Shown: positions 1 through 64,000 of the stretch, in pieces
How the letters are laid out: every line of letters starts with the position of its first letter
How positions within the stretch are numbered: position 1 is the first letter of the stretch
Source: Epithemia pelagica
Taxonomy: Eukaryota > Protista > Bacillariophyta
Length of the DNA stretch: 64,000 bases
NCBI GenBank assembly: GCA_946965045.2
Contig: OX337231.1
Span: forward strand, 310,001-374,000
Reading direction: 5' to 3'
Made by a program: the position numbers and the translations under genes
Notes under the pieces: generated by a model
Seen by the model: the letters and a program-made list of their open reading frames with translations, nothing else
Databases searched by the model: none
What the model was told of the DNA's origin: nothing

Positions 1-341
1 TTTCGGACATAGCTCAGCAACAAACACAACATGATCCACCAAATCAAAGCGAAGTGGGGCAACAGGAAGAAAGATCAACAGACACGCAAACAAGGCAAGT
101 TGAACCGGAAACAGCCGAACAACAGTCCACACAGAATGCATCTAAGTCTGCGAGAGATAAGGCAGCAGAAGCGGCGGAGATAGCGGCACAAGAGTTCCGT
201 GAGGACGTAGAAGAACTTGCAAACTGGGAATTCTACGATCCTGGAGAAACTTGGAGTACACCGGAGACCATAATGCACGGCGTAGATCTGTTCGACGAGG
301 GAGATGATCTATTCGATGCAAATACAGAATACGAATTGTGA
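1..341 (+). CDS. 3' end of a CDS entering from the left edge; acidic C-terminus, unknown product
   Basis: The frame of ORF 54..341 is open back to the window start (SDIAQQQTQHD...) and ends in TGA at 339-341. Convergent with the ORF at 435..1931. Confidence 0.4.
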   Translation, partial: SDIAQQQTQHDPPNQSEVGQQEERSTDTQTRQVEPETAEQQSTQNASKSARDKAAEAAEIAAQEFREDVEELANWEFYDPGETWSTPETIMHGVDLFDEGDDLFDANTEYEL

Positions 342-434
342 AGAAAATGTCATCGATAGAAGCAAGATTTAAGAAACTTATTTAGTATCTACTGGGAAAC
401 GAAATAGATTTGAGGTGTATTCGTAGAGATGGAA

Positions 435-1931
435 TCAAGCAAAATCATTTATATCTTGGAGAAGACTGGCTGGATCAGTTCGGATGGTCGTCCATTGAGA
501 CTCGGGATTGTCTTCATACTTGAACTTGGCTCCACCAACACAGCGGCATGTGTATTTGGAGACGGCACCATCCTTCCTAATTTCAACCACTTCCATAACA
601 GAGTGGTCTCCATGAAAGTACTGGGAACCAATCTTGATATGCATAGCGGCTTCTTGGTCAGCATCAAGAATGGACTCTTGGTCTTCTTCTTGTTCCTCAT
701 TATCGGACGACTCAGAGGTGCTATCATCAAGACGACGTCCTTCGAGTAATGCCCGAAGATTGGGGCACGGCGGAATGTTGGCCATCTTTCCTTCTTGAGT
801 TAAAAGATAATGGAACCTCTGGCAACCAACAGTCAATCGGACATTGAATGGAGAGAAGGCAAAGTCGACTCTGGACTCAAGGCAACGACGCTTAAATGGA
901 CGTTCTGTTTCATTGTCTTCCTTGCTTCCACCAACAACAGCGAGATTGTGTCCACGAAGAAGTGGTAAGCCATCACGTCCATCATCCAATCGGGGACGTC
1001 TCTCCGAAAAACCAACAGTAGCTCCGAGACCAAGCAACATACGGAGAATCTGGAGTTCTCCTTCCGACTTGAACCGAATAATGGCCGCGTTGAATGAGAT
1101 CTTGATCTTGGATCTGCGAAGATTTTGGTCGAGATGGAAGAAAGATTCCGACAAATTAATGGGGTGAGTATCGATAGAGGAAAGATAATTTGCGACAACA
1201 ATAATATAATGAATGGCCTCCATCGGTAGGTGTCCAATGGACAGGGACAAAACTTCTTTCTCTGAAGCTTGTCCAGACCTCTTGTTCAGGAGTTTGGACA
1301 AACCTTTCTGGAGCCCATAGAGTCCGTTCCAAATGCTTGTGTGAAGGCAGCGTTGGGGTACAATGGACGTCGTCGGTTTGATGTAGTCAGGGTGATCATT
1401 CGCAAATCCAAAATTGGCATTGTCAGGAAGGGGGCGAAGAATGCGCGTCTTGTAACCATTCTCGTACTTGTGGTCTTCCCAATAGCGGACAATGTAAACG
1501 TTGTAAAGCCCAGAAGCCCATGCATTTTTGGGTTGCGAAAGTTCGGAGATCGTGAAAACAAACGCAGGAAATAGGAAGGAGAGTTTGGCCGGGTTTGTTG
1601 TGTATGAGATCCAACATAAGTCTTGTGATTCGTAGAGTTCAACTTGATTCGCTCCAGGTCCATGGAGAAGGGAGGTAAAAGAATGGGAAGGGGGTTTGTA
1701 TTTTGACGGATCATTAGGCTTCTTGAATAGAGGATGAAACAACCGAATGCGAATGTCCCATTTGTTTTCTTCTTCTTCGTCCCATTGACGACATTCCAAA
1801 CGACCGACATAATCGATCCCTTTCTTCTTCAATACAACGAACGAACCAATTCGTAAGGTATCCTTGATGGAATTGTCAAAGTGGGCGATTTGGTTTGGGT
1901 AAACCGTTTGCTCATAAGGTTCCTCTGACAT
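435..1931 (-). CDS. Hypothetical 498-aa protein with a possible N-terminal BAH-like domain
   Basis: Long ATG-started ORF. The N-terminal pattern LRIGSFVVL..YVGRL..W..IRIRLF..ELYESQDLCWI resembles the BAH consensus by eye only. Confidence 0.6.
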   Translation of the reverse strand: MSEEPYEQTVYPNQIAHFDNSIKDTLRIGSFVVLKKKGIDYVGRLECRQWDEEEENKWDIRIRLFHPLFKKPNDPSKYKPPSHSFTSLLHGPGANQVELYESQDLCWISYTTNPAKLSFLFPAFVFTISELSQPKNAWASGLYNVYIVRYWEDHKYENGYKTRILRPLPDNANFGFANDHPDYIKPTTSIVPQRCLHTSIWNGLYGLQKGLSKLLNKRSGQASEKEVLSLSIGHLPMEAIHYIIVVANYLSSIDTHPINLSESFFHLDQNLRRSKIKISFNAAIIRFKSEGELQILRMLLGLGATVGFSERRPRLDDGRDGLPLLRGHNLAVVGGSKEDNETERPFKRRCLESRVDFAFSPFNVRLTVGCQRFHYLLTQEGKMANIPPCPNLRALLEGRRLDDSTSESSDNEEQEEDQESILDADQEAAMHIKIGSQYFHGDHSVMEVVEIRKDGAVSKYTCRCVGGAKFKYEDNPESQWTTIRTDPASLLQDINDFA

Positions 1932-2747
1932 GTTCGATTAGCCTCGTTTGGGAAGAGGTATGGATGGAGAAGAATGGATGCAACTATGATCTCGTATGTT
2001 GTCATTTAGACTCGTTGCCTCGGATGGAGGTATGGATGAGGCGCCGAGGATGTGGGTACCAGTCAGGAAATTAAGACATGTATATGACATTTTAATTAAC
2101 AAACATGACATGGACGGTGGAAGCTGGGGAGAAGTTACTTAAGCGCGCCGGGTGAGTGAATTTCGCGCGAGGCAGTCCAAATGACTCGTGTTGCACCTAA
2201 AATCGGAAATTTTGGGTGCGACAAATGCTGCTATTGCAGAACGCAATGCGAGAATGAGAACGAATTTGGTGGTTGCCGTTGCTGGCACCACCATGGAACA
2301 AAGAACTCCTGATGAGCACGCAACCCGCTTGGCATATCAAGATTGCTTTCTTGCATGGAAGACACAAAGGGAACAATCTGTCCATTGTCTCTGGCTCGCT
2401 AGCACCATTGGCTCTTGCTTCCACGCAATGGTTCTGAGCTAACTAGAAAACACCCACATGTTGGCATAGAAAAATACATGAGGGGGGAATGGAAAGAGCA
2501 AACACAATGAACACGTGCAATTCTATAGGTGATGGATTCGTTCAAAGTTGTTCTGTACCCGAAATGTGTTTTGTACATAATACCTTCCTAATGTTTGCTC
2601 CTTCATAGTCTATCGGCTTCTAGGTTGTCACAGTCTGGATGATTTGGTACTTCTGTTTCTCATGGTTGCCACCGAGTTTGTCTATTCAAAACGTCACTGT
2701 ACATGTAGGTACAAATCACAGTGTCGGTTGTGGTCTCTGGCCATTTC

Positions 2748-3915
2748 TCATCCCTTGGCGACCATGGCACAAAAGAAAATGTTCCAGACAATCGAAACCA
2801 TACAGGTAAAGAGGACTCGGAGGGATTCGGGAACGGCCTTGAAGGAAATCCATTGCGCCAGGGGCCACAGTGCGTATTGCGCTTGAATGGCCGCACCAAT
2901 CGTTTGCAGTCCATTGCTCGTCACGAGAGGCGCCAATTGTGGAACTATTCGAACCGAAAAAAAAACATGTTACAAAGAAACCAAGAATGTGAGTCATGTT
3001 CCATGTTCGGCAGGACCGTGCTAGAGTCCCTGATTGACACATACCTCGACCATAGGATGCCGCCGCACACAATTCGTAGGCAACAAAGTAGAGGGGATAA
3101 TAGACAAAGACACCAAGGCTTTGATCGAGGGCCAATTCGGCTCCAACGCGTTGATTGTCTGACCATTTTCGTTGCTGTTGTTGCAAGCCTTTACCAAACC
3201 GGGCAATGGTTTGATACCAATAATGCAAAAAGGGAGCGTTGAAGAAAAAGCCCGCCAAGACAAAACTCGCAGTCCGTGCTCCATCCCACACAAAGGATTG
3301 CCCGTGCCACAAGGCAAAGAGGCGTTGCGACAAGAGATCGCCCATGGCCTGAACGACGGCGGCCGAGAAGGATTTGGTAATGCGGGGCTTTTCCTGCAAC
3401 CATTTCATATAACAGGCCAAGGCTTTGGACAGAGTTTGTTGAACCGAGAGCGCTGGAGCACGTCGTTGTTGGCGCCGCCTCCAAGAAGGGGGAGCTTGCG
3501 GTGTGGACCAGATCCAGTCCGTGGCGTGGAGGGCAACCGATCCATCACTGGTCGACATTGCCGCCCCTGCCAACACCAAGGGGCGGGGGCTCGTCAACGC
3601 CGTCGTCAAGGGCACTGGGGAATTATTTCGGCTCTTCCGAAAGAAATGTCTTCGTGGTCGTTCTTCACCACGAATGAGATAGTAAGAGACTCCGCCCATT
3701 CCCACCGGTACAACTGGTTCATAGGCATAGCGAGACTTGGAGTTCGACGATGTCGCAGTGGTCGTCGTCGTTCGGGAAGGAGAAACTGGTTCCTTCGGAC
3801 GTTGAGAAACGCCTAGGGCGGCTCTTTGGTTCGAGAAACCATGAGTGACGGTAAGAGGATTAAGCGAAACGAAGAAAAGGAATAAAAAGGAGGAACTACC
3901 CAACACTGTTTTCAT
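2748..3915 (-). CDS. Mpv17/PMP22 family membrane protein, 2 exons (3915-3045, 2944-2748), probable plastid-type leader
   Basis: Motifs KPRITKSFSAAVVQAMGDLLSQ, RTASF..GFFFNAPFLHYWY, LALDQSL and, in exon 2, YALWPLAQWISFKAVP..RVLF..VSIVWNIF. GTATGT donor at 3044 and AG acceptor at 2945 join in frame (YGR|VPQL). Signal peptide followed by G|FS. Confidence 0.85.
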
Positions 3916-5022
3916 AACTTGGAAACGCAGACGGTCCCAACAACAACAACGAAAACGACAAGGATGAAATACGGAACGAATTCAGCACTGAATCAATGAA
4001 TGCTTCGACTGGCAATGTGAAAAGACAACACACCACACGATGTGATTGATTGCGTGTGATGATGGTTGTCTATTCTGGTTCTTGAATTGTTTGATTGTTT
4101 GGTATCATCCTCATCACAGCAGCATGGAACGTTCGAGCACACACCCAGGCCTTCGCCTTTGAAATTGTTCTTCTGCACAGACAAACCATGCAACGATACA
4201 TGGTTTGTGTGCCGGCACACCACCTCGTGGATTGTTCAGACAGTTGCACAACACCATCAAACCTTGGCGGGAGTGCATGGTCTTCCAAAATTCACTTGCC
4301 GCAGCCAAACCACCCGTCGGAAGGAGGAGGTGTCGCTTCGACTCGGTTCCGCGACTCCTCCGCCACTGGAAATTCCTTGTTCGGCAGTCCGGCACGCATG
4401 GCGTTCCAGCCCAATTCTCACGGTCAAGCGCTCGGGAGGGACCCTCAAATACGCCTCAACGGTTACTCCGTGAACCTTCTGTGAAATCCCTACGATACGC
4501 TTCCCAAACGAACTTTGTCAAACCGATCAAGAAGTTTGTTCAAGCGAAGATGGATCTACCACGTGGTACAAACTCTACACGTAAGCGAACAAGTGCAAGT
4601 CGAGTGCGTACTCGCCGTGGGCGGAGCAAAAGAATTCTTCGCCCTTACGCCAACATCTGCTACCCAAACGAACTCCAACAGGCACAAGGATAGTTTTTTA
4701 GTTATTCCAATCATCGTATGTGTGGGTGGAGCTTCTGTACCACAAATCCTTTGGGTTTCTGTTGCTTCGTTGCTATTCTCCATCTCCACAGCTCCTACTA
4801 GAAGGAATAGTTGTGGAGTCGTGAGCAGGGAGAACTAGTAGTATAATTGATAACCGTGCTATTCTAGATTGGAAACCATTTCTGCCTGTCGTTGTGGCCA
4901 CGGCAGGTTCCTGTTCTTTCCCCTGTAGAGCCTGTTACTAGCTAGAGATTGGAACGGTCCTTGTTTCATCCCCGGTTGGCCTCATACGTTCTCCTCAATG
5001 ATCGTGCCGTTGTCACCCCTCC

Positions 5023-5622
5023 TCATGCTGCTGGATGGTCCATGGTCCGTTTTTGATTTTCCTCGTCATTGTTACCCGTCGAATAATGGTCATCTTCTCC
5101 CTCGTTCCGAGGGACGGTGGAGGGACGAAATGGGAATGGTGGTATGATGGTTGGACATGGATCGCTCTTTGTATCCTTTGGACGGTGGGGACCACTTTCT
5201 GGCATCGAATCATTTGTTTCTCGGAAAGTGCTCGTTGTGGCGGAAGGTGTGTCCTGGTCTTTCTTGTTGTTGGTTGGTTGTTCCTTGTGGTGGTAGAGTC
5301 TCGACAAATGGATCAATGCCATGACGAGAACGAGTCCCACGGCAAGGCCCACAATGACAAACAAGGCAGTCGTGAGAAAGTTGAATGACAAGGTACCAAA
5401 GGAATCCTCCTCCTCCTCGGGCGACTTGCTTTCCTGTTGGTCGCCGTTGTCTAGACGTTGTGGTTCGGGGGAACTCGAGGGTGCTCCTCTTTCCAAGGAT
5501 GACCCACCACCGACTCGGCGAGCATGAATCAAGTCCATCATCAGCGAAATCGTGACGAAACGCAATTCCCATGTACGTTTCCATCCATGACACAAAGTAA
5601 CATTTGAGTTTGTTTGCATCAT
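5023..5622 (-). CDS. Single-pass membrane protein, copy 1; C-terminus frameshifted relative to copy 2
   Basis: TM segment FLTTALFVIVGLAVGLVLVMALIHL. The T-run near 5058 is one base shorter than in copy 2, giving NQKRTMDHPAA* instead of KSKTDHGPSSSMRS... Confidence 0.55.
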   Translation of the reverse strand: MMQTNSNVTLCHGWKRTWELRFVTISLMMDLIHARRVGGGSSLERGAPSSSPEPQRLDNGDQQESKSPEEEEDSFGTLSFNFLTTALFVIVGLAVGLVLVMALIHLSRLYHHKEQPTNNKKDQDTPSATTSTFRETNDSMPESGPHRPKDTKSDPCPTIIPPFPFRPSTVPRNEGEDDHYSTGNNDEENQKRTMDHPAA

Positions 5623-6339
5623 AATAATTTTTGGCTTTGGATGTCAACAATGAGAAGAACCAATGCACTCGGTGTTCAGATGTTTTGACGAAAGATGTGG
5701 TGTTTAGATTGTTTTGACGAAAGATCGCAATGTTGAGTTTGTGACGAAAGAATCGCCGGTCGGCTCCTTCTCCAAATCACTACTCAGCGGCTCACTTTTG
5801 GAAAGGCCTAATAATTTCGTACACAAAAGTCAATTGTAAGTTGTAGGGCATATATGGATAGGTGGGCAAAGTTTTTCTGTGTGTTGTTACGGGAAATCTC
5901 GCCTTGGAAACGAAACAGAGACACCAAACACCAACACGACGAGAATTCTTTGGCAGAGCAAACCAAAATCATATGCGCAAGTTTCGCTGACAAGCACCCA
6001 ACGATCAACTATGTTGAGCTTCAACTTGAATCGACGGAAAATGGTCGTATATTGGAAGACACTATCGTAATACCATCCCGAGGCTGGAGCAAATGCACAC
6101 CAGCGGTCACGTTCCGCGAAACAATCGCAACACCTTAAAGCCTATGATCATGGGAGTTAAAAAGTGTATTATTATAACATGATACTTTACTGTCCAGCAG
6201 GAGCACAGCTACATGAACAGTCCCATCTAGGAGTCTCGTGGAGTGCCTCGGGTGGATTTCTTTTGTACTGTCGCAATCAGGCTTCGCCATCCGTTCGTGT
6301 CAAAAGCTTTCGGTAACCCTCTAGAACAAACTGGGAATG

Positions 6340-8394
6340 TCATCCTAATGTCCATGATTGGAGAGCTTGTATTTGGGAATCGACAACTTCTTTTCTTTTT
6401 TCTGAAGCCAAATTCTTCCGATTGGGAACAATTTCCTCCAGCAATTCCAAGTCAACAAGAGCAATGCTATCACTTCCATCTTCTTTGGGAAGCTTGCATA
6501 CATGGCACCAGCGCAGGTCCGACCTCCTGTACATCAGGTTCTCCGCAGCATAACGCTCGAGTTCCGATTTAATATCCGCAAGGCAATTGCTGCATTCCTG
6601 GACGTTCGTCTCTAGTTGCAGAAGGTACGGCAACTGCAAAGCAGGAAGGCCATTCAGCGTGTGTGTTTTGACATCCTTGAGTTCTGGGAATAGTTTCTTC
6701 CAATTATCGAATTCTTTGTCACGGATTTTCTCGACCCTCCTGAAATCGTTGGCGTGTTCTTTTTTCCGTTCCTTTTCCGTGGCTTCATAGGATCGATCGT
6801 ATGGATATAACTTTATAGTGCAAAGCTTACCATCTGAGTTGCAGGCCAAGTAAACTTCCCCTACAGAGCCACCGCCCAGCTGGGCTAGCAAATAGAAACT
6901 TTTCGACTTGGATCCGGGAGGCTTGTTCACTAGTGGAAAGTTTGAGGATAATTTGGAGAATATGAGACCCTTTTCCGTCACTTTTGCGAAAATCCGAGCG
7001 CCAACATTGTCATTCGGTTTGACAATAGGAAGTTTCAATAGCGTATTCTCAAATGGTTGAGAGAAAGCGACCTTGAGCGCAAGGAAGAGAGCAAGTGGTA
7101 CATCCGCATTCCAAAACGTCTTGGAGCCGTAGATCTTTGCAGCAATGTCTCCACTTTCGTCAACATCAACCACAGTCTCGTTGTCTGTTGCCACTACGTC
7201 TTGTATTGAGATCCTTTCTTTCTGGGCACTGGTAGTCTCTTTGCTTTCCGTCGGCATCTCAGATCGCTGTGTGACAACGTCTGCGTCGCCCTCCATGGCA
7301 GCTTCTTCCAGCTTTGCCTTGTGATAATCTTGGAAATTTTCCAGTGAAACGATCCTGATACCATTGTATGTCATAATGGCACCGATTGGATGGGGTACAC
7401 CCAGCTGCTTCATTGTCATGAGGTTGTAAAAGACTTGTCCTGCTGCGATGGCGCTTTCAAACACTTGACCTGGTTTGGTCTCGGGAGCTTTCACTAAGGC
7501 ACAAAAGACAACTTTCCTGTTCCACGAAACGACAAGAATGTCTGGCCTTCTACCATACAATGAACTCTCCATATGTACACACAGGAGGTTTCGAAGACCA
7601 AGGCACCCAATCATATCCTGTACCAATTCCTTGCACCGGCATTGTACATCAATCTCATTCATGTACCGAATCTTGCCATCGTACGATATGTTGCTGTTCA
7701 CGTCAAGGCTACTTGCAATTTCATATACATCAGGGCTTCCCTCATTTTTCCGGTAGCGGGTAGGAATCAATTGACTTTTGATCGGAAACTCCGATGGTAC
7801 AACTTCTGCCTTCATCATTTCGTGTCCATGGACGCTGGGTTTGACTTGGGAGTGGAGGTTTATCGGAGGAAGACGAAGCTTTTGTTCGGGTGTGCCATAG
7901 GAATGATAATAAACCTTCTCAATTGAACGTGCCAAAAGGTTGCGCTTTTCTTTCATCTTTTGGGCTTGTTCCTTGCGTTGTTGAACAAGTTCCTTCTCCT
8001 TTTCAGCAAGTTTCTTTAGTTCTTCTTGTCGTTGCTTTAGTTGGACATATTCCTGGTCCTTTTCCACGTTTTGTTGGACAAGTTCCTTGTTTTGTTGGAC
8101 AAGTTCCTTGTTTTGTTGGGCAAGTTCCTCTATCATCTTCTTCAGCAACAACAAAACAGTCTTCTTGTCTTCCTTGTTGTAATGCTGCAGGACGAGATCA
8201 GCAATGTCGCTGATGGTGACTCCCTCATCTTTTCCATCTTGCAACTGGGAGAGTAGGATCTGAAGGGGATCCGTCTTTGCGGCTACTCGGAGCTTTTTCT
8301 TCGTGTCTTGTTCCGCTGACTCGGGCGAATCACGTTGCGTTTCTCCGCCATCAGTCGGAGGACTCTTTCGAATACCAGCATCTTCTTGGTCCAT
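6340..8394 (-). CDS. Crinkler(CR)-like protein: coiled coil + degenerate PD-(D/E)xK REase + kinase-like C-terminus, copy 1
   Basis: KELVQQN heptads; RPDILVV..FCALVK (the E of ExK is lost); LGGGSVGEVYLA, TIKLY, DLRWCHV, LVDLE. Confidence 0.75.
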   Translation of the reverse strand: MDQEDAGIRKSPPTDGGETQRDSPESAEQDTKKKLRVAAKTDPLQILLSQLQDGKDEGVTISDIADLVLQHYNKEDKKTVLLLLKKMIEELAQQNKELVQQNKELVQQNVEKDQEYVQLKQRQEELKKLAEKEKELVQQRKEQAQKMKEKRNLLARSIEKVYYHSYGTPEQKLRLPPINLHSQVKPSVHGHEMMKAEVVPSEFPIKSQLIPTRYRKNEGSPDVYEIASSLDVNSNISYDGKIRYMNEIDVQCRCKELVQDMIGCLGLRNLLCVHMESSLYGRRPDILVVSWNRKVVFCALVKAPETKPGQVFESAIAAGQVFYNLMTMKQLGVPHPIGAIMTYNGIRIVSLENFQDYHKAKLEEAAMEGDADVVTQRSEMPTESKETTSAQKERISIQDVVATDNETVVDVDESGDIAAKIYGSKTFWNADVPLALFLALKVAFSQPFENTLLKLPIVKPNDNVGARIFAKVTEKGLIFSKLSSNFPLVNKPPGSKSKSFYLLAQLGGGSVGEVYLACNSDGKLCTIKLYPYDRSYEATEKERKKEHANDFRRVEKIRDKEFDNWKKLFPELKDVKTHTLNGLPALQLPYLLQLETNVQECSNCLADIKSELERYAAENLMYRRSDLRWCHVCKLPKEDGSDSIALVDLELLEEIVPNRKNLASEKRKEVVDSQIQALQSWTLG

Positions 8395-9165
8395 ACTACT
8401 ATACTACTTTTTGCGATGCAGTCTCCAGCGACAGCGAGGACAGTGCTCTGTCGGTATTAGGAACGGGGTTTTGCCGATGAACAAATGACTTTGTTGGACT
8501 CTTTTGTTGTGTGGTCGTTGTTGGATGGTTTTGGATCGAACAGAACAGTGCTGAAAAACTTGGACCTTTGGTGTTTGCTGGAAAATCCAGGTTTTCTCGG
8601 TACGCCCAAGCGGATGAGGAGTCAGGAGCTTTCGTGACTCATCTCTGCTTCAAAATGGAATGCTCACCAGGTCTTCGTACGACACCTCCTCCGCTAGGGC
8701 GTAGCCTTTGCAAGATCGCTCCTTTTCTTTTCTTGGGTTTCTTCTCCTTCTTCCAACGCCCAGGATGGTGTGTCAGGATCCACACAATGAATGGTGACGA
8801 GAGACTGTTGGATGGATGTTATGGCAAGAACAAGAACAACATTAACCATCAAAGGAGCTTCCGAACGAACGATGCACTCTCGACTCTCGATTCTTCCACC
8901 TTCTGCTTCTGCGACTCAAACGCTTCCAATTTGTTGTCCTGAAAAGATCCAAAAATTCGATGAGAAATCGACGTCTTTGGACCTCTCTCGTCTTCGTTAC
9001 CAAACGTCCCCTCCTCTTTCCTCGTTGTTCCGCTTTCTCGCACAAAGAATAATAGAAGGCTTCCAGTCCAGCAGAAAAGAAAAAGAAAAAGAAGAAGGCG
9101 CTCGACAACCACCACACACTCTAAACAGTCCGTCGTCTTCTTCCAGAGTCGCTGACGAATCCAAA

Positions 9166-10266
9166 ATGACCACGACGAACCAGGCTGCACCGTCCAGTAC
9201 GCCACACCAACCATCTCCATGGGTGTCGTCCCAGCACACCACCAGTAGTAGTACTCGCAGTAATCGTAGTAGTAGTACTACAGGCATGGCAGCCATGACG
9301 GAGAATTACAATCAACAAAATGCCTCTCAATCCACCGCCTGGCCACATTTGCAGCCCTTGATGCAACAAGCCTTGCACGATTTATTGCTGCAACAACAAC
9401 AACAACAACAAGATTGCCACAACGAAACAACAACCACGACCACCTTTGCCGTGGCCGATTTGGGATGTGCCACGGGGGGCAATTCGATTGCACCCTTGTC
9501 CTACATTGCGCAAACCATCTTGGCGCCGTCGCAGTCTCCCAAACATGACGACGACAAGAAGGACAACCAACATGAGACTTCACCAAGGAGGAAATTTCAA
9601 CACTTGCAAATCTACTTGGTGGATTTGCCGTGCACGGCCTGGAATACGTTGGCCAATACCGTGACACGGCAAGCCCTCCTTCCCTTTCCTGAAAACAACA
9701 ACGACGACGACAACATGAATGATATTTGCATTGCCATGGTCCCTCGTTCCTTTTGTCAACCCACCACCACTCCGAATACTAAATTGCACATGTCCTATAG
9801 TTTGGTGGCAGTTCATTGGATGCAAGGTCATCCCTGTCCGATTGCCACGGGTTTGTATGCCACAGATCCCTTGCACAATTTCAATCCCCACGCATATCAA
9901 GCCTGGATCGACGCCGGTGCGGCCGATTAAAAGACCTTGGTCCAAGCCCGATACCAGGAATTGCACGTGGGAGGATATTTTGTGTGCACCGTGGCCTGTG
10001 CCAAGAAGGCCACGGGAGACTATCCCTGGTCTCGGGTGGGATATCTCGTCTACCAAGGCCTGTGTCAAGGCATTCGTCGTCGTAACAACCACCACAACAG
10101 CAGTCCAATCATCATTCAAATGGAGGACTTGTCATTGCCACGAGCCATTGAACAACTCTTGGAACAGGCCTATACCTCCTGCTTGGAACCGATTGCCGCC
10201 GATCCCGACACGTACAATTTGGATGTCGCCTTTTGGTATGTTTTGGCCCAAAAACTTGGCGACTAA
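9166..10266 (+). pseudogene. SABATH-type (SAM carboxyl) methyltransferase, copy 1, disrupted
   Basis: ADLGCATGGNS, VDLP..WNTL, VPRSF, SLVAVHWMQ, ARYQEL..GG. TAA at 9928-9930 where copy 2 has TGG, and a deletion of roughly 340 bp near 10137 relative to copy 2. Confidence 0.8.
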
Positions 10267-10630
10267 TAACAGCTATTCGTATATACACTGGAGGAGGAGG
10301 ATGGGCCACGCTCCACACGGCTCGCTGTCGATCCTTTTGCTGGTGCATGTTATAGGTATGTCGAGGAGATGGACGAGAGAAAGAAGCTGTAGGCGAAAAT
10401 CAGTCGTATAGTGAGAGAAATTGTTCCAGAATCCAACAAATCATGCGCAAAAAGTACACGTGACTCTCACTGATACAAGAGCTAGTAGAGTGCGGAACAC
10501 AGAGACAAAACCACGATTCGTCATCTTATCCGTAGACAGTTCTGCTCCGTATTTGAGACAATGCTCTCCTACATCCTTTTGCGTTCTTTGTCGTCCTTGC
10601 AATTGTCTATATGAGACACTCAAATTCCAC

Positions 10631-11723
10631 TTATCTCAAGCCCAACCGAGTTCTCATCCTTCTTCTCCAGGAGTTTCTTTTTGATTCTTCATCTATTCTA
10701 GATACGAGTTCTTGCTGGAATTCTTGTTCGTACTTGGGCGAACACCAAAGACTCTCATCGCCACCAACTCCGCCTAGTTCCTTTCGGAATTGCTTCAAAA
10801 CTACATCTGTCCCATTGGCTCCCATGGTTGTTGAGACGTGCTCCTTGGATGACAAGCTCGTCTAGCCTTTCGCTTTTGAGAGAGTCGATTTCCTCATTGA
10901 TCCTTTTTTCGTTCTTTTTCGTTGTTGCAATCTCTACATGGTAGTCAGCGTTCGCCAGGGGTCGTAGTACATATGCACCGTTGCCGAATATTACCTTCAT
11001 CAATTCTCAAGGCTTGCTTTCGCAAACGGAAGAGCTGCGATTGGTCTTTTTTGATCAGCACCCCGTGGCGGTGATAGGCTTCAGAGGATGGTTTAACTAA
11101 AACAAATAATCACACCACAGACTACCAAAGTACGAATCCCATGATGCAAAGTATAACATGAGAAGAAAGATGCCTCATTTTGTGAACGTACACGGGATCT
11201 GAGATGTTTGACGCCCCCATAGTCGATCTTCGATTCTTTTGACTTCCCTTTTCTCTGCCTCCCTCTCCTCCCGCTCAAACCGTTTCTGGTTTCTGTCTAT
11301 CCACCGAGTGGCCATGACTGCTCCACCGACGGTTGCAGCAGACGTTGCAATGGCAGAAACAACTGTTGCGACGTCCGCAAAGCTTCCAATCCGGTTTTTT
11401 AATTCTGCCCCAGCATCCCGTGAAGTGTCCGTCTGCGCAGTTTGGAAACAGTGTGGAACAAATGGCCGAACGTTTTGATTAGGCTCTCGCGAAGCCAACC
11501 AAGCGGCAATTCCATACTCGACTGACGAGGGCGAGGAGTATGAACGGTACAGCCGTGAATCTGCACTGTACGTGGTTGCGGATGGAGGAGGAGGAGAGAC
11601 AATCGATGGTCCTGATAAGACCAGACCACAAGCCAAATCCAAGCACCAAAAACCAAGGAGGAGGACTGCCGTCGCAAGGTACTTTGTCATTGGCATCATC
11701 ATCATCTTTGAACGGGGAGTCAC
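10631..11723 (-). pseudogene. Hypothetical secreted/TM protein, possibly frameshifted in its 3' part
   Basis: Signal-peptide-like N-terminus in ORF 11175..11723, candidate intron 11097-11191 (GTACGT..AG), and protein-like ORF fragments in shifted frames at 10755..11003 and 10631..10855. Confidence 0.35.
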
Positions 11724-11819
11724 ATGTCAAATGACAACTCGATCTCGAACCTCGAACATGTTTTTTTTCTTTTTTTTTTTGTCGTTTGTGCAAGAAAACG
11801 ACCGTTATACCATGTCGCA

Positions 11820-11959
11820 TGTGCGTCAGCGACAGGACACTCAGGTAGCTACACGTAGTCTAGCTAGATCACACTAGCTATGTCTAGGAGTCTGCCAACA
11901 GCAGCCATGGAGCTCAGAGTTTTTGGAGCAACGCAATCTCTATCAAGTTTGCTGTTGGT
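11820..11959 (+). repeat. Split direct repeat A1 (140 bp)
   Basis: Identical to 21855-21994. Confidence 0.97.
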
Positions 11960-14900
11960 GTTTTTCTTCCTTTCTTCTTTCTTTCTTGTCTTTGCCTTTG
12001 CTTCCTTTGTCATGTCGTTATCTTTCGCTATTAATCCTACCCTTCGCGGATTAATCTCTCCCGATACGACCCAGTCGTTCCTTTCGTTTTCCCCCTCTGG
12101 TTTGTTCAAGCCTGTGGCATCCACCACAACCTATCCAAATCAGTTCTCCGGCATGTCTCCTCTTCACCCTACCGATCTCCAAAACTCTAAAGACTTTATT
12201 TCCTTGTCCCCTGAAGAAAAATCCAAGGAAATCCAGAAGGAATTTTTGGCCAATCTTCTTTCCTTGAATTTTGGGCCAAATAATTCCTCTCCCGACGCTA
12301 CCGTAGTTACTTCCCCTGCCAAGTATGCCCTGGCTGCAGACTCACCTACTATTGCCGGCTTCCTAGCCGTTGTCCAGCTTGACTCGGCTCCCACCACCGA
12401 TCCCAGCAAGCTTTCCTCCAAAATCCCACCCCCATCCGGCCCTTACCTGGTTGTCCTCGGGCCCACGGCGTTTGCCTTCAACGGAAAAGGCTTGCAAGCA
12501 CATGTATTTTCCGATACCCCCCAGAAAATCAGCTCCTTGCAGTTTTGTTTTCCTACAACGTTAATTGCCCCCGCGTTCGCTTTCCAATCGGGCATCCGTC
12601 CCCAATCCATTTCACAACTTAACCCTTACTCATGGATTACTTCCCACCCCAGTTCCATACTGGCCTCCCTCCGTGCTCACCGAGCCCTATTTTCCACTGT
12701 TATCCTTGAACAGTCTACGTCACGCCTCCACTCGCCTGACGACCCGTGGCATTCTCTTTGGATCCCCTCCCAAGACTCCCCCCCCCCACATGCCCATCAA
12801 ATTTTCTCGCGCCTCCATCGCGTCGACGAACCCATTCTCACAATTCCCGTTGAGAACACTTCTCCTATCGAGGGCTCCTGGATTGCTCTTTCCGCCCTTC
12901 CCCTTCCTCGTCATCATCATCTTCCTATTGGTCTCCTTTTCGATCCTGCCTCCATTCCTGACTCCGCCAGTTTAATTAACGCTATTCTTGGTTGGAATCA
13001 AACCTACAACCCGATGCCAGCCACTCGTTCTTCCCATCTCAAAGACTTGGCAACAACTCTCTCTTGGCTTGACGTCCCTTTTGTCAACGATTGGCTCCTC
13101 ACCGTGAGTCAACGCGCCGACGACTTTGCTACTGTTTGGCACACTTCCAAGCAGATAGCATCCGACCTCACCACCCTCAAGAACGTCCCCATCTCTACCA
13201 ACCTTCCCCGTTCTTATCCGGCTCGTATCCACCCTTATGAAGCCCTGTTTGTGCATCCTTTCTTCTCCCTTACAACCAAGCTTTTCTCAGATGCACTCCT
13301 CCAAAACACTCCGTCCCATACCATGCGAACCAAATTCTTCACTTTCTTTCGGGAGAAAGCAAACATGCTATCCTCCCAAGACGTCGACCTGTTCCTCCCT
13401 CAAAACATCCCTCACGTGGACAACACCCACACATACGTTCCTTTCCTCTTTCGCCCTCAAACACAGTCGTGGTCCACCTCCTACGGTTTCAAATCCTTTT
13501 CTTCCTTTGATGTCCAAAAATACCTTCCGGATTTTTTGAATCACCTCCCAAACGATCATATCGCTCAACGCGCCATATCCACCCCACACGAGCGGTCACC
13601 ATCTTCGTCCCTCAACCCACCCCAACCCAACACGGTTACCCGTTTGAATGTCGATTCCCCGGACAAACCCTCGCAAAAAAACCCTCCTTCCTCTCCCCAG
13701 ACACCGGAAGTTCGACCATTCCCTCTGGAACCTCCCGCAGAAAGCCTCTCTCGTCGTCCTACAGCCTTTCACCCTCCAACGGCTCGCATTCCCTCACCAG
13801 CAGCCCTGGACCCCTCGCCACGGTTTCCTGCCCCAGTCCCTGTCTCTCGTGCTCCTCTGCAACCCCAGCAGATGGAACCACAACAGCGTGCTCCTCCACC
13901 CCCTCAGCAGCTGGAACCACCGCAGCCGCCACCTCAACCCCATCAGAATCGTCTCCTCGTCGGTCCGGACCCACCGCCGTTTCCCACCCAAACCTCCATT
14001 CAGCACCTTCCGCCTCGTCCTCCCTCGCGACAGGAGCATTTCCTCCCCCCCCTTCCTCCCCCCCGCCTCCAGCGGTCTCCTTTCACCTCTACAGCCAATG
14101 CCTACTCCAACGCCTCTCCTCATGCACCCCACAACCCACCACGTCGACCCACTCATTATCACCCAGCCTCTCCAGCCATGGAGTCCTACCACTCCCAATC
14201 CTTCAACCCCTTGGCGCACCAACGTCAGGCCTGGGACGCACCCCTGGTTTCCACCACTACCTCACCCTGGTATCTCCCGGTTGACAACCCAACTTGGTTT
14301 ACGAGCACACGGCTCAAATATGTGCATTCCACCTTGGCTTCCTCCGCGTATCTTCCCCTCATCCGACGCACCATGGAAGAGCGCGGTCAATTTACTTTTG
14401 ACCGCTTTATTTTCCAGGACACAGACCAACTCCCACCTCATGTAGTCCAATGGGCCTTCCTGGGCATCGTTGCTCTACCTACTGATCTACGTTTGGTTGA
14501 CCCCAACTTGCCCACAACCACGAGACGTCCCTCCTATTCCCACGAGCTTCTCCATACCCCCAGCCATCTCAACAACGATTGGCTGCGCCAAGTTCTGCCC
14601 TACGCAGGCGCTGATCATCGCAGCTCTGCCGCCGAGGTAGCGGCCATTGACCTCCTCGCCGCCGCCATTGAAGCTTCCAAATACCCGGTGGCTCCGTTCC
14701 GCGTCGATTTTTCTCAGTCTTTCCTTCACGCAGAAGCCCCGCGTAAAGCACTGAGAACATTCCGAATCAACGCAGGTCAGACTCTTCATCTCGACGACCC
14801 TAAGTCCTTATATCTATCCCTTACTCCTTGGCACTTCCTATGGTCCATCCCCTTGTCCCCAGAGGGTCGCCTCCCGCAACAAGGTCTCTCCTGCACCCAG

Positions 14901-15983
14901 TTTAAGCTGTTCTTCCATCATATTGTGTTTTTCTTAAACACAGTACTCACCAACGACGACTCCTTCCCCCAATTCCCTCCAGGTTTTAGCCCCTTTCTTC
15001 TCCGCGGTCCCCTTGCCGGTCAATTGCTTTGGGCAGCTCATCAGTTTGATCAAGCTCAAACTCGAGATGCATGGTCGACATTGGCTTCCTCGCAACCCAG
15101 TCACACGCTACAATTGTCTCAAGCCCTTCTCCATCACACCTGTGACCTGTTTCAACAATTCCTCCGCTGGGGCGCCCAGAATCGTACCAAAATAGCTTGC
15201 CCTGCCACCGCAGACCCTGAAGGCTTTGTTCCCCAGTGCACTCTCATCTACGATGTGAGCCCGCACTCAACCGACTCAAATCTCACCTACTGTTTGGATT
15301 GGAGATCCACCTTTACCCTATTATTTACGGCTCCTACAATACTCTCCCACCAACACACCAACTCCATGTCACCCTTGTTTTGCCGCTCCACCCCCAACTA
15401 TCTCCTACCATCTCGTCCTGATCACCGGGGTGACTCTCGTTCTCCTCTAGAACGCTACGATCGTGCCCAACGGCGTCGCTCTCCCTCGGACCGTCCTCCT
15501 GACCGTGCTGCCGACCAACCACCGCCCAAGCGTGCTCGTTCTGACTCCGCTCAACCCCAGCGTCGCCCTGGCCAAAAAGCTCTCGTCCCGCTTGTCACCC
15601 TCACCGCGGCAGGGAAGGAACGTTATACCCACTCAGGTAAGCTCCTTGCCGACCTCGCGTCTTCCCTCACCATTCCCCGTTTCGACCAAAAGCAATATTG
15701 CTTTATGTACATCGACAAGAACTCTGTTGTCGGGTGCACCGGTCCCCATCGTTCACGCACAAACTCGGAAGGCCAACCGTTGCAATGCAATCGACACCAC
15801 GTCTGCCTTTCTCCCCAGGCTATCTCCAACTGGCCCCAATCCTCCCTTAAACCGCTCTGGGAGTTCTGTCACCATGATCGCGTTCGACACCTTCTCCAAC
15901 CTACACCGGAATTTGCAGCCCACATGGCTTCAGACCGTCCGAACCGTCCAAACGCCCCTCAACAACCCCCGCCCTCGTCGTGA
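11880..15983 (+). CDS. gag: ORF1, gag-like protein of the YR retrotransposon (start may be 12012); Pro-rich middle, C-terminal Cys/His cluster
   Basis: Position between A1 and RT. Cluster YCFMY..GCTGPH..CNRHHVC. The gag assignment is positional. Confidence 0.7.
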   Translation: MSRSLPTAAMELRVFGATQSLSSLLLVFFFLSSFFLVFAFASFVMSLSFAINPTLRGLISPDTTQSFLSFSPSGLFKPVASTTTYPNQFSGMSPLHPTDLQNSKDFISLSPEEKSKEIQKEFLANLLSLNFGPNNSSPDATVVTSPAKYALAADSPTIAGFLAVVQLDSAPTTDPSKLSSKIPPPSGPYLVVLGPTAFAFNGKGLQAHVFSDTPQKISSLQFCFPTTLIAPAFAFQSGIRPQSISQLNPYSWITSHPSSILASLRAHRALFSTVILEQSTSRLHSPDDPWHSLWIPSQDSPPPHAHQIFSRLHRVDEPILTIPVENTSPIEGSWIALSALPLPRHHHLPIGLLFDPASIPDSASLINAILGWNQTYNPMPATRSSHLKDLATTLSWLDVPFVNDWLLTVSQRADDFATVWHTSKQIASDLTTLKNVPISTNLPRSYPARIHPYEALFVHPFFSLTTKLFSDALLQNTPSHTMRTKFFTFFREKANMLSSQDVDLFLPQNIPHVDNTHTYVPFLFRPQTQSWSTSYGFKSFSSFDVQKYLPDFLNHLPNDHIAQRAISTPHERSPSSSLNPPQPNTVTRLNVDSPDKPSQKNPPSSPQTPEVRPFPLEPPAESLSRRPTAFHPPTARIPSPAALDPSPRFPAPVPVSRAPLQPQQMEPQQRAPPPPQQLEPPQPPPQPHQNRLLVGPDPPPFPTQTSIQHLPPRPPSRQEHFLPPLPPPRLQRSPFTSTANAYSNASPHAPHNPPRRPTHYHPASPAMESYHSQSFNPLAHQRQAWDAPLVSTTTSPWYLPVDNPTWFTSTRLKYVHSTLASSAYLPLIRRTMEERGQFTFDRFIFQDTDQLPPHVVQWAFLGIVALPTDLRLVDPNLPTTTRRPSYSHELLHTPSHLNNDWLRQVLPYAGADHRSSAAEVAAIDLLAAAIEASKYPVAPFRVDFSQSFLHAEAPRKALRTFRINAGQTLHLDDPKSLYLSLTPWHFLWSIPLSPEGRLPQQGLSCTQFKLFFHHIVFFLNTVLTNDDSFPQFPPGFSPFLLRGPLAGQLLWAAHQFDQAQTRDAWSTLASSQPSHTLQLSQALLHHTCDLFQQFLRWGAQNRTKIACPATADPEGFVPQCTLIYDVSPHSTDSNLTYCLDWRSTFTLLFTAPTILSHQHTNSMSPLFCRSTPNYLLPSRPDHRGDSRSPLERYDRAQRRRSPSDRPPDRAADQPPPKRARSDSAQPQRRPGQKALVPLVTLTAAGKERYTHSGKLLADLASSLTIPRFDQKQYCFMYIDKNSVVGCTGPHRSRTNSEGQPLQCNRHHVCLSPQAISNWPQSSLKPLWEFCHHDRVRHLLQPTPEFAAHMASDRPNRPNAPQQPPPSS

Positions 15984-16040
15984 CTACCGGCACATCATCG
16001 CCCAGGTTCGACTTGCGCCCGTTCGCCGTGGTCTGATGCA

Positions 16041-18893
16041 ATGCCTCCCACTTCACCAGAGAAATTTTATCCCACCTCTACGGCAGATCTTCTCCTCTCC
16101 CTTCCCGCTCCCACTACTGAGGCTGTCCCTACTGTCCCCAAACTACCAGTATTTCCTTCTCACCCACGTGCTGCCCCCTCTCGGGTCTCCTATGAGTTGC
16201 CAACGTTGCACACGGTGTTAACCACCGTCAACCCCTTTTTGACCGACGCCGATCGCTCCCAACTCCTCCTTGCCTCTTCCTCCTTGGTGCCCAACTGGGG
16301 AATTCTTCCCCTGTTCCCTCTCTGGTCGTTCACACACCATCGCAAACGAATTGGTTTCGGTCCGGACCGTCTCAACGTCGGCACATCCCATGCTGCTCCT
16401 GACGGCACTCCACTTGCGGCAACCGCACCCCATGTTGTTTCCCCTGAATTGCTCGGCCACTACGCATGGGATTTTTTGTCCCCACAGGACCAACAAAACC
16501 TAGTCGCCTCCTCGCCAAGCTTCCACTTCTATCATCGTCTCCGCGTTGCTGCTGCTCATGGCACCTCTCTCGCTGTCTGTCGCATACCCCCCTGCGAAGA
16601 CAAATCCCAACCCCTTCCATTCCGTAAGGCTTTTCTGCTTGCCGTTGCCCTTTGTCGTGCAAACTTTGTCTATGCGGACATGTACCGCTGGCTTGGCGGA
16701 ATCTACAATAATCATCACAGACGCCTGGCAGACACCTTCGACATCATTGACCGCGTCAAAGCTTTTGAGCCCCCACCGGACTATCCACGGTTGGACTATG
16801 CCCGCACTTGGCAACTTTTTCACCTGGGCGCCCCTCTCGCAGGCCACTATTCCTGTAGTCGCGTTGCCGTTTCTCAACGCAACCTCCTTGACAACTACCC
16901 CGGGGTCCAAGAAAACTTAGAGGAAATCACCAAAAAGTTCAAGAAAGAGGAACAGCTACAGTATCATCTTTTCCTTCCCCGAATTATCTGGCGGTTCCTC
17001 CCCGGTCTTTTCCTTTCACTCATTAACTGGGTAGCGCCCAAACCCCACCGCATCGGCGACACCGGCCGCTTGTGCATCGATCCAAGCTCCAAAATCACAG
17101 ACACTGATGACGGCAACACCAATGCCCAAATTCCAGATGCTGGACATGACGATGACTGTAACCCCGCGGTGGCTTACGGCACGGCTTTCCTACGCTTTTT
17201 GCGGTACATCTACAATCTGCGTATTGACCATCCCTCGGAAGACATACTGCTCAGCGCCGATGATATCAGTGCCGCCTTCCGTCGGGTCACATACAACCCC
17301 AACGCTGCCTTAGCATTTGCAAGCGTCCTCGGCTGGTTCCTAATCATACCCATTGGAATGATTTTTGGCGCCAAAAACAGTCCTTCCTACTACATGCTAC
17401 CGGGGGAGCTACGAGCCCATCTCTCTCGTTACCTTGCCGAGCTCACTTCCGCTCGTACTCTCTTGGCGGACACCATTGCTATCCCACCCCCTCCGTCCCC
17501 CCGCACCCTCAGAACCTTAACGACCGCCACTCCCGACGCTCTCAATCAAGGCACCTCCCACTTGTTAGCATCCCAACCGTCCTCCTTTCCTCGTCCGGTG
17601 TATGCTCCGTTCGTTGACGACACCGGTGGAGCGGCCATCCGCTCGGAGATCCACCGGTTAGTCAATAGCAGTATTCTCGCCGCATACGTCACCTTCGGCT
17701 TCCCCGACGAAGACCCCCATCGACCCGACCCTATTAATCCGATAAAATTTGTGCGTGACATCAGTCACAGCCTGAAATTCCTGGGGTATATCATCAACAC
17801 TCGAACTATGACAATTTCTTGGCCGTCCCATAAACAGACACAACTACAGGTCTATCTTCAACGCGCCCTCGATCTTCCCACCACGCCCTCCGACGGGCGT
17901 CGGCTTTCACCGCAAATGGCGGCCACGATTCTGGGCCTCGTCCGTCACAGCGCCCCAGTCTCACTCTTGGGCATCTACTACACGTTATCCCTACAGTATG
18001 CACTCAACGACCGCCTCCGTGCCACCGCAGCAGCAGGCAAATCCACCCGTGCCGCCTCCTTTTGGCACAAAACCCGGTTCACCCTCAACCGAGAAACCGT
18101 TATGGACCTCCGAACGCTCTTGGCCACCCTCCATTCTTCTCGGACCCACATTTGGACCCGTCCCATCGCTTTATGCATCCCGCGGGTTTCGCAATTTGAA
18201 ATTTTGGGCGACGCCTCCATTGAAGGGCTGGGAGGCTGGTTATCCACCCACTACCCCTTCATGTGGAGACTGACCAAACCCGACTTACTTCGCCTGGGCT
18301 TCATCCTGCCAAAAGATATGCAGTCCACCAAATTATCCGATCCAACTCAAGACACGCCCGATGCCCTGTGGCACATCAACTTGCTTGAATTCGTCGTCCT
18401 TCTCATAAACTTCTGGTTCCTGCAGCGAGTGGCCTCTCACGCCACACCGCAACCCCAGACCCTTGTCATCTCCATGCGCACCGACAACACGTCGGCGCTC
18501 TCGTGGCTCTCCCATGCCGCCCGTGCCAAGCGGCCCGCAATTCGTCGTCTTGCTCGTCTTTTTCAAGCCATGCTCACATCTGCCCCTATTCCCGTTCAAT
18601 TACAGGCCTCGCATATTGCGGGCGAGCTCAATCACAATGCCGACCTGTTGTCCCGCCCGTCCCTTGCGCCCACTTGGGCCTCCGTTATCGAGCAGTCCAA
18701 GCCAGTGCTGGACCCATCCACCGCCTACCGCGTGCCCTCCAGGTTGCTATCAGTGATATTAACAAGCTTCAAATTCAACAGGACCGAGGACGAACTAGGA
18801 ACAAGAATGATCGAACTTTGGACTCTCGAGGCGCTCACTTTTCCCGATGGTCCGCTCGCAATCACCTCACCCCTGAACTTTTATCTCGCCTGA
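16041..18893 (+). CDS. pol: Reverse transcriptase + RNase H (DIRS/Ngaro type)
   Basis: RT: ADDISAAFRRV, PIGMIFGAKNSP, FVDD. RNase H: GDASIEGLGG, HINLLE, TDNTSAL, HIAGELNHNADLLSR. Confidence 0.95.
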   Translation: MPPTSPEKFYPTSTADLLLSLPAPTTEAVPTVPKLPVFPSHPRAAPSRVSYELPTLHTVLTTVNPFLTDADRSQLLLASSSLVPNWGILPLFPLWSFTHHRKRIGFGPDRLNVGTSHAAPDGTPLAATAPHVVSPELLGHYAWDFLSPQDQQNLVASSPSFHFYHRLRVAAAHGTSLAVCRIPPCEDKSQPLPFRKAFLLAVALCRANFVYADMYRWLGGIYNNHHRRLADTFDIIDRVKAFEPPPDYPRLDYARTWQLFHLGAPLAGHYSCSRVAVSQRNLLDNYPGVQENLEEITKKFKKEEQLQYHLFLPRIIWRFLPGLFLSLINWVAPKPHRIGDTGRLCIDPSSKITDTDDGNTNAQIPDAGHDDDCNPAVAYGTAFLRFLRYIYNLRIDHPSEDILLSADDISAAFRRVTYNPNAALAFASVLGWFLIIPIGMIFGAKNSPSYYMLPGELRAHLSRYLAELTSARTLLADTIAIPPPPSPRTLRTLTTATPDALNQGTSHLLASQPSSFPRPVYAPFVDDTGGAAIRSEIHRLVNSSILAAYVTFGFPDEDPHRPDPINPIKFVRDISHSLKFLGYIINTRTMTISWPSHKQTQLQVYLQRALDLPTTPSDGRRLSPQMAATILGLVRHSAPVSLLGIYYTLSLQYALNDRLRATAAAGKSTRAASFWHKTRFTLNRETVMDLRTLLATLHSSRTHIWTRPIALCIPRVSQFEILGDASIEGLGGWLSTHYPFMWRLTKPDLLRLGFILPKDMQSTKLSDPTQDTPDALWHINLLEFVVLLINFWFLQRVASHATPQPQTLVISMRTDNTSALSWLSHAARAKRPAIRRLARLFQAMLTSAPIPVQLQASHIAGELNHNADLLSRPSLAPTWASVIEQSKPVLDPSTAYRVPSRLLSVILTSFKFNRTEDELGTRMIELWTLEALTFPDGPLAITSPLNFYLA

Positions 18894-19915
18894 CCGATAA
18901 CGAATGCATACACATCCTCCACCTTTACCTACATCACGTCACAAACGGCGAGAACTACTACAGGAGGTCCGACCTAGCGGCAGATACCATTCAATCTTAC
19001 GTAACTGCTGCCCATTCCGCACTTCAGGTTGCCCTCAACCGCCCTGTTAACATCTCCAACCCAACCAACTCAACCCTGCTACACCCACTGCTATCCGACC
19101 CATTACAATTTCATCGTCGCTGGCAACGTCCGCGCGATCGTAAGGAACCCATCACCGATGCCATCCTTAGCGTGCTCTATTACCGTGCAGTCGGGGCCCC
19201 TCCTTCGTCACTTGACGCAACTCTCTTCGACTGGGTCCGGCTTGGCCTCTTCACCGGCTCCCGTGCCAGTGAATTTGCCCAAACCTCTGGCTCAAAGTTT
19301 GTCTTTGCGGCCGTTCCCAATTGTCCCAATGATCCATCCTGGAACGATCAACCTATTGCCTTTGTCTCCAGTGACTTCGTCTTCTTGACTCAAGCAAACG
19401 ACATGCTTCCACTTGCTTCCCTCCCCAAACACGAACACACCGTCTCGGCAGTCCAGATCCGCTTTCGGCATGACAAAAGCGCTCATAATTTCACGAAACG
19501 CATCTTCCGTCGTTCCGGCCACTCATATCTCTGTCCCGTGCTCGCATCCTGTTCAATTGCCCGCCGCTCCCTCTCCCTCCAAGTCGGAGCCCACCTGCCC
19601 CTCGCCTCCTATCAGGTCAAACCGGGGAAAATAGCCTACCTTCGGTCGGCCGATATCATCAAAGCCCTCCGTCAAGCTTGCCTGGAGGCGTACCCAAACC
19701 CTCATAATTACCACCGGCGTCACGCCCACTTGCTTGTCGCCCATTCTACACGCGTCACAGCCGCTGTAGCGTTGTGGAACGTTCAAGTTCCCCTTCCCCA
19801 AATTGCCTTCCGACTCCGGTGGCAAGAAGACTCGATCAAACACTACCTCCGTGATTGCTCGAAAGCAATTGGTCCTCATAGTCAAGCGGCCATTGCGGGC
19901 GTCCTAAATATTTAA
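18503..19915 (+). CDS. Tyrosine recombinase, overlapping pol in the -1 frame; true start unknown
   Basis: Catalytic set: R (FTGSRASEF), HxxR (HSTR), RW (FRLRW), Y (SIKHYLR). The track start at 18503 is GTG. Confidence 0.93.
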   Translation: MALPCRPCQAARNSSSCSSFSSHAHICPYSRSITGLAYCGRAQSQCRPVVPPVPCAHLGLRYRAVQASAGPIHRLPRALQVAISDINKLQIQQDRGRTRNKNDRTLDSRGAHFSRWSARNHLTPELLSRLTDNECIHILHLYLHHVTNGENYYRRSDLAADTIQSYVTAAHSALQVALNRPVNISNPTNSTLLHPLLSDPLQFHRRWQRPRDRKEPITDAILSVLYYRAVGAPPSSLDATLFDWVRLGLFTGSRASEFAQTSGSKFVFAAVPNCPNDPSWNDQPIAFVSSDFVFLTQANDMLPLASLPKHEHTVSAVQIRFRHDKSAHNFTKRIFRRSGHSYLCPVLASCSIARRSLSLQVGAHLPLASYQVKPGKIAYLRSADIIKALRQACLEAYPNPHNYHRRHAHLLVAHSTRVTAAVALWNVQVPLPQIAFRLRWQEDSIKHYLRDCSKAIGPHSQAAIAGVLNI

Positions 19916-19983
19916 CTACCACTATTCACATCAAATGTATCTCACTATTCTATTATGGTATCACTATTTCGTCCGCTCCAACC

Positions 19984-20562
19984 TTAAATCCTCGCTATGT
20001 TCTTGTCCGCTCGAGAATAACGCACGCCATTGTCGGTCTCCACGTGGATACGTGCGTCTGTTACCTTCACCACCCGCCCAGTTGGGTCAGCGGGATCGTT
20101 TGGGTTTCGAATTCGAACCCGCTCCCCAACTTTGAAACGCTCCTCCGATCCGCGGCTCGCCCGCCGACCCCGAAATCCACCTTGTGCTCGTGGACTCGTA
20201 CGTCCACGGGGACTCGGTCCACCCACCCCTTTGCTTGCCACTCGCCATCCCCATCTTCCTCCACGGGCCATCGACCCTTCCTCTCGGCCCCGTGGTGTCC
20301 CCTCTCGCAGTCCTACTCCATCGGGCTCCCATTCCCCCCCTCCTCCTCCGTCTGCCACAGCTGCGTTCGCTGCCGCCACCACATTAATCGCCTGCTGCAC
20401 TCTCCTCTCCGCCAATTCCTTCAATTCAAGCAATCGTCTAGAGATCTCCACTTGCCTCTCGGCCATCCGTCCCAACTCTCCCATAATCTCGGCCATCTGA
20501 GCCTGCCTATCCGCCATCTGATCCAGCTCGTCAATCAACTCGGCCATCTCCTCCATCTTCAT
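19984..20562 (-). CDS. Antisense ORF B inside the retrotransposon: coiled coil + RG/RGG-rich linker + KOW/SH3-like barrel
   Basis: ATG start. Heptad-like N-terminus. C-terminus FKVGERVRIRNP..TGRVVKVTDARIHVETDNG resembles KOW. Confidence 0.7.
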   Translation of the reverse strand: MKMEEMAELIDELDQMADRQAQMAEIMGELGRMAERQVEISRRLLELKELAERRVQQAINVVAAANAAVADGGGGGEWEPDGVGLREGTPRGREEGSMARGGRWGWRVASKGVGGPSPRGRTSPRAQGGFRGRRASRGSEERFKVGERVRIRNPNDPADPTGRVVKVTDARIHVETDNGVRYSRADKNIARI

Positions 20563-21563
20563 TCACTGTCTGATTCCAACTTCGACGCGCGTCCCGACGA
20601 ATCGCCAGACAGGACAACCACTTCCGGTAAATGTTTCTTCCACGACAACGGCTCGTCCTCTGTCGCCGTGTTTTCCCTAGTCGCCGTATTCTCCCTCGTA
20701 GGAGTTTCCTTAATCGATTTCTCCCTTGTGGGAGTTTCCTTGATCGACCCCAGGCCTTTCTCCTTGGGCGAAACACTCGCGCCCCTCTTCACAGGGGTAC
20801 TGCCCTTGCGCTGCTTCTTGGGTAGGGTACTGAAACCCGGTTGGCCCAACCACTCTTCCAAAGAACGCTTCTCGCGCTTCGAAAACGCTTCAAAAGTTCC
20901 TTTCCCTTCGGACCTCTTTTTACCCGCCTCGGGTTTCTTATCTTTTCGGTCGGCTGCTGCGGCAGCCGTCGCGGCTCTCCCTCCGGGAACTGGCACAGGC
21001 AATCCACGGCGGGCAGAGTTCTGCGCGAACAACTCACGAACAACGGCCACTTTTTGTTCCACAACCTCCTCTGCAGAAGGCCTTTCCCGTCCGCCAGCCA
21101 AGGCCAATCCACAAATCTGGTGGAAAACGACTTCTTGGTCTTCCGGGTGCGGAAACAACAACTCTAGAGCCACCACGACCTTCTTGTTGCTTGGAGATGC
21201 TCGTCGAAACACCGTTTCCACGAAGTCTTCCCCGTCTCCTCCCTCCTCCGCAAAAGTCTCACACACACGGGTCACTAGTCGATCGATCTCCGCTTGATGG
21301 TCGCCCACCAACTCTCGCACGTTTTTCTGCGTCTGAATCACCGACGCCTCTTTGGATGCAAGTATTCCGCCATGCACGTCTTCCAAATGTTGACGCTCTT
21401 GGGCGTGCAACACGCGAGTCTTATCCAGCTCTGTTTGCGCGATATCCACTCCTCCTAAAGCGCCGTGCAATTCTTTGCGTTGTGCCTCGACAACTGTTTT
21501 TAAACGATCCAGTTGTTCAGCCGTCGTTTCGCTTTCTTCTGTTCTCCGAGCTGCAGAACTCAT
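20559..21563 (-). CDS. Antisense ORF A inside the retrotransposon: N-terminal coiled coil, charged disordered tail
   Basis: 334-aa ATG-started ORF beginning 118 bp from B1. Its TGA overlaps the ATG of ORF B (ATGA). Confidence 0.7.
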   Translation of the reverse strand: MSSAARRTEESETTAEQLDRLKTVVEAQRKELHGALGGVDIAQTELDKTRVLHAQERQHLEDVHGGILASKEASVIQTQKNVRELVGDHQAEIDRLVTRVCETFAEEGGDGEDFVETVFRRASPSNKKVVVALELLFPHPEDQEVVFHQICGLALAGGRERPSAEEVVEQKVAVVRELFAQNSARRGLPVPVPGGRAATAAAAADRKDKKPEAGKKRSEGKGTFEAFSKREKRSLEEWLGQPGFSTLPKKQRKGSTPVKRGASVSPKEKGLGSIKETPTREKSIKETPTRENTATRENTATEDEPLSWKKHLPEVVVLSGDSSGRASKLESDSE

Positions 21564-21680
21564 CTCACCTCTTCCGCAACCGTATCTTTGTGCCCATGTC
21601 CTACGCCCTCTAATTGTCCTATCGGCTACTCCCTCACACTCCGCAGTCAGCTGTGGTGGCTAGTCAAGGCAAAGACATGT

Positions 21681-21856
21681 GGTGCAGACGCTAGAGGGTT
21701 AGATCCCGATGATCTACTCCTCAGCGTTTCCGCTGTTGGCAGGCTCCCGATGACTCCTAGTCATCAGAAGCCACAACCAACCAGCGGAGTCTTTCCCTAA
21801 AGCTACCAAAGGACTGCAGCGTTAGCAAGCAATTCGCCGAGGGCAGGCGGATTGTG
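21681..21856 (+). repeat. Split direct repeat B1 (176 bp)
   Basis: Identical to 22011-22186; shares the TG at 21855-21856 with A2. Confidence 0.97.
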
Positions 21857-21994
21857 TGCGTCAGCGACAGGACACTCAGGTAGCTACACGTAGTCTAGCT
21901 AGATCACACTAGCTATGTCTAGGAGTCTGCCAACAGCAGCCATGGAGCTCAGAGTTTTTGGAGCAACGCAATCTCTATCAAGTTTGCTGTTGGT
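21855..21994 (+). repeat. Split direct repeat A2 (140 bp)
   Basis: Identical to A1. Confidence 0.97.
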
Positions 21995-22010
21995 CCCACC
22001 ACTCCCTCCC

Positions 22011-22186
22011 GGTGCAGACGCTAGAGGGTTAGATCCCGATGATCTACTCCTCAGCGTTTCCGCTGTTGGCAGGCTCCCGATGACTCCTAGTCATCAGAAG
22101 CCACAACCAACCAGCGGAGTCTTTCCCTAAAGCTACCAAAGGACTGCAGCGTTAGCAAGCAATTCGCCGAGGGCAGGCGGATTGTG
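22011..22186 (+). repeat. Split direct repeat B2 (176 bp), right end of the element
   Basis: Identical to B1; separated from A2 by a 16-nt spacer. Confidence 0.97.
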
Positions 22187-22554
22187 CATCGAAAAACCTG
22201 CCATACGTGCAGCCGGCGCGCAGCCGATTTCATGATCATTTCTCTGAACGTTTCTTCGGTTGACCATGGGGGAAAATTATAACATGGCATTTGTAGTTGA
22301 TTACGTAATGGCTACTATCTTTTCTTTTACCATTTGCTCAATTGATCCATCATGATATACATGCATTGTCATGCGTGAACGCCATTCCTATTTTTCACCA
22401 TTGTTCGCATCTGTCTCTTGTTCTTGATCAGGAAAAAAATGAGAAGCGACTCTTCTCTCCCGAGAAAAGACGACACAAGAACTGAAGCGACAAGGGAAAA
22501 GAATTATCACAAAAGGATATAGAGGAGGATAACGACCTAACAACGCCAATAACC

Positions 22555-23472
22555 ATGATGGACATAGAAGTCGAATCATCTTCATGTGGTCCAACAGGAC
22601 AAGAAGAAAGCGCCCCTTCCGCCCCCGAGGAGGAACCCTGCTACGACGGCACTGATTTGTTGAGCTGGAGACTGCAGGATGTGACTGACGTCGTTGTCCC
22701 GGAGCACGAATGGGATGAAGAAGGATGTGGTTGTTCCAAGGCCCAATGGAACATGATGGTACAGCTATGCTTGGCTGCTTACTACGTCGTTAGTTGGATA
22801 CTACTACTTCGTGATTCCCACGAGTATTACGTGTGGCAAGATGGCGAAGAGAAGGAAACGCTCACAATCCGAACCGATGAGACATTCTTTCAATGTGACG
22901 ATGATGGCGATAAGGTGTATTATCTGGAATGTGACGGGCCCAAGCACTCGAACAACACCATTTCTCCGGTAGAAGAGGGAGAATCAGCGTCCTGCGAGTC
23001 AGCCTCCCTCGACGAAGAAACGTGGTCGTTTCTATTCCTCTGTATTATTACGATTGCGGTGTACGTCCTGTTTTGCATGATAGAACTGCAAAGTGGACGG
23101 TACAATAAGCTTCGTGGATTGGTCACGTTTGAACGAGACAAGAAAACGGGCCTTCCTCGTCCGGTCAAATACGGGACGGCCTTTACCCTGTTTTGTAATT
23201 TCTCCAAGGGAGCTGTCACGGCTCTCGGACAATCCGAACTGTGCGGGGGTCGTTTTGTCGTCATGGGATCCAGAGAAGAGTACACCAGTATGGTACAAAT
23301 TGTGTGCTCAGCTATATTGTTGCTGGCCTATGTGATCTTTATAATGGTATTCGTGTTTGGCATCCTCATGTGCCTTGCGGATGACACGGACGAGTCGGTG
23401 GATATGATCACCATCCTGGTCATTCGCATTCTGGTGGGCTCGGCCGCGGCTGCTTCGTTTGTTTTGCGCTGA
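22555..23472 (+). CDS. Multi-pass membrane protein of unknown function (305 aa)
   Basis: ATG-started ORF with about 4 hydrophobic segments and acidic loops. Confidence 0.65.
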   Translation: MMDIEVESSSCGPTGQEESAPSAPEEEPCYDGTDLLSWRLQDVTDVVVPEHEWDEEGCGCSKAQWNMMVQLCLAAYYVVSWILLLRDSHEYYVWQDGEEKETLTIRTDETFFQCDDDGDKVYYLECDGPKHSNNTISPVEEGESASCESASLDEETWSFLFLCIITIAVYVLFCMIELQSGRYNKLRGLVTFERDKKTGLPRPVKYGTAFTLFCNFSKGAVTALGQSELCGGRFVVMGSREEYTSMVQIVCSAILLLAYVIFIMVFVFGILMCLADDTDESVDMITILVIRILVGSAAAASFVLR

Positions 23473-24201
23473 TTGAGCCAAGTTAATCTTGTCCATTTGA
23501 ACTTTGACTTTGCGTATCCAAGTTGGGCCATGATGAATGTCGTAGCAGCTTTGGACATTGGTGTGTCTTTGGGAATGGATGTCTACTATGGGTGCTTTCA
23601 AAACAATAACCGATGCCGTACCTCAAAGTTGTGCCAACGAGAATAGAAGATTACGATTGCGATGTGCCATCTCTCCTACTACTGGCCTCGCTTGTTTTTC
23701 GTGAAGTTGACTCCTTTTCGTAGTTAGTAGCACGTGTGGCTAAGACTGGTACTCCAAGTGTCCGTTAAATGCAACCAGGAGGAGACCCAGATATGAGAAA
23801 GGACGAACCCCACCAAAGTGGAGCTAGCTCTAGTACGACGTGATTCTCAAGTGTTTCAGGATTCAGGATAGCATCCGCGTACCCGCTTTTTTCAAATTAG
23901 GTCACATGAATTGGTCAAAGCCTATAATGATAACGTCTATCTAGGGAAAACTTGCCAACAGCCTGCTGACAAGGTGATGCATTCCGCCACAACTCTCTCG
24001 CTTCGTTGCTATTCTCCATCTCCACTCCTACAAGAAGGAATAATTGTGGATTCGAGAGAAGGGAGAACTAGTAGTATAATTTATAACCGTGCTACACATT
24101 TCTGCCTGTCATTGTGGCCAAGGCAGGTTTCTGTTCTCTCCCCTCTAGCGCCTGTTACTAGCTAGAGATTGGGACGGTCATTGTTTCATCCCCAGTTGGC
24201 C

Positions 24202-24858
24202 TCATACGTTCTCCTCGATGCTCGTGCCGTTGTCAGCACTCCTCATGCTGCTGGATGGTCCATGGTCCGTTTTTGATTTTTCCTCGTCATTGTTACCCGT
24301 CGAAGAATGGTCATCTTCTCCCTCGTTCCGAGGGATTGCGGAGGGACGGAATGGGGCTGGGGGTATGATGGTTGGACATGATGGATCGCTCTTTGTACAC
24401 TTTGGACGGTGCGGACCACTTGCCGGCATGGAGACATTTGTTTTTCGGTCCCTATTAGTAGTGCTCATTGTGGTGGAAGGTGTGTCCTGGTCTTTCTTGT
24501 TGTTGGTTGGTTGTTCCTTGTGGTGGTAGAGTCTCGATAAATGAAACAATGCCATGACGAGGACGAGTCCCACGGCAAGGCCCACAATGACAAACAAGGC
24601 TGTCGTGAGAAAGTTGAATGGCAAGGTACCAAAGGACTCCTCCTCCTCCTCCTCTGGCGTCTTGTTATCCTGTTGGTCATTGTTGTCTAGACGTTGTGGT
24701 TCGGGGGAATTCGAGGGTACTCGACCTTGCAAGGATGACCCACCACCGACTCGGCGAGCATGGATCAAGTCCATCATCAGCGAAATCGTGACGAAACGTA
24801 ATTTCCATGTTCGTTTCCATCCATGACACAAAGTAACATTTGAGTTTGTTTGCATCAT
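24202..24858 (-). CDS. Single-pass membrane protein, copy 2 (218 aa)
   Basis: Paralog of 5023..5622 with a longer C-terminus. Confidence 0.6.
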   Translation of the reverse strand: MMQTNSNVTLCHGWKRTWKLRFVTISLMMDLIHARRVGGGSSLQGRVPSNSPEPQRLDNNDQQDNKTPEEEEEESFGTLPFNFLTTALFVIVGLAVGLVLVMALFHLSRLYHHKEQPTNNKKDQDTPSTTMSTTNRDRKTNVSMPASGPHRPKCTKSDPSCPTIIPPAPFRPSAIPRNEGEDDHSSTGNNDEEKSKTDHGPSSSMRSADNGTSIEENV

Positions 24859-25599
24859 AATCTTCGGCTGTGTATGTCAACAATGAGAAGAACCAATGCA
24901 CTCGGTGTTCGGATTGTTTTGACGAAAGATCCGGCATGTTCAGAGATTGTTTCGACGAAAGATTGCAATGTTGAGTTTGTGACGAAGGAATCGCCGGTCG
25001 GCTCCTTTTCCAAATCACTACTCAGCGGCTCACTTAAAAAGAGGCTTAATAATTTCGTTCACAAAAGTCAATTGTAAGTTGTAGGGCATATACGGATAGG
25101 TGGGCAAAGTTTCTCTGTGTGTTGTTACGGGAAATTTCGCCTTGGAATCGGGAGCAATACACCAAACGAAACAGAGACACCAAACACCAACACGACGAGA
25201 ATTCTTTGGCAGAGCAAACCAAAACCATATGCCCAAGTTTCGCTGACAAGCATCCAACGATCAACTATGTTGAGCTTCAACTTGAATCGACGGAAAATGC
25301 TCGTATATTGGAAGACACTATCCGAATATACCATCCTGATGCTGGAGCAAATGCACACCAGCGGCCACGTTCTGCGAAACAATCACAAGGCCTAAAGCCT
25401 ATGATCAGGGGAGTTCAATAGTGTATTATTATAACATGATATTTTACTGTCCAGGAGCACAGCTACACGAACAGTCCCATCTAGCAGTCTCGTTGAGTGC
25501 CTCAGGTGGATTTCTTTTGTACTGTCGCAATCAGGCTTCGCCATCCGTTCATGTCAAAAGCTTTCGGTAACCCTCTAGAATAAACTGGGAATGTCATCC

Positions 25600-27645
25600 T
25601 TAGGTCCATGATTGGAGAGCTTCTATTTGGGAATCGACAACTTCTTTTCTTTTTTCTGAAGTCAAATTCTTCCGATTGGGAACAATTTTCTCCAGCAATT
25701 CCAAGTCAACAAGAGCAATGCTATCACTTCCATCTTCTTTGGGAAACTTGCATACATGGCACCAGCGCAGGTCCATGCTCTTGTACATCAGGTTCTCCGT
25801 AGCATACCGCTCGAGTTGCGACTTAATATCCGCAAGGCAATTGCTGCGTTCCTGGACGTTCGTCTCTAGTTGCAGAAGGTACGGTAACTGCAATGCAGGA
25901 AGGCCATTAAGCGTGTGTTTTTCGACATCCTTGAGTTCTGGGAATAGTTTCTTCCAATTATCGAATTCTTTGTCACGGATTTTCTCGACCCTCCTGAACT
26001 CGTTGGCCTGTTCCTTTTTCCGTTCCTTTTCCGTGGCTTCATAGGATCGATCGTATGGATATAACTTTATAGTGCAAAGCTTACCACCTGAGTTGCAGGC
26101 CAAGTAAACTTCCCCTACAGAGCCACCGCCCAGCTGGGCTAGCAAATAGAAACTTTTCGACTTGGATCCGGGAGGCTTGTTCACAAGTGGAAAGTTTGAG
26201 GATAATTTGGAGAATATGAGACCCTTTTCCGTCACTTTTGCGAAAATCCGAGAGCCAACATTGTCATTCGGTTTGACAATAGGAAGGTTCAAAAGTGTAT
26301 TCTCAAATGGTTGAGAGAAAGCGACCTTGAGCGCAAGGAAGAGAGCAAGTGGTACATCCGCATTCCAAAACGTCTTGGAGCCGTAGATCTTTGCAGCAAT
26401 GTCTCCACTTTCATCAACATCAACCACAGTCTCGTTGTCTGTTGCCACTACGTCTTGTATGGAGATCCTTTCTTTCTGGGCACTGGGCGTCTCTTTGCTT
26501 TTCGTCGGCATCTCAGATCGCTGTGTGACAACGTCTGCGTCGCCCTCCATGGCAGCTTCTTCCAGCTTTTGGTTGTGATAATCTTGGAAATTTTCCAGTG
26601 AAACGATCCGGATACCATTGTATGTCATAATGGCACCGATCGGATGGGGCACACCCCGCTGCTTCATTGTCATGAGGTTGTAAAAGACTTGTCCTGCTGC
26701 GATGGCGCTTTCAAACACTTGACCTGGTTTGGTCTCGGGGGCTTTCACTAAGGCACAAAAGACAACTTTCCTGTTCCACGAAACGACAAGAATGTCTGGC
26801 CTTCTACCATACAATGAACTCTCCATATGTACACACAGGAGGTTTCGAAGACCAAGGCACCCAATCATATCCTGTACCAATTCCTTGCACCGGCATTGTA
26901 CATCAATCTCATTCATGTACCGAATCTTGCCATCGTACGATATGTTGCTGTTCACGTCAAGGCTACTTGCAATTTCATATACATCAGGGCTTCCCTCGTT
27001 TTTCCGGTAGCGGGTAGGAATCAATTGACTTTTGATGGGAAACTCTGATGGCACAATTTCTGCCTTCATCATTTCGTGTCCGTGCACGCTGGGTTTGACT
27101 TGGGGGTCGAGGTTTATCGGAGGAAGACGAAGCTTTTGTTCGGGTGTGCCATAGGAATGGTAATAAACCTTCTCAATTGAACGTGCCAAAAGGTTGCGCT
27201 TTTCCTTCATCTTTTGGGCTTGTTCCTTGCGTTGTTGAACAAGTTCCTTCTCCTTTTCAGCAAGTTTCTTTAGTTCTTCTTGTCGTTGCTTTAGTTGGAC
27301 ATATTCCTGGTCCTTTTCCACGTTTTGTTGGACAAGTTCCTTGTGTTGTTGGACAAGTTCCTTGTTTTGTTGGACAAGTTTCTCTATCATCTTGTCCTTC
27401 AAAAACGAAACAGTCTTCTTGTCTTCCTTGTTGTAATGCTGCAGGAGATCAGCAATTTGGCTGATGGTGACTCCCTCATCTTTTCCATCTTGCAACTGGG
27501 AGAGTAGAATCTGAAGGGGATCCGTCTTTGCGGCCACTCGAAGCTTTTTCTTCGTGTCTTGTTCCGCTGACTCGGACAAATCACGTTGCGTTTCTCCGCC
27601 ATCAGTCGGAGGACTCTTTCGAATACCAGCATCTTCTTGGTCCAT
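25600..27645 (-). CDS. Crinkler-like REase(degenerate)+kinase protein, copy 2
   Basis: Near-identical to 6340..8394; also FCALVK. Confidence 0.75.
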   Translation of the reverse strand: MDQEDAGIRKSPPTDGGETQRDLSESAEQDTKKKLRVAAKTDPLQILLSQLQDGKDEGVTISQIADLLQHYNKEDKKTVSFLKDKMIEKLVQQNKELVQQHKELVQQNVEKDQEYVQLKQRQEELKKLAEKEKELVQQRKEQAQKMKEKRNLLARSIEKVYYHSYGTPEQKLRLPPINLDPQVKPSVHGHEMMKAEIVPSEFPIKSQLIPTRYRKNEGSPDVYEIASSLDVNSNISYDGKIRYMNEIDVQCRCKELVQDMIGCLGLRNLLCVHMESSLYGRRPDILVVSWNRKVVFCALVKAPETKPGQVFESAIAAGQVFYNLMTMKQRGVPHPIGAIMTYNGIRIVSLENFQDYHNQKLEEAAMEGDADVVTQRSEMPTKSKETPSAQKERISIQDVVATDNETVVDVDESGDIAAKIYGSKTFWNADVPLALFLALKVAFSQPFENTLLNLPIVKPNDNVGSRIFAKVTEKGLIFSKLSSNFPLVNKPPGSKSKSFYLLAQLGGGSVGEVYLACNSGGKLCTIKLYPYDRSYEATEKERKKEQANEFRRVEKIRDKEFDNWKKLFPELKDVEKHTLNGLPALQLPYLLQLETNVQERSNCLADIKSQLERYATENLMYKSMDLRWCHVCKFPKEDGSDSIALVDLELLEKIVPNRKNLTSEKRKEVVDSQIEALQSWT

Positions 27646-28411
27646 ACTACTATACTACTTTTTGCGATGCAGTCTCGTATGAGGAACGGGGTTTTGCCGA
27701 TGAACAAATGACTTTGTTGGACTCTTTTGTTGTGTGGTCGTTGTTGGATGGTTTTGGATCGAACCGAGCAGTGCTGAAAAACTTCGACATTCTGTGTTTG
27801 CTGGAAAATCCAGGTTTTCTCGGTACGCCCAAGCGGATGAGGAGTCAGGAGCTTTCGTGACTCCATCTCTTTTTGAAAATGGCTCTTCTTCACGAGCTCG
27901 TAAGACACCTCCTCCGTTAGGGCGTAGACTTCGCAAGATCGCTCCTTTTCTTTTCTTTTCTCTGTTTCTTCTCCTTCTTCCAACGACCAGGATGCGGTGT
28001 GTCAGGATCCACACACAATGAATGGCGGCGACGAGAGACTGTTGGATGGATGTGATGGCAAGAACAAGAACAACATTAACCATCAAAGGAGCTTCCGAAC
28101 GAATGATACACTCGATTCTTCGACCGTCCGTTCGATTCTGCGACTCAAACGCTTCCAATTTGTTGTCGTGAAAAGATCCAAAGATTCGAGGAGAAATCGA
28201 CGCGCATTCACAACAGTCGTCGGATCTCTCTCGTCGTCGTTGCCAAACGTCCCCTCTTTCTCTTTCCTCTTTGTTCCCTTTTCTCGCACAAAGAATAATA
28301 GAAGGCTTTCAGTCTAGCAGAAAAGAAGAAGAAAAAGAAGAAGGCGCTCGACAACCACCACACACTCTAGACAGTCCGTTGTCTTCTTCCACAGTCGCCG
28401 ACGAATCCAAA

Positions 28412-29872
28412 ATGACCACGACGAACGAGGCTGCACCGTCCAGTAAGCCACACCCACCATCTCCATGGGTGTCGTCCCAGCACAACACCAGTAGTACTAC
28501 TTCTCGCAGTAATCGTAGTTGTAGTACTACGGGCATGGCCGCCATGACGGAGAATTACAATCAACAAAATGCCTCTCAATCCACCGCCTGGCCACATTTG
28601 CAGCCCTTGATGCAACAAGCCTTGCACGATTTATTGCTGCAACAACAACAACAACAACAATAAGATTGCCACAACGAAACAACAACCACGACCACCTTTG
28701 CCGTGGCCGATTTGGGATGTGCCACGGGGGGCAATTCGATTGCACCCTTGTCCTTCATTGCGCAAACCATCTTGGCGCCGTCGCAGTCTCCCAAACATGA
28801 CGACGACAAGAAGGACAACCACCCTGTGACATCATCACCACCACCAAGGAGGAAATTTCAACACTTGCAAATCTACTTGGTGGATTTGCCGTGCACGGCT
28901 TGGAATACGTTGGCCAATACCGTGACACGGCAAGCCCTGCTTCCCTTTCCTGAAAACAACAACGACGACGACAACATGAATGATATTTGCATTGCCATGG
29001 TCCCTCGTTCCTTTTATCAACCCACCACCACTCCGAATACTAAATTGCACATGTCCTATAGTTTGGTGGCGGTTCATTGGATGCAAGGTCATCCCTGTCC
29101 GATTGCCACGGGGTTGTATGCCACAGCTCCCTTGCACAATTTCAATCCCCACGCATATCAAGCCTGGATCGACGCCGGTGCGGCCGATTGGAAAACCTTG
29201 GTCCAAGCTCGATACCAGGAATTGCACGTGGGAGGATATTTTGTGTGCACCGTGGCCAGTGCAAAGGCCACGGGAGACTATCCCTGGTCTCGGGTGGGAT
29301 ATCTCGTCTACCAAGGCCTGTGTCAAGGCATTCGTCGTCGTAACAACCACCACAACAGCAGTCCAATCATCATTCAAATGGAGGACTTGTCATCCTGTGT
29401 CTTGCCCTGTTGTTGGCGCACGGAATCTCAAGTTCGGGCAGGCTTTGATCCGAAGCAGTGGAAGGTACACGTCTGTGACTTTTACGAAACACAAGATCCC
29501 CTGCACCGTGCCTTGGAACCACCACCACCACATGACGACAAGGACCAGGAGGACGCCGTCAAGAACAAGGACAACCAATTGTCGGCAATGGACTATGCCA
29601 TGTCTGTGGTCCAAGCCTGGAAGGCCATGGGACATGCCACCTTGGCACAAGCCTTGAGGCATGCCGTCCAAGAACGACGTCGTCGGCAACAAGCACAACC
29701 AGAATCTTCCCACAACGACAAAGACAACGACGAGGTACAACGAGCCGTCGAACAACTCTTGGAACAGGCCTATACCTCCTGCTTGGAACCGATTGCTTCC
29801 GATCCCGACACGTACAATTTGGATGTCGCCTTTTGGTATGTCTTGGCCCAAAAACTTGGCGACGAAGAATAG
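28412..29872 (+). pseudogene. SABATH-type methyltransferase, copy 2, with a premature stop in the polyQ tract
   Basis: ATG at 28412; (CAA)7 then TAA at 28661-28663. The remaining frame is open to 29872 with all motifs. The track start at 28703 is GTG. Confidence 0.8.
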
Positions 29873-29939
29873 CTATTCGTATATACACTGGAGGATGATT
29901 GGCCACCGCCCTCCATACGGCGGGCCGTCGGTTGGGACA

Positions 29940-30140
29940 ATCTTTCTGCTGGACTGGAAGCCTTATTATTCATTGTGTAAGACAGCGGAACAACGAAGGA
30001 AGAGGGGACTTTGGCAACGCCGACGAGATCCAAAGACTGTGATGCGTGGATCTGTTCTCGAAGCTTTGGATGTTTTAACGCTCAACGACAATAAACAGGA
30101 AGCGTTCGAGATGTAGAAACTGAACGGTGGAAGAATCGAG
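29940..30140 (-). repeat. Inverted, diverged copy of the kinase upstream region (~8920-9075 / ~28150-28325)
   Basis: Reverse-complement match, e.g. ctgctggactggaagcctt...gcggaacaacga...ccaaagac. Confidence 0.8.
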
Positions 30141-30467
30141 TTTATTGTGACCCAGCCCTTATTATAAAAGCGAACGCAATTTTTGCTTTGTGGATCTAGT
30201 CCGCTCCTGAGAAGGCAATAGTTGTGACGGTTGCTTGGCCCAACGACGACCAGGACGTCAAGGTGCAGCCATCGTAGTCTTTCGAAAACACAACAAGTAG
30301 CCTGCTTTCATCCTTGTCCTTTGCTTCAAAACCAGCCGCCTCAAAGCATTGATGAGAAAATTGAGAGGAGAGCAAACAAAAACACAGAGGGTGAATTGAT
30401 TGTTAGCCAACGACGAATTGAATAAATTCAAAACAAAACATCGAATCAAATGGAAAACACAGCTCAC

Positions 30468-30768
30468 CATTTGCTTGCTGCACACTAGCTGGTGCAACCA
30501 CAATCAATGGACTATCGCTTGTTGTATCTGTGGGAACAGCTTCCCGGGGACCCATGCAGTTAGTGCTGAGAAAAGGAACATTCGTTCCCGGAGGGTAGAT
30601 GGCAAGTTGAAAAGCAGCGCAATGATTCAGCGCCAGTTGCGCTGTTTCCTTCACAGCAATTTTAAGTCGATCCACAATCCCATTAAACTCATATATTCCA
30701 AATACCGAAGGTTTTGTATCGTTTTCACCAATAAACAGCTTTACCCAAACAGAAGGACGACTCGTCAT
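30468..30768 (-). pseudogene. Orphan Crinkler-type N-terminal ubiquitin-like header exon
   Basis: SVWVKL..IVDRLKIAVK..LNHCAAFQLAIYPPGT..EAVP..TTSDSPLIVVAP followed by a GTGAGC donor at 30467. No convincing downstream exon found. Confidence 0.6.
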
Positions 30769-31186
30769 TGTGTTGATATAGGGCTGATGCGCACTCTCAT
30801 GGGTTGGTTTTGGAATGGACTGAAGACATGGTCGGCCATAGCTGGAAAATCTCAACCATCCACGATTTTAAACGCCATGACCCGTCGCGAGTCACAAAAG
30901 AGCGTTTGAATCGCGGAACCAGAACCATGCACAAGGGACAACCCCCAGCGCGGGGGTTTCGAGGTTGTAGATTCTGGCTTACACCAATTACACCCTATAA
31001 GCCAACCCCCCCTGGGGGATGAGGAAAAAGTAAGTCACATTCACTATAATGTAGAGAGTAGAGAGTACATGGAGCCAAAGAGTGTCATCCGCGTGTTGTG
31101 CAGCAACAAAAGAGAGTCCAACAAAAGTCATATCCGTCGACAAAAATCCGCTCCTGTACCTCGCTGTCGCTGCAGATTCGTATAGT

Positions 31187-33313
31187 ATGGACCAAGAAAA
31201 TGGTATTCGAAAGAGTCCTCCGACTGATGGCGGAGATAAGCAAAGTGATTCGTCAGTTCCAGCAGCCGCAGCGGGACAAGGCAAAGCGAAAAAGCTCCGA
31301 GTAGCAGCAATCCCGGATCCCTTTCAGATGCTACTCTACAACTTGGAAGATGGACAAGACGAGGGAGTCGCCATCAGCGACATTGATGATCTCCTGCAGC
31401 ATGACGAGGAAGACAAGAAGACTGGTTTGTTGAAACTTGTCCAGGCATTAGCCAAGGAACGCAAGGAACTTGTCCAACAAAAAGAGGAACTTGTCCAACA
31501 AAACGTGGAAAAGGACGAAAAGATAGTCGAAAAGGACAATAAAAACAAGGAACTTGTCCAACAAAACGTGGAAAAGGACAATAAAAACAAGGAACTTGTC
31601 CAAAAGATGAAGGAAAAGGACAATACAAACAAGGAACTTGTCCAAGAAAATGAGCAACTTGTCCAAGAAAATGAGGAACTTGTTCAACAACGCAAGGAAC
31701 AAGCCCAAAAGATGAAGGAAAAGCGCAACCTTTTGGCACGTTCAATTGAGAATGTTTATTATCATTCCTATGGCACACCCGAACAAAAGCTTCGTCTTCC
31801 TCCGATAAACGTCGACCTCCAAATCAAACCCAGCGTGCACGGACACGAAATGATGAAGGCAGAAATTGTGCCATCAGAGTTTCCCATCAAAAGTCAATTG
31901 ATTCCTACCCGCTACCGGAAAAACGAGGGAAGCCCTGATATATATGAAATTGCAAGTAGCCTTGACGTGAACAGCAACATATCGTACGATGGCAAGATTC
32001 GGTACATGAATGAGATTGATGTACAATGCCGGTGCAAGGAATTGGTACAGGATATGATTGGGTGCCTTGGTCTTCGAAACCTCCTGAATGTACATATGGA
32101 GATTTCTTTGTATGGGAAAAGGCCCGACATTCTTGGTGTTTCGTGGAATGGAAAAGTTGTTTTTTGTGTTGAAGTGAAAGCTCTCGAGACCAAACAAGGT
32201 GAAGTGTTTGAAAGCGGAATCGTAGCCGGACAAATCTTTGACTACCTCATGACCATGAAGCAGCTGGGTGTACCCCATCCACTCGGTGCCATTATGACAT
32301 ACAATGGTATCCGGATCGTTTCACTGGAAAATTTCCAAGAGAATCATGAGCTGGAAGAAGCTGCCGAGGAGGGCGGTGGAGATGTTGTCACGCAGCGATC
32401 CGAAATGCCGAAGGAAACCAAAGAGGCTGCCAGTCCCCAGAAAGAAAGGATCTCAATAAAAGACGTAGTGGCAAAAGACAACGAGACCGTAGTTGATGAA
32501 AGTGGCTACATTGCTCCAAAGGTGTACGGCTCCCAGACGTTTTGGAATGATGATGTACCACTTGCTCTCTTCCTTGCGCTCAAGGTCGCTTTCTCTCAAC
32601 ATTGTGAGAACACGCTAGTGAAACTTCCTATTGTCAAACCGCAAGACAATATAGGATCTCGGATTTTTGCCAAAGTGACGGAAAAGGGTCTCAAATTCTA
32701 CAAATTGTCCTCCGACTTTCCACTACTAGTGAACGAGCCTGCCGGATCAACGTCGAAAGTTTTCTATTTGCTAGCCCAGCTGGGCCGTGGCTCTGCAGGG
32801 GAAGTGTACTTGGCCTGCAACTCAGTGGGTAGGCTTTGCGCCATCAAGCTGTATCCACACAAACGATCCTATGGCGCCACGGAAGAGGAACGGAAAAAAG
32901 AACACGCCAAAGAGCTCACGAGGGTCCAGGAAATCCGTGACAAGGAACTCAAAAATTGGAAGAAACTCTTTCCAAAAATGAAGCATGTCAAAGAACACAC
33001 GCTGAATGGCCTTCCTGCATTGCAGATGCCGTACCTTCGGCAACTAGAGACGAACGTCCAGGAACGCAGCAATTGCCTTGCAGATATTAAATCGGAACTC
33101 GAGCGGTATGCTGCCGAGAACCTGATGTACAAGAGCATGGACCTGCGCTGGCACCATGTATGCAAATTTCCCAGCGAAGATGGAAGTGATAGCATTATTC
33201 TTGTTGACTTGGAATTGCTGGAGAAAATTGTCGACAATCGGGAGAATTTGACTCCAGAAAAAAGAATGGAAGTTGTCGATTCCCAAATACAGGCTCTCCT
33301 TTCTTGTCCATGA
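31187..33313 (+). CDS. Crinkler-like protein, copy 3: expanded coiled coil + intact PD-ExK REase + kinase-like domain
   Basis: RPDILGV..FCVEVK; LGRGSAGEVYLA, AIKLY, DLRWHHV, LVDLE. More diverged than copies 1 and 2 and inverted relative to them. Confidence 0.78.
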   Translation: MDQENGIRKSPPTDGGDKQSDSSVPAAAAGQGKAKKLRVAAIPDPFQMLLYNLEDGQDEGVAISDIDDLLQHDEEDKKTGLLKLVQALAKERKELVQQKEELVQQNVEKDEKIVEKDNKNKELVQQNVEKDNKNKELVQKMKEKDNTNKELVQENEQLVQENEELVQQRKEQAQKMKEKRNLLARSIENVYYHSYGTPEQKLRLPPINVDLQIKPSVHGHEMMKAEIVPSEFPIKSQLIPTRYRKNEGSPDIYEIASSLDVNSNISYDGKIRYMNEIDVQCRCKELVQDMIGCLGLRNLLNVHMEISLYGKRPDILGVSWNGKVVFCVEVKALETKQGEVFESGIVAGQIFDYLMTMKQLGVPHPLGAIMTYNGIRIVSLENFQENHELEEAAEEGGGDVVTQRSEMPKETKEAASPQKERISIKDVVAKDNETVVDESGYIAPKVYGSQTFWNDDVPLALFLALKVAFSQHCENTLVKLPIVKPQDNIGSRIFAKVTEKGLKFYKLSSDFPLLVNEPAGSTSKVFYLLAQLGRGSAGEVYLACNSVGRLCAIKLYPHKRSYGATEEERKKEHAKELTRVQEIRDKELKNWKKLFPKMKHVKEHTLNGLPALQMPYLRQLETNVQERSNCLADIKSELERYAAENLMYKSMDLRWHHVCKFPSEDGSDSIILVDLELLEKIVDNRENLTPEKRMEVVDSQIQALLSCP

Positions 33314-33552
33314 GGATGACATTCTCAAATGGGGAAGATTGTCGTTCGATGGATACAATATCGTTTCATTATGTTGAGTGGAAAGAATCGAAAGCTCTCT
33401 CGTTGCGGTCCTAGTAGAGGAGTCACTCCTTGTCACGGGTTTTCTGGACCTCCCCCCAACGCTTTGTCGTGATCTTTTGTCCGTTTCCGTGGTTGCCAAT
33501 GATCGCTTGTATGGATACAGCTTGATGGCGCAAAGCTCAGCGCTTGCGTTGC

Positions 33553-33748
33553 CAGGGCAAGTTTACTTGGCCTGCAACTCAAGGGGTAAGCTTTGCGCCA
33601 TAAAGTTGTATCCATACGAGCAATGGTATGCCGCCACGAATTGGAAGAAAGTATTCCCAAAAATCAAGTCTGTCAAAAAACACAAGCCTTTCTGCATTGC
33701 AAATGCCGTACCTTCTGTAACTATCTAGAGACGAGCCTCCAGGAACGT
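33553..33748 (+). pseudogene. Decayed fragment of the CR-like kinase domain
   Basis: GQVYLACNSRGKLCAIKLYPYE..NWKKVFPKIK matches copy 3, with deletions and frameshifts. Confidence 0.75.
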
Positions 33749-33972
33749 GGTCATTTCCCGTGTCGTGCCGTTCACTAAAAAATGTCAAGGGCTATGACTA
33801 TACGAGCAATTCTGCCAAAGACTGCTCAGATCGTGATGTCTCGTGTAGAAAGAGTCCGTAGCGCTTAGGTCGCGGAAATCGAAAATGACGTGGTTTCGTT
33901 CGGAAGCTCGTTGGGTGTTGGTGTGGTGGTTGCCGTCGTGGCTTGCAAATCACACTTATCTCTCACACCACC

Positions 33973-35964
33973 ATGGTTGCAACAACAACAAGAAGAAGAA
34001 GAATGAGTGTCCTTCTTGGTGGTAGTACTACTGCAGCAGCATGCTCGTTTCTGGTCAGAGCTGCCTGGGTGTTGTTTCTACTCTCGATGGATTCACCTAA
34101 TGTGGTGAATGCCTTTTCCATCATGGGAGTCACCACCCAACCATCAGCAGCACAACCATGGTCCCTTTCTCGTCCGTCATCCTCCCGACTGTTTCAAAGT
34201 ACTACTACTCCGAACGAACCATCCTCCGTCACTCCCAAACAGGACCCAGTCGCCGCGGCCAATCTTAAGAATATTCTTCCCCCCACTGAAGCCGATGTGA
34301 TTGTGATTGGATCGGGCTTGGCCGGGTTGTCCTGTGCCGCCTTGTTGTCGTATTGTCATGGCAAACGGGTCGTCGTGTTGGAATCCCATGACATTCCCGG
34401 TGGAGCTGCGCATTCGTGGACGCGACGTGGCTTTCACTTTGAATCGGGACCGAGTTTGTACAGTGGCTTGTCCACACCCACGTCACCCAATCCGCTCAAG
34501 GGTATTTTTCAAATGCTCGACAATCCCGAGTTGGAACCGACATGGTTGACCTACGATCGATGGGGCACGGTACTGCCGGATGGATCCAAATTTGCCGCCA
34601 AAATTGGACCCGAAGAATTTGAAACCGTCCTCTTGGAACAAGGTGGTCCGGAAGCTGTGGAGGAATTTGCCACTCTCATGGATCGCATGAAACCCTTGTC
34701 CAATGCCGCCCAAGCCTTGACATCCTTGGCCTTGCGCGAAGATGCGGGTGCCGTCGTGACTCTGCTCAAATATCCCGTGGCACTCTGGGATACGCTCCGT
34801 CATGGTGCCGCACTCCAACAACCCTTTTCCACCATGGTGCAAGAAATGCAATTAAAGAATCCGTTTGTCAAAAATTGGCTCGACATGTTATGCTTCCTGT
34901 TGCAAGGCTTGCCCGCGGCGGGTACCATGAATGCCGTTATTGCCTACATGTTGGCCGATTGGTATCGACCCGGTGTCACCTTGGATTTCCCCAAGGGCGG
35001 ATCCGGTGCCATTGTCGATGCCTTGGTCCGCGCCGTCCAACAAGCACCCTCGTCGTCCTCCTTGTCGTCGTCGTCGAGTCCCACGGGGGGTGTCTTTTGC
35101 AATTGTCATGTGGACCAAATCTTGGTGAGTGACAATGGACAAGAAGCCATTGGTGTGCAATTGGCCACTGGACAGCAAATTATGGCCCGACAAGCCGTCG
35201 TGTCCAATGCCGATCCGTACGTCACCTGGAACCTGTTGAAGCCTTCCCAATCACGCTTGTCGGATTCAATGGTCACGTACATGGAGGAGTGGATCAATAC
35301 CGATACCACTACGGGTGGTGTGGACGATCTAAAGAGTTTTATTCATTTGCATGCCGGCATTAATGCCACGGGTTTGCCCACGACCCCCAGTGCCGACTTT
35401 CCCGCCCAATGGGCCGTCATTCGCGATTGGGAAGCGGGCGTCGAAGCGCCCCGCAACATTGTCTTGTGCAGCATGCCCAGTTTGATTGATTATGCGAATG
35501 AAACGTCGTGTTTGGCACCGCCCGGCTGTCATGTACTTCATGCCTATGTGCCGGCCACGGAACCCTATGCCGACTGGGCCGGTCTGGATCGATCCTCTCC
35601 CGAATACTTGGCCCGCAAGGACGAAGCGGCCGACTTTTTGTGGACAGCGATTGAGGAATATATTCCCAATGCGCGCGAACGAGCCATTCCCGGAACGGTG
35701 CAAATTGGGACACCCTTGACGCACGAACGATTTTTGCGACGGACCCGGGGCACCTATGGACCACGCCTCGTGGTCGGTGGCGGCGATTCCTCGTCATCCT
35801 TGCCGAGTCATGGAACACCCTTGTCGCACTTGTACATGGTCGGTGACTTTACCTTTCCGGGAATTGGGGTACCCGCCACGGCCGCCTCGGGTGCCATTGC
35901 CGCCCATTCCTTGGTGCCCGTGTGGGATCACCTGAAACTGCTCGACAAGTTGAAATTGCCCTAA
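33973..35964 (+). CDS. Carotenoid isomerase-like (CRTISO/CrtH family) FAD oxidoreductase, probably plastid-targeted
   Basis: DVIVIGSGLAGLSCAALL, ESHDIPGGAAH, GFHFESGPSL, GTPLTHERFL..GTYGP, GDFTFPGIGVPA. Signal peptide ending NA|FS. Confidence 0.85.
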   Translation: MVATTTRRRRMSVLLGGSTTAAACSFLVRAAWVLFLLSMDSPNVVNAFSIMGVTTQPSAAQPWSLSRPSSSRLFQSTTTPNEPSSVTPKQDPVAAANLKNILPPTEADVIVIGSGLAGLSCAALLSYCHGKRVVVLESHDIPGGAAHSWTRRGFHFESGPSLYSGLSTPTSPNPLKGIFQMLDNPELEPTWLTYDRWGTVLPDGSKFAAKIGPEEFETVLLEQGGPEAVEEFATLMDRMKPLSNAAQALTSLALREDAGAVVTLLKYPVALWDTLRHGAALQQPFSTMVQEMQLKNPFVKNWLDMLCFLLQGLPAAGTMNAVIAYMLADWYRPGVTLDFPKGGSGAIVDALVRAVQQAPSSSSLSSSSSPTGGVFCNCHVDQILVSDNGQEAIGVQLATGQQIMARQAVVSNADPYVTWNLLKPSQSRLSDSMVTYMEEWINTDTTTGGVDDLKSFIHLHAGINATGLPTTPSADFPAQWAVIRDWEAGVEAPRNIVLCSMPSLIDYANETSCLAPPGCHVLHAYVPATEPYADWAGLDRSSPEYLARKDEAADFLWTAIEEYIPNARERAIPGTVQIGTPLTHERFLRRTRGTYGPRLVVGGGDSSSSLPSHGTPLSHLYMVGDFTFPGIGVPATAASGAIAAHSLVPVWDHLKLLDKLKLP

Positions 35965-37076
35965 CAAGTAAAACTAAGTATCAGGCCTCTACTATAGTAG
36001 TAGTGTGTATGACGCGCGCAACGATCAAATAGAACAAGCTACCATGATGCAGTCAATGTTGCTCACGAGTTTGCAGATTGTAGGATTCGTGTCGAATGGA
36101 AGATGATTGGAACCAAAGACCCATTGGTTTCTGTATGACGGCCGGAATACAACTTTGTGGTGGTAGTTGAGAGTGAAAAAAAGACCTCTCCAAGTGGTCA
36201 CCAGCTGCCAACAACAAGTGCAGATACAGTTTACGTTTGTGTAGAAAAGGCTACGATTTCCATGGTCCCTTCCGAAACAAGTAGGTAGGAGGAGTACTTG
36301 CCGTTTGAGCGCTCGTTGCTTGCAGCAACGAGGTATTGTGTTGATTCCTTGTCGTGAACGAGACAGCGAAAAACGGATATGTTCCGAGCCATGCACAAAT
36401 CCAACAGAACCCCATTGCGGATGATCCTGCAGTCTCGTTCCATTTCATTTCTGGAACAGACACCAAATCAAAGACTATACCTAGCTAGGAATCTGAGAAA
36501 CGAAGTGACTAGCTAGAAGACTTTTTCAAGCGTCGGACAAAGTTTGTTCGAGTCCAACGAAACAAGTGTCTTGGGGCACAAATGGCATCCGCAATCGGAG
36601 ATGAGGAGGGCTTGGTTTGCGTTTTTCCCCTGCAGAGTTGACCATAGACTGCGTGACATCTGCGACTGCACCCTCGCGTAGAACATTTTGAGTCATCAGT
36701 CGTGCAACGGAACACCGAGATTGGATGGTTCCTGCGCGTTCCGAGCGGAGAAAGGAGCCTGCGCGCCGTCACAAAAAGCTACTCCACACGAAGGAAAAAG
36801 ACACTGGAAACGTTTGGGAGGAGTGTGGAGCCCCCCAAGAGAGTGGGAAACGTAACAAACACCCCGCAATACACACAGCAAACAGCAAACCCAAAGCACA
36901 AAAGGTTGCCCAAGCCAGGATTGCCCTTTTGCTTCTTGTGAGAGTTTTGCAACGGGAGTCCACACCCGACAAAACTGCATCGCACCAAACAAAAGGCTCA
37001 CAATCTGCAAACGACAGCGACACAACAGCTCCCGAAATATTTGAAACAACGCACACCCAAAGCATAATACCATACC

Positions 37077-37704
37077 ATGGGCGCCTTTCATTCCAGACCC
37101 TCCGCAACCACACCTCAATTCTCCCATGATGGAGTCATGGTGGATGTCCCCATTTTCACTGTTACCTTTGTACGTACATCTATGGCCGCTCTTTTGTGTG
37201 TTTGTGTTTCTCCTGTTCTCATTTGGTTCGGTTCTATGATTGCTGTATGCTCGTGTGGGTCTAATTCGACATTTGCAGATGGAAGGCAAACGAGGCCGGG
37301 GTGTCGATGAATTTTTGGCAGCCTTGACCGCCATTCGACGTGCGTGGCCGCAAGCGGTGGTCAAGGATGACAATATCTTGTTGCGAGAAGTCCCCTTCAA
37401 GGTTTCGGTCCAGGAAGGCATGAAACACAAGAACCACAAAAAGAGGCAGGGTCGCAAACACGAGGACGAAGCAGTGGTCTCCAAAGACTTGTGGATTGGC
37501 GAACAAGCCGATTTGAAACAAGCCAATCCCGACAAACGACAACGCTGCATGGCCGAAATTACCGCAGCCGTGGAACAATACAAGCAGGACTACTTGCAAG
37601 CTCAACAACTCAAATTGGCGCTCTTGCATCAAGAACAGCAACAGTCAGAGCAAGAACAACCATCACTGGCGGCAGTTGCTCCACAGGCACAGGCAGTCCA
37701 TTAA
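37077..37704 (+). CDS. Rdx/SelW-like paralog without a redox-site residue; 2 exons (37077-37169, 37279-37704)
   Basis: MGAFHS...PIFTVTF | GTACGT intron (CTAAT branch, CAG) | MEGKRGRGVDEFLAALTAIRRAWP. Aligns with the genes at 49222 and 56770. Confidence 0.75.
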
Positions 37705-38534
37705 TAAAAAAGAGACCCAAACGATGCAACAACACGTACTTCATTTCATTTCCGGAATGGTTGTTTGCCAGGACGGAATAAATGATATCTCATCTCTGTA
37801 GTAGTTGAAAAAATCCATCACTGATGAGTATCTTTGTAAAGTCGTCTTTCTTCTCTAGCTAGGAGCACTTGTTCCGTCTCAAGACATTTGTCGTACTTCT
37901 TTTGTCATGGCGTTGAGTACAAAAGGCGTTCTTGCTCCAAGAATATTGGCATTACTGTCCATTCTTTGTGGTTCACCCTATGTTTATGTATAGAGAGGGT
38001 ACGATCCGAGGAACCGTCCTCCCACTAACTAGTGCAAACGACAATCCAGCCATTGTGTTCCTAGCTAGAGAAAAGCAATAGAAACATTCTTACCTCTAGA
38101 AAATTGGACTCCAATGTAATATACATAGAGAGGGCACGAGGAAACGAAACGACTATTGCAAACGACAATCCAACCATTGTCTCCTACAAGTAGAAAGATG
38201 CAAAAGAATACTACCACCTCTAGAAAAAATTGGAAACCAAGGAGTGAAAAGTGAGAGTGTGGTTTGGTTCGCCACCACCACATTCATTCACTGGTTGTTT
38301 GTGCAGGACGGACAGTGGTCTCTCGGCCAACGGATCCGTTTCCAGTCTCTGGCCACGCAGCGTTTCGAACCAAGAGGGGGAGTTTGGTATAGTATGGGTC
38401 CATCGTTGGTGTCGTGCTTGGAGGAACAAGAAGAAGAACAAGAAGTAGAAGAAGACGACGAATAAGAGGAGGAAGAAGAAGAGGATTGGGGAGTACGGCG
38501 AAGGATGGTGTTTTACTTGGAGGACGGATCGTCG

Positions 38535-38698
38535 TGCTAAAAGTTTGCTTATCAGAAAGATTATACGTTCGTTACACAGAAAACTATCCTGGTTCACAGA
38601 TGGGAGTCGTACACAGCTCCCACCAAAATCGGCCACATAGCCGTGGTAGTTTCCACACATTTGTCGTTCGTTGCCAAATATAGACCACAATTTCAACA
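38535..38698 (-). repeat. 3' LTR (164 bp)
   Basis: Two transitions relative to the 5' LTR; preceded on the minus strand by the purine tract GAGAGGAG (38699-38706). Confidence 0.95.
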
Positions 38699-38839
38699 CT
38701 CCTCTCAAATCAACCTTGCCGCTGCAATGTTGGTTTGTCATCGTCTTGTGATCCTTGATTCATCCTAGGTGGTTCGCATCATGCTACCTCCACCTCCGTC
38801 CAACCAAGTGGTTCCGCTCATGCATAATCCACTTATCAT

Positions 38840-41800
38840 TCACTCTGTGCCAAAGATGTGGTGAAGCAAGTTCCGAACAAACCCACGCCTCTTCTCTCCA
38901 TTTGGCAGAACCTTAGTCAACAAGTCCGCCTCATTATCGTGAGTGTTTATGTAGGTCGTTCTCCACTCGTCCCTTGCCACACCCTCCCGCACAAAGTGGT
39001 ATGCAATAGACTGGCTCTTCTTCTTTAGCGCCGAGTCTGGTATTGTAGTGTTCGCCAACACTGACTGATTATCTCCGTAGATAAGGCTTGGGTCGTCACA
39101 CGGTATTCCAAGCATCCTTAGCTTGTACCGTAACCCTCGTAGGTATTCACAACACTGCTTCATAGCAATAAATTCCGATCCAAAGGATGACGATTCGATT
39201 GATGTTTGCTTCTTGCTCCACCAATATGTCAATGCCGAATTCAGATAGACAAGAAAACCCGTTCGAGATCGTCTCGATACCGTGTCGGAAGCATGATCCG
39301 CATCGACTTTGGCGCGAATCACAAACCCCAATCCCCGAGGCTCCGGCATGTTGGGTGGGAACTCCTCCTTGCCATCAATATGGCCAAACTCTGAAGCAGT
39401 CCAATCTCTTCGTTCAAACTCTGTTTCGTCAACGACGGGGTCGCTTGGATCATACACAAGCTCTGCGTTGTGGTACTTCTTGAGGTATGCGAATACCTGA
39501 AGGACTTGTTGCATATGCCCCTCCCTCGGTAGGGCGAGATGGGACGACAACACTGATACCTCAAGGCAGATGTCGACTCTGCCTAACTCGACAATCCAAC
39601 GCAAAACTCCAATCAAAGATTGATAGTACGAGGCGTCTCCCGGTGACAATTCCGCTGAGACATCCAGTTCCGCTCTGTAGTTGGCCTTCATCGGCGTGTC
39701 TGCTTTGCTTGGTAGAGACCATCTTTTGTTCTCATCCTTGGACAGATGATCTTCCACATTCTTTACAGCGGCTTGAACGTATTGCGAAGAACTGAAGGCC
39801 CATGCTTCGGCTCCATTTTCAAGCACAACCTTCCAAACTCTTCCACCGAGATACAGACTTGGAGGACCGACCGACTCCTCTTTCAACTCAAAGTATCGGC
39901 CAATTTCCTCCCGGAGAATCTTCTCCGCTCTCTCCCCGATGGCCAAGGCGTCGTCTACGTAGAGCAATACATACTCGTAGTACGGTGATCCGTCAGACTT
40001 TTCTGCCGGCCTCATCCAGACGTCTGGATCCGCAGGGCATGACTTGAAACCAAGATGACTCATACGTGATCTGAGATGGTTCCGAAAATCCTTTCCCGCC
40101 GTCTTCCCTCCATATAAGGCGCGATGAACTAGTGCAACCTTGCCCACGTTCTCGATCCCAAACTCAGGACCACATATAATGTAATCCTTTCTTGAGGATG
40201 GCGCCTGGAGGTACGCATTTCTGATGTCGGCGGCGAAGACATCAAGCCCATTCAGAGCGGCGTACGTGAAAGCGATGCGTACGCTTTCTCTAGACACCAC
40301 ACCGGCAAACGTTGATCCCTCTGGATCTGGTGTCTTGTGCCCATCGAGGACCCACCTGGCCTTCCTGGTGAAGTCCATCTTCACGTCCCAGACTAGATGT
40401 CCGGTTACCAGGTGCCAACCATGGGGTGCCTTTTCTCCATCGGCTAGGATTTTGAAGGCGACTCCAACATTGAACATCTCCTTGGCTAGAGCCTTCATCC
40501 AATAGTCATTGCCGTTTCTCTTGTCAAGCTCCTTCGCATGCTCCACACTTGTAGGTATCTCTATACCATACTTGTGCCGGACCTGTCGTGTCCGTGTCTT
40601 CAGTGCCGATATGATTGCGTCCCTGCGCCGCAATGTTGACTTGGCCCACCATTGAAACGCGGGCTCATCTTCCAATCCTCGTGCAACGGCAAACTCGGCC
40701 GTCTCAATAGGATATGATTCCTTCATGTCTGCCAATCGTTGCCAAGATTCAGATCCATCCTTCCACTTGACTAGCAGCCACCACCCTCTCGTCGTCTTCC
40801 TTGCCCTCCGTCTACCATGCCTGTCATAGACGTATTTGTCGCGTTTGGATACGGCCAGAGATTCGTCCTTCTTCCATTCGACTATCCCTTCCATCAGTCG
40901 CAGGTGTTTCCCATCTGTGTCAACCTCGGCAAGCATGCTTTCGGCTATGACATTGGCGGCATACTCCTTGACTTGGCCGTCCAAGAACTCGACTTCGTAG
41001 AGGATTGAGTTGCTGTATGGGTCGTCATGATATTTGCCAGACGTTGTCCCATCGGCCCCAATAGCTCTTCTCTTGACCACTCCCTTGCTGATCTCATCAC
41101 CGATCTGCATCTGCACTTCAGCGTTGATCATCCTGTCGTAGGCAGGGCATTGGTTCAAGAGTCTTCCCGTGTTGTCGACTGTGTCTTCTATATCCGGGGT
41201 GGTATATTGAGGTTGTTCGTCGTCCTCATACGGATCATAAAATTTTTCATCGTCGTCGGGAATGGTAGGTGGTGGTTGTATGGAGGTGCCATGCCTCCTC
41301 TCAATCAATGCGTTGAAGGCCTCACGCTTTGATTGCTCACTGGCACTGTAGATTTCAGATTCTTGTAGTGGGCGGGTAGACCGTCGTGGCACCACATTTC
41401 CATTTGCTTTTAGAACCCATTGTGCCATCTCATTTCCTTCACCTTTTGCCAGTCCAAGGATACGACCTAGGACCTCTTGGTTGTGGGGAAACTTTGCTGT
41501 GTGCTCACGAAAGTAGCACCATTCGTACCACTGGTATCGTCCAAGACTCGAAATATCCCCCTCAACACCCAGCGTTGCGGTGTAGGGATTCGTTCCCCGA
41601 ACGGTGATGTAATCTCTAGCCGTGAGATTGTAAATTCGGACTCTCCTCTCTAGGCAGTAGTCCCAAAACGGAAGCGGGGAGTTCGCTTCGCGCATGTCTT
41701 TGCGAACCGCTTCCTTTATCAACTTGATATACAACTCAGCTTTATTCGCCCAGGGCGTGCCCTCTTCCAACGCGCGAAGAGTTGTTCCGATGTCGTTGAG

Positions 41801-42058
41801 GAATAATTTCATGTCGGAACTCGTTTGTTCCTTGGACATGTCACATATCAACGCATCAGGGGCACCAATTTCTTTTGCAAAGATTTTGACAGCCATCAAA
41901 ACTTCCGACTTCCTCTTCATTGGCACCACATGCATGAAGCCTTTGTCGGTAACAAACAATTGGCAACATGTGTGGCCACGAGACGACTTCCCTCCTTTCT
42001 TCGTCGCAAACAAGGTGTCCATATAGAAGTATTCTTCTATTCGTCGGTACCGGAGCAT
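38840..42058 (-). CDS. pol: Copia pol: integrase core, reverse transcriptase, RNase H (out of frame with the protease)
   Basis: IN: YMDTLFA, ICD, NKAELYI. RT: DVKMDFTRKARWV, ADIRNAYLQA, YVDD. RH: DADHA, SSFGSEF, GDNQS, NEADLLTK. Confidence 0.93.
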   Translation of the reverse strand: MLRYRRIEEYFYMDTLFATKKGGKSSRGHTCCQLFVTDKGFMHVVPMKRKSEVLMAVKIFAKEIGAPDALICDMSKEQTSSDMKLFLNDIGTTLRALEEGTPWANKAELYIKLIKEAVRKDMREANSPLPFWDYCLERRVRIYNLTARDYITVRGTNPYTATLGVEGDISSLGRYQWYEWCYFREHTAKFPHNQEVLGRILGLAKGEGNEMAQWVLKANGNVVPRRSTRPLQESEIYSASEQSKREAFNALIERRHGTSIQPPPTIPDDDEKFYDPYEDDEQPQYTTPDIEDTVDNTGRLLNQCPAYDRMINAEVQMQIGDEISKGVVKRRAIGADGTTSGKYHDDPYSNSILYEVEFLDGQVKEYAANVIAESMLAEVDTDGKHLRLMEGIVEWKKDESLAVSKRDKYVYDRHGRRRARKTTRGWWLLVKWKDGSESWQRLADMKESYPIETAEFAVARGLEDEPAFQWWAKSTLRRRDAIISALKTRTRQVRHKYGIEIPTSVEHAKELDKRNGNDYWMKALAKEMFNVGVAFKILADGEKAPHGWHLVTGHLVWDVKMDFTRKARWVLDGHKTPDPEGSTFAGVVSRESVRIAFTYAALNGLDVFAADIRNAYLQAPSSRKDYIICGPEFGIENVGKVALVHRALYGGKTAGKDFRNHLRSRMSHLGFKSCPADPDVWMRPAEKSDGSPYYEYVLLYVDDALAIGERAEKILREEIGRYFELKEESVGPPSLYLGGRVWKVVLENGAEAWAFSSSQYVQAAVKNVEDHLSKDENKRWSLPSKADTPMKANYRAELDVSAELSPGDASYYQSLIGVLRWIVELGRVDICLEVSVLSSHLALPREGHMQQVLQVFAYLKKYHNAELVYDPSDPVVDETEFERRDWTASEFGHIDGKEEFPPNMPEPRGLGFVIRAKVDADHASDTVSRRSRTGFLVYLNSALTYWWSKKQTSIESSSFGSEFIAMKQCCEYLRGLRYKLRMLGIPCDDPSLIYGDNQSVLANTTIPDSALKKKSQSIAYHFVREGVARDEWRTTYINTHDNEADLLTKVLPNGEKRRGFVRNLLHHIFGTE

Positions 42059-42073
42059 TCGGTCGTTGGTGCC

Positions 42074-42647
42074 AAAAGGAGAAGATTCCCCAGAGGCTCA
42101 GAGGGATTCGGAAACCCGTGGACGGAAAAATGACCGCATGATCGTCTGTGGTCGGGTCATCAGTATGGATCTTCGCCCGTTCGTTGACCCTGATGCCTGC
42201 CTCTCGAAGGATGAACGGTGGGATTAAGTTGTTCTCCATTGCTTGAACCCACAAGGCGTTTTGAATGACGAGAAGGTATGGCTTCCCTGCATACGGACAA
42301 TCGTACCGGACAATGGCGTCCACCAGTTCCGCTTGCATCGATTTGTATTGGGGTGTGAAAGGGCTAACATCGACCTTCCTCCCATGCTTATTTATGATGT
42401 ACGCATGCCGTCCGACGACAGGCATATTGGCATGGCTATCCAGCTCCGTTCGATGCTCCCCATCCATGTCCTGCATTTCCTCATCATTGTCCAGTGATGC
42501 AGCGGCAACAAGCGCAAAACATCGGTTTGGAACAATGGACTCATGCTGCCTGCATTGGCATTCATGCTCAAATTTTCCGTGTTCTCCGGGGTCCCATGGT
42601 TTTGTGTTGTCCGGCTGCAATATCCCTCCTCTCAAGGATGAGGACAT
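42074..42647 (-). pseudogene. Copia aspartic protease region, ending at a frameshifting deletion junction
   Basis: ELDSHANM active site; RIPLSLWGIFS is joined directly, out of frame, to FGTNDRMLRYRR. Confidence 0.85.
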
Positions 42648-42659
42648 GGCCGGACGCCC

Positions 42660-44261
42660 TCACGAGAACTTCGCCTGCTTGAGAATGGATTGGAGGGTGG
42701 ATGGTTTCTTGGGAGCAGCGGCTGGTGGTGCGGGTGGGAGAGCAAACTATGCCTTGACAGCATTTTGAACCATGCTTGCAATTTGCGCTTGCAAATCTGT
42801 TGTCTCCTTTTCTTCTTCAATTTCATTCTTTGCAAACTTTTTAAGTTCCTTGGCCACGACAGAGGCCAGTTGCCGTTTGACAGACTTGTTGCTTTTCCCT
42901 TTCTTATCGTTCTTGTTGTTCTTCTTCTTTGAAGGGTTGGCTTTGCGCCATTCTCGCAGCTCGTCTTTCTGCTCATCGGTCAGGTTGTCATACTCACTGG
43001 GAGTATGGTATCGGAGATGGACCCCCGTCTTCCCAATGCTCTGCTTCTTCGCAGCAGTTGTGGAGCTGGCTTCAGCTGTCACGGTAGTGTCATCGATCTC
43101 AACAGAAGAGATTTGCGCGGCATTGCGCTTGTTATTAGTGGCGGCGGCTCTTTTCTTGGCCACAGGATCGTAGGGCAGAAGGTGTGCCGCGGCCTTCTCA
43201 AATCTGTTACGCATCCCATCAGGGTCAGTATCAGTGCGGACACTTGCCATTGCGGCTTGTAGTCCAGCATCAGAGCATTGAATCCCTTCAAGTAAGTACC
43301 CAACACGCGTGTGTTCGTTTGGCAGTTGATACGAAACATGATCTGCACACTGTTGCATGGAGACATACGCATTTCTATGCTGCGCAATGAACCCTTCTAA
43401 CGGAAAGCTGTTCTGTCCCTTCCATACTCGCGTGTGAAGAAGGTCGTCTTGGCGCTTAATCTCGGCCTCCCATTTGTCTTGTCCTGCATAATGGCTTGTC
43501 AAAGCCGTCCATGCGCCTCGACCATCCTAATTCCGTTGATAAGGTTTAATAGACGCTGCATACGTCGTTCCTCTAGTTGCTTCTTCGAGGTGATAGTATA
43601 CAGATGCATTGTCTTCTCTGTATAGTTCATGGTCGTGAGATGCGCGTGCAACCAATTCAACTTCAATGGAGCCGTACACTGTTGAGTGTGGCTTGTTGTT
43701 GGCTTGGGTAGGTGGAACCGCAGGTACATCTACTTCCTGTCGAATCACATATGCCAGAGGAATGGTTCTCACTCCAATGAGACGGTGAAGGTAGTCCTGG
43801 AAAGCTTCGGTCCACTTGATAATCGGTAGCGCCTTGCTGATTTTGGGGACGTCTGGGTCATCTGAGTCCTTTTGTGCCTTCAATGCCTTCCATTGGGCTT
43901 CAAAGTTCTTCATGACATGGGTCCACTTCATGTTCCCAGAGGTCAGATCACCTCCAACAGTGTTATAATAGCGTACCAATTCACATGCCACAGTTAGACG
44001 GTGTTGTGACTTGGTGCCGAATACGAATGGTGGTGTCGGAATTGTTGCTCCTGCAGCTGCCCCAGGGTTCGGATCTGGAACTCTGCCACCCGGTTTCCGT
44101 AAGTTGTCGGCCACTTGCTGGAGTGTTTCCTTGTCAAAATCAGCTAGGTCAGGGATTGTGCTAATTCCTTCAACTTGAAGTTGAGTTACCGTTGCTTGGG
44201 GAATGCCCATTTGATCGGCATCTTGAAAGAAAGACGTCGTCTGGGCAGCAGTTAGTACCAT
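42660..44261 (-). pseudogene. gag: Copia gag with two premature TAG codons
   Basis: MVLTAAQTTSFF start at 44261. In-frame TAG at 43527-43529 and 42747-42749. The frame continues to ..STLQSILKQAKFS-TGA at 42660-42662. Confidence 0.85.
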
Positions 44262-44291
44262 GGTGATGTAGTTCACTCGAAAAATCGGAAC

Positions 44292-44308
44292 GAATGGGTC
44301 TGATAAAC
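44292..44308 (-). other. Putative non-canonical primer-binding site
   Basis: GTTTATCAGACCCATTC directly follows the 5' LTR; no TGG. Confidence 0.5.
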
Positions 44309-44472
44309 TGCTAAAAGTTTGCTTATCAGAAAGATTATACGTTCGTTACACAGAAAACTATCCTGGTTCACAGATGGGAGTCGTACACAGCTCCCACCAA
44401 AATCGGCCATATAGCCGTGGTAGTTTCCACACATTTGTCGTCCGTTGCCAAATATAGACCACAATTTCAACA
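44309..44472 (-). repeat. 5' LTR (164 bp)
   Basis: Matches 38535-38698 at 162 of 164 positions. Confidence 0.95.
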
Positions 44473-44482
44473 GTCGTCCTTG

Positions 44483-45907
44483 TCATGTCGTTGTTGACGT
44501 CCGTACGACTTCAAACGAATCCGTTTCTTCCAACACCAATTGATTCTCCGGATCCTCGTCGTCTACTTGGACGTCTTTTCGGTGTTCGTTCTCGTTCTCG
44601 TCGTCCGGGTCGTCCTGTTTGGTTTCGTGGGTGGTACTGCGGTGGGTCGTCGTTTTGGTGGTGGAGTCGACGGCCGAATCGTTGGTTGGCGGTGGGAGTG
44701 CCGAATGGTAGGGTCCATACTGCAACTCGTAGTCGTGTTGCTGTCGTAGATTCCGGGTAATGGACGGCGTTGGTACCAGGTAATTGCACAGGGCATCGAC
44801 CAAGCGCAAACAGGTGGAGACCCACAAACACGACAAGCCCGGTCCAAAGCGCCACTCGAACCGTACCAACAACAAGTCGGACGGGTCCACCGACGTACTG
44901 TCGTGATCGTCCGGGACCACGGTAAAATTGTTGCGATAAAAGGGCCGCAAGTCTTGTTCGACATCGTTGAAACAGTGATCTTGGTAACTGGCAATGGTCC
45001 ACAATCCCAAAATCACAGACAAGGTGGCCATGAGACTGCCATAAAAATTGGGACAATTCAAATCGTACTGCGGATACATGCGGGTAATGTCGGAAACCAT
45101 GTTGCGCCCAATCAACATGACATTGACGATGCAAGTCACGACAAATTGTTCCGACCTTTCCTTGCACTCGCCACACAAATCATCCGACAAGAAGCGTTGA
45201 ATACTGTTTTCGTCGCCAATGGGCGAGTCGCAAAATTCGTCAAAGGAGGAAACGGTATCGCCTCCCATAACCTGCGAGGGATCCGTCAAGGCCACGGCGC
45301 GAAAGCCAATATCGAGACGGGCCGACGTACCATTGTTCCACGCCGGAACAGTAATGTCGCCGCGGGTAAAACTGGTACTCGTCAACAAATTGAAATTGGT
45401 CGTAAAGGCCATGCTGGCGACAATGGTAAAGGCCAGAGCGGCGAAATTAAAGCAAAAGCCGACGGCAAACACGCGACGACGCGCCACATGATTTTTCTTG
45501 AAAAATTGACAACCAATTTGGCCCACGCATTCGCAACAGGCATTTTGTTCCAAACATCCGGGACACCGGCGGACGCAGGGAGGGACATAACAGAGAAAAT
45601 GCGGAGGACGATGCCGACAATCCGTCGGATCGCCATCGTCCAGTAGTGGGTCGTCGTCGTCGTCGTCGTCGTCGCTCTCATTGGGAGACTTGTTCTTGTC
45701 GTTCTTGTCGTTGGATGGATTCTTGCTGGATTTCTTGGTACCATCTTCTTCTTGTTGTTGTTGCAGTTCCAAGGCCGCTCGAACGGCTTCTTCCTCGGAT
45801 CCTGTTGGCTGTCGTCGTTGAGACGGTGGAATGTAGGAATTTCCACTCACTCGATCGTAAATGTATTGGCGACACACCACGGTTCCGGGTGGTGGAGCGC
45901 GGCTCAT
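44483..45907 (-). CDS. Cys-rich ~4-TM membrane protein of unknown function
   Basis: Long ORF; first ATG at 45907 (the track start is TTG). Claudin-like layout of TM segments with Cys-containing loops, by eye. Confidence 0.75.
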   Translation of the reverse strand: MSRAPPPGTVVCRQYIYDRVSGNSYIPPSQRRQPTGSEEEAVRAALELQQQQEEDGTKKSSKNPSNDKNDKNKSPNESDDDDDDDDPLLDDGDPTDCRHRPPHFLCYVPPCVRRCPGCLEQNACCECVGQIGCQFFKKNHVARRRVFAVGFCFNFAALAFTIVASMAFTTNFNLLTSTSFTRGDITVPAWNNGTSARLDIGFRAVALTDPSQVMGGDTVSSFDEFCDSPIGDENSIQRFLSDDLCGECKERSEQFVVTCIVNVMLIGRNMVSDITRMYPQYDLNCPNFYGSLMATLSVILGLWTIASYQDHCFNDVEQDLRPFYRNNFTVVPDDHDSTSVDPSDLLLVRFEWRFGPGLSCLWVSTCLRLVDALCNYLVPTPSITRNLRQQHDYELQYGPYHSALPPPTNDSAVDSTTKTTTHRSTTHETKQDDPDDENENEHRKDVQVDDEDPENQLVLEETDSFEVVRTSTTT

Positions 45908-45994
45908 GTGGGTTCCGGGTAGATGTTGGTAGTATCGTATAGTCTTGGGGAGAGTGTTGGTCGTCTCTCGAGTCGAAATGTGCTCTAGAGCATC

Positions 45995-47216
45995 CAAGTT
46001 TGATCAAGTCTCTCTTCGCTTGAAAAAATGATACGGCAACCGTCGTTGCAGCATCCGTCATTCCATCCGCAAGAAACGCGAAGATCGGCGCACCTCGATC
46101 TTTCATGGCTTGAGCCAATACACAATCGCGCCAAACCCTTGTATGCAGGGTGACCGGAGGCTAATTATACCCTCACTTTTAGACCCGGTCTAAAAGGGTA
46201 TAATTATTTTAGACAGAGGTCGAGTCTAAAATAAAATTTTTGGACTCTTAACCTTAACCCTTCAGTAGCGCCGCCACCACTGCGTGAGTACGAGACCGTT
46301 CTGCCTCATTCATCTCAATGACATCTCAATGAACAAAGTAAGGTCTCAGTTATCCTCTCTCATGCTTAGAGAGTGCAAGAACAATGTCATACATACCATC
46401 CAATAACTTAGATGATGAAGCTATGAGGTCCTCTGGATGTGTTGTCATAGACAATGCTCGCTCCTGGTAGCTGTCTGTCTAGGGTTAGGGTTATTGCTTC
46501 GCCATACAAAACCACGGTGAGATTTTAGACCCTGTTTTAGACATTTTTTACAGTCTAAAAGTACTTTTAGATTTATTTTAGACCCGAAATATTTTAGACT
46601 GTATGCCTCATGGCAGGCAGGTTCACAGTTCACAGAGCATATATATTTACAATTGCCCGACATGTCATTCGGAAGCAGAGACAGTTCTCCAAAGAGAATC
46701 CAAGTTTGATCAAGTCTCGTCTTTGTTTGAAAAAATGATACGGCAACCGTTGCATCCTCCGTCATTCCATTCGTTGTCCGAAAGAAACAAAGATCTGCGC
46801 ACTGCGCACCTCGATCTTTCATGGCTTGGGCCAATACGAGTACACAATCGTGCCAAACCCTTGTTATGCCTCATGGCAGGCAGGTTCACAGTTCACAGAG
46901 CATATATATTTACAATTGCCCGACATGTCATTCGGAAGCAGAGACAGTTCTCCAAAGAGAATCCAAGTTTGATCAAGTCTCGTCTTCGTTTGAAAAAATG
47001 ATACGGCAACCGTTGCATCCTCCGTCATTCCATTCGTTGTCCGAAAGAAACAAAGATCTGCGCACTGCGCACCTCGATCTTTCATGGCTTGGGCCAATAC
47101 GAGTACACAATCGTGCCAAACCCTTGTTATGCCTCATGGCAGGCAGGTTCACAGAGCATATATATTTACAATTGCCCGACATGTCATTCGGAAGCAGAGA
47201 CAGTTCTCCAAAGAGA
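45995..47216. repeat. 263-bp tandem repeat: diverged partial unit 45995-46145, units at 46602 and 46865, partial unit 47128-47216
   Basis: The period was read directly from recurring tatgcctcatggcagg; the first unit is interrupted by the MITE-like insertion. Confidence 0.92.
46146..46601. mobile_element. 456-bp non-autonomous MITE-like insertion
   Basis: TATG duplicated at 46142-46145 and 46602-46605; CAG...CTG ends; nine TTTTAGAC/GTCTAAAA subterminal motifs; no ORF of note. Confidence 0.75.
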
Positions 47217-47522
47217 TAAGCCCTTGAACCCATGAAGCAGCGCATAGGCAACATAGTGGAGTCGTACATAGATTCGAGTCACGCTGACGTACGGCGCAGT
47301 GGACCATCCATCACAATCAGACACTGTTCTTTTCGGAGAGACATTATCAACGATTTCCCCACTGTGTCCTTTGGTTGTTTGTTTGTGGTGTGGTGGAATC
47401 TCCCTATATCGCTTTTGTTGTGTTGGCAGCAGAGAGCAGAACTACAATTGCTTCTTCTTTTTATCATCATCAAGGAAGAAGGCCAATCGTAGAATCGACG
47501 GATTGTACATTGGTGTGTTGGT

Positions 47523-48983
47523 TTGGTGAGCAGCAAGAACAGCATGCTTCCCAAGAGAACAGTCACATCAACAACAACATCATCAACAACAACAACAACA
47601 TCAACAACACTATTTGCAAGATCCTTGGTCGCTTCCCTCCTCTGCTTCATTTCGTTTCTGGTTGGTAGTATTCTGCTGGTCCTCATCATGGCCACAACGA
47701 CAACTGCCGTCCGAGTCTCGGCTTCTTCTTCTGCTGCTGCTGCTGCCTCGTGGACCATTCGGGGTTCCTCGCTTCGTGTGGGACGACGACAAGTTTCCAG
47801 GGGCTCGTCGACGACCGCCTTTGCTGCTGCTGCTGCGACGACGACGACTACCCCTACCAGGGGTTCTACCGCCGCCGTTGCGACAACTTCTTCTTCTTCG
47901 TTTTGTTGGAGTCGTCGTTCCTCTTCCACAACAACAACAACAACAACAACAACACGTCTCTTTTCGTCTTCGTCGTCCTCCGCCTCCTCTTCAACGACGA
48001 CAGATTTATCCTTTGAAACGTCTCCCTTGGGCAAGAATGGAGCTCATTTACTCAAGGGATTGGATGTTTACCAGGTCCCCTCCAAATCCGACGGTCATCC
48101 CTTGGCCGTCTTTGGCATTCACAGTCAAGAAATAACGGACAACGACAAGCAACGCATTCCGGTTCTCTTGTTGCACGGTCGTACGTGGTCATCGATTCCC
48201 GTCTATCACTTGTTGGGGGGCAGTACGGGTGTGGAGGATACGACCTTGTCGTCCCGGTCCGTCTTGGAAGCCTTGTGGGACCAGGGCTTGCAACCCTATG
48301 CCATGGATTTTCGAGGCTTTGGCGGTACCCATCCCGATGCCACGGGCTATGTCGAACCTCTCTTGTGCGTCACGGATACCGAATCTGTCTTGGAATGGAT
48401 GGCCCAACGACACAATTTGTCACAAGTGAATTTGTTGGGATGGAGTCAAGGTGCCTTGGTGGCCCAATTGACGGCACAAAAATTGGCCTCTTCCCACAAG
48501 GAGGGCGGTGGCGTCTTGAACAAGCTCATTTTGTATGGATCCATTTACGATCCCTTGGTCCGCTATCCGCGCGAACCACTCTATCGGCTCAACAGTCAAC
48601 CCAATACCACCTTTGTCGAAACCACCTTTGACATGGCCATTGAAGATTTTACCCTCGAAGGTAGTATTCCCCCAGAACCGGCCAAACTCTTTGCTCAAGC
48701 CGCCTTGACGAGCGACCCGATCAAGGCCGTGTGGAAACACTTGTATCAATTCAACAATTGCGATCCCGCGCGGGTCCAACATGCCACCTTGGTGATTGGA
48801 GGCGACCAAGATCCCTATGCTCCATTGCGCGTCCAACAAGAATTGTTTGGACAATTGGGACGGGGCGCTGGTAATGACCGTGTCTGGGCCATTTTGGCCG
48901 ATTGCGATCATGCCGTCCATTTACTCAACCATGGACGACAACGATTCATTCAACATGTCGTGCACTTTCTGCAATCCGAGTAA
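47523..48983 (+). CDS. Alpha/beta hydrolase with a low-complexity N-terminal leader
   Basis: LLLHGRTWSS, GWSQG nucleophile elbow, DQDPY acid, CDHAVHL histidine. Confidence 0.88.
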   Translation: MVSSKNSMLPKRTVTSTTTSSTTTTTSTTLFARSLVASLLCFISFLVGSILLVLIMATTTTAVRVSASSSAAAAASWTIRGSSLRVGRRQVSRGSSTTAFAAAAATTTTTPTRGSTAAVATTSSSSFCWSRRSSSTTTTTTTTTRLFSSSSSSASSSTTTDLSFETSPLGKNGAHLLKGLDVYQVPSKSDGHPLAVFGIHSQEITDNDKQRIPVLLLHGRTWSSIPVYHLLGGSTGVEDTTLSSRSVLEALWDQGLQPYAMDFRGFGGTHPDATGYVEPLLCVTDTESVLEWMAQRHNLSQVNLLGWSQGALVAQLTAQKLASSHKEGGGVLNKLILYGSIYDPLVRYPREPLYRLNSQPNTTFVETTFDMAIEDFTLEGSIPPEPAKLFAQAALTSDPIKAVWKHLYQFNNCDPARVQHATLVIGGDQDPYAPLRVQQELFGQLGRGAGNDRVWAILADCDHAVHLLNHGRQRFIQHVVHFLQSE

Positions 48984-49221
48984 GAGGTCTAATTGTAGGA
49001 AACATCACCCGAGAGTGACTCGTGTCCTACTACCACACCCACACAAGAACAACAACAACAAACTATGCATTACAGGCAATCTCTGCAACCCATGTCACAC
49101 TCGACACTGCTACGCAACACGTCTCTTTTACTATTATTTTTATTTGTGTTTGAACTACAGTTTCACAAACGGAACCTCTTTTACTCGTACAATCAAAATT
49201 TAGCAGTTTCGCCCCAATCCG

Positions 49222-49854
49222 TTAGGCGGTTTGTGCAATGGCTGCAGTGGCCGTCGTAGTGGTGGTCGTTTCGGTCGAGTCGGCTGGTTGTTGTTGTTGT
49301 GATTGTTCGTATTCGACCTTGTACAAGAGAACGGCTTGGGTAATTTCGTCCATGCAGTGCGCTCGCAATGCGGGATTGTTTTTCTTGGGATCCAATCCAC
49401 ACGAATTTCCCTCCCACAGCAGTTGGGTCTCGTCTTTGGGCGCTCTCCAACTCGGTTTGACACTCACTTGAAAGGGTACCTCCTTGCGCAAAATGACATT
49501 GTGATCCTTGACTGTCGCATCCGGCCACGCGCGACGAATGGCCGTCAAGGCGCCCAAAAATTCTTCCACACCATTGCCATGACAATTTTCGCCCTAAAAA
49601 CATAGACCAGAACAAAATGCCACCAAAAGAATGGTGAGTGAGTGTGTGAGAGAAACGTGGATCTGCCACAAACGCAGTCTCGTCTCTCGTCTTGGGACAC
49701 AAGATTGGTCTGTGAAGGAGCGAATCCAAACGTCGAAACAAAAACACAAAATTCAAATTCCTACTTGCAGTTCACTTACAAACGTGACGATAAAGACGGG
49801 TCCTTCCGGAACGCGCTTGTTTCGTTTGCCCAATGTACCGTGTCGATTGCCCAT
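49222..49854 (-). CDS. Rdx/SelW-like Cys-containing paralog; 2 exons (49854-49780, 49593-49222)
   Basis: MGNRHGTLGKRNKRVPEGPVFIVTF | GTAAGT..AG | GENCHGNGVEEFLGALTAIRRAWP. Confidence 0.8.
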
Positions 49855-50601
49855 GGTCGTTGTTGTTAAGGTAGAAAATAGATGGTGTCATGGCCGCCGA
49901 GAAAGGCCACTGAAATTCGCATGCCGGCCAGTCTTTTGTTAAATAGTCCTGAAAGGAGCGCATGTGCGTTTGTACGACTGATAATCATGCGCGTGCTTGC
50001 ATTGTGAGCGTGACGGCCTGTTCCGTCATTTTCCGGTGTGTCGTTCTCACTTTTTCATGTCCCCAAGTCGATCCCAGCGGCACCACTGACGGTATTATCA
50101 ATTCCACAGAAACAAACGCGCATGCCTTTTTTTGTGCCCACCACAGTCGCAACAGAGAAAACTGCACTACAGAGTAGAAAGCAGCTATTCTCTCAACGAC
50201 TAAATGACTTTTGGACTGGGAGGACCGAGTGTATACTATGAGAGCCTCTAGGTAGGTAGAGATCCAGCCTGTTTCTCCCGCGCTCTCCATGACACAGTAC
50301 AATATTATTTGTTCCAGACCTCCAAAGAACAAAATGCTTTTTTTAGTAAGGCAGTTGAATACTATAGACTATATAGCGTGTTCTCGCGAATGTTTCTTCT
50401 AAAGCAGTATACAAAAAAATGAATAATTGTGTTGTTGGACCAGGTGGACAATGTAGTCTCTCTCATCTCTGAAAAGTTCTTCGTCCTGGTAGATCACTGA
50501 AATCGTCTAGCCGTGTCATCGGGCCCAATACTGCCACTTTCTGGAGGATGCAAGGATTGGCAATCTTCCTCCTCGGTGGCATCCTCCTCAATATCGTCAT
50601 C

Positions 50602-53238
50602 CTAATTGACAAGATGAATCATGGATGTCGTGTCCGCACCAGCCTCGTCATGTACCAGAACATTTGTCGAGGTTTGACTCGAAAGGGAACCATTATCGTC
50701 GTCGTCTTGTTCATGGCCCTGGTATGGTGGTATAGTATATCGTAAATTTTCAGGGTCATTGGTGAACCGACCCAGTTCTTGATCATCCATATCGCTTTCC
50801 TCATCTTCGTCGTCGTAATTGTCTCCATCATCGTCTTGTTCTGATACCTCCTGTTCTTCTTCTAGATGCGAATCGTGTTCATCTTGAAACTGAGAAGCGG
50901 TATCCTGGGAGTATACCGAATCTTCTTCTTCTTCGCGTTCGTCCACAATGGTTCCCAGAGGACTATTCTTGGGAGGCTTGATGGATCTAATCACTTTGGT
51001 ACTTTTGCGTTTTTGCGAACGACTCCGTCGAGGGCGTCGAGCTGGTTTGGTCGACGACGACGACGACGTGGGAACAAAAATGGGATGCGAGGGTGGTGGC
51101 AACCAACAGGAAAGAAGCGACAAGAGAACCAAGAGCAGTACATTCAAGAGAATGGTATATCCCAAGGCACCGGGTGTGCATCGGCCATCCAAGTGTTGCT
51201 GATCTTGCTCATCCGGATTGGATTCCGATGACTCATGCTGGTGCATTGACGTGAGAAGCATGGCGGACGAGGAGGAATTGAGTTCGGGACGACACAAGTG
51301 CGATCGGTACACGACATGTGTCAGCGCTTGTGAAATGGCAGCAAAGGGCAAGAGAAATCGAACAAAGAGCCAGAGTTCCAATCGGCAGGCTAGTCGAGAC
51401 ACGCATTGGACCAGGCAGAGGGTCAAGACGACACTGAGCAACAGGGCCGTCACGGCACCAAAGACTCGTGCCGCTTGAAAGACGGGATCCAACAAGTCAT
51501 CGGTTTGCTGGTGATTGTTGCGGTGACGGGGATAGGCAATGCATCCGACCATGTCGGGATGGGAGTTCATGTAGTAAGCTCGTGTGTAGAGACCCAATCC
51601 CATGGTCCGATGAGAAGGGACATCGCCCCATTGCAAGAAAGTGCAATTACGGACTCCCAACAAACTCACCAGCCATGCTGCCAGTAATGCCACGAGCCAA
51701 ATTACTCGAAAGGTAAGGGACTGTTGCCATCGATTGTAGGAAAGAGGAGCATCCCCAGACCACAAACTCGTAGTACTTGTGGGAAGGATCCACAAGGAAA
51801 AACATGATTCGGACGCGGAGGACCTCGAAGAGGCAAAGGACGACTGTTTGTAGTATCCTACAATGGACCCTGTGGCGGATGTTTGGGACCGAATGTCCGA
51901 CTCGTCGTCATTATCATCATCATCGTCGTCGTTGCCATTTTCGTTGGTGTGAATTCTGGAAGAGTCTGTCATTTCCTGACTTTGGGGTGCTGCTGCGGTT
52001 CGCAGTGTCATTCGAATTTGGGTCACGAGACGATTGAATTGTCCTCCAGGATTGGTCCATTGATAGTCGTCATTCGATGTATCCTTGTTGTCTTCTACCG
52101 GTTCACCTTGCTGGACTCCGGATGATGCGGTACTGCAATCCTCTTCGCGACCCGAGCAGGAAGCAGTGGGAGCACCGGCGGCATCGACCGCCTGCCTATT
52201 ACTACTGCCATTATCATCTGTGGTGTCTCCTTGTTCCACCAATGGTTGGTCCTCCTCTTCTTCTTCTTCTTCTTCTTCTTCTGTGTTCTTGTTGTTGCGG
52301 CTGTTCCACAATTGCAACCAGGGCTGTCCTTGGGGTGCGGGTTCCAACCACACTACCAGAGTCAAACTCGCCAGCAACAAGACATTGCAAATGGCCGCCA
52401 GACCCATACTTGATAATCCACATTCAGTTTCCTGACAATATTCACTTTGCAAGACGGCAAACGTCAACAAGGATGATATGGTCGATATGGCCAATCCGAG
52501 TCGAACACACTGCCACAAACTCCAAGAATGTTGAATAGAGCGCCCAAAGGACTGGAGTCGTTGCCATGGAGAAGACTGGGAGGAGGAGGAGGATAAAGAA
52601 GGAGGTGATTGTTGTCGAGATGTCGGTCGGCGATGATTCCGAGAAGATTTTGGTTGAAAGACGAGGATCCAAATCAAGAGCATCATGGAGGCTGTCATGC
52701 TGGTGGCCAAGAGACTGGCACTGACACGACTGACACGAAAATGTACATCCAATCCCTCCCATTCGGATGGAAAGCTGACACATCCCAAACTCTCATGGTT
52801 GTTGGTGGTGCTGAAATGATCCATGACTGTCCAACGAAACAATCCCACACGGTGCGTCGGCAACCATTCGTCTGACAGGGGAGGCATTGTTGTGGTTGTT
52901 TTTGTGGTTGTGGCCACATGGTGCGACTGTTTGGGACCAGCATGATGGTAGTGGGAGGAAACAAAGCTACAGTTGGTAACGGTCAAAATGGACAAAATTG
53001 TAGTCACCAAGGCCAATAATAGGGTTCCCTTGTGGGAATGATTGCAACGTAACAAGGCGGTTTGGATCCACTCGGACGACCACCATCGACAAGCCTTGAG
53101 GACGCCAAACGGATTGCACTTGTTTTGCTCCTCGTTTCTTTCAGTAGAAGTATTCGTCGCGGAAGGTGTGGAACGGGTTGTCGTGTGTTTGGCTCCAGTG
53201 CGAAGAGCCATGGCTCGTTTGGATCGAACATGTCTCAT
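50602..53238 (-). CDS. Multi-pass membrane protein with two similar 4-TM Cys-containing modules and acidic linkers
   Basis: 878-aa ORF. Both modules show NCSFV/NCTFL..GLF/GLY..C..(F)RVSR/QAAR..C..G..LNVLLL. Confidence 0.75.
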   Translation of the reverse strand: MRHVRSKRAMALRTGAKHTTTRSTPSATNTSTERNEEQNKCNPFGVLKACRWWSSEWIQTALLRCNHSHKGTLLLALVTTILSILTVTNCSFVSSHYHHAGPKQSHHVATTTKTTTTMPPLSDEWLPTHRVGLFRWTVMDHFSTTNNHESLGCVSFPSEWEGLDVHFRVSRVSASLLATSMTASMMLLIWILVFQPKSSRNHRRPTSRQQSPPSLSSSSSQSSPWQRLQSFGRSIQHSWSLWQCVRLGLAISTISSLLTFAVLQSEYCQETECGLSSMGLAAICNVLLLASLTLVVWLEPAPQGQPWLQLWNSRNNKNTEEEEEEEEEEDQPLVEQGDTTDDNGSSNRQAVDAAGAPTASCSGREEDCSTASSGVQQGEPVEDNKDTSNDDYQWTNPGGQFNRLVTQIRMTLRTAAAPQSQEMTDSSRIHTNENGNDDDDDDNDDESDIRSQTSATGSIVGYYKQSSFASSRSSASESCFSLWILPTSTTSLWSGDAPLSYNRWQQSLTFRVIWLVALLAAWLVSLLGVRNCTFLQWGDVPSHRTMGLGLYTRAYYMNSHPDMVGCIAYPRHRNNHQQTDDLLDPVFQAARVFGAVTALLLSVVLTLCLVQCVSRLACRLELWLFVRFLLPFAAISQALTHVVYRSHLCRPELNSSSSAMLLTSMHQHESSESNPDEQDQQHLDGRCTPGALGYTILLNVLLLVLLSLLSCWLPPPSHPIFVPTSSSSSTKPARRPRRSRSQKRKSTKVIRSIKPPKNSPLGTIVDEREEEEDSVYSQDTASQFQDEHDSHLEEEQEVSEQDDDGDNYDDEDEESDMDDQELGRFTNDPENLRYTIPPYQGHEQDDDDNGSLSSQTSTNVLVHDEAGADTTSMIHLVN

Positions 53239-53770
53239 GGTGAGTGATTGCGTGTCCTCAAGTTGGAATCATTGGGTATCTACAATCCTTCTTTGTTTTT
53301 CTCTTTTTATGTGTGTGAATGTGTGTGACTCGTTTTTGTGGGGCCCTGGACGGATCTTGTGTCGTTGCTGGGAATTTACAGGCGATAGGTACAACTCTCC
53401 ATGGTGTGAATCTTGCTGCACGATTGTTTGTCTTTCCCATTTTGTGAGAGCGCATCGCAAACACGCTGTTTGGCAAGAAAGGCGCGCGCGCGAGTCCCGC
53501 AGGAAAAGACGGTCGCTCTAATGCATTCCAGTCGCGCTAAAGAGGCTACCCACGGGAGTCTAGCTATTGGGGGAATAGTCCGCCTTAAGAGAGAAAAGCT
53601 TCTCCTACTCCTATTATGAAAAAGAAAGTAAATTTACATGCAAACGACTTATTTTGTTTTTGATTTCACTACGAACTTGTATTCAGCATATGTTATTGTG
53701 GTGCTCGAGAAGAGCTGGTGGTTGATACTTCCATTGGTTATTGGTTGTGCTCCTCGATGGAGACGTATTC

Positions 53771-55906
53771 TTAGTGCCAGTCATTTTCCTTCATGAGAGC
53801 TCTCGTAGACTTGATGCATCGAGCCATCATCACGGGTCCCAGATTGGTGTTGCCAAAACGATTCTTGTCCTTGCACAGAATGACTGGATCCGTCAGGACA
53901 AAGTTCTCACCATCCTTTACGCCCTGGAGATCTGTCACCATGAGATAGCCATTGGTGGCCAGGAATGTAAAGTCGGTGAACCTCAACAGAGTCTCGTGCA
54001 GCTCCTCGTCGTTCCAGTATCCGGTATTGTTGCTAAACTTGGTAAAGACTCCGTCGGGCAAGGGTTCCTCCGCACAAAACCTGCGATCGCCACATTTCTC
54101 ATTATCTTCCGATTCCTCTTCCACAACACAAGCCTGTAAGACTCGAATGTGACCGCAATGTGAGGGACGGTCCGATGATGCATTGTACTGGCGCGCAAGA
54201 AAGTGAGCCACGGTTGAAACTTCCATCTGCTTGAGATACTGAGTACGGTCATTCAATCCTTTCCCAACATGTTTGTACGACTTCAATACCATTGAGCTGT
54301 GTTCACTGGACAAGTTGCATTCGAGACGGGCAAGTTGGGCATGAAAGGCAATGCGGATTTCCCCCTCAGCAAACGGATGACGAGCTCGACGCATAAGCAT
54401 CGTTGAGCTCTTAGTGCGGTCCGTCCTCTTCAGCTCTGGCGCAAAGAAGCTCAACAGCCCAGATTCGAGTGGTTCCTGCAAATCCCTCATATGTTTGATT
54501 CCTTTGTTGCGGAACAACTTGACTTTGACGGCAGGTTGGATCTTCCACTCATGAGAACTGGGACGTTTCGGTTCAATCTTGTACGACTTTTTACTGACTG
54601 AGCTCGCTTTCGTCGATGGATCCAAAGGATCAATGACTGGCGCAAAAGAAACGGACTTGATCCCCCCTGCAACAGTCATTGTTTTGAAGATGGATTTGCG
54701 GAGGCCAGTGGTAACACATGCAGTCATTTTCGAGGTGTCCTTGATGTCAACAACTGCAATCTGGATTCTATAGTGATCCTTGAATCGAGCAATCATCCGA
54801 TCCGTTGTGCTTGTGATCCGACCAAAGTTTAGGGTCATGGTTCCCTCTGCGTTACTGTTCGCTTCAAGAGTCTTGAGTTCGTCTACAATGTTAATGCCGG
54901 GCGTTCCTCCCGGATAAGCTGTTCCGCTAAGGAACTCATCGCCATGGCACGACATATCGGCGATTATAAAACAAACTCGAGTTGGTTGCTCCCAGCTTAA
55001 ACCGTTCGCACGCTGAATGCCACCAGCCATGTTCTCTCCATACAATGATTCTCCGTTTCTGGCTCTGATAGGGGCCATAAACTCAAGAAACTTTTCAACA
55101 GAAGGAACGAAATCAAGACGTTCACTTCCTGCCTTGTCGTCCTCCACCCCCCGATACGCCACAAACGCCAGTCGTAGATTCAGATTGGCATTGGTTGCCC
55201 GGACGCGAAAGATGATATCACGAATGCTGCTCTTCACTGCTTCAATGTGAGGACACATAGATCCTGTGCAGTCAACAATAAAACAAAGATCCACGCTTTC
55301 TGCGGCTGAGAGAGCTCGAACCACACTACGAATGTCCTTTTCCTTGATTCGAGTGCGTACATCCGCAAGAGATCGCGCAGTACAGCTTCGCAAGTAGCTC
55401 ATTTCCATATCTGCTTCAGATGCCTTGGACTTCTTCAATTCACTTTTCAGTTTGTCCAGTTTACGTTTAGCCGAAAGGAGTTCCCTTTTCTCGTCCGCTG
55501 TTGCCGTAGACGTCTTGACCTTGCCAAGCAAGCCGGCAAGCTCTTCCATTTCGTTCGCCGCCTCCGCGGCAAGGAACTCCGTCTTGAGTTTCGATGCTGC
55601 GACATCTTTCTCGGTGACTCCTTCATCCATCAATGAATCTTCATCCTCATCGATAGGTGTGAGAACCATCTCGGCTGATCTTAGATCAAACATATCTCTG
55701 TTGTGCACTGCGTGTCTGCTTTTGATCTCTGCAATTTTATGACCAAGCAGATGGATCCATCTCTTGTGCACAGGAAAATCCGATATCTTTGGTGGGTTCG
55801 CGGCTGTCAACAGTTCTATGACAAAGATAGTACTCCGGCGAAACACAAGTTTTTTTGCAAAAGTCAATGCAACAGGAAGCGCGGATCCACAGCTTCTATT
55901 CCTCAT
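53771..55906 (-). CDS. vWA-domain alpha-kinase (MHCK/eEF2K family); true start possibly downstream
   Basis: vWA MIDAS: VDLCFIVDCTGSM. Alpha-kinase: PFAEGEIRIAF, VLKSYK, FTKFSNNTG, MVTDLQGV, LTDPVI, FGNTNLG. Confidence 0.9.
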   Translation of the reverse strand: MRNRSCGSALPVALTFAKKLVFRRSTIFVIELLTAANPPKISDFPVHKRWIHLLGHKIAEIKSRHAVHNRDMFDLRSAEMVLTPIDEDEDSLMDEGVTEKDVAASKLKTEFLAAEAANEMEELAGLLGKVKTSTATADEKRELLSAKRKLDKLKSELKKSKASEADMEMSYLRSCTARSLADVRTRIKEKDIRSVVRALSAAESVDLCFIVDCTGSMCPHIEAVKSSIRDIIFRVRATNANLNLRLAFVAYRGVEDDKAGSERLDFVPSVEKFLEFMAPIRARNGESLYGENMAGGIQRANGLSWEQPTRVCFIIADMSCHGDEFLSGTAYPGGTPGINIVDELKTLEANSNAEGTMTLNFGRITSTTDRMIARFKDHYRIQIAVVDIKDTSKMTACVTTGLRKSIFKTMTVAGGIKSVSFAPVIDPLDPSTKASSVSKKSYKIEPKRPSSHEWKIQPAVKVKLFRNKGIKHMRDLQEPLESGLLSFFAPELKRTDRTKSSTMLMRRARHPFAEGEIRIAFHAQLARLECNLSSEHSSMVLKSYKHVGKGLNDRTQYLKQMEVSTVAHFLARQYNASSDRPSHCGHIRVLQACVVEEESEDNEKCGDRRFCAEEPLPDGVFTKFSNNTGYWNDEELHETLLRFTDFTFLATNGYLMVTDLQGVKDGENFVLTDPVILCKDKNRFGNTNLGPVMMARCIKSTRALMKENDWH

Positions 55907-55934
55907 TGCATGTTCTGTTCATCCACGAAACGTT

Positions 55935-56300
55935 CTGTTCACGTCAAATCCGAAAAAAAGATTCGGCCAAGGCAGGAAGTTGGCACCATCTGTTGTTCCT
56001 CGTTGCACTTTCTGTTCTTGACATCTCCAAAAACCTCAGAAACAGAAAGATCCCACGGGGGTCTGAAGTTCTTTTCAAGTCAAATCCGAGAAAAAAGATT
56101 CGGCCTTTCCTGTGGGGAGACGGATGACGGATTTTCTCGTCAGAAGATCAGCAAGGGAAAGTTCCCCTCGGATCAGGAAGATGGCACCATCTGTTGTTGT
56201 TCCTCGTTGCACTTTCTGTTCTTGACGTTGAGACAACCTGAGAAACAGAAAGATCCCACGGGCGACTAACGTTTGGTTTCACGTCAAACCGCACAGAGTC
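55935..56300. repeat. Degenerate short tandem duplication upstream of the alpha-kinase
   Basis: tggcaccatctgttgtt...agatcccacggg at ~55981 and ~56182; gtcaaatccg..aaaagattcggcc at ~55943 and ~56079. Confidence 0.7.
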
Positions 56301-56559
56301 GCATCCATCTGCCTCCTTGACAACAAACCTGGAGTCTCGTTTTCTGCACGGGCGTTGGGAGGGGAGGAATTGCATGCTTGTCTAGACTCGTGAGTCAGGC
56401 ATGGCGTCCTTCCTTGTGTTTTCTCACTGCTGACCCGTCAATAGCTGTGACACACACAGTGGACAGAAGGAAACACCCTGTTGTAGAAAAAGAACTTTAG
56501 AACCCGTTACTCCTACAATCATTCTCGGCAAAGAAGGACTTCCAACCAGGCAATGCGCA

Positions 56560-56690
56560 AATTGCGGGCTATCTCATCATCATCAAGTCATGTCGTCGTC
56601 AATGAATCGAATTGTGTCGTGTACGAGCTATGCAGTTTGACGCACACAGCCTCGCACACGACCATGACTGTCATTCTAGCAGCCACACAT
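56560..56690 (-). promoter_or_regulatory. Candidate SECIS-like 3'UTR stem-loop
   Basis: AUGAC (56674-56670) / UGAU (56585-56582) core, AGUCAUG/CAUGACU helix, long upper hairpin with AAA in the apical loop. Longer than a canonical SECIS. Confidence 0.5.
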
Positions 56691-56769
56691 TCGTTGCAGC
56701 ATCAACCACCAGATATACACACCCATACATGGTAGACTGGATCGTTGGAAATCGGAGGGGTAGACTCCA

Positions 56770-57321
56770 TTAGAAGGAGCGTCGTTGGGTGGTTTTGCGG
56801 GAGTGATTTTTCAAGGCCAGCGTGGCGGCGGAAATTTCGTCCATACTTTGTTCGCGTCGATCGCTGTATTTGCGAAACAAGTCTTGTTGTCGCCCCGTCC
56901 ACACTTCGGTGGTTGTTTTGGAGCTATTGTTGTTGTATTGCGCCGTTACAGTGACTCGAATCGGATACACGTGGACTCGATTGCCCTGAATCTTGACACC
57001 AGGCCACGATCGTTCAATCGCCTCCGCCGCCGATTGGTACTCTTGATACCCCCCATCTCAGTTGGCCGACTAATAGAATTAATCATACGTAAAAGAGACA
57101 AAAAATCATCAGCATGACATTTGGAGAATCGAGAGAGACGTACGAATGCAGAAAAAAGGACCCAACCATTCCAAAAATACAGAGGAACGCAAGACAAACC
57201 TGTCAGCGACAGAGAAAAAGACTCCGATACAATGGAAACCTGCAGCCCCATACCACATGACTCCACTTGATGTTCTCGTTCTCTCTCGACTTACAAACGT
57301 GACGGTGAATTCAGGGTCCAT
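56770..57321 (-). CDS. Probable selenoprotein, Rdx (SelW/SelT/SelH-like) family, 108 aa; 2 exons (57321-57295, 57069-56770); UGA=Sec at 57058-57060
   Basis: MDPEFTVTF | GTAAGT..TAG | SAN-UGA-DGGYQEYQSAAEAIERSWPG..YPIRVTV..EVWTGRQQDLFRKY. The paralog at 49222 has Cys at the aligned position. Confidence 0.8.
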
Positions 57322-57787
57322 GATGCTTTGCTCTGCGTCGGGAGATACACAAGAACAAGTTTGTTTTGGATCTATGCGTGTAGGTGGTTTGGTTGTCTTA
57401 TGGAGTTGTCTTGTCCCTTTTTGATGTGTCGTCGTCGTTGCGTCTTGTTGTCGCGTCAGCTCTTCGTTGTTCGCGGTCACACTGCCCGAGCATTTTTAGG
57501 TCGTGGTTTGGTCGCTAGTGGGTCATTGAAATGATCCACGCAAGTCTATACCTACTCCTAGTTCTTCTCCCATCTTATGCATCCTGTCTTCTCTCAAACG
57601 GAGAGACTTCTTGTCCTCTAGCATTTTCATTGAAGAAACTACACTCTCTTCCTATCTGGCGTTGTCCACAAAAGGAAAGTTTGCCGGCACACGCATGGTG
57701 GCAAACTCATCCTGAGTGGTAAACATCGAAACCCTGTACTATAGTAATAATAGGAATCCAACAACGACGACGACGTGTTTGCGGATA

Positions 57788-60700
57788 TTATATGTAATAG
57801 TTGCCACTTCCCATGGCATTGGGATTGCCACCAGGATCGACGGCCGAGGGGGCCGGTGGCAAAAAGGCCGGTTCAAACGAGGTGGAACTTTCCATGGCCA
57901 GTCCCGTGTACATGGCATCGCTGCCACCGCCACCATTGTAGAAACCACCACCGCCGCCACCACCACCTCGAATACGACGAATCAGTCGTCCCACAAAGTT
58001 GATTGGTCCTTCGCAGCCATCCAAAGTCAAACCATAACGCTTGAAATAATAATAACCTCCCACACCCAACAGCAATACGACAAAGACGTTGCGGAAGAAA
58101 TGAGATTTCTTCTTTTTCTTGGGTGTTTCTTCGTCTCCAGTGCTTCCTGCGCTGGGCTCATCTTCTGGAGTGGACGCCGCGTCTTGATCTGCTGGTTCAT
58201 TGGCATTGTTATTGTCATTGTTGGCAGCGTTATTATTATTGCTGTTATTGTTTTTGTTGTTTTTGCCGCGCTTTTCCGGGGGAATGTATTCGTTCCTGGT
58301 CTGGCTGGTGCCACTAGTAGTACTACTGCTGCTGGGGCTATAACCTCCAGAGGGTGGTGACGGAACTGGAGCTTTCGTAGGGTTCTTAGTAGGGGGCGGT
58401 GTGCGAGCGGATGGAGAACTGGGCGTGGGAGCGCCATCTTTCAGACAGTTGTCCTTCAACGAAAGATAAAACTGCCACGACTCTATACATATCAAGCAAT
58501 TAGAACCGAGTGAGAAAATGATTCACAACGAGTACAGAGTCCGCAAGAGAGAACCTGGGATACCGTAACGTACCATGCGTCACTTCTAGGTTGGCTTCAC
58601 AGTCCAATCGTCGAAAGGACGGAAAGGTACCAGCCCCGCCACAATCCTCTTTGAGGACAAAATCACATTGTTTGGATTGGCTCAAATCGGCATTGGTAAA
58701 TTTCTTGATAAGATTCGATCGACAGGGTGTGTAAAATTCGTTCCAGGCGGCACAATCAATTTTATCCAGAGCATTACAGGCATCAACGGATTCGTACAGT
58801 AAGGTTTTAAAGTTCAAAAAGGACGAACACAACGGACAATCCTTGTTGGCTTGTGTGGCACAATCACAAAAGTTTTCACCATCTTCATAGACAATTCGTG
58901 CCAAGGCTTGAATGGATTCGGCCAAGCCGGGATCCTCCACTTGGACACTGGACTGACCATCCTTGGCTCGGTTAAGAATAGACATGCATTCTTGCGCCGT
59001 ATGGCCTCCGTGATTGACTCGATCGCGGTACTCATGTGCACACTTTTCAAAGGTGTCCAAATCTCCAAAATGATTTTGATCAAAATCCATGAGCAACATG
59101 GACACTTCATCAAACTTGGTACATTGGCTAAATTCCAAAATGGCATCACTTCCCGCCATCGTTTGCGTCGGAGAACAAATGGCATACTCCGAATTGCCAT
59201 CAGAGGCCTGATTGTTGTTGCTACTCGCCTTGCCACCACTCGAGCCTTCACGGCTCATGCAATAATCCGTCTTGGAGTCATCGGTACAAGCGCACAAGGC
59301 ACAATCCACCACAGCATTGAAACTGTCCATACCAAAACAATACGTCGGCGTAAAGTCTTCTTTTTCCAAACAGGCATCGCACATTTCGTCCGATTGGCAG
59401 GATTTAACTTGAATCGGACATTTCTTGGTGACACATTCAAACATGGCCTTGAATTCGGTATAATCTGAATCCTTGGTGGGATCTTCGGTCGTGCGGCCAT
59501 TGCACGTGGTGTCGCACGAGGTACCATAGGCTGCAAACTCACACGTCATGGGTGCCCCACCTGAAGCAATGGCCGGTGCGGCTCCCACGGTTCTGTAGGG
59601 TTTGAGTTCCCAGGACACTTCCTTGCCCCAAATACCACCCTTGGTTGTGACCGTATAACAGGCCGGCTTGGCACTCAAACAGACAAAGGCGGTTCCTTGT
59701 GCACCGTTTTTCAAACCCCCTTCAAAGACCTGCTTTTTGGTATCTTTATTCGTCAATATCAATTTGGTTTCTTCCCAACCATCGCCAAAGGAATCGTACA
59801 TGGTCAAGCGGTAGGGTTCTTCATCAATTTTCGGACAGGCAAATTCAATGGAATCTCCGCCTCCGGCATAAATTTCGTCATCATTATTATTGACCCAGTC
59901 CTTATTTTCTCCACAGTCGACACTCAGGGCATTGTTACAATCGCGACTGAGCGGATCACGACAGGCATAGCCTTCCATGCCACAATGAATCTGGTTGTTG
60001 TCTTCATGACACGAGTCGGGACAACAATCGCCCTTATCCCATCCACAAACAGCCGAATTGTAACAACCGTAAAGGTTTTCGTGACAAATGCCGTCTCCCA
60101 AGAACTGCTCATGCATTCCGGGCCATTCGCACCGGACCAAGCTGGAACAATCCAAAGTGGTGGCATTGGCCATGGCCGGATGTTGTTGCTGTTTTTCGTG
60201 TTGGGGTTTGACACAGGCTTGGAAGGAGACGCAAAAGGCCGATTCAGCTTTCTTGTCGACAGCCATGGCATTGCAATGACCCTTGTCGTAAATGACATTC
60301 AACACATCCCTGCACTCGAGGTTGTCGGGCATGGTGGCCCAGTCAATGTCTTGTTCACTCATTTTGGCAAAACAATCCAAACACTTCGAATGCTCCAAAC
60401 ATTGAGTCAAGGCCTGATTTGTACCAAGAAAAAATAGAATAGCATTAGCTAAAGAGGAACGAACAAATGAACAGAAAATCACATTTGGTGCTAGCCATCC
60501 AGAGAAGCTAAACGACGCACGACCAAAGGTATCTTGCACTCTTCTCCTCGTTTCATGCACAAACAGTTGAAACATAATACAATTTGTACGTACCCCATCA
60601 CACAGCATGTAGCCCAAATCTTCATCCAATTGACGGGCCAACAATCCTCGTCCATGACGAGATGTTTCTTGTTCCTGGAAGGTAGACCACAAGGCATGTT

Positions 60701-61037
60701 TGGTTTCCTCCTTTTGGAGTTGTCGATTCCACTTTGTCCTGTCATGATCAGTCAATCTGGAACAACAATCAAGCAAGCAAGCAATCGATCTGATGAGTCC
60801 CATACAATTACAGAGAAGAGACAAAGACTTGCAAATATTATGCAAACTCTCTCTCTCTCTGTGCGATGCGTTGGATAAAATCGAGAGGCGCTTCGATACG
60901 TACCGTTTGGTAAAGCTTTGCAATGAATCTGGACTGGATCGAACCGATACTGCTAGCTGCAACAGAACAAACAGCACTGGCATCATGGTAGATCGTACGG
61001 CTGCTGATGGAGCGACGGCAGCGGGAACCTCGATCAT
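57788..61037 (-). CDS. Type-I membrane protein with an LNR(Notch)-like repeat and Cys-rich ectodomain; introns 60757-60903, 60414-60593, 58483-58573
   Basis: CEWPG..FLGDGICH..CYNSAVCGWDKGDCC, YRLTMYDSFGDGW. Three GTACGT..AG introns; the last one joins the two track ORFs (VTH|ESWQF). C-terminal TM segment VFVVLLLGVGGYYYF. Confidence 0.82.
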
Positions 61038-61539
61038 GGTTCATTCAGTGGGTCTCTCTCATCCGTTGTCTCTAGTGGGATTCGGGTGATGAGTCGTGTG
61101 TTCTCGACTTTCTCCATGGTGTATTGTGGGGGCGTCCCCCCTCCAACTGTTTCGAATGGATGGACACCCCCAGAAACGCGAAACTAGTTTCTCCTCCGAT
61201 TCGTCTTGGGGGTCTCCGTCTCGTCCCCCCAAATTCCCCCACAAAACACCGACTGGTTCTCACCCTCGAACCACAAAACCTGCCCTTGCTATCTGTATCA
61301 GATTCCCAAGCTCATAGACTCCTCTAGCTACACTCCTAGTATCGTTGTCTCGCTCTTTTCCAAGTGGTGTAGACAAAAACGACTTGAACAATGCTTCTCC
61401 AGTTTTGCGATTTTTGACATTTATTTCTTACATTTACTAGATGCTTATATTTTACCCATCATCATCTATGAACGATTCTTATTGTGTGTATGTACGGATA
61501 TGTGTGGTTAGAACGACCATGAAGGAATATCATTCTCCC

Positions 61540-63930
61540 TTAGGGCTGATCGGTAAACAGAAAGGGATCAAAGTGCTGAATCAAATTCCGGGGTGCGGCG
61601 GCCGATGTGAGAGCCGTTCCATAACTCATCAGGGACCGTTCTTCATCGTCGGCATCAAAAAAGGCGGTGGAACTTCCCACGGAACCACCTCCAGTCTTGC
61701 AGGAATGATTGTCGTCATCATCGTCATCGTCTCCGTCCACAATTTTGTCAAATTCCGAACCCAACAATCCCAGTCGAACTTCTTCCGTAATTTCGGAAGA
61801 AAAATGTCGTCCCCGACCACTATTCGAACCAGACGAAGATCGATTCTTCGAGTCCGTGTGGGTGGGTTCCGCCGCTTGTGATGATTGTGCTGTGGTTCGA
61901 AAAGGAGATCCCGAAAAGACTTCTGGAAATTGGTACTGATCAAAGAATCCCGTTACCTTGCTCATGACACTCTGTCCTTGTTGTGGTTGCGGTTGTTGCT
62001 GTGGTTGTTGCATGGCATTGGGGGAGGGTGTTCTCATGTGCACCCTTGTTGTCTGTGATGGCTTTTTGACAGCGTTGGGAGAGGGTGCTCTTATGGCCGG
62101 TCTGCGGTGGCCATGGTTACTGTTGTTGTTGTTGTTGTTGTGGTTGGTTTGATACGGCTGTTGTTGTGGTGGCTGGTCGTGAGTAGAATGGTGATTGTTA
62201 TTCTGGTACGGCGACGTCATGGACGAATGGTCGGACGGTACGGATGACTGGTGCATGCCAGGTCCAACCGTTGGGGAAGGATGCAAACCGACCGAATGTG
62301 AGGAGGAGAGATGGCGGTCGGTTTGTCGGGAGAATTGATTGTGGTGGAATCGATTGCTTCGAGCCAAATCCGATTGAAGGTTGTTTCGAACATCTCTAAT
62401 TGTTGAAGCAATCATCTCTTCCAGGAGTTCTGAATCTGTCTTTTCCAGTTCAGGACTTGGAGGACGACGTGACGACGCTTTTCCACCACGAACATGGTGA
62501 AACAAGAAATCATCGGTCGAATCTTGCGCTTCAATACAATTCGATGCCATGTCATCTTCATCATCCCACGAACTTGCCACCGAAAAGACGGAAGCGTCCA
62601 ATCCACCCACGGCAGCCAGTGCGGCAGATGAAGAGTTGGTACGTCGTACAACGGAATGAAGACGATCGTTTGTCCTGTTCGAAGACATGAGACCCGACTG
62701 ATTGCCCTGAATTTGGTGATGTCGCTGTTGCTGTTGCTTTTGTTGACTCCACTTGGATGGGCCAGCCATTCTGAAAGCTGATCCAGAAGGCATTGGATTA
62801 CCAGTCCCAGGACCGCTCCGATAGTTGGTACGAGCAAAACCTGGAACTCCACCACTACCGTTGGACTCTTGTTGTTGTCTGCTCCATCGGTGCGTTGTCC
62901 CGGTGGGGGTTGTAGTATCTGTTTGGGAAGATGAGACTGATACTGTGTCGGAGGCCGAATTGTCCCATTGTGCGGAGGAGCGATCTTGTCTGTGTAAAAC
63001 ACCCGAAGACGACTTTGTCAAACGAGGGTGAGCTTGCTGCTCCACAGACATGAAGTTGGCGGAAGACATTGGATTACCAGTCCCAGGTGCATTCTGAAAG
63101 TTGGGCGATGTGCGCGCAAAACCAGGAACTCCACCACCACCGTTGGACTCCTGTTGCTGTCTGTTCCATCGGTGCGTCGTTCTGGTGGGAGTTGTGGTAT
63201 CTGTGTGGAAAGACGAGACTGAGACGGTGTCTGCGGCCGAATTGTCCCACGGTGCGGAGCAGCGATCTTGTCTGTGTAAAACTCCCGAAGACGATTTTGT
63301 CAAACGAGGGTGAACTTGCTGCTCCGCAGACAAGAAGTTGGTGGAACGCGGTTGTGCTTTGGCATTGACAGAAGAGTCGTGTGCTGACATCCTGTTTGCG
63401 GTCGGCATTGAGGAGGCGGAAGGACTAGAGTCAATCTGTTCGTCTTTTTTGGAAAATTGTTGCTGTCCCTGGGACATGCTATTTCTAAAAAGGCGTTCAC
63501 TGATCTTTTTGATCGCACTTCCAGTCGGTGCCGAGGAAACTGAAACGCTATCAGATGAAGTCCATTCAGAAGAATTGCCTGCCTGTTTTTGGCCAGAAGC
63601 CGCGCGAGAGAAATTCGTCTTTGTATCTTCAAGATTCGGAGGAGCAGAAAGCGGACGATGAGACGGCGATTCCGTCGCAGAGACGTTATGCTTCTGCTTG
63701 GATGAGGGGACGTCGGAGGAAATCTCCATTTCTCGACGATGGTGGATCCCATTCGAATGGTCTTCATTCACGGGAGAAGGCATATGGGATCGTTCCATGC
63801 CCATACCTTGTGTTCGTGCGTTAAATGAACCAGTGGAGCCTGATCGAACCTCAGTCCTACCTGGACCCATTGTTCCACCATACTCTTTCTTGTGTTGTTG
63901 GTCCGTGGCCGACATGTCATCCGCAAACAC
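61540..63930 (-). CDS. Low-complexity Ser/Gln/Asn-rich protein with a duplicated ~92-aa internal segment (~62790-63342)
   Basis: 796-aa ATG-started ORF; two copies of EQQ.HPRLTKSSSGVLHRQDR.SA.WDNSA.DTVSVSS..TDTTTPT.TTHRW.RQQQESNG.GGVPGFART. Confidence 0.65.
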   Translation of the reverse strand: MFADDMSATDQQHKKEYGGTMGPGRTEVRSGSTGSFNARTQGMGMERSHMPSPVNEDHSNGIHHRREMEISSDVPSSKQKHNVSATESPSHRPLSAPPNLEDTKTNFSRAASGQKQAGNSSEWTSSDSVSVSSAPTGSAIKKISERLFRNSMSQGQQQFSKKDEQIDSSPSASSMPTANRMSAHDSSVNAKAQPRSTNFLSAEQQVHPRLTKSSSGVLHRQDRCSAPWDNSAADTVSVSSFHTDTTTPTRTTHRWNRQQQESNGGGGVPGFARTSPNFQNAPGTGNPMSSANFMSVEQQAHPRLTKSSSGVLHRQDRSSAQWDNSASDTVSVSSSQTDTTTPTGTTHRWSRQQQESNGSGGVPGFARTNYRSGPGTGNPMPSGSAFRMAGPSKWSQQKQQQQRHHQIQGNQSGLMSSNRTNDRLHSVVRRTNSSSAALAAVGGLDASVFSVASSWDDEDDMASNCIEAQDSTDDFLFHHVRGGKASSRRPPSPELEKTDSELLEEMIASTIRDVRNNLQSDLARSNRFHHNQFSRQTDRHLSSSHSVGLHPSPTVGPGMHQSSVPSDHSSMTSPYQNNNHHSTHDQPPQQQPYQTNHNNNNNNSNHGHRRPAIRAPSPNAVKKPSQTTRVHMRTPSPNAMQQPQQQPQPQQGQSVMSKVTGFFDQYQFPEVFSGSPFRTTAQSSQAAEPTHTDSKNRSSSGSNSGRGRHFSSEITEEVRLGLLGSEFDKIVDGDDDDDDDNHSCKTGGGSVGSSTAFFDADDEERSLMSYGTALTSAAAPRNLIQHFDPFLFTDQP

Positions 63931-64000
63931 AAGAGGGTACGGATCTTGTTCCCTGCTGCTTTTTTCCGAGAAGTCTTCCTCTTCTCCCGTGGATGAGTCG

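Follow-up and report, generated by a model that had tools for sequence, protein, structure and literature searches.

The Ngaro-like element and its open reading frames

The window analysed here (64,000 nucleotides of Epithemia pelagica contig OX337231.1) carries at 11820-22186 a Ngaro-like tyrosine-recombinase retrotransposon of 10.4 kb that is intact and was recently active. All features described lie on the forward strand. The split direct repeats that frame the element run A1 ... B1-A2-B2, and both pairs are exact. The 140-nt A1 repeat (11820-11959), which contains the ORF1 ATG at 11880, recurs as A2 (21855-21994), and B1 (21681-21856) recurs as B2 (22011-22186), so that the 3' repeats occupy 21681-22186.

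ORF1 (11880-15983) encodes 1367 amino acids and ends in TGA. Its middle is proline-rich, its conserved C-terminal half holds a C..C..C..H knuckle, and it terminates just past a conserved LxPTxxF-type motif. In many lineages a homologous ORF1 precedes Pol in the same frame. We call ORF1 Gag-like by position only; a test for a retroviral-type Gag, with a capsid-like fold or a CCHC nucleocapsid knuckle, gave nothing beyond the C..C..C..H motif. There was no Pfam match, and the C-terminal half, modelled with AF2 at a modest pLDDT of 65, matched nothing in the PDB at E < 1. Pfam searches with ORF1, Pol, ORF3, ORF4 and one overlapping ORF gave no match at E 0.01 or better.

The Pol ORF (16041-18893) comprises 950 amino acids counted from its first ATG, or 969 codons counted from the TGA. 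Its AF2 model (pLDDT 83.5) was compared with the PDB using Foldseek, and the best matches were the CaMV, XMRV/MMLV, Ty3, foamy virus and HIV RTs (best E 7e-9). On the basis of this model, Pol is predicted to combine a reverse transcriptase (about 17028-17900, with an FVDD motif) and an RNase H (about 18183-18650) of the LTR-retroelement type. Residues D408, F524-V525-D526-D527, D724, E783, D815 and D868 are invariant. The RT is preceded by an N-terminal domain whose function was not recognised from sequence. Neither Pol nor a profile of 23 Pol sequences gave a match when searched against PDB sequences, and RVT_1 (Pfam) matched weakly, below threshold, in 2 of 23 relatives; the identity of the RT therefore came only from the fold. 

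ORF3 (18389-19915) is read in the -1 frame with respect to Pol, overlaps the last 505 nt of Pol and has its first AUG at codon 339. A profile of its homologues matches Cre recombinase across HxxR..W..Y (E 0.007), with R121, H281, R284, W307 and Y315 invariant, and sub-threshold matches to PF00589 were obtained for three of six homologues. This evidence, weak but specific, points to a tyrosine recombinase that would replace a DDE integrase. ORF4 (20044-21297) also lies within the element. Ngaro elements differ from DIRS1 and PAT in lacking a methyltransferase domain downstream of RNase H; here Pol ends about 80 residues past RNase H, and no Pfam MT match was found in the element ORFs.

The junction between ORF1 and Pol

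The first-pass annotation had claimed that ORF1 ends in TGA and that its frame continues, stop-free, across 19 codons to the pol ATG at 16041. We confirm this layout at 15981-16041. The stop (15981-15983) and the codon that follows it (CTA, 15984-15986) make up a candidate leaky stop at 15981-15986, and 57 nt (15984-16040) separate the TGA from the first in-frame ATG. Pol thus shares the frame of ORF1, which is open from the TGA via the ATG at 16041 to 18893, through RT and RNase H. Translation of the spacer is possible only via readthrough of the TGA at 15981. Taken alone, the layout in the window is within chance (approximately 0.2), because the strand is rich in C and in pyrimidines overall (GC skew -0.3 to -0.45) and poor in stops (off-frame density 1.6-2.7% per codon): the probability of 19 codons without a stop is 0.6-0.7, and that of the shared frame is 1/3. 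Its significance therefore rests on relatives rather than on the window.

Whether related copies keep the in-frame TGA-CTA had been proposed as a check, and its outcome was positive both within the genome and beyond it. TGA-CTA is kept in all of the approximately 11 genome copies, which are 98-100% identical. None of them has an indel at the junction or in the spacer, although substitutions do occur nearby, and in at least six both ORF1 and Pol are intact. DNA contigs of three runs contained no alternative joined form and no variant at the TGA.

Further relatives were taken from the same genome, other assemblies and metagenomes, and statistics were computed on lineages with less than 65% Pol identity; many of the loci used are known from one metagenome contig each or are copies in partial decay. 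The in-frame lineages compared have Pol identities of 32-63%, mostly 32-52%. A single in-frame stop is present in these divergent lineages at the homologous site, directly after the conserved C-terminal motif of ORF1, and no sense codon was found in its place among the lineages compared, down to about 33% Pol identity. Pol is in the frame of ORF1 in 11 of 15 lineages below 65% identity (p 0.002). The junction stop is TGA in 10 of the 11 in-frame lineages and TAG in the remaining one, whereas at the end of the Pol ORF itself TGA is the stop in just 2 of 11 (Fisher p 0.002). The nucleotide following the stop is C in nine of the ten TGA lineages (p 0.001 at 39% C).

UGA-CUA had been regarded as the leaky context at this site. 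As a conserved feature it holds within the subclade of the window, where CTA follows the TGA in five elements: the window family, L044, L047, L111 and L113 (TGA-CTAG). Clade-wide, only UGA-C is conserved. The codon is CCC in L043 and L045, CAG in L048, CTC in L049 (Mayamaea pseudoterrestris), L063 and L067, CAA in L053 and L058, and CGG in L056; the exceptions to TGA-C are L112 (TGA-AGG) and L068 (TAG-GCC). Three more distant YR families of the same genome (L114, L115 and L116; RT identity 22-24%) also have an in-frame TGA-C.

A different frame in relatives had been named as grounds for abandoning readthrough. Some lineages are indeed off-frame: in L050, L051, L057, L066 and L081, Pol lies in the -1 frame and overlaps the end of ORF1. 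However, the displacement is always a -1 overlap. We therefore regard the off-frame junctions as an alternative recoding layout and not as a refutation. Slippery heptamers were sought in the -1 lineages and found only in L050, where U_UUU_UUA is present in the ORF1 frame, 9 nt upstream of the stop. The distribution of frames suggests that the clade may generally express Pol by recoding from ORF1.

Probable readthrough and alternative routes to Pol

The comparative evidence makes it probable that programmed UGA-C readthrough yields an ORF1-Pol fusion in this element. Full-length element RNA would serve as the messenger. The majority of ribosomes would terminate at the UGA at 15981 and release the ORF1 protein. 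Since termination is weak where C follows UGA (here CUA), a minority would decode the UGA by a near-cognate tRNA. Both UGA-C and UGA-CUA are described as leaky in earlier reports (PMC3159437, PMC4207609, PMC4359377). Readthrough ribosomes would then cross the 19-codon spacer into RT and RNase H, giving a fusion of about 2337 residues. As is the case in gammaretroviruses and alphaviruses, the rate of leakage would determine how much enzyme is made relative to structural protein. The occurrence of readthrough, its efficiency and the tRNA used are what we infer from the junction; the first-pass annotation had arrived at readthrough from the window, and conservation across lineages, the non-conserved AUG of Pol and purifying selection after the stop now argue for it at the level of sequence.

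Pol might instead start independently at the AUG at 16041, on a subgenomic RNA from a promoter in the end of ORF1, or by internal entry or reinitiation. The frame would then be irrelevant. We consider this unlikely, even though the AUG is a mere 19 codons past the stop in the window family, early AUGs also occur in the close relatives L044 (codon 18) and L047 (codon 14), and the gag-pol junction of Tca2 holds a minor promoter (PMC2194720). Against it, the position of the AUG is not conserved. Depending on the lineage, the first in-frame AUG is 14-196 codons downstream of the stop; the AUG-free stretch spans 66-196 codons in L043, L045, L053 and L063 and more than 300 in L068, which has none within 300. 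The first AUG of L053 and L068 would fall within the region of Pol that is conserved and folds well. As judged from the sequences compared, Pol is thus without a conserved start codon across lineages. Purifying selection moreover acts on the AUG-free codons that follow the stop (pN/pS 0.23 over 64 aligned codons, L043 versus L045), and these codons are therefore translated in that frame; this constraint was measured in these two relatives only, the 19-codon spacer of the window family having too few variable sites. An independent start also leaves the 0/-1 choice of frame, the preference for TGA and the C that follows it unexplained, and reinitiation would not be anticipated in a eukaryote once an ORF of 1367 codons has been translated.

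Structure-stimulated readthrough, by a pseudoknot as in MLV or an extended 3' stem-loop as in alphaviruses and coltiviruses, relies on a stable, conserved RNA structure that begins about 8 nt past the stop. A possible 3' stem had been proposed for the window. It does fold as predicted: pairing of 15989-15997 with 16034-16038 and 16042-16045 (overall 15989-16045) is the minimum-energy fold in ViennaRNA. However, the stability of the stem does not exceed that of dinucleotide-shuffled sequences (80 nt, z +0.67; 120 nt, z +0.23; z +0.5 in a second run), and the fold of the window family is not shared by L043, L044 or L045, nor is it conserved in other lineages. Several other lineages have a hairpin that begins at +8/+9 after the stop (z -1.8 to -3.2). 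All of these tests used fold prediction without pseudoknots. Since the window family is without significant 3' structure, any leak there would depend solely on UGA-CUA as a short context.

These results leave some room for a UGA that is bypassed via signals beyond the local context, such as a distant RNA element, an element-encoded factor or, as in MLV, an interaction of Pol with eRF1. Such a route seems improbable to us, since what the lineages have kept in common is the short UGA-C itself, and this context is reported to be enough on its own for Sindbis virus and for genes of fungi and animals (PMC3159437, PMC4207609). It would account for the missing local structure in the window family, and the hairpins of the other lineages imply that stimulators may differ between lineages. 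Tca2, for which a bypass of this kind has been proposed, provides a precedent: its junction gave no readthrough in a yeast reporter (PMC2194720), and an in-frame UGA is therefore no proof of readthrough by local context.

That the TGA is no recoding site at all is very improbable: the window alone would fit chance, yet a chance or recent nonsense mutation in a formerly single ORF is rejected by a stop kept in all copies and diverged lineages, a selenocysteine codon by an Rfam scan of the element (E up to 10) that gave chance-level matches only and nothing SECIS-like, and splicing because it would need no shared frame, TGA or C. The DNA contigs showed no joined form either.

Extended from this element to its relatives, readthrough at UGA-C may be the ancestral and dominant route to Pol in diatom Ngaro-like YR retrotransposons, and within one clade -1 frameshifting may have replaced it independently three times or more; we give this broader scenario even odds. 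If true, no recoding signal would have been described before in this retroelement order or in diatoms. In the literature we searched, no paper ties Ngaro, DIRS or YR retrotransposons to readthrough, although an earlier mention in the primary Ngaro descriptions is possible. 

Control of the ratio of ORF1 protein to enzyme has hardly been studied in tyrosine-recombinase retrotransposons, and the diatom lineages offer a natural series for the study of switches between readthrough and frameshifting. There are also consequences for annotation: gene callers split such elements into 'hypothetical proteins' that begin at arbitrary AUGs, and Pfam misses the RT. If the short context alone works, it would provide a portable leaky stop for diatom engineering and genetics.

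Comparison with known recoding systems

In overall organization the element follows the Ngaro/DIRS order, with A1 ... B1-A2-B2 repeats and a Gag-like ORF1, RT/RNase H and YR in succession. It differs from described Ngaro elements in its unusually long ORF1 (1367 amino acids), its size of 10.4 kb and an RT, RNase H and YR that are not recognised by Pfam. Descriptions of junctions in this group vary. Xenopus Ngaro-like elements are described with overlapping ORFs (PMC9210276), and another account states that there are 'usually no ORF overlaps' (PMC3266345).

The alphavirus nsP3/nsP4 junction (Sindbis virus, VEEV) resembles the one proposed here in having a leaky UGA followed by C, with the polymerase as a minor fusion product. 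Alphaviruses are RNA viruses, whereas the present case is a nuclear retrotransposon of an alga, and no counterpart is supported in the window family for the extended 3' stem-loop by which alphaviruses enhance readthrough. Type II signals of plant viruses include UGA-CUA and UGA-CGG (PMC3159437); the former recurs in the window's subclade and the latter in L056. The same UGA-CUA hexamer is found in fungal and animal genes (peroxisomal isoforms, LDHB and MDH1), where it acts with no long structure (PMC4207609, PMC4359377), and L113 carries UGA CUAG. In the cellular cases a host enzyme gains a short extension for targeting, whereas the extension proposed here would be the 969-residue polymerase of a mobile element.

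Among retroelements, Tca2 of Candida albicans (Ty1/copia) also has gag and pol in one frame with a UGA between them (PMC2194720). MLV likewise has gag and pol in one frame with a single stop, and the balance between its structural protein and its enzyme is set by a Gag-Pol fusion. The MLV RT fold belongs to the same class as that predicted for the element, MMLV and XMRV being among the top structural matches. The signals differ, in that MLV combines UAG-G with an obligatory 3' pseudoknot, whereas the element has UGA-C without a supported structure and TAG-G is seen only in L068. Unlike MLV, the element has neither a protease nor a DDE integrase, and a putative tyrosine recombinase stands in place of the latter. 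The alternation of UGA-C junctions with -1 overlaps in this clade would represent the same two recoding solutions that are used by retroviruses.

Architecture and genes of the element

The element (11820-22186, + strand) is a Ngaro-like tyrosine-recombinase (YR) retrotransposon, an assignment that follows from its repeat architecture, the reverse transcriptase (RT) fold of Pol and the Cre-type match of ORF3. Exact split direct repeats, A1/A2 (11820-11959 = 21855-21994) and B1/B2 (21681-21856 = 22011-22186), define an A1...B1-A2-B2 order, common to Ngaro, PAT and VIPER elements, and a length of 10.4 kb. Between 12000 and 22000 the + strand is strongly C-rich (GC skew -0.3 to -0.45). Named relatives came only from the diatom Mayamaea pseudoterrestris, and the host is a probable diatom. 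Pfam gave no match in any ORF of the element, and PDB sequence searches gave none either.

Pol (+ strand, ATG at 16041, ending at 18893) was modelled with AlphaFold from an alignment of 23 Pol relatives (mean pLDDT 83.5). The best Foldseek matches of the model are the RTs of CaMV, XMRV/MMLV, Ty3, foamy virus and HIV (best E 7e-9, probability 1.0), and the invariant columns of the alignment include FVDD and, within RNase H, a D-E-D-D set. Residues 1-330 (16041-17030) hold a conserved region of ∼ 250 residues upstream of the RT that is confidently folded, mostly helical and without a Pfam match. The open frame of ORF3 (18389-19915, + strand), the tyrosine recombinase, has the invariant residues R...HxxR...W...Y; its profile matches Cre recombinase over exactly this region (E 0.007), and three of six homologues match PF00589 below threshold. 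Relative to Pol, ORF3 is in the -1 frame, and it shares the final 505 nt of Pol, an overlap in which no X_XXY_YYZ heptamer was found. The first AUG of ORF3 is codon 339 (nt 19403), 3' of the conserved catalytic-Arg box; homologues from other lineages have a Met at the conserved N-terminus. Further 3' are a + strand ORF of 417 aa without a Pfam match (20044-21297) and, on the opposite strand, two ORFs at 19984-20562 and 20559-21563.

ORF1 (11880-15983, + strand) has no recognisable fold and is called Gag by position only. Its C-terminal half, helical and conserved between lineages, contains a C..C..C..H motif. Among Gag-like ORFs of YR retrotransposons ORF1 is unusually long (1367 aa), with a hydrophobic N-terminus partly encoded within repeat A1 and a long, proline-rich middle.

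The stop codon between ORF1 and Pol

As the first-pass annotation had stated, ORF1 ends in TGA-CTA (TGA at 15981-15983) and its frame continues through 19 codons to the pol ATG at 16041, open to 18893. Off-frame stops on this pyrimidine-rich strand occur at 1.6-2.7% per codon, and the probability of a stop-free stretch of 19 codons is therefore 0.6-0.7, or ∼ 0.2 after multiplication by 1/3 for the shared frame. Taken alone, the in-frame stop in the window is not more than chance, and the argument depends on its relatives.

The window family has ∼ 11 copies at 98-100% identity in the genome (60.5 Mb, 23 contigs). All keep TGA-CTA and a spacer without indels, with substitutions present nearby, and at least six carry an intact ORF1 of 1370-1372 open codons together with an intact Pol of 969. 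Neither a TGA variant nor a joined form was found in public DNA runs. One copy on contig 2 (L026, L027 and L046; G000:C2:4242680-4250024) has been rearranged or frameshifted, with its matches to ORF1 and Pol split between frames and no Pol residues 385-774.

Diverged junctions were taken from other families of the same genome (L043, L044, L045), from contigs encoding protein-search matches (L047-L052, L111-L113) and from a metagenome scan (L053-L110). The elements compared here, mostly 32-52% identical in Pol, have a single in-frame stop at the homologous place, directly 3' of the conserved ORF1 C-terminal motif. It reads TGA-CTA in the window family, L044, L047 and L111, TGA-CTAG in L113, TGA-CCC in L043 and L045, TGA-CAG in L048, TGA-CTC in L049, L063 and L067, TGA-CAA in L053 and L058, TGA-CGG in L056 and TGA-AGG in L112. 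The sole in-frame lineage without TGA is L068, with TAG-GCC (TAG-G at L068:3323-3328), the stop context of MLV. Conservation of TGA-CTA, which the annotation had proposed as a check, thus holds for all ∼ 11 near copies, L044, L047, L111 and L113, but the clade-wide motif is UGA-C, not UGA-CUA. Among lineages below 65% identity, TGA is the junction stop in 10/11 but ends the Pol ORF in only 2/11 of the same elements (Fisher p 0.002). The base after TGA is C in 9/10 (p 0.001 at 39% C, the highest local C content), and 11/15 have the in-frame layout (p 0.002 versus 1/3). More distant YR families of the same genome (RT identity 22-24%) share the design, with TGA-CAG in L115 and TGA-CGC in L114 and L116. 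In L047 (GCA_024449705.1), ORF1 is also broken by an in-frame TAA (L047:2805-2807) between two called same-frame genes; the copy may have decayed, or the TAA may be a further site of recoding.

Lineages without an in-frame Pol have it in the -1 frame, overlapping the ORF1 end by 115 nt (L050), 55 nt (L051), 112 nt (L057), 13 nt (L066) or 70 nt (L081); in L061, an unclear contig, the Pol frame may be +1. In the metagenome element L050, the classical HIV-1-type -1 slippery heptamer U_UUU_UUA stands 9 nt 5' of the ORF1 stop and in its frame (L050:5439-5451), a candidate frameshift site; no strict slippery heptamer was found in the other -1 lineages. In a quick maximum-likelihood Pol tree, whose basal forks have low support, -1 lineages occur at three separate places in a 17-row ingroup that otherwise has the in-frame TGA. 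Such a pattern, with Pol either in frame 0 behind UGA-C or in frame -1, would be expected if Pol is in every case a recoded extension of ORF1.

Lack of a conserved start codon in Pol

Other lineages do not conserve the ATG at 16041. After the junction stop, the first in-frame AUG is at codons 14-20 in L047, L044 and the window family, codon 36 in L056 and L058, codons 58-66 in L049, L048 and L043, codons 92-93 in L045 and L063 and codon 196 in L053; L068 has none within 300 codons. By alignment and AlphaFold model, the first AUG of L053 and L068 falls within the conserved, confidently folded part of Pol. Judged from these positions, Pol lacks a conserved start codon. Across the 64 aligned codons from stop to first AUG in L043/L045, pS is 0.47 and pN 0.11 (pN/pS 0.23), values that indicate purifying selection on these AUG-free codons as protein. 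They are translatable only by ribosomes that pass the stop or through a non-AUG start.

Readthrough and its alternatives

On comparative evidence, we consider programmed readthrough at the junction probable. The majority of ribosomes would terminate at UGA 15981; because termination at UGA-C(UA) is poor, a minority would insert an amino acid and carry on into an ORF1-Pol fusion. In Sindbis virus, a UGA with one C after it is reported as the readthrough signal (PMC3159437), and in genes of fungi and animals UGA-CUA works as a short signal (PMC4207609, PMC4359377). The comparison establishes the layout, its conservation, the missing start codon and the coding constraint, from which we infer the readthrough event, its rate and the tRNA used. 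The relatives' junctions support the readthrough proposed by the annotation, with UGA-C as the clade-wide signal, apart from its 3' stem (15989-15997). The minimum-energy fold does contain that stem, which is however no more stable than shuffled sequence (z +0.67 and +0.23, and +0.5). None of L043, L044 and L045 has the window-family fold, and the stem shows no covariation because the common variant 16039 C to A sits in its bulge. L045, L047, L048, L056, L058 and L068 have a hairpin from 8-9 nt after the stop (z -1.8 to -3.2, first 50 nt), only a trend and absent in the window family; its spacing resembles that of extended 3' elements in viruses that use readthrough (PMC3159437). The L068 hairpin starts at +8 (z -2.1 over 50 nt, -3.0 over 120 nt).

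A real caveat for readthrough, by analogy, is Tca2 of Candida albicans, a retrotransposon with the same in-frame gag-UGA-pol layout, whose junction gave no readthrough in a yeast reporter and contained a minor promoter (PMC2194720). Splicing out of the stop was rejected: no joined form was seen in DNA contigs, and splicing would need neither the shared frame nor TGA or C. Selenocysteine was likewise rejected, as a scan of 11800-22200 for SECIS-like matches at E up to 10 found none.

Gammaretroviruses are a classical case of Gag-Pol readthrough. ORFs of the DIRS order are described as overlapping (PMC9210276; PMC6681497), and Ngaro and VIPER as having 'usually no ORF overlaps' (PMC3266345). The literature searched, which did not extend to the founding Ngaro papers, where an earlier mention is possible, does not link DIRS-order elements with readthrough. 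Readthrough at this junction would be a known recoding strategy in an element group and a host where it is apparently undescribed.
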